DNA of 64,000 nucleotides from Ruditapes philippinarum (Eukaryota): the NCBI RefSeq assembly GCF_026571515.1, contig NW_026854357.1, positions 1-64,000 on the forward strand, in the 5' to 3' direction. Under the pieces are notes generated by a model, which was not told the origin of the DNA, made no database searches, and was given only the letters and a program-made list of their open reading frames with translations. A program made the position numbers and the translations under genes. Shown piece after piece: positions 1 to 64,000 of this stretch (within the stretch, counting starts at the first letter, position 1; each line of letters starts with the position of its first letter).

Positions 1-2250
1 AAGAAGCAGATCTTATTGATGCACAATCATCTGCCTGCTGTTGAGTATGCAGAGAAGAGAAATGTTGTAAGTTAATGTTATTGTCATTATTCTCGGACTG
101 ATAGAGAGCATTATGCCTAGTTAACCAATCAAATGCTGTCAAAACCTTGAATGGATCAATAAGAAAATTTCCAGAGGAAGCTAAAACATTTCCATGTTCA
201 AACCTTACCAAGCAAAGTGTGTCTTTTGTTTTCAAAGCTGACATAGTTGCATTAATTTCTACAGGGAAAACCAATGACCAAACCTTTTTCTGCATATTGC
301 CCACCTGGTAAGATAATCAAAGACATGCAAATTTGTATTTTAGCTAGTAATTTTTTTTCAAGATTACTGAGAGATGACAGTTCTGGTGGTATGTTTTCAA
401 TGTGGAGTGAATTCAACTTAGAACACAAAAGTGGCATAATGTTCTTAGACAAATAAGTACAACAAGTTTTGCAAAGGTCATGGGAATAATTCAGGTGAAG
501 AGACTTTATAATGTCATTATCAGAGTGCCTAGGAAGATGATATACTTGGAATGAATACAAAAAGCGATCACAAGAATGGCACCAGGCATTAGGTTTATCA
601 CGCAAGAATTTTTCATAACAAGAGCTGTCGGTAGGACAGCACGCTCAACTATTCGAAGTGCTTGATAGTAAAAGAGCCTTGATAATGTTAAATTTTTTAA
701 GTTCACAAAAGGGCTAATTTTTTTTTTATAAATTCATGTTATAGGCCTTAGAGAGAGTCTAATTATACAGTATTGGCTTGACTATTCGGAAGGTAATGTC
801 ACGAGTGTGTTTTATTGAGTATAATAATACTAATTACCTATGAATACATAAATTTGACAGAAAAGGTACAAAGGCTTGTTATTAAGATGTTTTATCAAGT
901 AAATAACTGCTTTATTATTATGAATGCATAAAATTGTCCCAAAAAAGGCACAAACCCTTCAGTAGTTATTGAGATAACAGCTTACAAGCAAAACTTTACC
1001 ATGAATTTCTAAGTTGAAAAAGGGGAGAAAAATCAGCTTAATTGCAAGATAGAATTATGAATCTTTGTCAGTGGCCTACAATTATGACCCTAAATGCATA
1101 TGTGAAGTTTTAAATAAATATCTTTAATAGTTATTGAGATATGTAAAACTTGCATGTAAACATTAACCAAGAGACTAAGTAGAAAAGGGGATATGAATCA
1201 GCCTTAATGCAAGATAGAGTTATGGAACTTGGTCAGTGACATACAATTATGACCCTCCAATTATGACCCTAAGTGCATGTGTAAAGTTTCAAGTAATTAT
1301 ATTTGAAGACCTTTAACCTTTAACCAAAATTTCTAAGTTTCAAAGGGGCAAGTAATTCTGCAAATATTGCAGGCAGAGTTATGCAATTTTGCAAACTGAT
1401 GTACATTGTTACTATAAAAAAGTATTTTAAATTTCAATTGAATATCTCAAGCAATAATTGAGATATTTGATTTTACAAAAAACTTTAACCAAAATTTCTA
1501 AGTTAAAAAGGGGAATAATTCTGTCAATATTGTAGGCAGAGTTATCCAACTTGTCAATCTGATGTAGCTTGTTACTATAAATAAGTATTGTAAGTTTCAA
1601 TTGAATATCTCAAGTAATAATTGAGATATTTGACTTTACAAAAAACTTTAACCAAAATTTCTAAGTTAAAAAGGGGCATAATTCTGTCAATATTGTAGGT
1701 AGAGTTATCCAACTTGTCAATCTGATGTAGCTTGTTACTATAAATAAGTATTGTAAGTTTCAATTGAATATATCAAGTAATAATTGAGATATTTGACTTT
1801 ACAAAAAACTTTAACCAAAATTTCTAAGTTAAAAAGGGGCATAATTCTGTCAATATTGTAGGCAGAGTTATCCAACTTGTCAATCTGATGTAGCTTGTTA
1901 CTATAAATAAGTATTGTAAGTTTCAATTGAATATCTCAAGTAATAATTGAGATATTTGACTTTACAAAAAACTTTAACCAACGCAGACGCGGACGCTGAC
2001 GCCGACGCCGGGGCGACTACAATAGCTCTCATATTCTTCGAATAGTCGAGCTAATTAACACTAGTAGAGTCTACTGCTGGACAGTTATTTGAGTGACTAG
2101 AACAATTAGAAATATTTGTATGCATGTTGTCACTCTGAGTAATTATTTCTTCATAAGCTGCAATATCAAAATTAGGCATATCCATGCAAGAGAATGTGAA
2201 ATTTTTGTCAATAGGACTTTCAGAAACATTCATTGCATTATAATCATTAT
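1..2250 (-). pseudogene. Helitron/Helentron ORF fragment (DUF6570-type region upstream of Rep/Hel), split by a HINE insertion and one frameshift; continues off the left edge
   Basis: Minus strand reads YEKFLRDKPNAWCHSCDRFLY...LCKTC...IPPELSSLSNLEKKLLAKI...LPGGQYAEKGLVIGFP. After a 1-nt shift near 267-270 it continues FPVEINATMS...DPFKVLTAFDWLTRHNALY. The CxxC pairs, P-x-EL-xx-L-xx-LE, GGQ-xx-KG and V-xx-A-xx-WL-xx-N-x-LY motifs are typical of DUF6570 in Helitron-like ORFs. Upstream ORF 2051-2233 joins in frame once 618-2053 is removed. Confidence 0.8.
618..2053 (-). mobile_element. Non-autonomous Helentron-type element (HINE / pearl-like) with internal ~163-bp tandem repeats
   Basis: Subterminal inverted repeat GCTCAACTATTCGAA (~642) / TTCGAATAGTCGAGC (~2037). 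GACGCC microsatellite at 1982-2010. About four 163-bp units at 1320-1980 (the ORF track shows near-identical peptides offset by 163). Inserted between two A residues (TT on the minus strand) with no TSD. Confidence 0.9.
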
Positions 2251-2566
2251 AATCTTTTGGTTATCTTTTGCTTTTTGCTTTTTTCTTTTGGTGTTTTTCC
2301 ATTTAATGCAGAGTAAGAATTGTTATTGTTTCACAAAGTTTAGGACAAAGTGAAACCATTTTTTTCTCTTAAATCTTTCAGAAAGGTAATTGACATATTA
2401 TTCAATTAATTACATAGATATCTGAAGGTACCTGGCTACAAGTATATGTTTGTATCATAGTTTGGGGACCTTTCTGATGAAAATGCGTCCGAGTTACGTC
2501 GTATACATATACATGCGCCATGAGTTAACTGGAATGCAGGTATTAGTTACCCGCACTCCAGAGAAT

Positions 2567-2832
2567 GCCCATTGATTGGCTCATTTTTGCTAGGGTTTAC
2601 TTTTTGTGACGACAGAGAAAGGAAAAGCGACAGAAATGTCATATTTCGATGCTCGTTCATTGGTTTCTTTTCTCCGGGGTTTCATATTGTGACAACAGGG
2701 AACGTGTTTTTTGTTTGACTGTGATACGAAAGAGAAAGAACATCAAAACATTCGGCAATCTGATTAATACATGGGGCTACGCCCCCTCGTATAAATCAGA
2801 TAGACTCGTGTCTCGATGCTCTTTCTATTACA
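2567..2832. repeat. Dispersed repeat with GGGGC-TAC-GCCCC hairpin (probable DNA-element terminus)
   Basis: Close copy at 62521-62705. Both copies end at the identical boundary GCTCTTTCTATTACAT. Confidence 0.75.
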
Positions 2833-3365
2833 TTGTCCTTTATGTTAGCTTATTTGTACTAATATACTAACATGGAGTAGACCTATTTATTATGAGGCAC
2901 ACGGTATTGATGGTTACTAGTCTGTAGACAGTAACTTTTCATTACAAGGAGACAAAAACTAGTAATTTTAAAGCGTTGTTTTTTTCTTTTCAAGTGAGAA
3001 GTAATTTATGGAACAAATACATCTTTTTTGTTCACTCTTTCTGTAAAACGGTTATATTTTGTAAATCTTTCACAGTGCAAGCCATTAATAAATATGTAGA
3101 ATTACTACAATATTGAAAACTGAAGATATAATGTATCAGATATGGAGCAAATTACTTTGAAAAGAAATGCACTAAGTTAGCAGTATTTGGAAAACTTGTG
3201 CAATAAATAAGCATAAATCAAAAGTTATGCCTTAAAATCCTCTAGACGAGACATTATCTTTTCATAAAAATGTTGTTGGTTTTTTATGCTAATAGTTGAT
3301 ATTCTGGAATTCTCTATGAAATTAAGTCCATATCGTCCGCAGTATATTAACCACAGACTGATTTA

Positions 3366-4960
3366 TTAGCTCACCTGTCACAAAGTGACAGGGTGAGCTT
3401 TTGTGATCGCTTTTCGTCCGGCGTCCGTCCGTCGTCCGTCCGTCCGTCCGTCCATAAACTTTTACTTTAAATGACATCTACTCATAAACCACTAAGCCAA
3501 TTTCATCCAAACTTCACAGGAATGTTCCTTTGGTGGTCACCTTTAAAAATTGTTCAAAGAATTTAATTCCATGCAGAACTCTGGTTGCCATGGCAACCGA
3601 AAGAAAAAACTTTAAATATCTTCTTGTAAAAAACCAAAAGAGATAGAGCTTAGATATTTGGCATGAAACATCTTCTAGTGAGTGTCTACCACGTTTGTTC
3701 AAATAAAAGCCCTGGGGTCAAAATTGGCCCCGCCCCGGGGGGTCATTGATTTTCCCTATATGCATATAGTAAAAACTTAAAAAATCTTCTTTTAAAGAAC
3801 CAAAAGAGCTAGAGCTTAGATATTTAGCATGAAACATGTTCTAATGGGTGGCTACCAAGTTTGTTCAAATAAAAGCCCTGGGGTCAAAATTGGCCCCGCC
3901 CCAGGGGTCATTGATTTTCCCTATATGCATATAGTAAAAACTTAAAAATCTTCTTTTAAAGAACTCAAAGAGCTATGGCTAAGATATTGAGCATCAAATA
4001 TGTTCTAATGGGTGTCTACCAAGTTTGTTCAAATAAAAGCCCTGGGGTCAAAATTGGCCCCGCCCCAGGGGGTCATTGATTTTCCCTATATGCATATAGT
4101 AAAAACTTAAAAAATCTTCTTTTAAAGAACCAAAAGAGTTAGAGCTAAGATATTTAGCATGAAACATGTTCTAATAAGTGTCTACCAAGTTTGTTCAAAT
4201 AAAAGCCCTGGGGTCAAAATTGGCCCGCCCCGGGGGGTTATTGATTTTCCCTATATGCATATAGTAAAAACTTACAAAATCTTCTTTTAAAGAACTCAAA
4301 GAGCTAGAGCTAAGATATTTAGCATGAAACATGTTCTAATGTGTGTCTACCATGTTTGTTCAAATAAAAGCCCTGGGTCAAAATTGGCACCGCCCCGGGG
4401 GTCATTGATTTTCCTTATATGTGTATAGCAAAAACTTAAAAAATCTTCTTTGAAAAAACCCAAAAAGCTAGAGTTAAGATATTAAGCATGAAACAACTTT
4501 TAGTGAGTGTCTACAAAGTTTGTTCAAATAAAAGACCTGGGGTCAAAATTGGCCCCGCCCCGGGGGTCATTGATTTTCTTTATATGTGTATAGCAAAAAC
4601 TTAAAATCTTCTTTGAAAAAACCCAAATAGCTAGAGTTTAGATATTAAGCATGAAACATCTTCTAGTAAGTGTCTACAAAGTTTGTTTAAATAAAAGCCC
4701 TGGGGTCAAAACTGGCCCGGCCCAAGGGGTGTCGTTGTTTTTTACTATATGTGTATAGTAAAAACTTTAAAAAAAATCTTCTTTTAAAAAGCCCAATGAG
4801 CTAGAGCTTAGATGTTTAGCATGAAACATCTTCTTATGGGTGTCTACCAAGTTTGTGCAAATAAAAGCCCTTGGGTTAAATTGGCCCTGCAACGTTGGGG
4901 GTGGGGGTTGGGGGGCCTATATACAGGTGAGCGACCTCAGGGCCATCATGGCCCTCTTGT
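3366..4960 (+). mobile_element. Non-autonomous Helentron-type element (HINE) with ~8 x 165-bp internal tandem repeat
   Basis: 5' TAGCTCACCTGTCACAAAGTGACAGGGTGAGC hairpin followed by a (CGTC)n microsatellite. Repeat anchor AAATAAAAGCCCTGGGGTC recurs at 3701, 3867, 4031, 4197, 4362, 4526, 4689 and 4859. 3' subTIR ACAGGTGAGC, palindrome AGGGCCATCATGGCCCT, terminal CTTGT. Confidence 0.93.
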
Positions 4961-5546
4961 ATAGTTTTGCCATAACATTTTCGGCTTAGATTTGTAAATT
5001 TCATTAAAATTAATTGTTGTGTATTATGTAAAATGGCATTTTTTATTGGAATGTCATTATTGTTTTCTAAAATTATCATTGTTTAAACCTTCATAATAAC
5101 TGCAAACTTGAAAAAAATGCATTACCATTAAAATTAATTAGCCCCATCTCTGTAATGTATAAGTAAATAAGTAAAAAGGTTATTGAATACATTTCACATA
5201 AGGAAGATTTTAAAATAAAGTGTCATATATCAAATATATGTCAGATCTCAAGAAAGTGATGCTACAGAGATTATCACAGCAAATTTGAATCAATCAATAC
5301 TTGAACTAGCTGAAAAATATGACAACAAGCGAAGTGAAGAAGAATTTGATTTTTGATTTAATTTAATTAAAAGTATAAATGACAGTCAAAATGAATCAGT
5401 TACTCTCCAATTGACTTGATCTTGAGGAAATTTTAAAACACATTCATGTTATAATCGAAAGTGAAAGTGAAATGGACGTCAATACTAATAAAAGTATTTT
5501 TGAGAAAAAAAAAAAGATCAAATACATTTATTTCTGCCGTACTATC

Positions 5547-6055
5547 ATGGCACTTCTTGGCTCAAGTCACTTTGAAAAATTTTAGGGAATGGACGGGGTC
5601 GAGGTCAGCTGCGGAAAGTCGAGGGAGACGCTTTTGGGGGCTGCAAATGCCAAAGAAGCTATTGTACGTCGACTTAGTAGAACGTCTCTACAAAACAAGA
5701 CGTTGATCATTCACCTCGGAGACAATGACGTCTGCAAGGAGATTGGTCGGCAAAGATTGAGAGACGGATATTAGAAGATTTGGACAAAACACGGGTCAAA
5801 CCGGGTGGCGGATAGTATGATTCGGACACTGGACGCCTTTATATCATACATTCGAAAAGAGATGGGGTCCATAAGAAAATCTGTGGTCGACCTATGGAAG
5901 AGAACAAAGTCCCGGCGCCCCGCCTCCTTTGAGGTCACCAGGCTGTAGTTCAACAGGAACTTGAACAAAGTGAAGAATAAGAAATTAGAATAAGAAAAAA
6001 GATCGACAGTCGTCACATACGCGAAGATGGAGTCAATCTAACAGAAAAGGGTTAG
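5547..6055 (+). pseudogene. SGNH/GDSL-type esterase domain, disrupted
   Basis: One frame with several stops gives MALLGSSHF (block I-like) and TLIIHLGDNDV (block III GxND). After a frameshift it gives HIREDGVNLTEKG (block V DGxH, with H replaced by N). Confidence 0.75.
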
Positions 6056-6153
6056 CGATGGTAAAGAAGAAACTGAAATCTGCTTTATCAAAATAACTCT
6101 TCACCAAAAAAAAAAAACAACCAACAGTCCTTTTCAGGACTACCACAACTGCT

Positions 6154-6349
6154 CGAAAGAGATACCTTTAATATTGTCATTCACTGAAGAATACCTTAAA
6201 TATTGTCATTCACCGAAAGAATACCTTAAATATTGTCATTCACCGAAAGAATACCTTAGATATTGTCATTCAACGAAAGAATACATTACATATTGTCATT
6301 CGACGAAAGAAAACCTTATTAAATTGTCACATATACCCTAAATATTGTC
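6154..6349 (+). repeat. 30-bp minisatellite, ~6 copies
   Basis: Unit CGAAAGAATACCTTAAATATTGTCATTCAC, visible directly. Confidence 0.9.
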
Positions 6350-6539
6350 TAAGTATACCATTTACCTTCCCTTTTTAATTTAAACGAAACATACATAAAT
6401 ATTGAGAAAATCTTCATACGCACATTTTAAGACTATTTGCATTCAAATTGAATGAAAAATAAATTATTTACAAGCGAAATACGGCGGAAAATTGTTTCAG
6501 CCGTGGCAGCAAATAAAGCAAGCGCTCGCTGAATGAAAA

Positions 6540-7553
6540 TCCCGCTGGGAAGAAGGGTAAATCGCTACGAGACAACAGCTCTGTTTAGCCCCTTCTTTTC
6601 GCCGTGAAAATGACTAAGCACAGTGGCGTAAGACGAGCAGCCGAAGTGTTGAAATTCCGCCAGGTATAAGGGGAAATCGCGGCGAGTCGAAGGGTCGGTC
6701 TAGCCCCCTTCTAACGATAAGGCTTTTTTTAATCACTAGTTTTACGAGTAATTTGTTGTTTAGTTGTTAAAATATATGTAAATTTATATTAATTATCAAT
6801 TATTTATAGGGGCAAATTTACATTTGCCAATTTTAACAATTCGAGTCAAGTCGAAAAGATGGCGGCGCATAGCTGACTTGAGCCTTTTTTGGGTATATTT
6901 CAAGGGTTGACCCGCTAAAATGTCTAAAATGGAAAATGAAATAAAAATAAAGTACCGTATAGAAAAATACATAACATATGTTTTCATTGTAATTTTTATT
7001 GTAATATTTTTTTCAAAATATAACTATCAGTAGTAAAGTACAGAATCATAACGAGGAAGTATAAAGTTACGTATATCTTATATGTGCTAATAAGGTGATT
7101 ACCGGGTAGGGGTACTTAATTTGTAAATAACACCGTGTTTTAATCCAGAATTAAATAAAAAACATTGTTAAAATAACTGTTAATATATAAATGTTAGAGG
7201 TAAATAGGGAAAATTTGACAATTTGAATAATTCGAGTAAAGTCGAAAAGATGGCGGCGCAGAGCTGAATTGAATATTTCAAGGGTTGACCCGCATAATCA
7301 CCTTATATTAAGAGTAGAAAAAAATCAAAGTACGAAAAGTGGACACTCTCCTACGTGGGAACAAACAACCGGACTCACGGCGAAAAGAAGGGGACGTAGA
7401 CCTCTCGGCGAATTCCACCTTCTACCAGGCGGGATGTTAGCGTTTCAAGCGCCCGCCCGTCCCTCCACCGTACTTTGCCATTCTAATTACCTCACAGAAA
7501 GTAAAAACAATCTAAGTACGAAAATGGACATTCCTACGTTGGTACAAACAACC
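6540..7553. promoter_or_regulatory. Repeat-structured putative control region upstream of the YR gene
   Basis: Perfect 19-bp inverted repeat CCCCTTCTTTTCGCCGTGA (6589-6607) / TCACGGCGAAAAGAAGGGG (7375-7393). Duplicated block with YY1-consensus AAGATGGCGGC (6856, 7247) and TATTTCAAGGGTTGACCCGC. Further direct repeats at 6540/6655 and 7320/7503. Regulatory function is inferred. Confidence 0.5.
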
Positions 7554-7899
7554 AATACAATTGAAAGATAGAAAGATAGACAAGAAAGAAAAAGTCAGAA
7601 AGGGGATAGTATAGCAGGATGGACCGAAATTCGCTTCTTGCGTGTAATATTGTTTAATATATCAGTATATATCACTGATATTATTTAATTGCTATCATAT
7701 AGCAGATGATATATAATTTTTAACAATTTCATTTGATTTTAGTGTTAATTATTTTTGTATAAATTACTGCTTGCATTTAAATTGATAATATAAGTGATAA
7801 ATTTAATTAAGTCTTTATTTTTTCGGTAAATAATAGTGATTTGTTACTTTAAACTGTAAATATTTTTTATACTTTGCTGTCTTTATTGTACTCGTCATA

Positions 7900-9890
7900 G
7901 CTACTAACGTAACAGTTGCTCGCGAGTGTTATATTTGTAGGGAAGAGAAACAGAGGACGGGAGACTCGGCACTGCAGACGGAGTTCAAGAACTATTACAT
8001 GTGAAAAGAGTGCGATTTCCGGCGCGATTATGTGGGGAGTAGCAAGAAGCCTAGAAACCAGAATGAAGACGGTGGGTATGTTTATCGTTTTCTAGCTTCT
8101 TTATCTTTTAGGGATGGAGAATTTTCAAGGATAATCCCGGCCGCTGTTCGAGTTCATGACTCCGTCTTGAGGTCGTACCTGGATAATGGCACTATTATCC
8201 GGGTACTGACTAAGATATCGGACTTCCTGAGATGGTGTAAGTCGCAACAGTTCATTCACAGATGATAATACGACGGAATTATGGAGATCGTCAATGGATG
8301 CCAGCAGTCGGCCAGAAAGGCTGATCAACAGACGACAGTGGAGAGGCTGGTGGAGGAAGCCCAGAACCTGCCAGCACCGACGGTACCTGCTGCGTTTGAA
8401 AAATCAGAGTATGTCAGAGCACTAAGGGTAAGGTTTCGGCGGAACCCCATTCATTTTTTGTATGATATGGGGTGCTGCCTTATGGTTTTATTAACCATGA
8501 CCAATGCATGCAGGGTTTCTGTTTTAGGTAATCTACGCCTCATCGATGTGGACCGGGCACAGATGCACGACAAGGATGGAAAGACCAGGTACACCATGTC
8601 CGTGTCGAGGCACAATACTTCCTCTACAGGTAAAGTTGCTTTTTTGGTTTAAGATGAATTTTTATTCGCAGATTTATCAATATACAGACGGACGGTTTCT
8701 ACTCTAGTGAGTCAGGTCGACTTAAGATCAAAGCTGGTCAGGGATAGACGATTCATGCCGATTGCAACAGAGTCTGTGGGAAGGATGTGCCGAATCGCCT
8801 GGGAAGCGGCAAAAATGACAGGTAACTTTTCTACTACTCTTTTCAGGAAAACCACCACAATATACAGTATGCAAGCTGACCCAAACTCAGCAGAGGTCGT
8901 CAGCAAGAAGCCTTGCCTCCGGAAGAGCACTGCTGACACGTGGTATGCTGTGCACCAGGACAGAATTTCCGCCCTAGAAGCCGATGATAAAAAGCAACCA
9001 AGGATGGCAACAGATGCCGACACAATACCTGACAAGAAAGGCACGCTCGGCTACTGTGAACCAAGCTCCAGAGGAGGTAAATGTTACAGGACCAGCACCC
9101 ACACCAGCACCAAGACCAGCTCCAACAAAAGGACCAGCACCAACACCACGACCAGAACCAGCTCCAGGACCAACACCAGGACCAGCTCCAACACCAGGAC
9201 CAGCTCCTGCACCAACACTAGAACCAACACCAGGACCAGCTTCAACACCCGGACCAGCTCCTGCACCAACACTAGCACCAGCACCAACACCAGGACCAAA
9301 ACCAGTTCCAGCACCAACACCAGCACCAACACCAGGACCAACTCCAGCACCAGGACCAGCTCCACAGTCAGCATCAGTTACAGGACCAGGGCAGGTAAAT
9401 TTGATTTCTTTTTCAGATACCTTTCTGAGAACAGTCATGGCTGCAAGAAGGTTCGAATGAGGCTCGAACAATTGGGACCTGAGTGGAGGGGCTGCAGAAG
9501 CCTACATATGACACACCGGGATTGATGGTTGGCCTCTTCAATGTAGAAGACGATATATCAAGCCAGAGGACGTTCGAGTATCAGGACCACAGGTAGTCAA
9601 GTAACAGTTCTTTTATTACTGCCGCCGGCAGCGGAATTGTTCCGCCGTCGGTTACCGGCAGTGATGCTTCTTTTACACTTAGTCTTATTTCAGCCAAAAA
9701 GAGAAAGGACCGCGTTCCAGTGCCACCCAGTGTCAAGAAGCAGATCAAGGACACCTTCCTAGAGGTGATATTTCATTATGTGGAGGAGCCTAGCAAAGTC
9801 GTGACAATGCATATTGTGAGGGAGATGAGAAAGGATAAGTGGCCGGAGTACAACGATAAACAACTCGTAGACATTTCTCAAATATGGTAA
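7900..9890 (+). pseudogene. Tyrosine recombinase (phage-integrase fold) gene of an animal YR DNA element, spliced, disrupted
   Basis: ORFs 8032, 8281 and 8707 share one frame separated by stops: RECYIC...TIIRVLTKISDFLRW...LMVLLTMTNACRVSVLGNL...MSVSRHNTS...FSTTLFRKTTT...KKPCLRKSTADTWY. This gives the catalytic R, an HKT-like motif, RK, a degenerate H and the Y nucleophile. A Pro-rich linker follows, then GT-AG intron 9593-9693 and last exon 9694-9890 (KKRKDRVPVPPSVKKQIKDTF...IVREMRKDKWPEYNDKQLVD, Myb/SANT-like). Confidence 0.8.
9087..9390 (+). repeat. Coding minisatellite, ~18-bp unit CCAGCACCAACACCAGGA (PAPTPG repeats)
   Basis: Visible directly. It generates the four overlapping low-complexity ORFs in the track. 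Confidence 0.9.
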
Positions 9891-10306
9891 AAAATGAAGA
9901 AGACTTTTAGGTAAACATTTTATCATTTTAATTTTAAAAAAGTAACACTATAAATAATAAATAATGCAAATTTAAAAAATAATTTTCCAAAATAAATTTA
10001 AAAGAGCAAGACATAAATGATGCCTCATCAACCAAAGAACAAAGGTATATTTTTCCATTTACTTAAGGTCAAAGTTAAGTATTAGACGAATGCAGACAGA
10101 TGGGCAGGCTATCAAGCCGAAGGAAAGGTAAAGGTCCACAAGGGGTAGGATAATTGAGGAGGTGAAAGGAGATATAATACTGAAGCGCAGACATATCGTG
10201 TTGGATTGAGTGGAACGAAATTAAATCGTGACGATGATAATATCAGATATTACCATGGTCTAGTGATGTTTCATTTTTACTTACAGTGAATTACATTGAC
10301 ATTGTA

Positions 10307-11105
10307 AACAAGATATGTTTGTAAAACATGCATGCCCCCTATTGGCAGCAAATTAGTCGTGTGATCAAGTTAGTACAACTGACTTGACCTCATGACCAAA
10401 AAATCAATAAGGGTTAATCACTGGTCATGACAAGTCACTAGGTAATTTTGACGGCAAGAGTTGTGTGCAGCAATTTTATGACAAAGTTATTACAAATCTT
10501 ACCAAAAACTAATTGAATAAATGTTTTGAATTTTGAAGGCCTCATTAATGACAGCCAAGTTGTTATATTACATAAGACCTTGAAATGTGTATACCAAAAT
10601 GAATTTAAGTTTAATAAAAAATATCAACCAAGGCAACTTGAGTTATTGAGATATTTGTCAGAAACAGTCTTTACATACAAGGTCAATATTACATTAACCT
10701 TTGACCCTTAAATAAATAGGGATTATCTACTGACCAAGACCAATGCAGCTGTGAAGTTTGAAGGTAAAGGGCCCATGAGTTGGGATATTGATCAGAAAGC
10801 ACCGTTTTAAAATACAAGGTCAATGCAAAGTTTGAAGTTCCTAGGCCTATGTGTTCTTAAGTTATTGATCGGAAACTGTTTTTTCCTACAAGGTCAATGT
10901 GACCTTGACCTTTGAGTCATTGACTTTAAAATCAATAGTGATCATCTTCTGGTCATGACTAATCCTTATACTAAGTTTAAAGTTCCTGGGCCTAAGCGTT
11001 TTTTAGTTATCACTCGGAAACCATTTGGTCTACGCATCGACGGTCTGACCGACAGACAAATGCAAAGCGATAAACCCCCACTTCTTTGCAAGAGGGGGGG
11101 GCATT
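10307..11105 (-). mobile_element. Degenerate non-autonomous Helentron-type element (HINE)
   Basis: AACAAGATATGTTTGTAAAACATGCATGCCCCCT at the left end. GACCGACAGAC microsatellite and CCCCCACTTCTTTGCAAGAGGGGGGGCAT hairpin/subTIR at the right end. Internal TGACCTTGACCTTTG repeat units. Confidence 0.8.
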
Positions 11106-11114
11106 ATTACCTCT

Positions 11115-12098
11115 TTGGACACCTAGTTCTTACACCAAAGAAGTTTTTAAAAGCCTTTACAAGCTTAGAAGCATATAACTAGTTTGTCAACGGCCGGGTG
11201 GGGGAAAGGCACGTGAACAGTCTCTTTTCAAACTCTGGAATACATTCCGCGCTTCTCGGGAAACAACTTCACAGGTGAAGGTCGTGTGTACAAGTGACCT
11301 AAATGACTCTTCTGTCTCACTTATCAAAATAATCTGCTATCCTTGTATTAAACCTTTAACAAACAGGCAACAAAGTGAGGAAATGATAATGGAAAAAACG
11401 CTTTAAAGGCTTCCAATTAAGAAAGACAAAAACGTGTGTTAAAAAAATTCAGACTTCATCATTGCTACAAAAGTCTTATTCATTGGAGGATCGCCAGATG
11501 GTGTAGTTTTAAGCGACTGCTGCGGAACAACAACTGTAGTGTTGAAGTGTCCTTTCAATATTGAATGAGGATTTTGACAAATGTGACTACTTAGTAATTG
11601 ATGACATCGTTGATAAACGTTCGAAAACAAACCATCAATATTATTTACAAATACAAACTCAATTGGGCTGTTGGAATCTTGAATTTGGCTTTTTTATTGT
11701 CTGGACATAGAAACGATATTCATGTTGAACAGACCGTGTTTAACTAGGTTGTTTTTTGTTGTTGTTGTTTTTTTTTTTGTTTTTTTGGTGGGGGGCGTTA
11801 TGGGGCAAAACTTTCTCCAATGCAGCATCCTTCTGGAAATTGTAGGAAAATATAACCCTTAAAGTCAGACACTGTAACCAGCAGCATCAGGTAGCACACC
11901 ATAACAAACGGTTCTTTCAGTGGTGTGTTTAAACATCAGTCGTAATAATCAGTCCAATGAATCCGAAGAACTATACTGATTTAGTCAGAAATAAGAGTGC
12001 CTGTGACAATCAGAGCCGCAACAATGAGTGGTTTCATTATTAGTGTGTTGGAATTAGCTACAAGCCTCGTGGAAACGCGTATTGCAAGAAATGCAGGA
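11115..12098 (+). pseudogene. YqaJ-like (lambda-exonuclease family) + ING-type PHD finger relic, as in ISL2EU-type accessory genes
   Basis: Fragments in the expected order: AREQSLFKLWNTFRASRETTS...SVSLIKIICYP; FIGGSPDGVVLSDCCG...LKCPF; HQYYLQIQTQL...FFIVWT; ACDNQSRNNEWFHY*CVGISYKPRGNAYCKKCR. Confidence 0.85.
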
Positions 12099-12310
12099 GT
12101 TAATTGTAGGGATGTCATCCGGAGTCCAGATATCCGAACGTACGAATCGCGATTCGATGTCCGAAATTAATTTTTCAGATCCGGATATTCGTATGAAGTA
12201 TTTCTGTTGTTTTTTCCAGAACAATGAACTAAAACATGTCATAATTATGTGTCATATACTTGCGTTGAGATAACCGACCTCGTCATTGTGATTGCATCTC
12301 TTTAGCGCGT

Positions 12311-12516
12311 ACCTAAGATATGACAATACACAACGTATACATACATAATCGTATATATGCAAACCATAAAAAATCAATAATAACGTGAAGAAAATATATA
12401 ATGCTGGTGCACTACCTAAGATATGACAATACACAACGTAAACATACATATACGTATATATGCAAACCATAAAAAATCAATAATAACGTGAAGAAAATAT
12501 ATAATGCTGGTGCACT
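12311..12516 (+). repeat. 103-bp tandem duplication inside the hAT element
   Basis: ACCTAAGATATGACAATACAC...GCTGGTGCACT at 12311 and 12414. Confidence 0.9.
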
Positions 12517-13999
12517 GTCCTTGAAATATACTTAAGGACAATGAAAACGCACGCCAGCACTATATGCATTTTATTACATGAAAACAAAACACTAACGACG
12601 CTATAAGATATATATCATAACTCTAATACAAAACGCAAACTTAACGACTGAAAAAAATTCAAAATGTTAAAATCAGGAAATCCCCAAATCACACTTTTTC
12701 ATCACAGTAATGCAAACAAAGGCAAAAACCAAAGTGAAAATCCAAAACAAAGTCACTCATAAATGTCTATTCGTAATGTCACCGTCGGGATCTTTAGAAA
12801 CGACAACGCCCTCCATCAGCGTCTGTTACAGAATGATGTACATCGTCGCCTCATAGACATTACGGTGGAAATAGTCGCCTGTGGAATCTGACGCCTTTTG
12901 GCCTGTAGTGTAGTTCGAAAACAATGGCGAAGCCGAGAAATTGTAGACCGATGGACAACAAAACGGTTGGCGCTTTGTTTTTAAGATAGACCAGACTGAA
13001 ACTGTGCTAAATCTACCCAGCAGTTATTTCTTTATAGAACCATTGCATACAATTTGCTAGCAAGTATTCAGTAGTGTTTGAAATTTAGCACCTTTTATAG
13101 AGGAAAAGTGTGTATATGCAATTTCCAAATGAGCTTTTACGATTTCTAAAACTGACCATTGGCATAGTTTAATATTCATTTTTATAAAGGTTTTAATTGC
13201 TCATTTGTGTCTAACATTTCTAGAAAGGTGTGGAAAACAAGTAAATAATTTACATTTTAAAATAAAAGATAATTTAATTTCACGAAGAAACCATGAATTG
13301 GTTCAATCTGTTTTCTTTTAACTTCAATAAAATGCAACCATTTTTCATAACTTTGGTATCTAAATTGACCGGAATGCATTCTGATTTATGAAACTGTAAA
13401 ACATATTTAAAAGAAATATATTTTCTTTATTAGACTGATATTATCCCGACCGTGCGTTTTAATTGTCATTAAGTATACAATAATTGTTTCAATTATTATT
13501 ACCGATTGCGGCAAACAATTGCTTACTCAATATCTTCTTTTGTCCCGACAGTGAAACAAATGTCACACCTCTTGGATATTTATATTGATATTGAATTCGG
13601 TAATTGGTGCACGTACAAATGTTTTATACTCTTCTGTGAAGTTTTTGATTATTAATCTGTGTCGGTTTAATTATTCGGCCATAATTTTTAAAACAACTTT
13701 AAATTAAGTCTTTCTTATTGGCTTTCATAAAGCAACTCCTTTTCAATTAAATATTACTAATTATGTAAGAATAAAAATCTATTCGTTACTTTTAATTTTA
13801 AGTTTACGAGTGGTATTTATCTGGTGAACAGTGTCTTGTTCTTAAGGATTTTACTGATACCACTACTTCTATGTCTACAGAATCACACGTCTCTTGTTCT
13901 GAGATATACCCAATTGTGTTCGGTTTACGGAATGGATGTTTAAAAAGACAAAGTGCTGATCATAGTGTTAAAATAAAAGTTAAGTGCTATCCGCTCTGA

Positions 14000-14480
14000 A
14001 ATCAATACGCGTTCTCAGTGTGCCGAATCTTACCCATGTAAGCATCCCAATTTGACCCTTAATACAAACGTTTACCTTTCCTTACAGATGAACATCGAAC
14101 AACGCAAGGCTACGCACGAGATGTTAGATGAAAGTATCGACGAAATCCCATTACGTATCCCCGCACGTGTATACATTCAAACTCCCAAACGTCGTAAACT
14201 TAACTTCTGCAAATTTGAAAATGACCCGAAGAATGTGTCAAAATCGCAAATTATCTCGCTGACAAACCTTCTCAGGACTGTGAACCTTTAGATTGGTGGA
14301 AAAAAACGAAAACAAGCATCCAAACATCGCAAATACTGCAAGCCGCGTGCTTGCAGTTCCAGCTACTTCCGTTCCGTCAAAACGTATTTCCGGTGCCACT
14401 TGTATGTTGTTAAACAATTTAAGAAACAGATTCTCAAGCGACATTGTCGATAGTATCAGATTTATGGGGTTTTATTGTCG
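14000..14480 (+). pseudogene. hAT transposase C-terminal dimerisation-domain remnant
   Basis: DCEPLDWWKK / NENKHPNIANTASRVLAVPATSVPSKRIS...LRNRFSSDIVDSIRFM matches the PL-x-WW...PATSVPSER pattern. Confidence 0.88.
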
Positions 14481-15224
14481 TAAATTAAACTTGTCAATAA
14501 AATATTAACATTGTGATATTATGAGAAGGCGAAATACTTCAAGTTTCCTAGATTGGCGTGATTGCCAATTGCGAATATTCTTTTGTAATAAGATAATTTT
14601 CAGATACTTATAAAAACAGTTTTTTAAGAAAATACTTATATGATAATTGAGTTATTATATCTGACCAGCAAAGAAAGCTTTATTTTCAATTCAATATGAA
14701 TATTTTCTGTAGTCCTGGAAGAGTTGTCGTTCTTTGATAAAGAATATGTCGGGGAACTATCTTACTTATAAAATAATTATTATGTCCACATTTTTATATT
14801 AATTATACACTTTGAAACAATAATATTCATAAAAGGAGACGAAGGGTAAGGGCCAATAACAATATTGAATAATTGATAATAAGAAACAATCGATTTAAAA
14901 GAAATGAATAACGGCGCACTCTCACGTTAAAATGGTCGCGAAAATTGGTTACGTCAGATCAACGGACTCAGGCTGAAATAACGATTCGAACATCCGGATG
15001 TATTCGGAGTTCTGATTTGAGTATCCGGATCGTGAATTAGGCTCCGGATGACATTTCTAGTTAATTGACATCAATTTGTTAAGACTTTTTAATAATGATA
15101 TGAATATTATTGACGTCACATTGAGAAAGAAAAAAATATAAATAATATGAGTTACTGTTCAAATTTATCACCTTGTAAACTATGAACTTATTTCTCTTTA
15201 TTAAAAAGTATACAGTATCTTTAT

Positions 15225-16110
15225 AACAAGAACTGTCGGAGGCAAGTAACGCTCGACTATTCGAAAAGTTGTCACAAGTGTGTTTCATTGAGTATAATAA
15301 TGCTTACCTATATGAATACATAAAATTGTCACAAAAAGTACAAAGGCTTGTTATTCAGATGTTTTATCGAGTGAATCACTGCTTTATTATTATGAATGCA
15401 TAAAATTGTTCTAAAAAAAGCACAAACCCTTCAGTAGTTATGGAGAAACCAGCTTACAAGCAAAAACTTTACCAAGAATTTCTAAGCCGAAAAAGGTGCA
15501 TAATTATGAAAAAAAATCAGAATTATGGGACGTGTGCCAATCATGTTAAATAATCACAGAGAACAAGTGTGTGAAGTTTCAATTTATTCCCTTCAGTAGT
15601 TATGGAGAAACCAGCTTGCACGCAAAAACTTAACCAAAAATTTCTAAGTTGAAAAGGGGCATAATTATGCATAAAGCAAATCAGAGTTATGGGACTTGTG
15701 CCAATCATGTTATATAATTACAGAGAACAAGTGTGTGAAGTTTCAATCCATTCCCTTCAGTAGTTATGGAGATACCAGCTTGCACGCAAAAACTTAACCA
15801 AGAATTTCTAAGTCGAAAAAGGGGCATACTTATGCCAAAAAGGAAATCAGAGTTATGGGACTTGTGCCAATCATGTTAGTTAATCATAAAAAACAAGTGT
15901 GTGAAGTTTCAATCCATTCCCTTCAGTAGTAATAGAGATACCAGCTTGCACCAAGAATTTATAAGTTGAAAAAGGGCATAATTATGCAAAAAAGCAAATC
16001 AGAGTTATAGGACTTGTGCCAATCATGTTAGATAATCACAGAGAAAAAGTGTGTGAAGTTTCAATCCATTCCCTTCAGTAGTTATTGAGATACCAGCTTG
16101 CACGCAAAAG
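15225..16110 (-). mobile_element. Truncated HINE of the same end-family as 618-2053, with ~165-bp repeats
   Basis: AACAAGAACTGTCGG...GCTCGACTATTCGAA end. 15250-15500 aligns with 775-1025. CCCTTCAGTAGTTA anchor recurs at ~15427, 15589, 15753, 15919 and 16071. The second end is missing. Confidence 0.85.
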
Positions 16111-16207
16111 GTGTACCTGTAAAATAACAGAAGATCACTAACATAATATGATATGATAAACTACACTATCATTATCATTTGTCCACACAACACACACTAC
16201 ACAACTT

Positions 16208-17990
16208 TTATGCTCTCAATTTTATGAGCATATTGCTTACTTTCTTTTTTATATTGTCAATTGGTCTCTTAAACATTTCCCCATTTTCTTTGCAGCTTTT
16301 CTTTATTCCAATTTTTAGCTCATTTGTGTTTGGACACTTCAATGTCTGAAAATTTCTGTAAAACAATCTTTTCAATTCGCTCTCCTCTCCTTCTGTCCAT
16401 TTCTGCCTCTGTGTCTTCTTTCTATCTGTAAAAGGTACATTAAATTTAAAAGAGGCATAAGAATATACATAACTATATACCTTTGACTGTTAAATAATTT
16501 AAATGAACTAATTTACAGTAAAACTCTTTTAAGTCTCTGGTGGATGTTATAAGTCAGAAAAGTCAGACTGGAATCACATTTTAGTTTGGTACTCAACAAT
16601 TCTGCCAAGTTTAATCTTATGTGATCTATCTGGACAACTATATCATAAATGTTCAATATTTCACCCAACTTTGCATCTTCATATATTAACAGCTATATAT
16701 TCACCAGCCAGAAGGAAAAAATAAAACATAAAACAGCTGTCATATAGATATGTCGTGACAGAAGTAGCCAATGAGAAGCCTTTTATAATGTATCAAAGAA
16801 CTACTCATAAAGTGTCAGCCCAAACTAATTTTTGGTATTATATCATAATTTTAGTGGTACTTTTATGTGCCGTGTTTGACTTTTATTTTACCTTTTTCGG
16901 TGAAATATTGAAAACATCAGTGTGATATAACTCTACTATTTCATTTCTACTGTTGTTTTCTTTATGTTCTTGACATTCTAACTCATCCAGAACTGTCTAG
17001 TTAAAATATTTTCAGGCTAGTACATCAATAACATTTTGATTAAATTTCAAAACTACATGCAAATCGCAACATTGTGAAGTTATATGCAGTGACATGAAAC
17101 TGCAAACTTTTTGTTTGTAGCAATACCTGTGGTTGGCATATATGCGATGTTTTGTGTGTCCAGTACCATTGAAAATTATTGCAAAGAAATGATAAAGATT
17201 AAACAGATGTAATAACAGTAAAGCTGTATGCACTTATTTACCAAATTCTACTGTATATTACTCAACACACTTTCTATACAGTGATCTTTGACCTAATGAC
17301 TTGTAATGCTATATAGTCCAGTTATCTTTATGACTGCTAAAGCACAATACAATTTATGTTATAGATAACAGACGATGACTGTATATAATAAAAGCTGATA
17401 TATTAGCAAGATAATATAATTGATATAATTGGTCCTTTTCTCTTACTTTGTCCTGTCTTTGTTTTCTTTATCATGCTGTCGTTGCCATCGTCTTCTAAAA
17501 GCATAGCCATTGCCTCAAAGAAATCAATTGGACAATAATGAATAGGCTCATGCTTATTCGGAAGAAACAGCATTAAATTTAAAAATCAACATGGCTTTCA
17601 ACAAAATGGCAGTCTTAAAATCCCATACCTTCATCTGCCTCAGCCAATCTCAATATACTTATACTAGCTAGAAAAATATGTGCATTAATCTTTATTTGAA
17701 ATCATGAAAAATTAAAAAAAAATGTTTAAACAGTAAGAGGTGAGCACCAAAGAAGCATAACACAATTTCAGAGAATGTAATAAATTAAACCTGTTTTTAT
17801 CATACAAATTTCATGGATATTGCTTGAAAACATAAAGAAGGTTAATATGCCACAGTCAAAGTTTAAGTCAAGCATAATGAAACCATGATTTTGTTTACCT
17901 GTCAAGCTATTACGGATTAATTTAAATCTGATAACTTACTTCTTTTACTACTTTTCTCTTCGCCATCCTGACAATCTTCATCTTCAAGTT
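16208..17990 (-). CDS. Four 3'-terminal exons of a YR-element-type gene (acidic/basic linker + Myb/SANT-like tail); 5' part decayed
   Basis: Exons 17990-17940, 17667-17629, 17494-17447 and 16425-16208 all have canonical splice sites and are phase 1. They splice to LEDEDCQDGEEKSSKRTSISILRLAEADEEDDGNDSMIKKTKTGQNRKKTQRQKWTEGEESELKRLFYRNFQTLKCP...KRPIDNIKKKVSNMLIKLRA*. Confidence 0.65.
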
Positions 17991-19469
17991 CTACAAAAAC
18001 ACCAGCCTAAAGGTATCTTTCAAGAAGGAAAGTTGATATTGTTTTAAATATTTATATGGCTATCTAATTTTTTTGCATTTAAAATGTGCAGATAATATTT
18101 ACATATGCAAGGCAAAGAAGAAAATACATTCCTAGGCCAAATGGCATGCTTACTCAATGCTAGTGGAAAATAAGACATGTCAATTACAATTTCACATACT
18201 TGCTTTTTTAAGGGAGTGGATATATTTGTGATGTATCTTAATTTAAAAGTATTAAAAAAAAAAATTATTCTAAAATTTGCAAGCACAAAACTTGGTTAAA
18301 GTCAAACTCTGCTGGATATTGATGTGCGCTGGTAAATCTGTCAACCTACTTTTGTTGTTCAAAATCAGTGTTCATTCACCACAAACAACTGTATTTTTAC
18401 CTATACTTACAAAAGTAGTTTTGCATTATAGATGTCTATTCACCTTTTACTCACTTTAGCTTTAAATTAATTAATAATCCTCAAATTTCCTAATAATCAC
18501 ATTTATTGTTAATAAAGTCTGCAACTTTGTATGTTACTTTCACTATACATCAAGTGCGTGCTAAAGTATTGCAGTGACATCAGCTCTGATTGATTTTATT
18601 TAAAGGGCTTTTCAGTGGGACTGTTAGAAATAAAGTTTCATTTTATTTTATACGTATTTGGTGCATGATCTGCTACCACTCCTTAAAATGTTAATTGTGT
18701 ACATCATAATAATTGTTGAGTATCAATGAATACAATAATTTTGTTCTATATATTACAATTAATGTTTTTATTTATTTACTGTTAGAGGTGTTGGAACTGT
18801 TGAAAATTGTTTGAATTGTTGACGAACATTGTTTAAGATTGAACCACTTGTATAAAAGGTGGGGTTTCTCGCATGAGTCACTCCGAAGCAGAAAAAGGCA
18901 TTATCTAACCATTCATTTCTTCGTTTAATCTTAAATAAAGAAATTATCTTGTAAAATTATTTATACAAACATTTTTGGGGACATAACACATCTACAGCAA
19001 TCCTTGCATTGTTACATTCAAGCGTTGAACTTCAATAAAAAGTGATTTTTTCTGAAGATCTTTAATTTTGTTAGTCAGGCACCGACACCTCGTATTTGAT
19101 TCGCCAATTATTTTATACTTTGATTTCTTTCTATTATTCTTGACATTAAAGGTTAACTGATTTGGATAATTTATGTAAATGCTGTTTAATATGAAGAAAT
19201 AAACTTATTAACGGTTATTCATAGTCTATATTCCCACTTAGATTTTATTTAAGCTTTGTGTGGTTTTAATAATTGTTCACTTCTCTTGCTGCATGGTCAA
19301 TCTAAATTTACAGTTGTTCATTTGTCTACTCGGGACAGAAATAAATGTGAAATTTGAAGTAGAGCCTATTACAATTTCCTGTTACGATTGTCCTGACACA
19401 TAACAATATGGCAAATAGTCTGGTATCTCTGATAAACAATTGCATCAATTAGCTTATTTGTAACATATA

Positions 19470-19666
19470 AATGGTGGGTAAATCATACAACCATCCATTT
19501 GAACCTTGAAATTAGCAGACTGCAGCTTAGCCAATTCCATAGCTGATTGCTGAATTGTATGCACAATTTCACAGACATATATGACTGAACATACAATGTA
19601 TATAATAATGTCATACTTAAGTTCTGTTTCTATCTTCAGATCAAGGTTAGAAAACTTATGAATCAA
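19470..19666 (-). pseudogene. Garbled catalytic C-terminal exon of a second YR family
   Basis: NLDLKIETELKY...IVHTIQQSAMELAKL...MDG resembles the L-x-L-xxx-EL...GH-xxx-VH-xxx-YR...ELAKV...G tail recalled for animal YR proteins. The GH and Y residues are not intact. Confidence 0.45.
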
Positions 19667-19756
19667 TTTGGACAGGATAAGAGTGTTACAAAGAGAGGAA
19701 AAACATACACTGGTGTTAAAAGGTAATAAGTTTTACATACAAAAAATTATTTTTCC

Positions 19757-20175
19757 TTTTTTATGCATCCGGGCATGTAGTTATTGAACCGTCTGTCCAT
19801 CCATATGCACTTAACCTAAAACGACAAGTTGGATTTTTCTTTAGTTCTCCCTGTACTTATGGCTTCATCAATTACTCACTACTACTATGGCTTCATAATT
19901 TACACACTACTTCTTAATACAAAGTACATGATCTTGTAAAACTCGGGCGTCCAATGTTTTCCAAGTTCTCAGACTTTGCAAATGGATACGGTGAACCTAA
20001 AGCGGTAAGTTGGATATATCTTAAGTTCTATCTATACTCATAATAACCACACTTACTTATCAATATAAGGTACGTGATATTGCCAAGTTATATGACAGTT
20101 ACTGTGCCATCCATTTTACAGTCACAGTCTAACTTGCCCATGTTACCACTTGTATTAGGCATCTTTTTGCTAACA
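19757..20175 (+). mobile_element. Old HINE-like relic
   Basis: TTTTTATGC...GGGCAT start, CCGTCTGTCCATCC microsatellite, and an internally repeated AACCTAAA..AAGTTGGAT block (19813, 19994). Confidence 0.4.
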
Positions 20176-20744
20176 ACTTAAATGGTTTTAGAGAACGCCT
20201 CCTCGTGACGTCACAATTGTTAACAATCAAAACACAATAATTTTATATTGTGTGAAAAACTTTATATCCAAACAATTTTTAGTATATGCAAATGAAGTTA
20301 TGTAAACATGTGATGCGTATTATCCAAAAGAATTGATCGAACAAAGCAATGCTCTTCCCCTACTGTATTATTTCTTTATTATCTTGCCCTTATTGATCAA
20401 TGTTAGAAATTCAAATTTGTTTTTGGACTTTTAGACCTCTCAATTGAAAGTTTGCTGTAAATAGAATAAAATGTATACACAAAGGGAAATTAAACACAGA
20501 ATGGTGACATTCAAGAGTTATAATTCTGGGAACTAGCTGCCATTCATTATCATTTTCATATTCATTTCTTCTTTCAGGTAGATGTCGTGTTCAGTGGAAG
20601 TCGGATGTAATGATTTCCATGCAAATGCATTATGAGCAGACTGTCAGAAATTAAAATATTAAAGTAAATGACTTATAAAACAAGAGATGAAATTGTGGAA
20701 ACATTTGTGTTTACTGCTCTACTTTCTGCAAAAAATGCATTATA

Positions 20745-21601
20745 CACTGAGCAAAAACAGAAACGTGACTGTATATTTTATTATAATTGTCAGGGAATTG
20801 ATGACAGAAATGTTTAAACGAATGTTGGGCATGACAAAGAGATGCATGCACAACATTGATACGCATTTTGTTGTTTATTAATTATGTTTAAGTTTGTAAG
20901 ATTACGCTACTTAAAAGGAAGGGGTCAAATTCAATTTATCAATTTTGTGGCTATAACGTTTTGACTACGTGCAGATAGGTTTAAATAATTTCATTAACAG
21001 TTTTTAAATGCATGCGATTTTTTTCATTTGATTCAATATCGGTTGTGGCCACCTATCGCTCTAAGTGAAGGTCAAGGTCGCCGGTCTGAAACTGTCGCGT
21101 AAGTGAGTTAAAGCAATTGCACGGCCATCCATTTGATGAGTTGCCCTTTGCTTACCTGACCTTGGACGATCGTGCACATCACCTGTAAGTCTATAGCGCG
21201 ACTGACAAGTTCATGAACTGTGTTGCGACTGCAGTTAAACGTTCTATCCACGTCAACAACAGATGCCCCATCCAGCAGCATTCCTATTGCTTGATTTCTG
21301 TCTGCTTCTGATAAACGTGGCATTGTGAAAGCTATCAAGTTTAGGTTCGAATAACACTAAATTGATACTGAACACATGTATAGTGCCTTACATCACTGCC
21401 TATCTAACATCGTTTAGCATGAACGGGGTTCACGTGCAAAAACTAAAATTGTACGCTTAGCTGCATTCTACTGGTCAAAACAAAAAATATGTCTAGTGTT
21501 TAAATAGTACATGAATACCGACTAAACATCTTTTGATTTAAATAACAAATTATAAAATATTTAAAAGAAGTAAAGTGTCACGTTTCTATTTTTGTTGAGT
21601 A
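20745..21601 (-). mobile_element. Tc1/mariner deletion derivative
   Basis: TIRs CACTGAGCAAAAACAGAAACGTGAC / GTCACGTTTCTATTTTTGTTGAGTA flanked by TA. Retains the N-terminal HTH from ATG 21323: MPRLSEADRNQAIGMLLDGASVVDVDRTFNCSRNTV.../DRPRSGKQRAT. Confidence 0.9.
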
Positions 21602-22775
21602 TACAATACAGTGTACTTTCAAATAAAAAATATTAAGAATGAGATGAGGGATTTCATTTAGTCTGAATCTCAATTCATCTTTTTATTGTAGTAACAAGGT
21701 TTTTAATGCGAACCCTTTGCTCACCTAGTCTGTTTTTTTTATTCAGAAATATTGGAAAAGGGGTATATAAAAGTGTCAATGAAGTTCAGTTTTGTAATTG
21801 CCATGGCTCCAGTTTTACTTTAAATTACATTGTATTAACAAGCAATGCAAAACCTTTTCTACTTTCGACATGTTTGAACGTTTTATTTAATAATATTGGA
21901 AAAGGGGCATGTTCAAATAACACTTTTGTCTGAAGATGGCTTCTGTCAGTAGCACTGTTAGTAACGTTGTATTAATAAGTTATGCATACCCTTTTCTGTT
22001 TTCGCCATGTTCCAGTAGAAAGGGGACATTTTCAAAATACCAATGTGACATTTTTCAAATATATTTCTATTTTATATTAAAAAAAAGTTATCAAATGAGC
22101 AAAATGCGGGTGCTCAGTTTCATGCAGGGTTATTTCAGATCAAACCTTGTAATTTATAAATCAATATAATTTGTCATTATGGAATTGTGTAAATTGATAT
22201 TTGGCTATTTATTGTAATGTGTAACATACGAAAAACTTAAAAACCTGAAGATATATGGCGGTTTTTGCATTAAAAAATTAAGATTTTTTCAATTGTGCAG
22301 CCATACAAATGCTGAATGTAATAAAAAGAAAGTAAATATGCTGTATCATTTAATAGTAAAACTTGGGTAAGTCGAAGAGGAAGGGACTTTAAATTTTAAA
22401 TAATCGACTTATCGGGACTTCGATTCATTAGTCGTTCTCAATTAAATGGGACGTCGAATATATTCAAGCGATGTAGTTGTTGATGACGATTATTACATTA
22501 AATGTAAATCCCTTAATCAAAGTTTAAATGACAGATAATTCTGGAAGTATTGACCCTAGAGTTATATACTTTGTCGTATTATAATGATGTGAAAGTTGAT
22601 GTATGAGCAAGAAATACAGAAGGTAGAGTAAAATAGAACAATTTATAGGAAGAACTCATTCATAGTTCAAGGGAGAAATAATTGTGAAACTTGTAATGCT
22701 AAAGTAATGAGTCCTTTCACACATGAAATGGGTGCTGATATGAAGCATCTCTTTAAATAAGGCTTGAAGTTTTCG

Positions 22776-22830
22776 TATGTTTGATTGATTGGGTTTTACG
22801 TCACACCGACAAAATATGGCGATGTTCTAG
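22776..22830 (-). mobile_element. 3' tail fragment of SINE family 1
   Basis: Reverse complement matches 24578-24635 (CGCCATAT...GTGTGACGTAAAACCCAA). Confidence 0.65.
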
Positions 22831-23399
22831 CATATATTTTAAATCATTTGAAAGATAATAACAATCGGTACAATATAAGAAACCAAAAGTACCAATGGCA
22901 CACGCAGCCAACAACTAATCAGCTGGCTTTACCACAATGTTGTGATATTCTCCTCACGGAATTTAACATGAATCGCCTTCAACATCCTGGACCACTGTTC
23001 ATTAAATGGACCAGGATCAATATAAATGTTTATAAAAAGTATCTTTCGTTTACTAATTTACTAATAGCATCTCAAATTTTACATGAATTAATAATTAAAT
23101 TTAAAACGGATAATTTACTTTACAATATATGCGCAATTTATATTTGATCCAAATATTGAGGATGATCTGATCCAGATTTTATACTTTTATTCTTATATGT
23201 TTATTCAAACATTTAATCCTTTTCAAACGAGCAGTTTTGTTTCATTCTGGTACAAGTCCCGTACATAATCTTACAGACGAGGAATGAAATACATATCAGG
23301 TTCGCAATTTTTAACTTTGTCACAAAAACGACTAACCAACACTAGTCCATCGCCTGTTTGCTCAGAGAAAAATGAATATTTGTATCGTTGGTATGCAAA

Positions 23400-25400
23400 T
23401 AGTAATTATATCTACAAATGGTTACCGATTGATGTACTTTGTTTAAATTAAAATCAGGTAAAATGAGTTATTGGAGAATAAAATGTTTTAGATATTGACA
23501 TCATGAATTTTGCAAGATTTGAAGAATATTTGACATTCGTCTGCAACATAAATCACATTTAACCAATTTAGTTTTAATTTTGTTCGCTAATTTGCCTTGC
23601 AAATTTCCGCCTATTTGCAAATAAATCAAAAGCCTTAAATGGGCTTCCGGTACACACTACCGGCGTTTACTGTCTTTCTGTAAATAACGTTAATTATTGA
23701 AAAAGCATGGACGTAGAATGTTTCTGTAATTATTTTGTTACTTACAGTGAAAGACAACAAATGAGGGTAATATTTTATTGTCGTCTACAACGACAAGCTA
23801 AGCGTAATAAACTAAAAGTACATTCTGAATGTGGTGCTGTGTTTCTCTTATCTAATAACACTGCAGGGATTTCGAGGTATTTCTTTGTTTTTCAGAGATT
23901 TTATGAATATGCAAATCTTACTGTTCAAACAATAAAAAAACGATCATTGTAAACGCGTTTACTTTCACTTACCAAAATTAAATTGCAACGTATCTGTACC
24001 GTCACCACGGCATTGCGTATTAGTAGTGTTAAGCATTTCTACACAAATCAGGTGTCCGTACTTTATCCTTGGCTAAATGTTCCCATGCACACACTGAAAT
24101 TGTCAGACTTGAGCGACCAGTACTAGTTGAAAAGGTACCTCGATACTACATATCTCAACAATGTTTTATAAATTTTGAATTTAAATTGAGAAGTACATTT
24201 TACACTTTATCTTAAAATGGAAATGATTGAAATAAGTTTATTCTCTTGTATGAAATCAATATGTGTTAGAAATTTGCTTAATATTTTGATATTGTAAGTA
24301 AAACTACCAAACATGTTTTTCCTTAATAGTCTGTAAGTACGTAATGCAATTCTCTGCACGTTTTTTTCTACATCTGAGAAAGGGGCGTCCGTGGTTAATG
24401 TCGTTGACTTAAAACCACTTGCCCCTCACCGCTGTGGGTTCGAATCCGACAGTTAATTTTGATTGTTTCATGTGAGGAAGCTATTAATCTAGCTAACGTT
24501 CGGAACGTCGGTGGTTCTACTCACGTGCCTGTTCGTGACTGAAATTATGCACGGACGGCCATCCGAGGTTCAAGTGAAGCTGGAACGTCGCCATATGACA
24601 TATACTGTGTCAGTGTGACGTGAAACCCAACCAAGCAAATAACATTATAATGTCTACAGCAATTTTGATACACTGTTTTATTTTTTTAACAAAAGTATAT
24701 ATACTTAAGTGGTTTAATTGACAGGTAATACACTGGTCTTGGTTGTTCGAATATGAAATAAATATTAAAAATCATAACGAAATAAGGATCAAGGCAAAAA
24801 ATACTATGTTAAGTTAGTTGATTCTATGATTTGAAAGAAAACCAATTTTTATTACAAACTTTGATAAAGTTCAAAGAGTCATCTTAAGCTCTTGTCAGGT
24901 GTTTTCTATGAGGAATTTAGTATCAAGGGTAATGAGAAAGTAATGTATATATAATTATGCCAAACGTATTTTTGATGAGAAGTTAAGGGACGGTGTCAAA
25001 CAAGACAATGTCATTGAACCTTCAGACTAATGATGTTGTAAATTCCCTGTAATTTTGAAGGCTTTTATAGTACGAAAATATTGTTTTTTTCAAATGACGT
25101 TGATAATTATAAAATACTCGTATATGAAGTCATGTCTGTAAGCAATATCCTCAATGATGTCATCAGAACATCCAGTTACCAGCAATAATATGCATGTTAT
25201 TCCATTGTGTGACTTATGCATGGTAAAGGGGTCATTTTTATTGTATGCTCTGTATATTTATATTAATTTATGTTTTATGATTCTATAGCGATTACACCCA
25301 GTATCTTTATTTGCAGCCAAACAGTGTGCATTAATAAATTTCAAAGGTCTTTTTATAATTTCAATACATTGATCGCAAGAACTGCGCCGTAAAAGGTACC
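23400..25400 (-). pseudogene. Toll-like-receptor-like (LRR...TIR) pseudogene, heavily decayed
   Basis: LRR-like HKSHNGITCI / LMTSLRILL / IFSYYKSLQ at 25050-25230. TIR-like VVCTG / EAHLRLLIYL at 23615-23665, paralogous to the 25940 and 62975 segments. Ends approximate. Confidence 0.45.
24382..24642 (+). mobile_element. tRNA-derived SINE, family 1 (near full length)
   Basis: A-box-like GTGGTTAA, B-box GGTTCGAATCC, body ATGTGAGGAAGCTA...GTCGGTGGTTCTAC, and A-rich CAAA tail. Other copies occur in the window. Confidence 0.85.
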
Positions 25401-25789
25401 AAAATGTAACCACTTCCATACAAATGACTAAAATAGAGAAAATAAGAATAAGTATCTATAATGATACCAATTGCCAAGTGAACTAAAGATGCAAAAGATA
25501 TTTCATGAGTATGTTTCTGAAAGCCATAACAGTATACCCAAAAAGACTGTTTTTTGAAAAAAGAAAGGATAGCATTAATGATGTATAATGGGTCGTTTAA
25601 TGCTCATTCGGTATGTTACTCCAAACATGTTGTATTTGAAGTTTTTTTTTAACTCCTAGAGATAACTATAGCTATCAAATTATTGTTATGTTTATATAAA
25701 CATGTTCACAACCAATTACTTCTTCAAATAAAGAGTGCTTGATGTATTTAAATATGTGAACCTGAACGTTCATTTAGTTTCATCTTACT

Positions 25790-27780
25790 AATAGGCAAAT
25801 TGTGAAGCAGTGTAAATATTTGACATTTGCCTGAACACAAATGTTACAATAAAGCAGTCTGAAGCGAACATTTAATCTCTAATATTGATTTGCCAATTAC
25901 TGCATTTTGTTTGTAGATATATCAAAAGCTTATAATAAACTTCCGGTACACACTACCGACGTTAATTGTTGGTAGGTCATTTCAAATTGGTTTTCACCTT
26001 TAATTGTTTGCAATAGGAAATACGACTTTTATATGTTAATGTCAGACAGGATATACAAACAAAGCTTCATTAGACAATACTGATAAATTGCGTGCAGTTT
26101 CCTGGGATTTTTTTTGTAATAGAGATATGAGATTTTACAGAATTGTTCGTCTTGCTTTCTTGGTTTATTACTCCGTACTTAATATAAAAGACATGATTTT
26201 ATTTTTTGTACTGATACGGCAATATTATCTATTGGTAAAAGGAAAGTTCACAAATGTCTATGTATATTCTTTGTAAGAGGTTAATGTAAGACAATGTAAG
26301 ACCGTGTCGTTTGCGAGATATATGTCTCACTAAACTATGATTTTGTAAAAACAAACATTGTACTCTCGTGTGCTATAAATAAGACTACGGAAGTAAACAA
26401 TGTCTCTGATTCAAATAGATTGTCAAAATATTTTAATAATGTGGTGTGATAAACATGTACAAACAAGCTTTACAAACTTATTAATTATCTAACAATTTTT
26501 CAAAAACTGATATTTTTTTTTATAAATGTGTACCTGTATAAGTCGAACACGATAACGTTTACATTAATCGGTCCATTATGATATAATGGGTTGTGCAAGT
26601 TATTCATGCAGTTATTAAATTTTGCATTTTATTGCAATTCAGAATAATAAAAGTGGATATGGACACGTAAATCCGAATAGCGTAGTGGTTAGACTTCGGG
26701 TTAAGAAAAGGTCATGTTAAGAAAATCTTCTCTTTTTTTTCGAGTTTACATCTACAATTGTGCAACATATTTTTCTGTCTATGGTTTTATCTTTCAGAAA
26801 ACATTTTCATATTATCCTGATTTATTATGGTTTAGAAAAATTGAATGTATTTGATTTTATCAGTCATTCAACATATTAAATAGTATTGTCAATTTAATTC
26901 TATTTAAAACTCTGAATTCAGTTTGCTACACTTTTTAACAATTTCGGCTCAATTGTATATCTATATATTTAATTTTCTTCCATTTCTCATTAATCACTCT
27001 AATCACGACGGTATTGCCTCTAACTTAACCTGTTAAAAGCGAAGGAGTGTACAACTAAATGTTCTCAAAAAGGATTGTGTGAAATCAATTCACAATCAAC
27101 TAAAATGCGGTTCGTTGAAATATATTTTAGAACAAAAATATAAGAACGGAAAAATGCCTTTTCCAGGAATCGAACCAGGGTCTCTACACTGACGAAGCAA
27201 ACACACTACGACTATGCTATTACGCTTAACGGATAAAAAATGAGTAATTGTTTAGTTGGTTAAATATTTCAGCGATAAATAGTATGCTTTCATATAAGAA
27301 TTATAGACACCCCTATTTGTCAATATTGATGTAAACAAATAATGAATTTGTGCTGTATAAACGTCTCTTCTGAAAATGAACAGTGATGGCATGGCCGAGT
27401 GGTTTACGCACCGAATCAGTTATGTAAGATTTGTTAAACAACATCGTCAGGGGCTAGTCGTTGTGTCCTACAAGAAACTATACACACATTGACTTGTATC
27501 GGTCGGTTCCAAAAACGTATACGCGCATGTGTCTGTCTATAAGGTCATAGCTTCTTACACAAGTGCTAATTTAGAACAGAATATGTATCAGCTAAACACA
27601 AACATAAAAGTTCACAACAGTATTGTTGTAAACACAAATACAATCATTGCGTTGAACATATGCTGGGCGTACTGCAGAAGATGTATTTGAAAAGTGTGAA
27701 GCAATAAAGTGTTTCTAAACTCTGTAACAGTTTTTAACGAATACGTAAACACAGTTGTTTTACTTTTAACCTAAATTCGC
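25790..27780 (+). repeat. Segmental paralogue of 62835-64000
   Basis: 25790-26540 aligns with 62835-63600, and 27358-27780 with 63714-64000. Shared anchors include GTTAATGTCAGACAGGATATACAAACAAAGC, AATGTAAGACAATGTAAGACCGTGTCGT and CCTAAATTCG. Confidence 0.9.
27383..27580 (+). mobile_element. CORE-type tRNA SINE, degenerate
   Basis: TGGCCGAGTGGTT A-box and CAAGAAACTATACAC core. Matches the reverse complement of 54121-54321. Confidence 0.7.
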
Positions 27781-28454
27781 CTACACCTGTACCTGTTTAA
27801 CAGTAAAAATGCGGTAATTCTATCCGCAAGACTCCCTTTGTGTCTGCCCTTTGTGCCTGCTTTGTAAGGTCACGTGACCATCTCTGAAGTTAAATGAACC
27901 GTGCATGTAAAAAATGAACATGAAATCGTTTTAAAGAGTGTTAGATATTATTTTATACATCATGTTACCCTGAGCGGAGGTTAACATCGAGCATTGACAC
28001 TGTACTAGGCCGTCCTGGTACAGACACTTTATTGGTGTTAAATAATGAGTAATGAACAGCCTGTCTGGAACAGGTCAACATTACTTTTTGTTAAACCCGC
28101 CTGCAGCATACCAATTGCCTGAGTTTAAGTTCCTTTTATTTTATCTTAAAGAGCGAAGATAATTATTGGAAGCCGACAGAGTCTACTTTCAAACTGAAGC
28201 TTTTCAAATTTGTTCTTGATAAAGCATGACCTAATTTCATTATAATCGTAATCGCAATATTGTACAAATGGCAATCTGATTAAAGTTCAGAATATGTTTT
28301 CCCTTCATTGTGGTTCGGGCTATATTTTAATGGGTAAGATTTTTTGCCAGATAACCTTACCTGCAGGGTATGTGGAAACATTATAGTATATGGATGCCGT
28401 TTTTGTTCTCTCGAAATCATGAAAAGTACCCACTAAGTATTGGTTTCCCATCGA

Positions 28455-28563
28455 CAATCGCACCTAAGTAGAGCCTTTGACGTTACCTATGCTGACGGGT
28501 TCGAAGCCACGACATTAAGGGTCAAGTGGTTTGATGTAAACGACGTTAACAATTTGGACGCTC
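28455..28563 (-). mobile_element. 5' head fragment of SINE family 1
   Basis: Reverse complement GTTAACGTCGTTTACATCAAACCACTTGACCCTT...GCTTCGAACCC matches 24393-24448. Confidence 0.6.
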
Positions 28564-28687
28564 TCAAGTTCATTTTTAATTCGTTTACTTTAGAAAATAC
28601 ATACGAAACCCTATATCAAGAAATTCACAACGGCCAATATACAATGATTAAAACTGTGTCAACAATTTGGACCAAGCGTCCAAACTG

Positions 28688-28815
28688 ATAAAATATGATA
28701 AACAAGATCAAAAAGGAAAGGCGACGTTCAATGAAATCAACCCCAAAACGACCCAGCAACAAGAACCAGTGGCAAGGAGCACTAAAGGACAAAAAACAAA
28801 ACAAAAGGACAGGGC
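28688..28815 (+). repeat. Dispersed monomer related to the 292-bp satellite
   Basis: ATAAAATATGATAAACAAGATCAA..GGAAAGGCG.CGTTCA...CCAGCAACAAGAACCAGTGGCAAG is shared with the 37477-39090 unit. Confidence 0.85.
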
Positions 28816-30599
28816 GAACATGTTCTGAATCACCTGAATTATAATCTAACGAAAGAAATATATAGATATTCTAATTGCAAAATATTGAAATTATAAACAA
28901 CCCTAATTTATATCATTTGAGAAACAGTGTTTCAAACAGCATATAACCGTTGTTGTAATAAATGATTATTCTGACAATTTAGTGTAAAGTGCTTTTGTGT
29001 TGTCCTGCTGCTTTAAATATGTTTCAGTGACAGGACAATTGCCGTCTATTTCAAGCAAATTGTAACTCCTTTCATAGACTTCCGTTACACTCAAATGTCA
29101 CCTGCCGTCAGGGTAAAAGCAAATTTTCCGATTGACTTCTTGCAATTTTATTTATTGCTCTTTATTGGCAAACAGTTTTGTATGGTCACTTTTGACAAGA
29201 AAACGTTTTTCCAAGTTTAGTTCAGAACAGGGTATCATTTATCTTACTTACAAAAGGTAAAAGAGGTTGATGCATTGTTATGGCGGACACTAATTGATTA
29301 ATTTCTCAATTAAAATGCAATTTATTTGTCTAAACTTTATTGTATAACTACATGTATAATAAATAACAGCTACTAGAATAGTAGGTGTAAATAATGTGAG
29401 CATATTCGTAACCGAATTACATATCGTACATTACATATGTTAAGGTGATTCTGCTTTGTCAGTCATATTTGTTTTCACTAAGTTGTTCCAAAGTGAAAGT
29501 AGGCCAGAGTTCATACAACAACAAAGCTCACAATGTAAAATGATTGACCATTTGAAAATACACTTTCATGTCTATGTTTTAAAGATTATTATAAACAAAT
29601 TAAAAATGGTAGCAAATGCTGCAAAAATAGCATTTGTCTGCACTAAAATAGACTATCAACTGGATTTTGCCATTCGTGAACAACAGATTGTACTTGGTCT
29701 TCAGAAATTTAACATATTCAAGATAAATTGTTTTATTCTTGTTAGCAAGTTTTTTTACTCTGCAATAAATATTTATCATAGTCTGCGAAACTGAACAGTT
29801 ACGTTTTATTTGTATTTAATTAATGACGGTAGAGGGGGCTATCAAAGATAATCTATTGGAACCAAAAAACAAAAACAAAAAAACGTATACACCTTATAGT
29901 GACACAATATCTTATTCAAAATATAGCATACATCTTATGTGGAGTTGTTATATTTTTTACAATGCTCCTGGGAGGATGTATAATCAAATGATGAAAATAC
30001 TGTCATTGAATTTCACATCGTACTGTCTGAAACCAGCTTAAAAAATGGTCACGTAATGAAATAAGCTTTGTTACGTTATCCATCACCTCGAACAAATGAC
30101 ATTTTAAACTTTCGCTGGCAGCATCTTCAGTGATGAAGTGTATATACCACTCGTTTTTCATCTTTTTTCCCCAAAGTTTATCCCTCTACCAAAGTAACAC
30201 AATGACGTAAGTGTATATTATTATAATTAAGTAAATTTCTTGAATGAAATTAAAAACATGTAATTTCCTTTGCTGCATTTGAAATTTAAATATGTATACG
30301 TGTAGAAGCACACATTCTTTAGCACATCTTTTAAACACATTTTCTTTCATATTTATGTAAGCTTTGGTTTCGGTTATAATTATGAACGACTTAAACAAAG
30401 TTCGAAAACCACTGTCTTTATCTTGTTTAAACTTGTGTGTTATTCCACAGTTGTTAAAGAGGCAAACCTCGGTATTACTTCAATTATTAAACTATTCAAC
30501 TAGCTAAACTAATAGTCTAAGAGGACAATATTTATTTATGGAAATACACTGTAGTACTTTAAAATAGTCATCATTGTAGGATTAATCGACGTTTCACAC

Positions 30600-31397
30600 A
30601 CTTTAACTTTTGATTAATTTAAGACCAAGATAACTCAATATTATACGGATAATTGGAAAACTGACATACAAAGAGTACCGAAATGACGAACCTATGTTAC
30701 CGTTAAGAACAGTTTTATAACAGAAAAATATGTACAGTTAAATTTGAATAAAATGAAAGATCAATGTTATCTCAATTTAGGTGTGGCATTCTCCCGTTAA
30801 GGATTGAAACTGGACGTTATATCAGTTAAACACCAGAGTAGAGAATTTGTTTGTTTTGTACCGATAATAAATAGAAGATGAAAAGCACTTTTAGTCCAAT
30901 GTTCCTTTTACAACAACATCAGAGTAGACATTTTAGTGAACAATTTATGAATTCAGATTCTATGAACATGAACGATGATATCAATTGAAAATGAAATATC
31001 TTGTTGTAAGTTTTCCACGAAAGATAGCTGAATACCTTGCTAATGTTTATCTAAAAAGAAAGAAATCTTTGTTTGATCGTTGAAATATTTTAGTTTTTAA
31101 CAAAAGATTAAAGTGATCTTTTTCCCGAACAGCATAATATAGAAATTCTATTGAAAATTTAATGCAATATAGATATGTACATTGTTTTGTATATGTACAT
31201 TGTTATGTGACATACACGACTATTTATCCTGAAAATGTACAGTTTAATAATTTCATGTGAACTATTTATAATGTATATATGTTTCAGGTGACTTATTGGT
31301 CCATTGGGCCCGGTGTTATGTTAAATTATTTAATTTCGTTATTTGTAAATGGTCATACACATGTCACTATAATATGATATTTACTTACTTACTAACT
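30600..31397 (+). mobile_element. Non-LTR retrotransposon 3' fragment (RTE-X-like C-terminus + 3' UTR)
   Basis: WKTDIQRVPK*RTYVTVK...EKYV / RSMLSQFRCGILPLRIETGRY...RICLFC...IEDEKHF (CCHC region). Ends in a (TTAC)n tail. Confidence 0.85.
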
Positions 31398-31399
31398 TA

Positions 31400-31600
31400 T
31401 AACAGCTTTGCCGGCCGAGGAAGACTTCAGGCGCGCATCCGTGCATTATTTCAGGCACGGACCGACACCTGATAAGTACGACCGGCACTCCGTAACCTAG
31501 GTGGATAGCTTCCTCACATAAATGAATCCATAGACCTGGCGGTGAGGGAAAGTTGTTAGAAGTCAACGACATTTACCATCAGTCGGCCACTGACGCACTT
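31400..31600 (-). mobile_element. tRNA-derived SINE, family 1
   Basis: Reverse complement aligns to 24382-24600 (ATGTGAGGAAGCTATCCA...GAAATAATGCACGGA). Confidence 0.8.
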
Positions 31601-32599
31601 AGCGGTAAAGACAAGTGATTATTAGTCAATTGTCATTATCAATTTTCCTCATGAATATGGTATTATCTCAGTGACTAAAATTAAGTAATATTAAAACTTA
31701 AAACATGTCGCAATAACAATAATGTTTAAGTAAAGGAAGCAAAAGGTATTTAAGCAAATCAATAAAATGTGTGTTTCATGTACATTGCTCTATGTTCTAA
31801 TTTTAAGATAACTAAATGTAAGGTCAAAATGCGAAGTCTAGACACATTTTGTAATTATTGTTACAGGTTATTCGTAATTTGTGTTAAAACCCGTCATTTA
31901 ATCTAAGCAAAACCCTTGCAATGGCTATTGAACTCTGTAATGGTTCTCAGCGGTGTCCAACATCGGTGTATTTATTACAATTAGACATTCCAATAATCTG
32001 TTTTTCGCACAATACTAATTTAAACCTACTTGTCCTGAAATGAAGACATAAAAACTAACATTTTGGATAACTAAGTACGTGTTAAATGTCTGTGTTTAAA
32101 TTTTTCTAGAATTTGACTAAAGTTAAGCTCAGACAATATGATGGCGGAAAGAAATTGATTAGTAAATAAGATTCACTATATTGATTTGCAACTATCCTTA
32201 CAACTTGGTTCTAAAATAATTTGAAAACAATTAATGCTTTAAAATATCACAATATATTTTTTCAGAATGTTAACGAAAGATTTGACCTTAATCTCACACT
32301 TTACACTTTAACTAGGTGTATCTAAGTGTTAAATTTCAATTTTCTAGATTGATGTAGTTTACTAAGTTTTTTGCACATTTTTATGGCGAGATGTATCGAC
32401 ATCGTTTGACTGACATCATTTTGTTTTACCATATATTTTCTTACGCCAGTATTTCTTGGCAATGCGAATAGAGTACTCAGTTTCAGTATAATTTATTTGT
32501 TATATTCAAAGACAAAATGACCTTTCTAAATAAATCAAATGTTTTAAAGTAAATAAAGCTTTATGCGATCAAATATTTCATAAAACTTTATAAACAGTA

Positions 32600-34900
32600 A
32601 TATTATTGTATTTCATAAACCTTTGGTTGTTTTTTGAAATACGTGTAAAATAGAATATCTAAGTTATACATGTATAATAAATACAACATGTATTGTACAT
32701 TTATGTAAACAGAATGGAATATGCCGAAACTAGGTAATATGATGATTTTTACGAATGCAAGACACGATTTCAATAATGTATACTCAGTCTGACAAAGTTC
32801 TTTCATTCTATGTATTTTGTAGTCATTTAAATCACAATATTAACCAACAGGCAGCACAAATATTAGAGCTGTATACACTTAAATGCTGTTGCGAGTATGA
32901 AATTAGTTTTAACAAGGACAGACTGATTGAATTACTGTGATCGAATTCCACATACTACAGTCTGCGACTCTGATCTTTGACTTTTCACTTAATTAAACTA
33001 ACCTTCATACACTTATATTACATCATCGATCATAAAGAAGAATGCTATCTAACTATCACTGAGTACATCTTAATTGATGAAGTGTCTTTACAGTTCCGTT
33101 TTTCTACGTATTCACCTTCATTTGCTTCTGTGCTATAACCAAATTAAACAATATTGCATACTATGTTAAGCCGTCACTACATGTCCCTTAAGAAAAACAA
33201 AGCCTGCATTGTCTTCGTATCGTTGGATTTTTTATTCAATTCATGTGAATTAATTATTACATACTTAAAACAAACCTGTTATGTCATTGATTGGAATTAC
33301 TATGTATGCTTTAAAAAGCAAATGTCATATTCTATAATGGACTCAAAGAAATTGCTAACATAAACATTTAATGTTATTACAAATATAAAATTATTGTAAT
33401 TGGTAAGAAAACTGAGTGTTTTATAAGTTTATATTTCTGCGTATTTCTTTGAAATTTACATAAAATTCAGTAAGTTGCTTCAAGGTTGAATGCCTATAGC
33501 GCTTTCCCAAGTTCGAAATCATCGTGAAAATTCCTGCCGTTGGAAAATACCCAACCGAGGTAAAATATTTTGCGTGTAATACAATGAAATTGATCGACGA
33601 ACAATACATTTCTCTACACTATAGAAGCAATAACATAGTGTTTACTTTTTCTACTAAATGCTGTATTCAGTATTTAGCTTGCAACTATTTGAATATTTTG
33701 ACAAAATCTTAGGATTACAATTATTATTTGATGTTAAATGTTTAACGTTAAGAAAACAACATGATGGCTTTTGATTTTTTCTATAGGAACTCGCTATGGC
33801 AAGTGCACTAATTTTCAATTTTTTCAAAGTATTTCCGACTGATGGACTTGACATTTATAAGAAATTGTTGTCCATTCTTTGTAAGTAATTTGGAATATAT
33901 TCATTTAATGATATGTCACATAACATATTTATATGTCCTTATATTCTTGCAAATGTTCTGCTGTAGTTCCCTTGTCATTTTTGAAGGTATTTTTTGTCAC
34001 TGGCGGTATGTCTCTGAATAATTTTAATATCGATTTAAAGGAAATGTTAATGTTCGTGTTATATTTGAGAAACGGAGTAAAATGTATTCATGTAAAAATA
34101 GTAAGTATCTCGCGGTTTGTCACACTACTTAATATATTAGTATTTTCTTTATACAATAATATTTCGCAAATATCAATTATCTTTATCGCATCAGTATGTA
34201 CGGTCTTTAGGCGAACCCTAAAAAAAGTTCGTGTTTCAAAAAACTAGATTGCTGTTACAGTAGATAATTCGTTTCATTTTAAATTCTTGCTGGAAAGCAC
34301 AAGAAAAACATTTTTCAATGGCTTTCTAATGTGATATTGTTCTTACATAATGGTTCCCAGTGGTGTCTTTAATCGATGCATTTATCTCATTTAGACTCTC
34401 CAGAAACATTGGTATATTAATGAGACCAATTTGTACGTCTGAAGTATGTACTTGTCTCAACATTTAGCTTTAAACCTGAGCATCAAACTTCTGTCACAGT
34501 GGTTGTTTACAATGTGAAAATTTGACAACTTTCAATAATTGCATAAAATGTAAATGGAATAATAAAATCCATGCACACATTTCGTAAACAAGAGCATTTA
34601 TTTTGGAACATGGTTTGACTTAGCTTCAAAGTGTAAAATCCTAACAATAGAGGCAGATTGTTCAATGATTTCTTTACGTGATCAAACTATCTATGTTAGT
34701 GATGGCATAAACTTCATATCCAGCAGCGTAATGATATAAAAACCATCAGTTTAGTTCCGAAGGAGCAATATGACCTTTCACTAAAATGCGAAAATATCAT
34801 TAAGCTTATATCAGTAACTAGAACAAATGTTGTTGTTTTTTTTCCCTGATAAAGTTGTAAAAATAGAAGATCACAGCACGCCTTATCATCAATCAGACAA
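32600..34900 (-). pseudogene. Toll-like-receptor-like pseudogene, internally deleted
   Basis: Long near-open minus frame with LRR-like DISLNEYIPNYL...NTLKKLKIS...VKHLTSNNNC. TIR-like YCSSINFIV/ILPRL and FHDDFELGKAL at 33495-33610. Ends approximate. Confidence 0.45.
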
Positions 34901-36904
34901 GTCTACATTAAAAAACAATTTTCTCAATCTATATTTGATATATATGCATAAAATATGTGTTATATATTCCTTTACTCAGCGGGATTATTTAACGTGGTCT
35001 GTTTCAATGAAAAATTTCTGGTTACGTCATATAAGTTCAAGCACGATCGGTTTTGTTTATTCAATATTTCCCGTATCACAATATACAACACAAAATTGTA
35101 CTGCTTTTCAATTGTCTCACTTTAGATAAACACAAATCAAATGACAATAATTTGCATCTTTCAATATAAATGTAAATGACTGTATTAATTATAAGAAGAG
35201 TTTCTGACCTAGCTCAACGAATTGTTTAATATGTTTTACTGTCATTGTAACTTTAATAGATTAACATATCATTGTATATTTTTCTGAACGGTTATGCAGC
35301 CGTTGTTGAGTAGTGTTTATCCTCATTGCAGAGAAATTAGTCGCGGTAAAATCATATTTTAGTCACCATTATAACAGTCAATGAAATGTATTTGACAACT
35401 CCAAATAGTAAAATATTCGATGCATATCCTTATATATTGAAGATGAACGCACATGTTCGAAAATAAATTTAAGCAAAGGAACGTTATTTAAAAACATTAC
35501 ATATTGTTAAAATTAACAAGCGATTGTGTTAAGTAAGCAAAGGCCAATATTATATATTTCTTGTAATTCTATGGCGTGTTTCAGTTTCGTTTTACACTTA
35601 AATCATGCATGATTATCTGCGAAATTTAATTTAAAAAAATTGTTTAATAGTATAATTATTTTTAGAAATAGTGTTGAAGATTGAATACCGCTCAAAGCGA
35701 TGCTGGGGCGTTAGAGATGGTGCGTCTTTCATGTAATCGGATCTGTAATTTGTACAGTTTTATTTTGTCGTCATTGCGCTCTACAAACCTCCCAAATTCC
35801 AGATTTGTCATAATTTTATTTGTTAGAAATGTGTTAATCCACAATGTAATTTATAAAGCTCTTAAGGCGTCTTAGCACATTTGTTGGTTTACAGTATCTG
35901 TAAAGTTAATGGGAAAGAGAAAAATTTCGTGTTATATATAATTTGACATGACTGTATTAAATGTATAATTGTTTATACCAATAAGCGGTGTTTTATATAC
36001 ATAATAAACCAGTGAAACAACGATCGATATTTATGTATTTTTTCTTATTCATATCTATTTTCAACATTTTTGAAGTTATGGTTGTCCTTTCTGTTTTTAA
36101 TATATGTTTTGCAATTTTTTTTATACTTTTGTATATTAAATTGTTCAAGAATTAATATTCAAACTATTGTTCAAGAATTAATATTCAAACTTCATTCGGA
36201 ATAAATTCAATAAATGTCATTTTAATGCCGTAAAATACAATACAAAACGTGACAATTCAATGTTTCCTTGTTGTTTCATATCCGTGTAGACAATTTTGCA
36301 AACGCTTGACAATTTTCATTAAAATATACTTAAACGTAAAGAAAGAATAAGCTTAAAAAGAATGTCAAAAGAAGGGATCGAACCTCAGACCTGACATACA
36401 TTAGGTAATCACTTAACCGACTGTGCTATTGCGGGTGTTACGAGAACCTACATTAAGCTAGTAGGAGTTTTCCAAACGTTAATTATATTCTCCATATTAA
36501 TTCCTGTAAAATAAACGGACAAAACCGAAAGTGGATCGACTATTTAAATGAGCACTTAAATATATTCATAATTGACAGGTCAACAGAATCAGACTATTCA
36601 TCAATATCGAACACTAAATATGGGATGTATTTTGGAAGACTTTAAATAACTGTGTTTTATCTTTTATCTGTCCATTCCAGTTATAAATGCAGCAACATTG
36701 AAAAATACTAACAACAAGAACAACAAAATATATGCAGTAATTATGAGTGCAGACACAATATTTTACTCATTCATTATTGATATTATATGGCAGACATGCC
36801 ATTAACTAAACATTCCTCGCAATAATAAGTATTTTGATTAAAAAGCAGGTTACAGAAATTAAATAAAAACAAACATTGTATCTGCTTGTCACAAAAAGCA
36901 ATAT

Positions 36905-37090
36905 TGTTTGTTTGTTTCATTTTACGCCTTTTCCCAACAGTATTTCAGTCATATAGGCGGGTAGTTTCCTAACCATCGTTCCTGGAGAGTTACACAAGTA
37001 CTAGATTATTTTCCTCCGCGTTAAACTACCAAACCAAAGCATCTCTCGGGGATCGAACCAACGCCAGAGAGGTAACTGGATTAGAAGTCA
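36905..37090 (-). mobile_element. tRNA-derived SINE, probably Meta-domain type
   Basis: Minus strand shows B-box GGTTCGATCCCC, then TAGTACTTG...CCAGGAAC..TGGTTAGG, tail TGACTGAAATACTGTTG..AAAGGCGT and (AAAC)n. Confidence 0.7.
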
Positions 37091-37476
37091 TCCATATCAT
37101 ATCAATAATGAATTAATCTTATTGTGTCTGCACTCAATGATATCGTCAATAACATACATCAATTCAGAATTCCAAAAGAGATTATATAAGATTAATGTAA
37201 TTGAACACCAACAATCTAAATTTGTCGAAATTTTAATGAGGTAACATTACATCTATTCCGTCAGTGAACATAATGACACGAAGTAAAAAACATAATGTTA
37301 CGAAAATGATGGGTTTTTTTAAAGTTTTCTATATACACCTATTAACTGAGAAGCAACGCATGCAATTCAAATAGAAAAATCACTAAATTAAATACAAAAT
37401 TCATTGCCTTTACACTCATTTCTGTTTCATTATTGTGCCTCACATTAATCATGCGTACTATACTATCTTATTTCGT

Positions 37477-39090
37477 TGGAAATAAATATAAACCATTAGT
37501 CTATGAAGGCTGGACATGGAGGGGGACACCGACACTGAACGCCGAACAATCCCTTGAGGATGAAAATATAAAAACATTGATTGCATGTACGGGGAGACTT
37601 TTTACAGCCGCCACACGGCACAAACAACACGGTTGTGAACATAAAATATGATAAACAAGATCAACAAGGAAAGGCGGCGTTCAGTGAACGCAACCCCCAT
37701 ATGATCCAGCAACAAGAACCAGTGGCAAGAAGCCCAAAGAAAATTTGGGTATGAAAATATAATAAAGTGGAAATAAATATAAACCATTAGTCTATGAAGG
37801 CTGGACATGGAGGGGGACACCGACACTGAACGCCGAACAATCCCTTGAGGATGAAAATATAACAACATTGATTGCATGTATGGGGAGACTTTTTACAGCC
37901 GCCACACGGCACAAACAACACGGTTGTGAGCATAAAATATGATAAACAAGATCAACAAGGAAAGGCGGCGTTCAGTGAACGCAACCCCCATATGATCCAG
38001 CAACAAGAAACCAGTGGCAAGAAGCCCAAAGAAAATTTTGGGTATGAAAATATAATAAAGTGGAAATAAATATAAACCATTAGTCTATGAAGGCTGGACA
38101 TGGAGGGGGACACCGACACTGAACGCCGAACATTCCCTTGAGGATGAAAATATAACAACATTGATTGCATGTACGGGGATACTTTTTACAGCCGCCACAC
38201 GGCACAAACAACACGGTTGTGAGCATAAAATATGATAAACAAGATCAACAAGGAAAGGCGGCGTTCAGTGAACGCAACCCCCATATGATCCAGCAACAAG
38301 AACCAGTGGCAAGAAGCCCAAAGAAAATTTGGGTATGAAAATATAATAAAGTGGAAATAAATATAAACCATTAGTCTATGAAGGCTGGACATGGAGGGGG
38401 AAACCGACACTGAATGCCGAACAATCCCTTGAGGATGAAAATATAACAACATTGATTGCATGTACGGGGAGACTTTTTAAAGCCGCCACACGGCACAAAC
38501 AACACGGTTGTGAGCACAAAATATGATAAACAAGATCAACAAGGAAAGGCGGCGTTCAGTGAACGCAACCCTCATATGATCCAGCAACAAGAACCAGTGG
38601 CAAAAAGCCCAAAGAAAATTTGGGTATGAAAATATAATAAAGTGGAAATAAATATAAACCATTAGTCTATGAAGGCTGGATATGGAGGGGGACACCGACA
38701 CTGAACGCCGAACATTCCCTTGAGGATGAAAATATAACAACATTGATTGCATGTACGGGGATACTTTTTACAGCCGCCACACGGCACAAACAACACGGTT
38801 GTGAGCATAAAATATGATAAACAAGATCAACAAGGAAAGGCGGCGTTCAGTGAACGCAACCCCCATATGATCCAGCAACAAGAACCAGTGGCAAGAAGCC
38901 CAAAGAAAATTTAGGTATGAAAATAATAATTAAGTGGAAATAAATATAAACCATTAGTCTATGAAGGCTTGACATGGAGGGGGACACCGACACTGAACAC
39001 CGAACAATCCCTTGAGGATGAAAATATAACAACATTGATTGCATGTACGGGGAGACTTTTTACAGCCGCCACACGGCACAAACAATACGG
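37477..39090 (+). repeat. Young 291-293-bp tandem repeat, ~5.5 near-identical copies
   Basis: TGGAAATAAATATAAACCATTAGTCTATGAAGGC recurs about every 292 bp from 37477 to 38935. The ORF track shows repeated near-identical peptides. Confidence 0.97.
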
Positions 39091-39099
39091 CCAAACTGC

Positions 39100-41500
39100 G
39101 ATATTGTTTGTTGAACGCCAGTCTTTCATGTAAATCCATAAGTTTATTTTAATAAGACAGCGAGCTATATAAAAACAGTATTAAGTACCATATGTTTACA
39201 ACCATTCTGATATTACCCTTCCAGATAATGAGCTAAAATTGAAAACAATAGGTAAAAAAATGTCTTTTCAATTTCAAAATTATTCTAAATAGAAACGCTT
39301 GTTCTTTTCATTTGATTTATATATTACTTAATTTCTTCTTAATAAAACAGTAACGGAAGTTTCGATGCTTCAATAACAGAAATGATTAATACATAACTCA
39401 GATAAAAACAATACCCCATTAAGATCAAAATTGGTGTGATATATATGTTCTTTATCTATACAGTACACGATTAAAAGCATCATTAGGCGAATTTTTACAT
39501 TAAACAGAATGAAAACATATCTCATTAAGATAACATAAGATAACAGTAACACGAACTCTGAAAATTGTTACATTATATTGAAAATACTTAGCCTTTATTA
39601 CTTTCAGAAAAAGGCCTCCGACAGTTTGACATTAAAGGTTGGCTGCTATTATTATAAATAAAAAAGCAAGATTTCATCTTTGTTACGGAATATAATGATA
39701 CATTTTAAGTTGAAACAGATTAAATTTAATGAATTTTTCTGAATCTAACAAGTGCTTGTGTCATATGACATCTGAAATATGGTCATGACTTCAACAGAGC
39801 TCGAAACCATGATTCTGCACCGGAAGGCAGACTCAATATATTTGAACATCGTTTACTAAAAAACTAACTACTTTAATCTCCTGTCAAATCAAATCGATTT
39901 TTTTTGTAAATGACATTTTTATAATAAACCTTCTGAATAAGTTCTAACAGCTTTAAAGTATAATACTATGTACTAACCAATATTTGCACCTTTTATATCC
40001 GCTTGTTTGATTGGTTGGGCTTAACAAAGACACTGTCAAATTTCTAGACATACCGCGGCGAACGTCATAAATCGACCTTAAATGAGTTGGTACAAGTGAT
40101 TTAGTTAAATCTTAGAATACAAGCTTACTTCTTTTAGATTATTGTTCAGGGTTTTGCATGGAACTAAAATATAATAAACAAAATCAACAAGTAAAGGCGG
40201 CGTTCAATGAACGCAACCCGCAAGGGACCCAGCAATACGAACCAGTGGCAAGGAGCGCAGACGGACCCCAAACAAACAAGGACAGGGCACAAGGCAGAGC
40301 ACGGACAGACTAATCACTAAAATGATAAATAATTTGAAAACATAGATCATGTAAGTGATAATCAAATAGGAAACAAGTCAAAAATAAGTTTGAATAATAG
40401 GAAAATATATGGTTGTCACCCATGCAATAATGAATTTCAAAGAATTAAAAACAAATAGTTAACTTTAAGCCTAAAGAGAGTTTCTCTACGTGAATCGTCT
40501 CGATGAAATCAAACACAAATATTTGGAAAATATTTAAGAACGTTATGTTTGACAGTAAAATTTTCATTGCAAGTTTTATTTTTACATTTTACAAAATGGC
40601 GCGGCAAATCATTGCTTGTACCCAAGTGTTAGAATTAAAGATATTAGACAAAAACATTTCTTACAAGAATTGTTATAAAAAACTGAAAAAAAAAAACGCT
40701 TTTTGGATAACCTAACGTTATAAAACCATACAAAAACCATCGCTACAGGTCCAAGGCAGGTTAATAGTTGATTAAGCCTGTAGGTTACTTGGTTACTCTT
40801 GATATGCACCAAATTCTCAAGGCATCTGATATATCGTGGTTATAACAAACTGTCTCTTGTATTACTTATGACGCCTACAAGTTTTTTAAGCACAGAGCAT
40901 AATTTTAAAAATTTTCTTACATCAAAAATACAAGTTCGGGGTTGATGATCTCAGATAAGTTTGTCCCAGTATGATTTCCATTTAGATGAAACAGGTTTAT
41001 TTATTGAGGGTTTAAAATCACTACATGTACAAGTATTTTGGTAAAATAAATCTACTGGTTGAATATGTATGGATTCTTTAGCCGAAGCATCTCCTTTTTT
41101 ACTTTTTAAGTACTTCATATGATAGTAACCACAAGCATTATGAACCCCAGGTTTGACAATTTGCTGCCTTCAGCTCTACACAATAAGAGGGGCACAGCAA
41201 TTTCCCCTATAAACTATGCCATCTTTAAACAAGATAAGTCGGTAGACTATTCATATTTCTATTTTAGTTATTGTGGCCATATAAATCAACGGTCAATCCA
41301 CACGTCTAAGGGGGCAATGAGAATGCGCTTAAAATAGACAATTACATTGTTCTTCCTGTACTTCAATGAAGGAATTAGTGAGGTTAAACGTGTAAAAATA
41401 TGTAACAAACGATTTATATGCAACGTGCAGCGTGACCAGATCATTACTTAAAACGGCTAACTGAACAACTATTTTGATTAGACTGGGAAAAATACTTTAC
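39100..41500 (-). pseudogene. Toll-like-receptor-like pseudogene fragment
   Basis: Last-LRR-like SNILSLPSGAESWF at ~39800-39845. Hydrophobic VLLLSYVILMRYVFILF followed by box1-like NFDLNGVLFLS (ORF 39370-39552). Weak support. Confidence 0.3.
40163..40300 (+). repeat. Dispersed monomer related to the 292-bp satellite
   Basis: AAAGGCGGCGTTCAATGAACGCAACCC...CCAGCAA..GAACCAGTGGCAAG. Confidence 0.8.
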
Positions 41501-44500
41501 ACATTGTGCTGAAAACAAATAAAAGATATCGGTCTTCAAGTATTTACAAAAAAGTGAATAATCCATACTGCCCTAGAACACAGTTATCAGCTAAAATGTG
41601 GCGTAACAAAGAAGGATTTAATCTTAATTTCGCATAACACTGGGATGTGGGAAATATTTTTGGAAGTAATCATAAGTACCAGTGGCTTGTCAAATGATGA
41701 TATTACGGTGTGGAATAACATATCTAAAGGTGCTTCTGATATTCGGTTTTCTAGTGAATGTTAAGATTTATTTAAATACGAGTAAAATGACAGAAACCGG
41801 TTATTATTCAGAATTAACATTATGAAGTCACAAAGCACAGTGCGCAGAACAAGAATGGTAATATGCAGTTAATTAAAATTAGTGCAATTTTGTCAATGAT
41901 TCCGATGAACATGATGGCATCAATCAGACCGTTAGCTTCAACATTTTCATATATTTGTTGTTATTGGGCTTTCTTAGGATTCTGGCTGTTACTCTATTTT
42001 ATTGTCCACATCCGGTTATTTGCTGCCGTGTGGCGGTGGATTACTCTGTAAAACTTTGGAACTCCCCGATAACGATTTTATCAATGATTTATATTTTCGA
42101 TCCCAATTGTTTTCAAAGAATCGTTTCTTGACAACATATTTACTATGCTTGTGTTAACATTGTTGGAGCTGTATTAGGGTTACTGGTCCTCCCTAGTTCA
42201 TATACTATATGCTTTGGCCATTTTTCAACTTTAGGTGGTTTCCAGTATTCCTACTTGAATACTGTTATAATCACCTTAGGATATGTTGCCTGCTTTTTTA
42301 AATTTGTCTTTTGACGTCTTATCTGTGATATGCAGGCTTCATAACCTCTGATCCCCTTTCAAAATTCCATTTTATTTAGTTCCGCCCATTGTTTTCTCGT
42401 TTAGAGCAAAAGCATTCTTTTACTTGGGGACCATACGCCGCTTTCATGGGAATGGCACTACTGTGTCATCATTGAAGTGGTTCCATGACAACCGCCGTAT
42501 GAACATTATCTGCGGATGTCTCTCGTAATTCAAAATTTCACCATTTCGTGTTAAATGTTGAATTCTGCTTAAGCCGGTGCTAGAGGGCGTGGACGGTAAC
42601 TTGCACTTACCAGCATACCGTCCATGAACATCGCTCAATCAAACCGAGCCTGCAACATTTTTCCAATTTTGTTGTGTTGGGCTTTCTTTAGGGATTCTGC
42701 TTTACTCTATTTTGTAAATTGACGTTATATGCCTTTACCAAAAATAGTGTTTATTGCATAGTATTTAATACCGTCTCTGCAAGCGAACATGTATTCGCAA
42801 TTTGGACAAAATGTTTAATACTAGAAGGAGATTATCCAGGAATATATATTGTCAATTTGAGCAATGCGTTTATTTCATGCAGAATAAATAAAAAAAGTTC
42901 AAGTAGGCCTTTCGCTTAAAGTTGGACAATTATTCGTTGCTGTTCATTACTCAACCGTATACAACCAGCCATACATGGAAATGTTAATCAAAACAAATAA
43001 AGAATTTGTCAGGAATAACCTTGAAATACTGTCAATCGGGGCCTCCATATGACACAAATTATGTGACCTATTCGCCTCTATGTAGCCAGACCCGGAAAAT
43101 AGGTTGATCTGCGCTTCATATACATGCATTGCTTTATATATGTGCATAGGCAAAAGTTTTAGGTAGCATATCAGTGTGACAATGAATTCCGGTAACATCG
43201 ACCTCCCCTGGGTACATACGAAAAATTTTAACCAAGCGCGTCCTCCCGACAGACAGATGTAGTAGTTCTTTGATTTTTGGTGAATTTTTTTCTGAGGTAG
43301 ATTTTGTTATCACCGGGATACAAATATGGAAAAATTTGCTTCCGCAATCTTACTACATTTACTAAACGTAATAATGTGGTGTTACAATTTATTTTCTACC
43401 ACCAGCTTTATGTTTTACTTTATATATAGAGTGTACCCGATCTATGATAACTACAATTATGGTATGGGTAGACTTTGAATATGTCATAAATTTTTTACGT
43501 TAAGAGAACTTAAGACAATAAACTGAAAAAAATATTGAATAAAAAGCATATTATTTCTTATTATCATGATAGTTCTCTCCCGTCGGACTATGTATATAGG
43601 ATGCCACCATCCATAGCTCTATGTTAAATAAGTTGGTCAAGCGTGTGCGCTTCATTTTCTAACGGGTAATGATATCCCGTGAAAACGACATGTTTTTGAG
43701 GATTGGGAATCTACACGGAATAAAATATGCTATTATCACAATGAGAAAAGAAAAATTGGTATATAGGAGGTTCACCCCGAGATGGGTCTAGTCAGCCGGT
43801 TAAACCTGGGTCCAATTTAAATCTATAATGGTGTTCGGTTGATCCATGTCCTATAGGGGCTCGGTCCTTAGCTAACGGTCCGTGTGCAGTCTTTTTCCTA
43901 AATCCAGTGTCCGGGTATGCCGGATACCGGCCTTGAAGACTAATAATTTGTAATTCAAACAGTCATCAAACTGGGTGTCTATTGAAAAGGTGATGGGCAA
44001 ACGCATTCCGAGGGCGAGAGAAGCTGCAATTTCAGGATGTTCGGTTTATGGCAAACGGAAATCCAATAAACTAGCTCTATCTTGTGATTATATTTTAACA
44101 GACATCAGTGTAATATCAGGTAATTGCTGCTAGGTCTCTTATAGTATTACTATTTTTATTCCTTTGTCTCAGTTAAGTTGCTTAGTTCTATGAATACCTG
44201 AAAACAACCTATACTTGTCTTGCAATTCCAGTACACTTCACACAATGACGTCTGGAAGCACAAATTAGGTAGCGAGGTGAGGAGTTTGCAATTATGCACG
44301 GTAAGAAACATAACTCCATTTTTGAAAGTAACAGGTTAAAAAACGTTTTTTTGTGGTATTTCTCCTTTGATTGATATATTCTTCTTGGCCTTGTCTATCG
44401 CTGTGAGCAAATAGAGCATTTGTTATATTAATCTTATACCTAGTTGGTAATTACAAAAACGAACTTCATACAAAGTCGTCCAAAGTCAACAAATTAAAAG

Positions 44501-46441
44501 AGGTTAAGTGCTTGCAGTGCAATCATGCCCCAAGAACCAAATAAGCTCATCGTCTACAGAAGTTTTTATTTTAAATAGAAAGTTATCCTGCCCATTTGTT
44601 ACTTTTCGTATACTGCTTATTTTTCTTTTTTCAGAGCGAACATAAGGCTTTGAAAACAACTTGTTGAATCAATACAACTTCATACAAATGTCAATACTTT
44701 TAGCCGAAAGTGCAGATGCACGGATAACTACCCACCTCACTCCAATTGTTGCTACTGAATTACAGTCAGTCTTATTGCGCCTCTTGATATTGGTTCTTAT
44801 CTCTGATCTGCCAGTGCAAAACTCGAGAAAACTTATATGTTTGACCTCCAGATAGCAACGTCTTTTCAGTACACCTTCCGGAAAGGAGCCAAAGTGCGAC
44901 CAATTAATGAGAAAGTTGCGCAGATCACAACAAAGGGAGCCAAATTATATCTTCTATCCACCCAAGATTACTTCATAAAAGCCGAAATAGTCAACAATAA
45001 TATAGTATAAATATTAAGAAGTTGATCCCTGCCCTTGTGGTATACTTTCCCTTGTTGCAGTGGAGCTAACACGAAAGGCTTCGCGGCTTGGTAATATAGT
45101 CAATTATATACATATTTTTCCCATGCCAGCCAAAGATGCCAGTCCCAATATGTATTAGTTGCAAGCATTCAATTTTGCTCCACTATGCGCCCCTGATAAT
45201 TAAGAACAAAACCACGTTCTGGAAATATTTTTAAATAAGATTAGGGCATTAATCCCAGCATTCACGGATCGCTAGTAATCATTTAGATACAACCAGTAAC
45301 CGTTCCTCTTGATACCTCAATTTCATAAGTGTTTTATATTTCCACTGTGTCGTTACTTTTTTTTATTGTACTAACACAGGCATGACTTAAGAAATTATAT
45401 TGTTGAATATCCGTCGGGTTAATAATTACCTAAAAGTGAAACGTTCATACAGATGGTGTTCTAAAACGCGCCAGTTGACCCATAAAATGACACAGTATCA
45501 GTTTTACACTGTGCTGTAATGTAAGAGTGCGTTCACAGGAGTAATTCGATACACTATTCTCTTTGATTTCTTAACGTTTATTACATAGTTAATTGCCATC
45601 TTGTGCTACCGTTATAATTGTTCTCAGTGCAATTTAACTTGATAGGAACTCCAGTTCTATGTGTAGAATTAAGGATTACGATTACTTACGATATTTGTAC
45701 CAATGTTATCATAACCGCACCCCAATAGAGGACGTGGCACGTGCTCAAGAAGCTGTATATTACTCTTATTCTGGATACTTTATATTACTTAGCAGTAATT
45801 TAGGAATTAAAAGTTTACTATCAATGGTCAACCACGAGGGTCGGGAAAGGGTGGAAATGCCAACATACAATACCAAAACTATTCTGTAATAGGTATGCCA
45901 CAACCATAATTCCGCTACTTCTGGTGAATTCTTTTACAAGGTTATTCTATTGCTAGTAACTTCCATATTGTATCCGCGAAGACTAAGCTCGTTATGGGTA
46001 CAGTATGGGCTAGTTTTATAAAATCACATTCTAGCTGCATCTAACCGTTCTCTAGTTATTTTTTGATTCAAAAGATTAAAACCATTTTCCTGGAAGTTTT
46101 ATTTTAATCAGTATTTTCTCATCAAAAGTCTGAATATTCACTTTCATTTGATATAGGTAAAAATAATCGAGATCTTTTTTATGCAACAACAGAGAAATAA
46201 AGAGTTGATCAGGTATTACGCAAAATTAAATACTGACCCAAACATAATGTATTTGTTATTTATGGAAATTATGGGTGCTGTACTTTATATCTTGCAACAA
46301 ACATAAAAAATACCATAACTCGTCTCTTTTATTTAGTTTAAAATATCAAACAATTTTCAAAGTAAGTCTATTGTCAAAATTTTCAAAAGGTATAAGTTAG
46401 TGATAATTTTTTCTGGACTACAAATTAGATGAAAGGAGTAG

Positions 46442-46880
46442 TGGACGTCCTTAGGCATTCGCCGAGCGGCATTTACCTGGTCATCCGTTGACATCGTATA
46501 ACGAGACTTGCCCCTCACCGGACTTAACTTGTGGTCGAATCCGATGACTTTTAGTGATTATTTCTGGCAACGATGCTATGCGCGAGCTAGCTTACGGTAA
46601 CTCGTCCGGTGTGCTTCTACTCAGGAACCCTGCTCGCCCGCTGCTCGTGACTGTCTGATTAATTTCAATGCTCATATTGTCGTCGGTAGTATCCCATTTT
46701 TTCTCCTAAGGGCAATTATCAATTTTCCATTTCATTTTAGATCATTCTGTGTCTTTCCTCACTCCCTAACAAGCGACTACAGTAATATATGAGAAAAGTC
46801 GCCATATATGTTTATTAATGCTTGCATTAACACTTAGCATCGAATACGGATAGACTGGTGTTTAAATTCACCAAAAAATT
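46442..46880 (+). mobile_element. SINE family 1 copy stretched by many small insertions
   Basis: Anchors CTTGCCCCTCACCG, TCGAATCCGA, CTAGCTTACGG, TTCTACTCAGG and AAGTCGCCATAT occur in order but span ~430 bp instead of ~260. Confidence 0.65.
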
Positions 46881-48999
46881 ACAGCAAATCAGTTCTTAAT
46901 ATGTTTAGCTAACAACATGGGTTTGAACCTAGGTATTTTACTCATGTGTTACAAACACGTAAAAAAACACAATGCAACGCTCAAAAAAAACCCCCGAAAC
47001 CAGCATCGTTCAATATAGACTTGAACGAATGCTTATAGTATTTAATTACATCTAAAGCTAGCATTACCAAGAATGATTAATAAAATTATACTAAATTACT
47101 ATCAAACTCGACCGTTTGGATTCATCATGATAGTTAATCTTTTAGGAAAATCAACCCCGGGTTAATTAGCTCTTTTTGTTACCCGAGTTAATAGAATCGG
47201 GTTTATATTAATTTTCGATTAAAATCAGTACCCTTTTGGTATCTTTTTCGGTGGTTTACACATAAGCTTGTGTATGTATCGATAATCCATTATTTTGTTG
47301 TGGTCATCAAAGGGCGAATCGCACTGGATCGGTGGCGATTAATCAAAATGGCACTTATTATTACTTCTATTCTTAGTCGCTTTGCCGCTTAAATAAAAGC
47401 TTTTAGATTTACTCAGAAAAAGTATATTGCTATCATATGGAAATTGATGAGACTCAAATTTAAGTGCCTTCGGCAAAAAGTTCTTATAAATGAAGAAATT
47501 AATTTCATCAGCATTCCTCCTTATGAGAACAACGGATGACCTTGAACAGATCAATGACATGCTCAATTGACCTAATTATCAGTTTCAATGTTTTAATATT
47601 GTTATCCATGTCTCTGATTATAACCCGATGTTAATGACTCTTATTATACTGAGCCATATTATTTTGGGAATCAGAACTCTCTGAGGGTATACTTTATTTT
47701 AGACTTTGCGTTTCCATCAGAACATTAAAGGAGTATACTTAAATGTATACTATCAAAATAAAATTTCACGAATAAAACCACAAGAAGATGACATAAATCT
47801 TAATTTAATGTGTGCTGAACATGTTTATGTAATAATAAAGTATATATGATGGATAATCTTTAAATGGAAGTAATGTCATCAGTTTATGTCAGGTTTAATT
47901 ATACGGTATTTAACCATTGCATATACCATCTGAATAATCTACGGTGAATAGTAGTACATTCCTATTATATTTTCCAATATGTGTCAAGCCAATTTGATTT
48001 ATTTCCTATAAGTAATCGTTGACAGCAATAGACCTATGCGCGAATCAAAACGTTTGAGTGAAACAATGAAATAGGTTTGCAAACACGATTATTTCACTAA
48101 TGCATGACTTTCATGACTTGATGGCAAATGACCAAAGAACAAATAAAAAGCTTGTGAATGAAAAATAAATTCATGCGATTATCAATTTTCATTGTCTGGT
48201 CAGTTTTTCATAAATTAATGTTTTCTTGATCAAATTAATGAAGAACACTGTTATTTATGACAAAGTTTTATTGAAATGACTCGTCGACTACAAGCATTAT
48301 AATATTGCAACACTGTTTCATATTTAAAATCATGTTCTATTTCGTCATTGATATCAAACGCTCTATACTTATTTGTTGATAAATAGTGTGTAACGTATGT
48401 TGTTTAAATATCATTTCATGATATATATTTGTAACAGAAGAGATACGCCTCATTTGATTGATCAATTGGACGAATAATAATAACTTTAATGAACAAGTAA
48501 AGTTGAACTATAGTTTAATGTTAAATTATTAAAGAAATAGATTTCCGATAGTAGTTGTTGATTGATGGTATTTTACAATAACAGTTTAATAAGGAAAGTA
48601 TCCATCTTGAATAATTGAGATTATGCGTGAGTGCCCATATGGACATATACCTTCTCACATTGGGATATATCAATATCTGCAAAGCCGCAATTACCCAATT
48701 GCAAAGCAATAGGTCCATTTGTGAGAGGCCAAAGAGAAATAAAGTCTGTGTACAGAAATCCGATATAGGTGAGGTTTTCATGTGTCTGAAGTGTGCAATA
48801 TGTGCGATTGAAAGATTAATTTTACCACAATTACATATGATGAACAACGGCCCAGAGTAAGATACGAGTTTTTACATTTGAATACGCTACCTTTAGATTT
48901 AGCACGATACGATACATTTTATTACAGCTGCCAATCTATCCATAAACAAATAAATTACGTGCGCACAAAGGTGACTATGTGTGGGTGCGTTTTATCCTC

Positions 49000-49455
49000 C
49001 TAATCTGTCGTATGGCCATCATAGATACATTCCAATATTCGCTGCCCACGGAGTTCCTAATCTATGGAGTCGTGGGCTCTTATCTAGACTAAGTCTATTA
49101 GTCTCTGGCCAGCGAGGGAATGACTGATGCTTGGCGGCCACGATATGGTACTAAGTCCGTTATTGACCAACATGGCCACTGAGATACGCTAAGGTGGATG
49201 TGCCCACGACGGTATACTTTTCGTGGCCAGAAGTTACTAAGTCGTGGTCACGAGATAGCTAAGTCGTGGACCGGACCCGATGTCATGATACTATGTCGTT
49301 TGCCAACGAGTTAATCTGATATCGTAAGGCCACGAGAACGTAGAAATATCACACAGCTAGGCCACGAACACTACTCATGTCGTGGCAAATACGACTGTGG
49401 GTACTAAGTCTCTATAGATAACTCAGGCGAACTAACTCTAAGTCCCGTGGCCCTA
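49000..49455 (+). repeat. Garbled ~21-bp minisatellite (GTGGCCACGAGATACTAAGTC-like)
   Basis: Recurrent GGCCACGA and CTAAGTCGTGG fragments at irregular spacing. Confidence 0.75.
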
Positions 49456-49667
49456 TACGTACAACAATCCATATAACGGATACCTTATAACCAATCAGAA
49501 TACACTATATATATTATGAATTTTTTAAACTTTACAACATTTATAATTACTTTTACATGCAACATTAATCTTTGAAAATACTAAAGATATATAATACATC
49601 ACGTATTCTCGTCAGCACACTGTGCTGAATATTGTATATTTATACAAATTGATATACTGGTAGAATG

Positions 49668-49775
49668 CTCTGTCCTATTTTTGCTTGAGCTCCTTGCCGC
49701 TGGTTCTTGTTGCTGGGTCGTTTGGGGGTTGCGTTCTTTGAACGCCGCCTTTGATCTCTTTTATCGTATTTTAGA
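49668..49775 (-). repeat. Dispersed monomer related to the 292-bp satellite (inverted)
   Basis: CCTTGCCGCTGGTTCTTGTTGCTGG...GGTTGCGTTC.TTGAACGCCGCCTTT. Confidence 0.8.
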
Positions 49776-52204
49776 GCATTTGTAGGTTACAGGCAAGTGC
49801 TTTGAAGTTAATGAACTTAACAATTCGTCTAAGGATGCCACTAAGACCTTATTAAGCTATATCTTATTTAGCTTTATAGTAAGGATTTAAGGGGGAATTT
49901 AATGTCTACCTCAATGGAGTTTTATACCAACAAAATTCGTAGATAAGATTGACGCTATAAAATAGCAAATGATGGAGATGAGATGAAACACAAAGTTCTG
50001 GTTTATTAAAGATAATTTCTACTTGAAAAAAGAGCAGACTGAAAATGGTAATAATTTAGGATTCCTCCCGCACACTAACAATTCTTATTGAATCACAGAA
50101 ACAGACCATCGAGTTATAAGGTGTGATTAAATGAAATCTCACGTGGGTCATTATATTATATGATTGTCAAGTTGGTCTAAGAAAAAAATAATACAGAAAC
50201 ACTTTTTTTTGTTTATACCGACAGTTATAGTTGATTAGTGTATTGATCCTTATACTACCAGTACGGCGTGTAATGCGACTGTGAGGTAAAATGTGGCAAA
50301 GTTTGTTCCAGATGGTGCATGTTGAATAAAGGTGGTTCGTACCATTGCCAAAATAAAATTTAAAATTTCAGCTGTGGTCATGTCCAAATTGAGGCAAAAT
50401 GCGGAGTGTGAGGAGAAGGGTTGGGGTTATCATCCGGGTACGTGTGGGCTACACACGTTATTTAAAGTTTGGCTACATAATGTCATTTTAGGTTACGTAA
50501 TCGTCAACATTTTCCAAAACTATCCACTGGTAATTGTTTTGTAAACGTTCCAACACCATACTTATAAACACTTTTTGGTAAAAAAACAACACATTTGATT
50601 ATGCTTCAATAATCTGGTTAAGAATAAACTAAACTCATAAATTTACTGGTTTATGATTACTTAATTGGTATCGATACTTGTGAAATAACTATTTCTTAGC
50701 TCTATCAAGTCGTCATCTCATGGCAGCGCTTTCAATCACAACCAATTTTAAGTTTCTTGGTTGTGCTTAACTTATTTCCAGGCGTATAGATGTTATGTTA
50801 GTTACAAACATGTCCATTAAAAATGCATCTTATAGTTTGAATATGTGTTAAGTATTGTTGAAAATAAAGAGTTGTTTCAAATATAATTTTAGGAGATTTT
50901 TCCCCTTTCTACAACCATGAAAACGTGGTTTGAATAACAACTGTCGAAACTAAAAATAATTCGAATGAGTTACCGATAGGAATACTCAAATGCCAAACTG
51001 CCTATTCTGCAAACGTTTGTCAAAGACAGAGATAACTATGAAAAACAAGACACGTTTCTATATATTTAGAACCAAAATATATCATTCACCATGGTCAACA
51101 TACCTGGAAAAAATGGGGTAAAGCCAATTGAGTTGTTAACACTGAAGTATTTATGTACCAGAAAATGCTTGTTTCAGAACTATCCGATGAATAAATACTG
51201 ATAACTATTTCAAAATGAGGCAATTTTAAGAAAACTGACAACCAAATACTAACCGTCAAAAATGAGCCTCTTTTATAGTTTGATAGTGAACGGTTCACAA
51301 GGCACTTTTATAGATTTATATTACAAGGTATTTTGACTTACTTTATTTCTAAAAAGTATTCAACGAGAATTGATAAATAGACAGGAATGTACACGTATCT
51401 TTAATAAAACAAACGTTGTCTTGTGTACGAAATATTTATTTGATTTTATACCTTCTTGAACAGGTGTATAATTACATTGTAAATACATTCTGTGATTGAA
51501 GGTTTTGTTTAACTGTTGAGACACATGTCGAAACAAATCTGTACAGCGTATGTTTATATGTCATTTAAGACAGTTCTTTAATTAATATATTAATATGAGT
51601 TTTTGATAATGGATAAAAAATACATATTATATATTAAAAGAAATGTATTATTATTTGTCAGAGTTGATAAAATAAAACTGCTTTCTTGAGTACCTGATTG
51701 TATGTTTGGTTTTTCTCATGACTTAACATGCATGATGTGCATTTATAACTTGATAATGATAAGATAATTGCCGAAGTTTACAAACTGAAATTCGTGTACT
51801 TTGCTATAAAACCTCGAATGTTTGAATGTATAGTGGGTTTCAAAAAATTTCAGCTTCTGACAAAATGAATAATACATCGTTCAAACAAATATTCACAGAC
51901 ATTCGATATAGAATTAAAATAAATATTTTATTATTATATATTTGGTTAGGTTGCAGCGATAGATAAAAATAGGAAACACGAGTTGTTAACGCTGCAAAAT
52001 CAAAAAGTATATTAAAAAGTATATTAAAAAGTGGGCACACGGGGTTGGGGCATATATTTGAATTTCTTCTGGTCCTTGTGTGGAAGTACAATGTGAAAAG
52101 AAAAATAGATCAATCACAGGGCCTGGGTAGGTTTTTGAACATTATATAGCATTTAAAAATTTCAAATTGAAATGTAATTCTACCCACCTGACTCTATGCG
52201 GCTT

Positions 52205-52280
52205 TACAAAATCTTACCACCGAACGATGTTTAACATTTAAACATTACAAAATCTTACCACCGAACGATGTTTAACATTT
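52205..52280 (+). repeat. ~40-bp tandem duplication
   Basis: TTACAAAATCTTACCACCGAACGATGTTTAACATTT occurs twice. Confidence 0.9.
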
Positions 52281-52749
52281 TTTTAAACATTTAGTAAGAT
52301 TTGGCTCCGGATGAAGGAATCGCCGGTCAAAATACCATCTGAACCCCATATGTGCTTGAGAGATCCATAGGTGCATAATATAAAATCATCAACATAATAA
52401 TAATGAATCACTTCCATAAAGCAATCTATGTTTTATTATTGTGTGCATTATTCTGTAATTAAAACTTATATCCGAAATAGAAAGTTTTTTTTCCAAGACG
52501 AGCTTAAATAACATCATCAATAAAGAAAAAGATAAAAGCCATCCAGTATAATTAAAGTATTGATAATAGATATGGTGGGAAGTTTAAGACTAGTTTAAAC
52601 GTGCACGTATGAGTGTTTCTCTATTGTAACTTATGCCGGAGTGGGATGGTTAAAATGAAGTTTAAGGAAGTAAAACACATACTTGTCACTTGTTACATGA
52701 ACGTTATTTCGAATTATATCACACCTTAGTAGAATATAAGTATTTTGCA

Positions 52750-55700
52750 TGGATCGATGTTGCAAAAAAGTACATTTATTTTGTAAAGTAAAAACTTTTT
52801 AAAAAGTGAATACCATTCACAAATATCAAACGAAAACGGAAACATAATATTAACTAGTATAACACGTTATTTCTATTCAGCGCACACATATCAATATAAA
52901 TCAACACAAATAATAATATATCTTATTGATTTTGATGATGTAACAAAAACAGTTTGGTGTCAAAGTTATAAATATAGATACGTTTGTGATTCTTCCTTTA
53001 CCATTTTCATGCCAATAGTGTTGTTTACTCGAAAACGAGAGTAAAATATTTCTTTTGAAAACAGCTATTCTAACTAAAAGGAAATGTTTGTGCCCGTGAG
53101 CGAACATCTATTTATTCAACTTGTGAAATCTTGAAATAATGTTTATCTATATGAATTTAAGTATTTTACTTCAACCTTTAGAAGTTATTCATAAAATAAA
53201 GAAAAACGGAATCTTTAATTTCATGTGCTCTCAGTCCTGTTATGTAAGAACATTTCTTATAAAATTTGTTTAATTTGCATGCCGTTTGGTTTTAACATTT
53301 AAGTAACAGTATTGACAAAGATTATGGTCCACTTATTGATATAATATGATTAGTACAAAAATATTGAGCACATTGATTTACAATTACAAATGTAATATAC
53401 ATGCAAAGAAAAGCACTTTTATAGAAATGCCATGTCGATTGAATGTTTAATGCATGTAATAATGATTGCAATGTTAAAGATTGGAGCGCATCTATACTTT
53501 AGGAAAATATTACTTGTGTTGTTCTAAACAATCTCAAAAAAGACTCTTTCGATCCCTTTGTGACTTCAATCCATGTCTCTTGTTGATTTTTGTATTTATG
53601 TTGTGTTCAAGCTTATTATGGACTTCATTCATTCTAATATGTAACGGTAAGATTCAATAGAAGAAACTGTTAAACTGTAAAAAAGAGTTATTTTGTTGAA
53701 CTGCAAATTGTCAGCGGGATTAAATTGTCTTTTCCTCTTGTGTTTTATTATATAAATTAAAAACGACACGTCATTTATCTACAAGAAGACTATTTGACAT
53801 GTTCAGATAAATCATTAGAGGTTTGCTGTCTCAAAGCGGTTCAATTATCTTGTGGAAGAAGACGATGGCAATTTTCATTTAGCATTGCAGAATTACTATA
53901 TATTCCATCCTTATTGACACTCTTCAAAGATATCTTGGATACATATTATGTTCAAAATGTCATTGCTTATATAAAAGAAGAAAATGAAAAAAAACTACAC
54001 GTGTATCTCAAAACCAAACTTTTCACTAGACAAAATGTTACATACATGTATCAACACAATTTCACAAGCAGAAAGTTACCATGAACGATTTTGCGACATC
54101 ACATTTGATTTATACACAATTTATTTTAGTTCGATTGTGTAGGATGCTATAAGCTTATAGACACACTTTCGAAGCCGTTCCTGGGACCAACCAGTACTGA
54201 GCAAGGAGTGTAAAGTTTCTTGCTCACGGAAACAACGACTTGCCCCTGACTGGGTTTGAACCAATGCGGCTAGCGATCATTAGATTATTAGTCCGACAAG
54301 TTAACCACTCGGCCATGCCGCAACTTTATTATGATTAAACGTAATGTTATTAAGACAAAATATTTTTTGTGATTCTTATACCTTATTAAAAAAAATTGTT
54401 TTTCCAACGGAGATTGAATGAAAATCGAAGGGATTTCAGGCCATTATAAATTTGCTATTACTTGCAAATTGTGTACATTTTGTACAATTGTTAGCAAGTA
54501 ACTCCAGTCCCTTTCAAAGACAGAAAGTATACACAAACAGTATAACGGAAGTCGATTCTTTAAAGTGGTATAATGCTCATTTTCAAATTGGCATTGGCTT
54601 TAATTGACTATATATTTCAATAAACTGGTCGTTATAATGATGATTGACCAACACTTGGTATTTGAAAATGTTACGGGTAAAAATAAATCTGCCTTAATAT
54701 ATAGACTGTCCCAGTCTTTATATAAATTAAACGTTTTTAATAAATTCCGACGAATAGTTACACACATTTCACAGGGCCTAGTGAGTTATTTATCGTTCAT
54801 GTGAAGTAAATTATAAAAATAAAAGGAATTGTGAGAAAATGTTAACTTATTTGTAATAATACAGGCATTTTTTGCTTGTGTCTCATAACTGATTCTACAG
54901 CAGTGTTTTATTTGGAATGTGATTATTTAACATAAATATGTGCTTAGTCGATGTGTATGAAAATAAATAATTTAATGTTTTTATTGAAAAAAGAAATTTG
55001 CTTGCAGGTATATTGTTTTCACAATATTGAGAAACTTGTCCATGCATGTAACAAGATGGAAACAAAATTAAACATGAAACTATTTATTAAAGTATGGAGT
55101 AATCCGTGATACCAATATGCGCTCGCTAATATTGATTTTGTCTTCTATTTGAACGTCAACTGTCAATTTTTGATGAATCTAACATTTAACAAAATCTACT
55201 CGATTGACACTGTATGTGAAGCTTTTCTATTTCCTAAACACTGAATGACTACAAACAGTTATCATTACGTGAAAATTATGTCACAGAAAAATAAATCACA
55301 CAATTGTTTAAAAGTGAAAACAATACGAAAATCTTACATAAATGTTTTTTCTTTCAACACAAAATAGGAATCTTGGAACAAAATTCTGGGCAGAAAAAAG
55401 GTATGTTTTATGGTTTCAGTTTAGTAATAAACTTGAATGTGGTTGTATAACTTTGTCTCTATGAATGTATTGTACTTAATACTGTACTGCTTCAAATAAT
55501 ATTTGCCCAAGTGTATTATCGTATTTGAAACCAGTACAATGTTTTTTGATACCAGTACAATGTTTTAGAATTTGTTGACCAAAGCAATATCTCATTTATT
55601 TCAAAGGGAAGCACCACCAATACACGAAGAGATGAATAATCCGTGCTTTGCTGCTTGACAGCTATGTAATCATCTTGTGGAATGAGACAATGCCGACACT

Positions 55701-56526
55701 GAGGCTATTTAGATGTAATCTGATTGATTTATATACATTCCGTTCATATTGGCAATCTCAAGAATGAAAATATATATAAGGGAGAAACATCACATTGTGT
55801 ACGTTTCTTTTGAGATATATGATATCATAAATCAAGTGAAAAAGTCAGTAATGGTACAGATGTAGGAACCATACAGACTGATTTATGTTTTGATCATCAT
55901 TTTGATATCATTATGTAGGGACCAATGTAACAGCTGATGTTTCAACATTACTATGAAATCGTCATTGTTTTAATAATCTATTTTAGCCTGCATATTACAG
56001 ACGATACACAATTTACGGATTATAAAACATAATTGAATCACATGCTCAGCACGAGGAAAATGGTTTAAGCTTAAAACATTCATTTCAATAAAAACATATT
56101 GAATATATTGTTTTATAAATGTAAGATTGTGGTACGAGTAAAAACGCAATTTATTTAAAATTGAACACTAATTTTAAAAGCATGTTTGGAGTTAAAGAGG
56201 CATATGCGTCAGGAATGACGTGACCAACATGATTGTGTACAGTCTAAATATCTTAAAGATACTTGCTTAATGTCTTCAATCATCACTGATTTCTGTTAAC
56301 TGACGTCATACTGTAAGCGCAAACATATTCTCTTAAGAGACAACGTACTGATATGAGTTATAGCCTGATTTTAAATAGGACATACTGCCTTGCATTGTTA
56401 ATATAAATTGCAAAATGATGGCTACCCTAAAGAATTCTTTATTATCAAGGGACACTGGTAAAAGGCGAAAAAATCTAAGAAGATTATCGACAGAACCATG
56501 CAGACGGACATTCGTGGCATCGCCAT
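52750..56526 (-). pseudogene. Toll-like-receptor-like pseudogene (most complete layout)
   Basis: In order: signal-like MAMPRMSVCMVLSIIFLDFFAF (ATG 56526); LRRNT-like LDCTQ/VIPDAYASLTPNMLLKL; LRR NENCHRLLPQDN*TALRQQTSNDLSEH (53800-53879); NLQFNKITLF; LRRCT-like FLKYRC; post-TM YYINKW; TIR-like HQTVFVTSSKS...C...RVILV (52850-52960). Confidence 0.55.
54121..54321 (-). mobile_element. CORE-type tRNA SINE
   Basis: Minus strand shows TGGCCGAGTGGTTAA A-box, GGTTCAAACCC B-box and core GAGCAAGAAACTTTACACTCCTTGCTCAGTACTGGTTGG. Confidence 0.85.
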
Positions 56527-57199
56527 TTGAAAAGTAAAAGGACAACTAAATATTGATATAATTATACGAGATGTTGAAAGGGATGGGACAGGACGGGAAA
56601 GATAAAATAGATAGATAAGATAGATATATATTTTTATTTAGGTTAGAACACACATATACATAATACAAAAACTTATATGCATTTTATATAAAAGGTTCTA
56701 AACAAAATTGTGATAAAATCTTTCGGAAGTTTGCCAAACATAACTATCACAGGAGGTTTATCAAATAATAAATAACTGAAAATTACAAATAAGATTAGGC
56801 CAAATTTATATCTCTCTTTCGCTTGACTAGATATTAATTTACAAAATATTGATAATGTGACTATGTTAGTAAATGCATGTATAAAGTACATGTAGTGTGT
56901 AATGACCTCGGAATGCCAATAATAGCCCGAATGCTTATTTTCAAATGGGTCCCAGGACATATACTAACGAGAATATACAATACAACTTAAACATTAAAAC
57001 AATAAGCAAAAACGTGAAACACTTTTGAAACTGGAAAATGTCATAGAGATAAAATATTATGTTCATTTTAATATTTCTTTTTACTTGACTAACAGGAAAA
57101 CAAACGTAAAACATGAAGATCAATATCTATTCATAGTGAAGTAAATTTAAAAAAATTCCTAACTGTTCTATTAAATGGGCCTTTACTGAGCTTTTGTAA

Positions 57200-57565
57200 T
57201 GACCTATCTTACTATTTTTAATGCAACTCTAGTTTATTTCAGTGTACGCTTGGAACCAAAAATAAGGCATTCAGTCTTTCCAAGATGAAATTACAATTTA
57301 TTATCTACAAGCCAAGATGAACAAGACTAGGGTTTGTCCAAGTTTTTGAGAAAAAATATTTTGATTTTAGAGGGCAAAAAAATTGCACTGAAATCAACAT
57401 ACAGGATAAGCTTACAATCTTGACGTAAATAAATTATCGTGTCATTTACATAGCACTAAGTATTTTACAAAAATTTTCTACTATAATTAGAGAAATTGTA
57501 GAATGTATAGTAATGTAATTGCGTTAACATCTTCTTATATAATTGCCCAACTATAATTTAACAGA
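57200..57565 (+). repeat. High-identity duplicate of 61905-62165
   Basis: CGCTTGGAACCAAAAATAAGGCATTCAGTCTTTCCAAGATGAAATTACAATTTATTATC is identical in both. This copy has ~100 extra bp at 57407-57512. Confidence 0.9.
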
Positions 57566-57749
57566 GATTGCAACTTTACTTAACATTTAAAACTTTTACA
57601 AAATTAATACAAAATTACTTTTATTTCATAATTATAATAGTCTCATCGCTATAAAAAACATTTCTGATATAAATACAATATCATGTTTGCTGTACACTTT
57701 TTCTATAACATATCTTAAACGAGGTATTTCATGATTTTATACTGTATAT

Positions 57750-60700
57750 ATTTTAGCTCTTAATTGTCTATATGAAAGAAGTTAATGCATCGGCATAAAT
57801 TCCACTATATGAATTCCTGTCCATTTTGTTTACACTTCAAATAAATTTATTAACAACATTTTTTTTCTTACAAGAAAGTTGAGACATTATTCTATGTCAT
57901 CTTTCAACATTTGCGACCAACCGTAATTACATCATGTTTTTGTTATTTGGAAAACCCACGTATCGTGATACGTTTATTACAAATAATTATTTTTATACCA
58001 TTAACTTAATATATTAATTATTCAATATACGCTTAGAAGCTTCCGTATGCATTTTACGCTTTTATGTTTAGACATTGCAAATAATTACAGTAAAAAAATC
58101 CATTTCTCTGACAGTCAAGGGACCATTGATTCAATATTTGTGAACTGAATGTACTTAATTAGCGCTGGTAAATACCAAATATTCTGATAAAGCTATTAGT
58201 ACGAGCTTAGCTTTTTATGAATATCAATGATTCAGAGATAAAAAATATTACTTGTGAAAGGGTTTTGAAAAACAAATGTATAAAGCATTATAATGTCTAC
58301 TACGAGCATGCAATATCCAATGTATTGCAGCTATAGAGCATTGATCACATCATGCTTCATTATGTCACTGAACGTTTTATTTTTCTGATCTTGTCATCAT
58401 GAATATTGTCTCGACAAGTACGATTCATTAACTCATATATTCTCTAAATGTCATTACATTTCGTAAAGAATGCAAACACTGACCATTTGACAGCACTTTC
58501 CCAATTTAATATTAACTTTGAGAGGTATGGGCACTTATCGGATGAACCAAAAATACTAAAATGTCATCATTTGTACAAATGTAAGCTTGCAATATTTATC
58601 AAGATTAACCATATCTTACTGCAAACATCTCAGGGCTTTTACCGAACATTTATCGAATATTGAAATATTCTCTGCATTGACCGTATAATCAGTGTGGAAT
58701 TGACAGGATAATAAAATCAAATAATAGTGCTTTTAACCACTTAGGCAACGTCAGTATTCGATGTTATGACATGTAACACTAATTTCTTTCTAAAACTAAT
58801 TACAAGATAATATTTATATACCATTTAAGCTCACTTTTGGAAGAAAAAGTGGAGGTATTGTCATGACCCACTTGTCGGCGTCGGCGTTGGTAAACCTTTA
58901 TTGTTAAGTTTCATTTAATATGGCTATTTACTACAACATTGATTAATTTATAGTATTAAAACTTTATATGTGGATACATTTGAATACATTTTACTTGTTA
59001 CACTGGTTTTGAGGTCAACATGTCAAGGTTATTGTGACCTTTAAAATATAAAAGATTAAGGACAAACTTGGTTTACATGCTCACTTTCATTATTTTGGGC
59101 AGATAGTCCTTAAGATATATTTTGCAAAGTAATTCCGAATTTTAACTAAGATTTGTTTTTTCTGGTTAGCCTTTTAAGTAATTTAAAGTTATTTTCAAGA
59201 ATATTCACTTTAAACTCGAATTGTTGATCACTTAAAACATGGGGTGCATTTTAATGAGCAGATAATCCTGAAGAGGGGATAAATTGCTAAATTATCTCCT
59301 TTTTTATATGTTTATATGTGCATCATTTTTCAGGTATTTACTTTCAAACATGAAATATCTGTTGAATATCGAGGCAAAATTTCTGCCAAATAGCTTTTCA
59401 GAAATATGCCTCTCTTTCAACTGGGTTGTCTGTCTCATTTTATTTTAGTCATTGCTGACGCTCATAAAAACTTTACATTTCTATGTATCTTAATAGGAAC
59501 ATTTAGGATATTTACATGATATTTTTACATGAAACTGTTGTAAGCCACCACATCGGATAAGTTATACATAACTGCAACATCCCGTTCTTTTTACGTAACG
59601 TTCATCATATTATCAATTATGTTTCGCTTACACTATAGATATATGGCCATAACAAAACTCGTTATAATATGGTTGTAGAAACAGAAAGAACACAATATTA
59701 TAGCTGTTGACAAGAATTCGTATGTTCTTTTAAATGTAATTGCACATCACTTATTGTATTTAAATTATGACTGTCAGATATTTGTCAATTATAATTGTAC
59801 CGAAAAAGCATTTTATTTTCTTTGGATAGAAAATGTATATATCTTTTGTTATACATATTTTGAATGTTACGCCATGTGTTTTGTTTACATATAAAACTAT
59901 TAGAAGAAATTCTTGCAATTCGTATTTATTTATTTCATAGTTAATATAAACGATCCTCGAGGTTTGTTCAGATTGCCTTAATATTTAAGTCACAATGTCA
60001 GGAATGGAAACTGGCGAAAAAGCCATCAATGCATTTTCTAGTAAAAGGGGTGCCCATCTTGACAGCTTAATTTCTGAATCAGAAGAAACGAGGTCCTTAT
60101 GAAGAATAAATGGGTGTTCAAATTGTAATGTCGTATAGTGCATGTAGTGTAGCCATATTCAGAAATTGCGCGAGAAAAAAATGAGTATTTTGCATGCCTT
60201 TACGTATACACTGTTCTTTCGGCTTCTAGTAAATATATTCAGACGCCACAAGTGGCACTCCAATTTGCCACTGATGCCATCGGAAAGAAATCTCAAACCA
60301 TAAAAAATGCGTTTGTGTATCCCAAATACATGTTTTCTGCTTAGTAATACATTGTCCTTCCCTTGTGTATAATGTGGATATTTTTTTCATCATTAAGCTA
60401 CAATATAAAAATATTAACCCTGGTTTATTTAGCTAACAATGAGATGCTTATGTTCCCATAGATCTTAGTAACTTAATTTCAAATAATATACTTAGTGATA
60501 TAAAAACCGTTTAATTAATCGAAGATGTCAGCAAAAAGTAACAATTAGGACAACAAAACAATATGAAATTGGACGAACATGAATGACATTTACGTTTTAG
60601 AAACACCAGATTATGTTTGCTTGAAATATGACGTGTGAAAGACCTGTTCACCCACACAAAATGAATTATTAATTTCTTGAGGGGAAAGTTCATTGTTGTT

Positions 60701-60900
60701 TCAGAATCTATGTTAGGCAATGTCACACCGATATGTCTAAAAAAAATTATCATTCAGCGATGATGTATATGCCCTAGGGTCAGGCTACATAGAGGCGAAT
60801 AACTTTATAGGCCGATTGACTTACAGTTTCTGTCAATTCATATATGTTTTGATTACAGTACTTGTATTTGATTTTGTACCAAAGGTTGTCCAATAATGAG
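57750..60900 (-). pseudogene. Toll-like-receptor-like pseudogene interrupted by a HINE
   Basis: LRR-like SLNDNFF/RHIGVTLPNID/NNEL (60680-60760) and VLLSRKHVFGIHKRIFYGLRFL (60283-60350). LRRCT-like SLHL...DKCPYLSKLILNW (58500-58590), TM-like IGYCMLVVDIIMLYTFVF (58268-58322) and box1-like YHDTWVF (57950). Confidence 0.5.
58826..59470 (+). mobile_element. Old HINE-like insertion
   Basis: TAAGCTCACTTTTGGAAGAAAAAGTG hairpin start, GTCGGCGTCGGCGTT microsatellite and GAGGTCAA/GTCAAGGT internal motifs. Right end approximate. Confidence 0.6.
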
Positions 60901-61904
60901 AAGCTTCCGCTCTTCGGTGTGATATACGTCTTACCATTGCGACCTTTTGAAAACCACACAATTAAGAAAACTGGTGTTTGAGTTTACATAACCGTTACTT
61001 ATGTAGAGCTCGAACTAACAATGCAGTTTAAATTTGTAACAGATAAATCAGTCTCCGTTTGGTTAGCGGAGCATATACTCATTTAAAATCTTAATATTGC
61101 TTGTTTTAGCAATGCAATCATTTCCAAATAGTATGTTTTGTATACTCTATTTTGTTTTCATGTTAGCTAGAAGTTTGATCAAATCATTAGAAATGATTAA
61201 ATTATTCCATTCGTCTTTTAATAATAAAGTTTTTTCTTAATCAAAATATACATAATTTTTGTTTAATTTACAAAATCATCATAAACAAAATAATTATTAT
61301 TTCCTCGGCCAAACACAGTATAAATGCTAGCCTTAGACTCGAATGCACCGACATGTTATTCAGGTATTTGATAAACTTTTTATGTATTTTGTCTCAAAGC
61401 TTATGGCTTCATCGTCAAACTCGTTACGCTCACAATTTCACTGATACATTGTAACCGTTTCTTTTATCGTGTTTGCATAGTTACAGATAGCTTTTTGTTT
61501 TATTTGTGTACAACATAGTTTGCTGGAAAAAAACTTTGTTACAAAAATATGTTCCAGTTACAGACAACATCCTACTGGCTTCTGTATTAATTTGTTTTAT
61601 CGAAATATTGAAAACAAATTAATGTTCAAACGTTTAATTAACGTATTAATTCATCCATATTATTTCGAACCAAAAAAAGATGCTGATGATGTGATATGAA
61701 AATTGCTTCAAGAAATAAGAATAATATAAAAAGAACATCTGTTCTTAACAACCTTTTTCCTCTTTAAAGACTGCTCATTTTGTGAGAAACCATTTGCTAG
61801 CGTGTACAAATTATATAAGAATACTATTAATCATAGATTCACCTGACAATGAATTAACAATACTATTTAAACCTAGATATTTAACATATTTTGTGGATTC
61901 AATG

Positions 61905-62165
61905 ATATGTCTATTACAAACAATTTTTAACTCTAACTTATTTCAGTGTTCGCTTGGAACCAAAAATAAGGCATTCAGTCTTTCCAAGATGAAATTACAA
62001 TTTATTATCAAAAAGCCAAGATGAACAAGACTAGGGTTTGTCCAAGTTTTTGAAAAATAATATTTTGATTTTAGTGGGCAAAAAATAATTGCACTGAAAT
62101 CAACATACAGGATACTGTAATTGCGTAAACATCTTCTTAAATAATTGTCCAGCTATAATTTAACG
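61905..62165 (+). repeat. High-identity duplicate of 57200-57565
   Basis: See the paralogue at 57200-57565. Confidence 0.9.
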
Positions 62166-62520
62166 AAAATCATAAGCAAATGAGTGGTTTTTTTAATTTA
62201 TAACAATAAACTGGATAATCAACACATGAAATAAAATCGTAAAAATTATACTATCATAATTGTTAACAGTGATCAAAAAATATTACTCACTACCTGATTT
62301 TGATACTTTTTGTTAAATTGACATGTAAGCCTCAGTACCTCAAACCTCTAGACAGTAGGTAGACACACACAGTATTATAACAACCAGGCTTTTCTTTAAA
62401 AGGAACATATATAATTGCACCTGTTATCACAAGGTGTACTTGCCTTCGCTTTATTTGAACAATGTTATGTATTTATTGGCATACAATGCTTAATCTGGAG
62501 TGCAGGTATAAGTTACTTAG

Positions 62521-62705
62521 CCCATTGATTGGTTTCTTTTTGCCGGGGTTTCATATTGTGACAACAAGGAACGTGCTTTTATATTTGACTATGATACAAA
62601 AGAGAAAGAACACCAAAACACTCGGCATTCTAATTAATACTCGGGGGCTACGACCCCTCGTGCAAAATCAGAAAGCCTCGTGTTTCTATGCTCTTTCTAT
62701 TACAT
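62521..62705. repeat. Second copy of the 2567-2832 hairpin-containing repeat
   Basis: CCGGGGTTTCATATTGTGACAACA...AAAGAGAAAGAACA...GGGGCTACG.CCCCTCGT...GCTCTTTCTATTACAT. Confidence 0.85.
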
Positions 62706-62749
62706 AGCTATCAGATTATTGATAACTTAATGAAGTCTTTAAAAACATA

Positions 62750-64000
62750 TTAACAACTAATTACTTGTACAGGTAAAGAGTGATTCATGTATTCAAATAT
62801 GTGACGCTGAACGTGTATTATTTTTCACTTTACAAGTAGGCAAATTGTAAAACAGTGCAAATATTCAAACACATGTCATTACATTAAACCAGTGTAAAGC
62901 TTAAATTTATGCTCTAAAATTGATTTGCCAATTGCTGCATTAAGTGTGTAGATATATCAAAAGCCTAAAATGAACTTCCGGTACAAACTATCGACATAAA
63001 TTGTTGATAAGCTATTTCAAATTGCTTTTCTCCCTTTATTGTTTGCAACAGGAAAAACGACTTTTTATCTGTTAATGTCAGACAGGATATACAAACAAAG
63101 CTTTATTAGACAATACTGATAAATTGCGTGCAGTTTCCTGGGATTTTTTCTTTGTAATGACGATATGAGATTTTGCTGGATTGTTTGTCTTGTTTCTTGG
63201 TTTATTATTATGTATCTAATTTAAAAAGGAACATGCATGCTTTAATTTTTTGTACGGATTCGACAATATTATATATTGTTTAAAGGAAAGTTCACAAAAG
63301 TCTACGTATGTTTTTTTGTAAGAAGTAAATGTAAGACAATGTAAGACCGTGTCGTGTGCAAAATATATGTCTCACTGAATTATGATGTTGCAAAAACAAA
63401 GATTTTAGTCTCATGTGTTATAAACAAGACTACAGAAGTAAACGAAGACTCTTATTCAAATAGATTGTCAAAATATTTTAATAATATGGTGTGATAAACA
63501 TGTACAAAAAAAATTTTAAAAGCACATTAATTATCTAACATTTGATCTGAAATTTATTATCAAAATAAATAAAGTTTATAAATGTGTATTTGTATAAACT
63601 TAAGACAATTGTCACTTGATATAATAAATAAATTCAATATATAGTTAATATTTTTCAAATCGTAAATTATGTCCAGACGTATTTATACGTCTGCTTCAAA
63701 GTATACATTAAGATAACGTCTCTTCTACAAATAAACAGTGACGGCATGACCGGGTGGTTTACACACATAATCAGTTATATAAGATTTGCTTGACGGTTGA
63801 ATTACAACATCGTGAGGATCTAGCCGTTGTGCCCTTCTACAAGAAACTATAAACACATTGATTTGTTCAATGGTTGCATTTAAGGTCTAATTGAACCTAC
63901 ACTGTGCGTCCTGTAGAAGATTTATTTGTACATTGTGTATCTAAACAGTTTTAAACGACGAACACTTAAACACAATTGTTTTACTTATATCCTAAATTCG
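62750..64000 (-). pseudogene. 3' (TIR-side) part of another TLR-like pseudogene, running off the right edge
   Basis: KVVFPVANNK...SIVCTG / EVHFRLLIYLH...AAIGKS at 62915-63065. Paralogous to 25790-27780. Confidence 0.5.
63739..63870 (+). mobile_element. CORE-type SINE at the position paralogous to 27383
   Basis: GACGGCATGACCGGGTGGTT...CAAGAAACTATAAACACATTG, with the same flanks as the 27383 copy. Confidence 0.65.

Follow-up and report, generated by a model that had tools for sequence, protein, structure and literature searches.

The window, that is, the whole 64,000-nucleotide stretch of Ruditapes philippinarum DNA analysed here, carries two coding relics in the same (+) orientation, one of an SGNH esterase gene and the other of a tyrosine recombinase (YR) gene (Table 1). 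Both are genuine, as the first-pass annotation had claimed, but their arrangement had been misread: the neighbourhood 5547..9890 is a deletion-scarred mosaic of joined relics. The higher GC content ascribed to both relics holds for the YR part, where GC is 0.47-0.51 (8001-10000) in surroundings of about 0.30-0.38, while the SGNH part is just slightly richer. Many unrelated relics are also present across the window.

Table 1. Features of the mosaic locus, in positions of the window
Feature	Position	Strand	Basis or remark
PHD-finger gene, 5' fragment, abutting the SGNH start	4961..5552	+	84% identity to C10939 (551-aa ORF there)
Intronless SGNH/GDSL esterase pseudogene carrying stop codons and frameshifts	5547..6096	+	64% identity to P0003
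Histone-type 3' stem-loop, then purine-rich element	6121..6167	+	25 bases past the SGNH stop
5.5 copies of a 30-bp unit, beginning at the purine-rich element	6154..6318	+	Repeat search
Family S (a distinct repeat family), internal part, truncated	6387..7623	+	58 matches; 9 contigs mapped
YR element left arm, remainder	7629..7896	+	Subterminal array of C1960/C8715 deleted here
YR pseudogene, single ORF	7897..9890	+	Relatives' alignments, model fold, motifs
YR zinc finger, interrupted by a deletion of ~560 bp	about 7991/8010	+	Comparison with relatives
YR SAM-like domain, then HKT-type catalytic domain	catalytic domain to about 8980	+	
YR Pro-rich linker	9088-9364	+	Helical C-terminal domain beyond
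YR element right arm, start, truncated	9891..10146	+	In C1960 runs into second array and 3' block

The closest guide to the SGNH relic is P0003, an intact protein of 199 aa. It matches Pfam GDSL families with an E value of about 1e-4, under the curated cut-off, groups at 0.94 with the GDSL clusters of the Atlas, and carries blocks I, II, III and V as GSS, G, GDND and DGVH. Comparison of the 5' half of the relic with the C12074 copy yields a dN/dS of 0.16. The stem-loop behind the gene scores 25 bits (E 0.006) against Rfam Histone3, whose gathering score is 34, and the same model matched 6/10 loci tested with 20.8-30.3 bits, all under this cut-off. The same motif is also found 3' of intronless KptA genes (a gene cluster that lies beside a distant HKT-YR; flanks of KptA loci were read to 1.5 kb, except for C9183:128-178 kb). 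As in replication-dependent histone mRNAs, an intronless gene is followed soon after its stop by a stem-loop and then by a purine-rich element; in contrast, the predicted signal is here borne by SGNH and KptA genes and scores below the cut-off. A 135-bp piece that follows SGNH in C12074 recurs in C5903, at a distance of 6 kb upstream from the YR, and was not counted as a link.

Upstream, the PHD fragment (PHD domain, E 6e-5) has 87 matches in the genome. Transposase-like ORFs lie beside the PHD gene in 8/8 loci examined, with a TNP-like RNaseH_N match in both of the 2 scanned and PIF1 in 1 scanned. The PHD gene belongs to a P-type DDE transposon family, and its candidacy as cargo of the YR element was ruled out. 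We also rejected P0004 as an independent PHD-SGNH copy, since it shares the junction and the frameshift, and contigs from other individuals span the junction, so that it looks like an allele of the window locus.

Downstream of the SGNH relic, the 1.8-kb spacer does contain repeats, as first described, but its supposed control region is part of a different repeat family, family S, cut short here. At other sites, the sequence that family S enters at its ATG is a ZZ zinc-finger gene (Pfam ZZ match) or something else; the family has its own ends, with differing flanks and without telomere repeats. The 30-bp unit of the array is single-copy in C12074 and C9183. Profile searches of 12 frames read through stops (6060-7903 and 9900-12202) gave 0 matches to reverse transcriptase (RT) and RNase H families, and none was seen in the ORFs tied to the element at other YR loci, in agreement with the initial reading of an element lacking RT.

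Intact relatives of the YR are single ORFs with a zinc finger, a SAM-like domain, an HKT-type YR and a helical tail. The structural model of one of them, P0012, matches XerA, Cre and lambda integrase (Foldseek E 3e-5 to 1e-4), and this predicted fold places the relic in the tyrosine recombinase superfamily. Among 8 intact relatives the first R is kept in 6/8, KT in 8/8 and Tyr in 7/8, with TxxRK in place of HxxR. The window copy, 56% identical to P0007 over 323 aa, has several stops, substituted catalytic positions and, after about 8980, frameshifts, besides the internal deletion; no intact YR of its subfamily was found in the genome. Its dN/dS against the C5903 copy is 0.33, compared with 0.97 and 2.16 for control frames, a substitution pattern indicating that purifying selection acted on the gene in the past. 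Neighbours of the YR in the Atlas structure comparison include a SET-domain fusion cluster. P0019, an S-layer protein, was a false match and was removed from alignments.

The gene had been described as spliced, with a Myb-like last exon. Relatives align in one frame over 8014-8979 and again from 9603, however, and the stretch from linker to tail is one open frame in C5903. The candidate introns, three AT-rich GT..AG islands and a stretch near 9593-9694, were discarded because they are coding in relatives, with synonymous bias. No splice joints were seen among the 102 RNA reads aligned to 4961-9080 (53 of them less than 90% alike), which come from one run of low depth and are too few for judging expression. 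The Pro-rich linker is present, but profile searches gave no Myb family match, and the supposed last exon is a helical C-terminal domain within the YR ORF. A homologue search with the read-through YR for longer proteins gave none. DUF3504 and DUF3435 are both absent from the 10 proteins scanned and from P0027 (Mactra antiquata ACF0H5_019041).

The flanks of the YR gene proved more informative about the element. In a module map covering 60 sequence stretches, the relics C1960, C5903 and C2519 share one arrangement, in which the YR lies between a left and a right array and the latter is followed by the 3' block; in C1960 this reads array A, YR, array B and 3' block. In 11 contigs (C4435, C6012, C8554, C4266, C14196, C6926, C14609, C2072, C14916, C11166 and C8148) arrays A and B are adjacent without the YR gene. 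These newly seen derivatives retain the left array, right array and 3' block, measure about 2-5 kb, show no transposase ORF and are 70-78% identical to the YR element. Their ends of ~27 bp are inverted at 24/27 positions, and (TTAGGG)n repeats, of one or the other orientation, abut 7/9 complete ends; the set of 9 leaves out three further ends (one without the end motif, two truncated) and is not a blind sample, as searches were seeded with ends first noticed beside telomere repeats. Right ends adjoin telomere arrays in 5/6 cases (TTAGGG in C4435, C6012 and C12714; CCCTAA in C8554 and C10432; none in C4266), and left ends carry at least two telomere units in 2/3 and one unit in the third. The background of such repeats is 6 of 20,000 60-bp windows. 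A sister family has arrays A and B as well; it is tied to the derivatives solely through these repeat units and is found in one orientation only, and TTAGGG precedes 26/26 of its complete ends. A distant HKT-YR of the same genome, in C14609, sits between (TATG)n tracts. No copy combines the YR gene with a telomere-touching end: past the 3' block, the YR-bearing C1960 copies diverge from the derivatives, and an end could not be located in these copies.

Since the flanks of the YR are found again in copies without the gene, and these end for the most part on telomere repeats, the YR is likely to come from a telomere-targeting DNA transposon. We therefore favour, with some confidence, the reading that the core of the locus is the dead, intronless YR gene of an RT-less, Crypton-like DNA element that likely inserted into (TTAGGG)n, now lying in a mosaic. 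The earlier view of a DNA element that has a YR but no RT, and that differs both from Ngaro and from a plain YR-only gene, is supported; SGNH is possible cargo of it. In such an element the YR would recognize the ~27-bp inverted ends and recombine them, possibly, as other YR elements suggest, via a circular intermediate, so that the element would excise and insert again without reverse transcriptase. Insertion would take place at one fixed hexamer register in either orientation, perhaps assisted in the choice of target by the zinc finger/SAM part; target duplications of 0 and 6 bp are indistinguishable because the site lies inside a hexamer repeat. The window copy has lost both element ends, and deletions at about 5544, 6350, 7625 and 8000 joined the P-element, SGNH, family-S and YR pieces.

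The same pieces could instead be remnants of one large cargo-carrying YR element without introns, comprising SGNH, spacer and YR and shrunk by internal deletions, which we hold possible but doubtful. All pieces lie on one strand, and chance adjacency is unlikely given that SGNH occurs at 4 loci and YR at 6 in a genome of 1.41 Gb. Also in its favour, a second locus, C15735, interleaves a spacer piece with left-arm pieces of the YR element, in C9183 a distant HKT-YR is preceded at 11 kb by a stem-loop KptA gene of the same strand, and the structure neighbours of the YR include the SET-domain fusion cluster. Yet the fixed SGNH-spacer-YR unit of the first-pass annotation failed in 8/8 other loci: YR of the window type was present at 0/3 other SGNH-related loci, and SGNH at 0/5 other YR loci. 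Two scans of metagenome contigs gave 0 matches and count neither for nor against linkage. Moreover, the separate ends and flanks of family S speak against a single element, and a junction of equal tightness exists with the P-element gene, which is provably unrelated, so that adjacency alone is little proof here. Unlikely, in our judgement, is a chance pile-up of independent relics in which the telomere-touching ends are those of a DDE transposon with captured YR flanks, the YR element itself having no telomere preference. Inverted ends are typical of DDE elements, the window is rich in unrelated relics, and the want of a YR-bearing copy with an end fits this reading; that want, and the identity of just 70-78% between derivatives and YR element, count against the reading that we favour. 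On the other hand, left arm, right arm and 3' block follow one another in the derivatives as they do in the element, the usual shape of internal deletion, and no transposase ORF was seen in any of them; related YRs, moreover, target simple repeats (PMC8869645, PMC10871703).

Fragments of an endogenous large DNA virus, integrating into telomeric repeats through its YR as majaniviruses do, make a very improbable source. The order C2H2, SAM-like, YR and the telomere target match nimaviral YRs (PMC10871703), and intronless small enzyme genes and tandem arrays may be taken as virus-like features. But 4 queries found 0 relatives in viral contigs, the viral fold matches are generic integrases of 9-15% identity (nimaviral telomere-YR sequences being absent among the 50 listed), no polymerase, capsid or packaging gene is tied to any module (among the ORFs listed, in contig-level assembly fragments), and the derivatives measure just a few kilobases; the virus-like origin first suggested thus finds no support. 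Ngaro elements contain a YR together with SGNH, a pairing that recalls this neighbourhood, but a Ngaro retroelement stripped of RT/RNase H is largely refuted and hardly credible. RT is absent in and beside the locus, split direct repeats (A1 ... B1 A2 B2) are absent around it (repeat search, 1-20000), the YR is marked by HKT and TxxRK motifs and a zinc finger and is flanked by arrays of its own, and SGNH is a separate gene upstream of the YR with its own start, stop and 3' signal.

The Crypton-like DNA element that we favour shares with Cryptons in general a YR as sole transposition enzyme, without RT; DUF3504, the feature of CryptonA, is lacking here. In CryptonV, the YRs belong to the HKT type. 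An RT-less YR DNA element of animals, CryptonV (Repbase; Kapitonov and Jurka 2012; PMC8869645, PMC5753468) targets microsatellites (PMC8869645). Insertion into simple repeats is thus a likeness, while, as far as those descriptions go, the telomeric hexamer target, the inverted ends and the long subterminal arrays set our element apart. Cryptons are described in PMC13465315 as having no terminal inverted repeats and 4-6 bp direct repeats at their ends, in contrast to the derivative ends here, which are tied to the YR gene indirectly. The telomere-specific YRs of endogenous nimaviruses (Majanivirus, Pemonivirus), with C2H2 and SAM-like domains, share domain order and insertion into host telomere repeats; they belong to large crustacean viruses with a (TAACC)n target (PMC10871703), whereas here the host is a bivalve, the target (TTAGGG)n, the derivatives short and gene-less, and no viral core genes were found among the ORFs listed. 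Starships, fungal cargo-carrying YR elements of which some have inverted ends (PMC13465315), are likewise YR-mobilized DNA, but no match to DUF3435 (the captain YR) was found here, the host is an animal and cargo is a possibility. A bolder and rather improbable extension is that bivalves carry large telomere-homing YR elements of an undescribed class, the animal counterpart of Starships, whose intronless SGNH, KptA and ZZ cargo would use histone stem-loop/U7 3' processing for expression in S phase, with the window as a collapsed copy.

The full-text literature gave no description of such an element; Repbase Reports and Dfam lay outside that search, so a catalogued family may exist. If real, 3' ends of the histone type would in themselves be an unusual trait of non-histone enzyme genes. 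To our knowledge, there is little description outside Repbase of animal YR DNA transposons with a specific target. The hexamer TTAGGG is common to the telomeres of molluscs and vertebrates, and a family that targets (TTAGGG)n, whose ends are defined and whose enzymes are intact in other samples, would offer a candidate integrase for it. Such a family would form a bridge from Crypton-like elements to the nimaviral integrases that home to telomeres, and in bivalves it may account for some satellites and interstitial telomere arrays.

The window carries two relics in the same orientation, one of an SGNH esterase and one of a tyrosine recombinase (YR), and both are present, which confirms the first-pass annotation in part. 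Its claim that the YR gene is spliced does not hold, since relatives align in one frame across 8014-8979 and from 9603, and the linker and tail of the copy on contig C5903 form one open frame. The break at about 8000 arose through a deletion, as C5903 and a contig from a different individual each carry some 560 bases more at that point. No splice joints are listed for 102 RNA reads over 4961-9080 (low depth, with the YR tail outside coverage), and the supposed Myb-like last exon matches no Myb family.

The YR relic itself has no Pfam match. A search with a natural ORF from the C5903 copy against 1.84 billion representatives yielded 15 matches, one of them false; the named relatives are from Mactra antiquata, on which a bivalve-like host is assumed. 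Each of the related proteins P0012 (720 aa), P0009 and P0027 is encoded by one ORF, which comprises a SAM-like domain, a catalytic domain bearing the motifs N-x-x-R, HKT, TxxRK, H and Y, a low-complexity linker and a helical tail, with a zinc finger in P0012 and P0027. The AlphaFold model of P0012 (mean pLDDT 64) matches XerA, Cre and lambda integrase and, among viral folds, generic viral integrases only. That the element is a virus is very improbable in our estimate. In the Atlas the nearest clusters consist of mollusc and chordate proteins without names, SET being present in one cluster, and an echinoderm HKT-type YR aligns with a probability of 96%. Comparison of the window with C5903 over core and tail gives a dN/dS of 0.33 (control frames, 0.97 and 2.16); these copies diverged under purifying selection despite a common in-frame stop codon. 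The gene was found in five other places (C5903, C2519, two in C1960, and C8715), none of them with an intact copy, and in the subfamily of C1960 and C8715 the catalytic region is missing.

Tandem arrays lie on both sides of the gene: array A upstream in C1960 and C8715 (112 matches genome-wide), and array B downstream in C1960, C5903 and C2519, followed in C1960 by a 3′ block. In eleven contigs A is directly followed by B without a YR gene. These are internal-deletion derivatives, 70-78% identical to the YR copies, and their ends are inverted at 24/27 bases. Excluding three more ends that were degenerate or cut off, five of the six complete right ends adjoin telomeric arrays (three TTAGGG, two CCCTAA), and the three complete left ends follow two or more CCCTAA units (n=2) or one (n=1), the searches having been seeded from ends first noticed beside telomere repeats; two telomere units occur in 6/20,000 random 60-bp windows. 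A sister family with A and B units in common has TTAGGG before all 26 of its complete ends (30 loci fetched of 33 matches).

The YR locus is probably the relic of a Crypton-like YR element that lacks reverse transcriptase and targets telomere repeats, lying inside a mosaic. From established YR biochemistry and the fixed register, we infer that the YR would bind the inverted ends, join them to each other and recombine the joined ends into the telomeric hexamer in either orientation. Three points weigh against telomere targeting by this YR: the limited identity of derivatives to YR copies, the seeding of the searches, and the fact that no copy with both the YR gene and an end was seen. The last point favours a reading in which the telomere-touching ends belong to a DDE element with captured YR flanks; we consider this unlikely.

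The locus is indeed a mosaic. The SGNH start abuts a fragment of a PHD gene whose family lies head-to-head with P-type transposase ORFs, and SGNH or YR sequence was found at 0/8 PHD/P-type loci. This P-type family, with its divergent PHD-finger gene (C2708, C9393, C1184, C15198, C1339, C823, C1026 and C14148), has a PIF1 helicase in several copies, and several of its ORFs are intact. The spacer between both relics runs on into a ZZ-finger gene or a common block in 8/9 mapped contigs and, where complete, ends in a terminus of its own that lacks telomere repeats and whose flanks differ. Three other DNA runs gave contigs that cover the locus, and some of these contigs cross the junction between PHD and SGNH and the deletion junctions, showing few differences; hence these junctions are not assembly errors.

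Features of the window and of other contigs of assembly G000
Location	Strand	Feature	Remarks
252-644	-	DUF6570 fragment	E 2e-5; presumably Helitron-associated
1318-1981, 3363-4960, 15427-16109, 37477-39090		Dispersed repeats	Internal 163-165-bp or 291-bp arrays; 3363-4960 inserted within PHD element
4961-5552		5′ part of 551-aa PHD gene	Family with 87 matches
5547-6096		SGNH relic	64% identity to intact P0003
6387-7623		Spacer	58 matches (40/55 candidates scored)
8650-8652		In-frame TAA	Common to window and 80%-identical C5903 copy; relatives have a residue
11480-11720	+	YqaJ-like exonuclease remnant, as we take it from its motifs	No Pfam match at E 0.01
16208-16489	-	Short ORF	Presumably similar to the helical C-terminal domain found in other proteins of mobile elements; no YR upstream
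G000:C1960:1274-3286		Repetitive 671-aa ORF	Upstream of YR 3′ piece
G000:C3688:9525-10823	-	Major-capsid-like ORF, likely Polinton	Capsid_N E 3e-4; ~11 kb from sister-family end
G000:C7645:2000-3305		SGNH 3′ fragment	Directly adjoins 18S rRNA end; one low-quality case
G000:C9183:166278-228411		Intronless KptA/Tpt1 cluster (also C2512, C6001, C14086)	Pfam E 2e-29; histone-type stem-loop motif after each gene
G000:C14196:150620		Sister family (and 32 other matches)	Young, up to 100% alike
G000:C14609:195113-197319		Distant HKT-type YR family (others: C5028, C2348, C7361)	Flanked both sides by (TATG)n, as described for CryptonV

The intact relative of the SGNH relic, P0003, has four SGNH blocks present; its Pfam GDSL matches are weak and its Atlas neighbours are GDSL at 0.94. 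For the 5′ half, window against C12074, dN/dS is 0.16. SGNH-related DNA was found at three loci besides the window in the 1.41-Gb assembly. The interpretation put forward earlier, an undescribed element pairing SGNH with YR, survives as to a YR element without reverse transcriptase; a fixed SGNH-YR unit is not supported, the two co-occurring at 0/8 other loci (10-50 kb read at each). This also weighs against a single cargo-carrying element of SGNH, spacer and YR, which would be compatible with telomere targeting and which we regard as possible but doubtful. In its favour, a spacer piece is interleaved with YR left-arm pieces in C15735, and a KptA gene with a stem-loop lies in C9183, 11 kb upstream of a distant HKT-type YR on the same strand (24% to P0012). 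The 50 bases 3′ of the SGNH stop match Rfam Histone3 at 25 bits (E 0.006), below the cut-off of 34; such matches occur at 6/10 loci scanned. The same motif follows KptA genes in four contigs, that of C9183 being matched by 0/300 shuffles. SGNH and KptA may equally well belong to the host or to other elements and have ends resembling those of histone genes. Adjacency of SGNH and YR here is weak evidence, because an unrelated P-element gene is joined just as tightly.

By the definitions in the available part of PMC13465315, which covers Ngaro, Crypton and Starship, the window YR element falls outside Ngaro, CryptonA and Starship, and its being a Ngaro seems to us extremely improbable. Set beside published descriptions, it may resemble CryptonV and nimaviral integrases in working mode: in the sections available, CryptonV is found in microsatellites (PMC8869645, PMC5753468), and telomere repeats are the insertion target of nimaviral YRs that have C2H2 and SAM-like domains (PMC10871703). 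No description of this YR family was found in full-text literature searches; Repbase, Dfam and bioRxiv supplements beyond the search may contain one. An SGNH gene captured by a Helitron is cited in the available part of PMC7599744; SGNH thus moves with several types of element.
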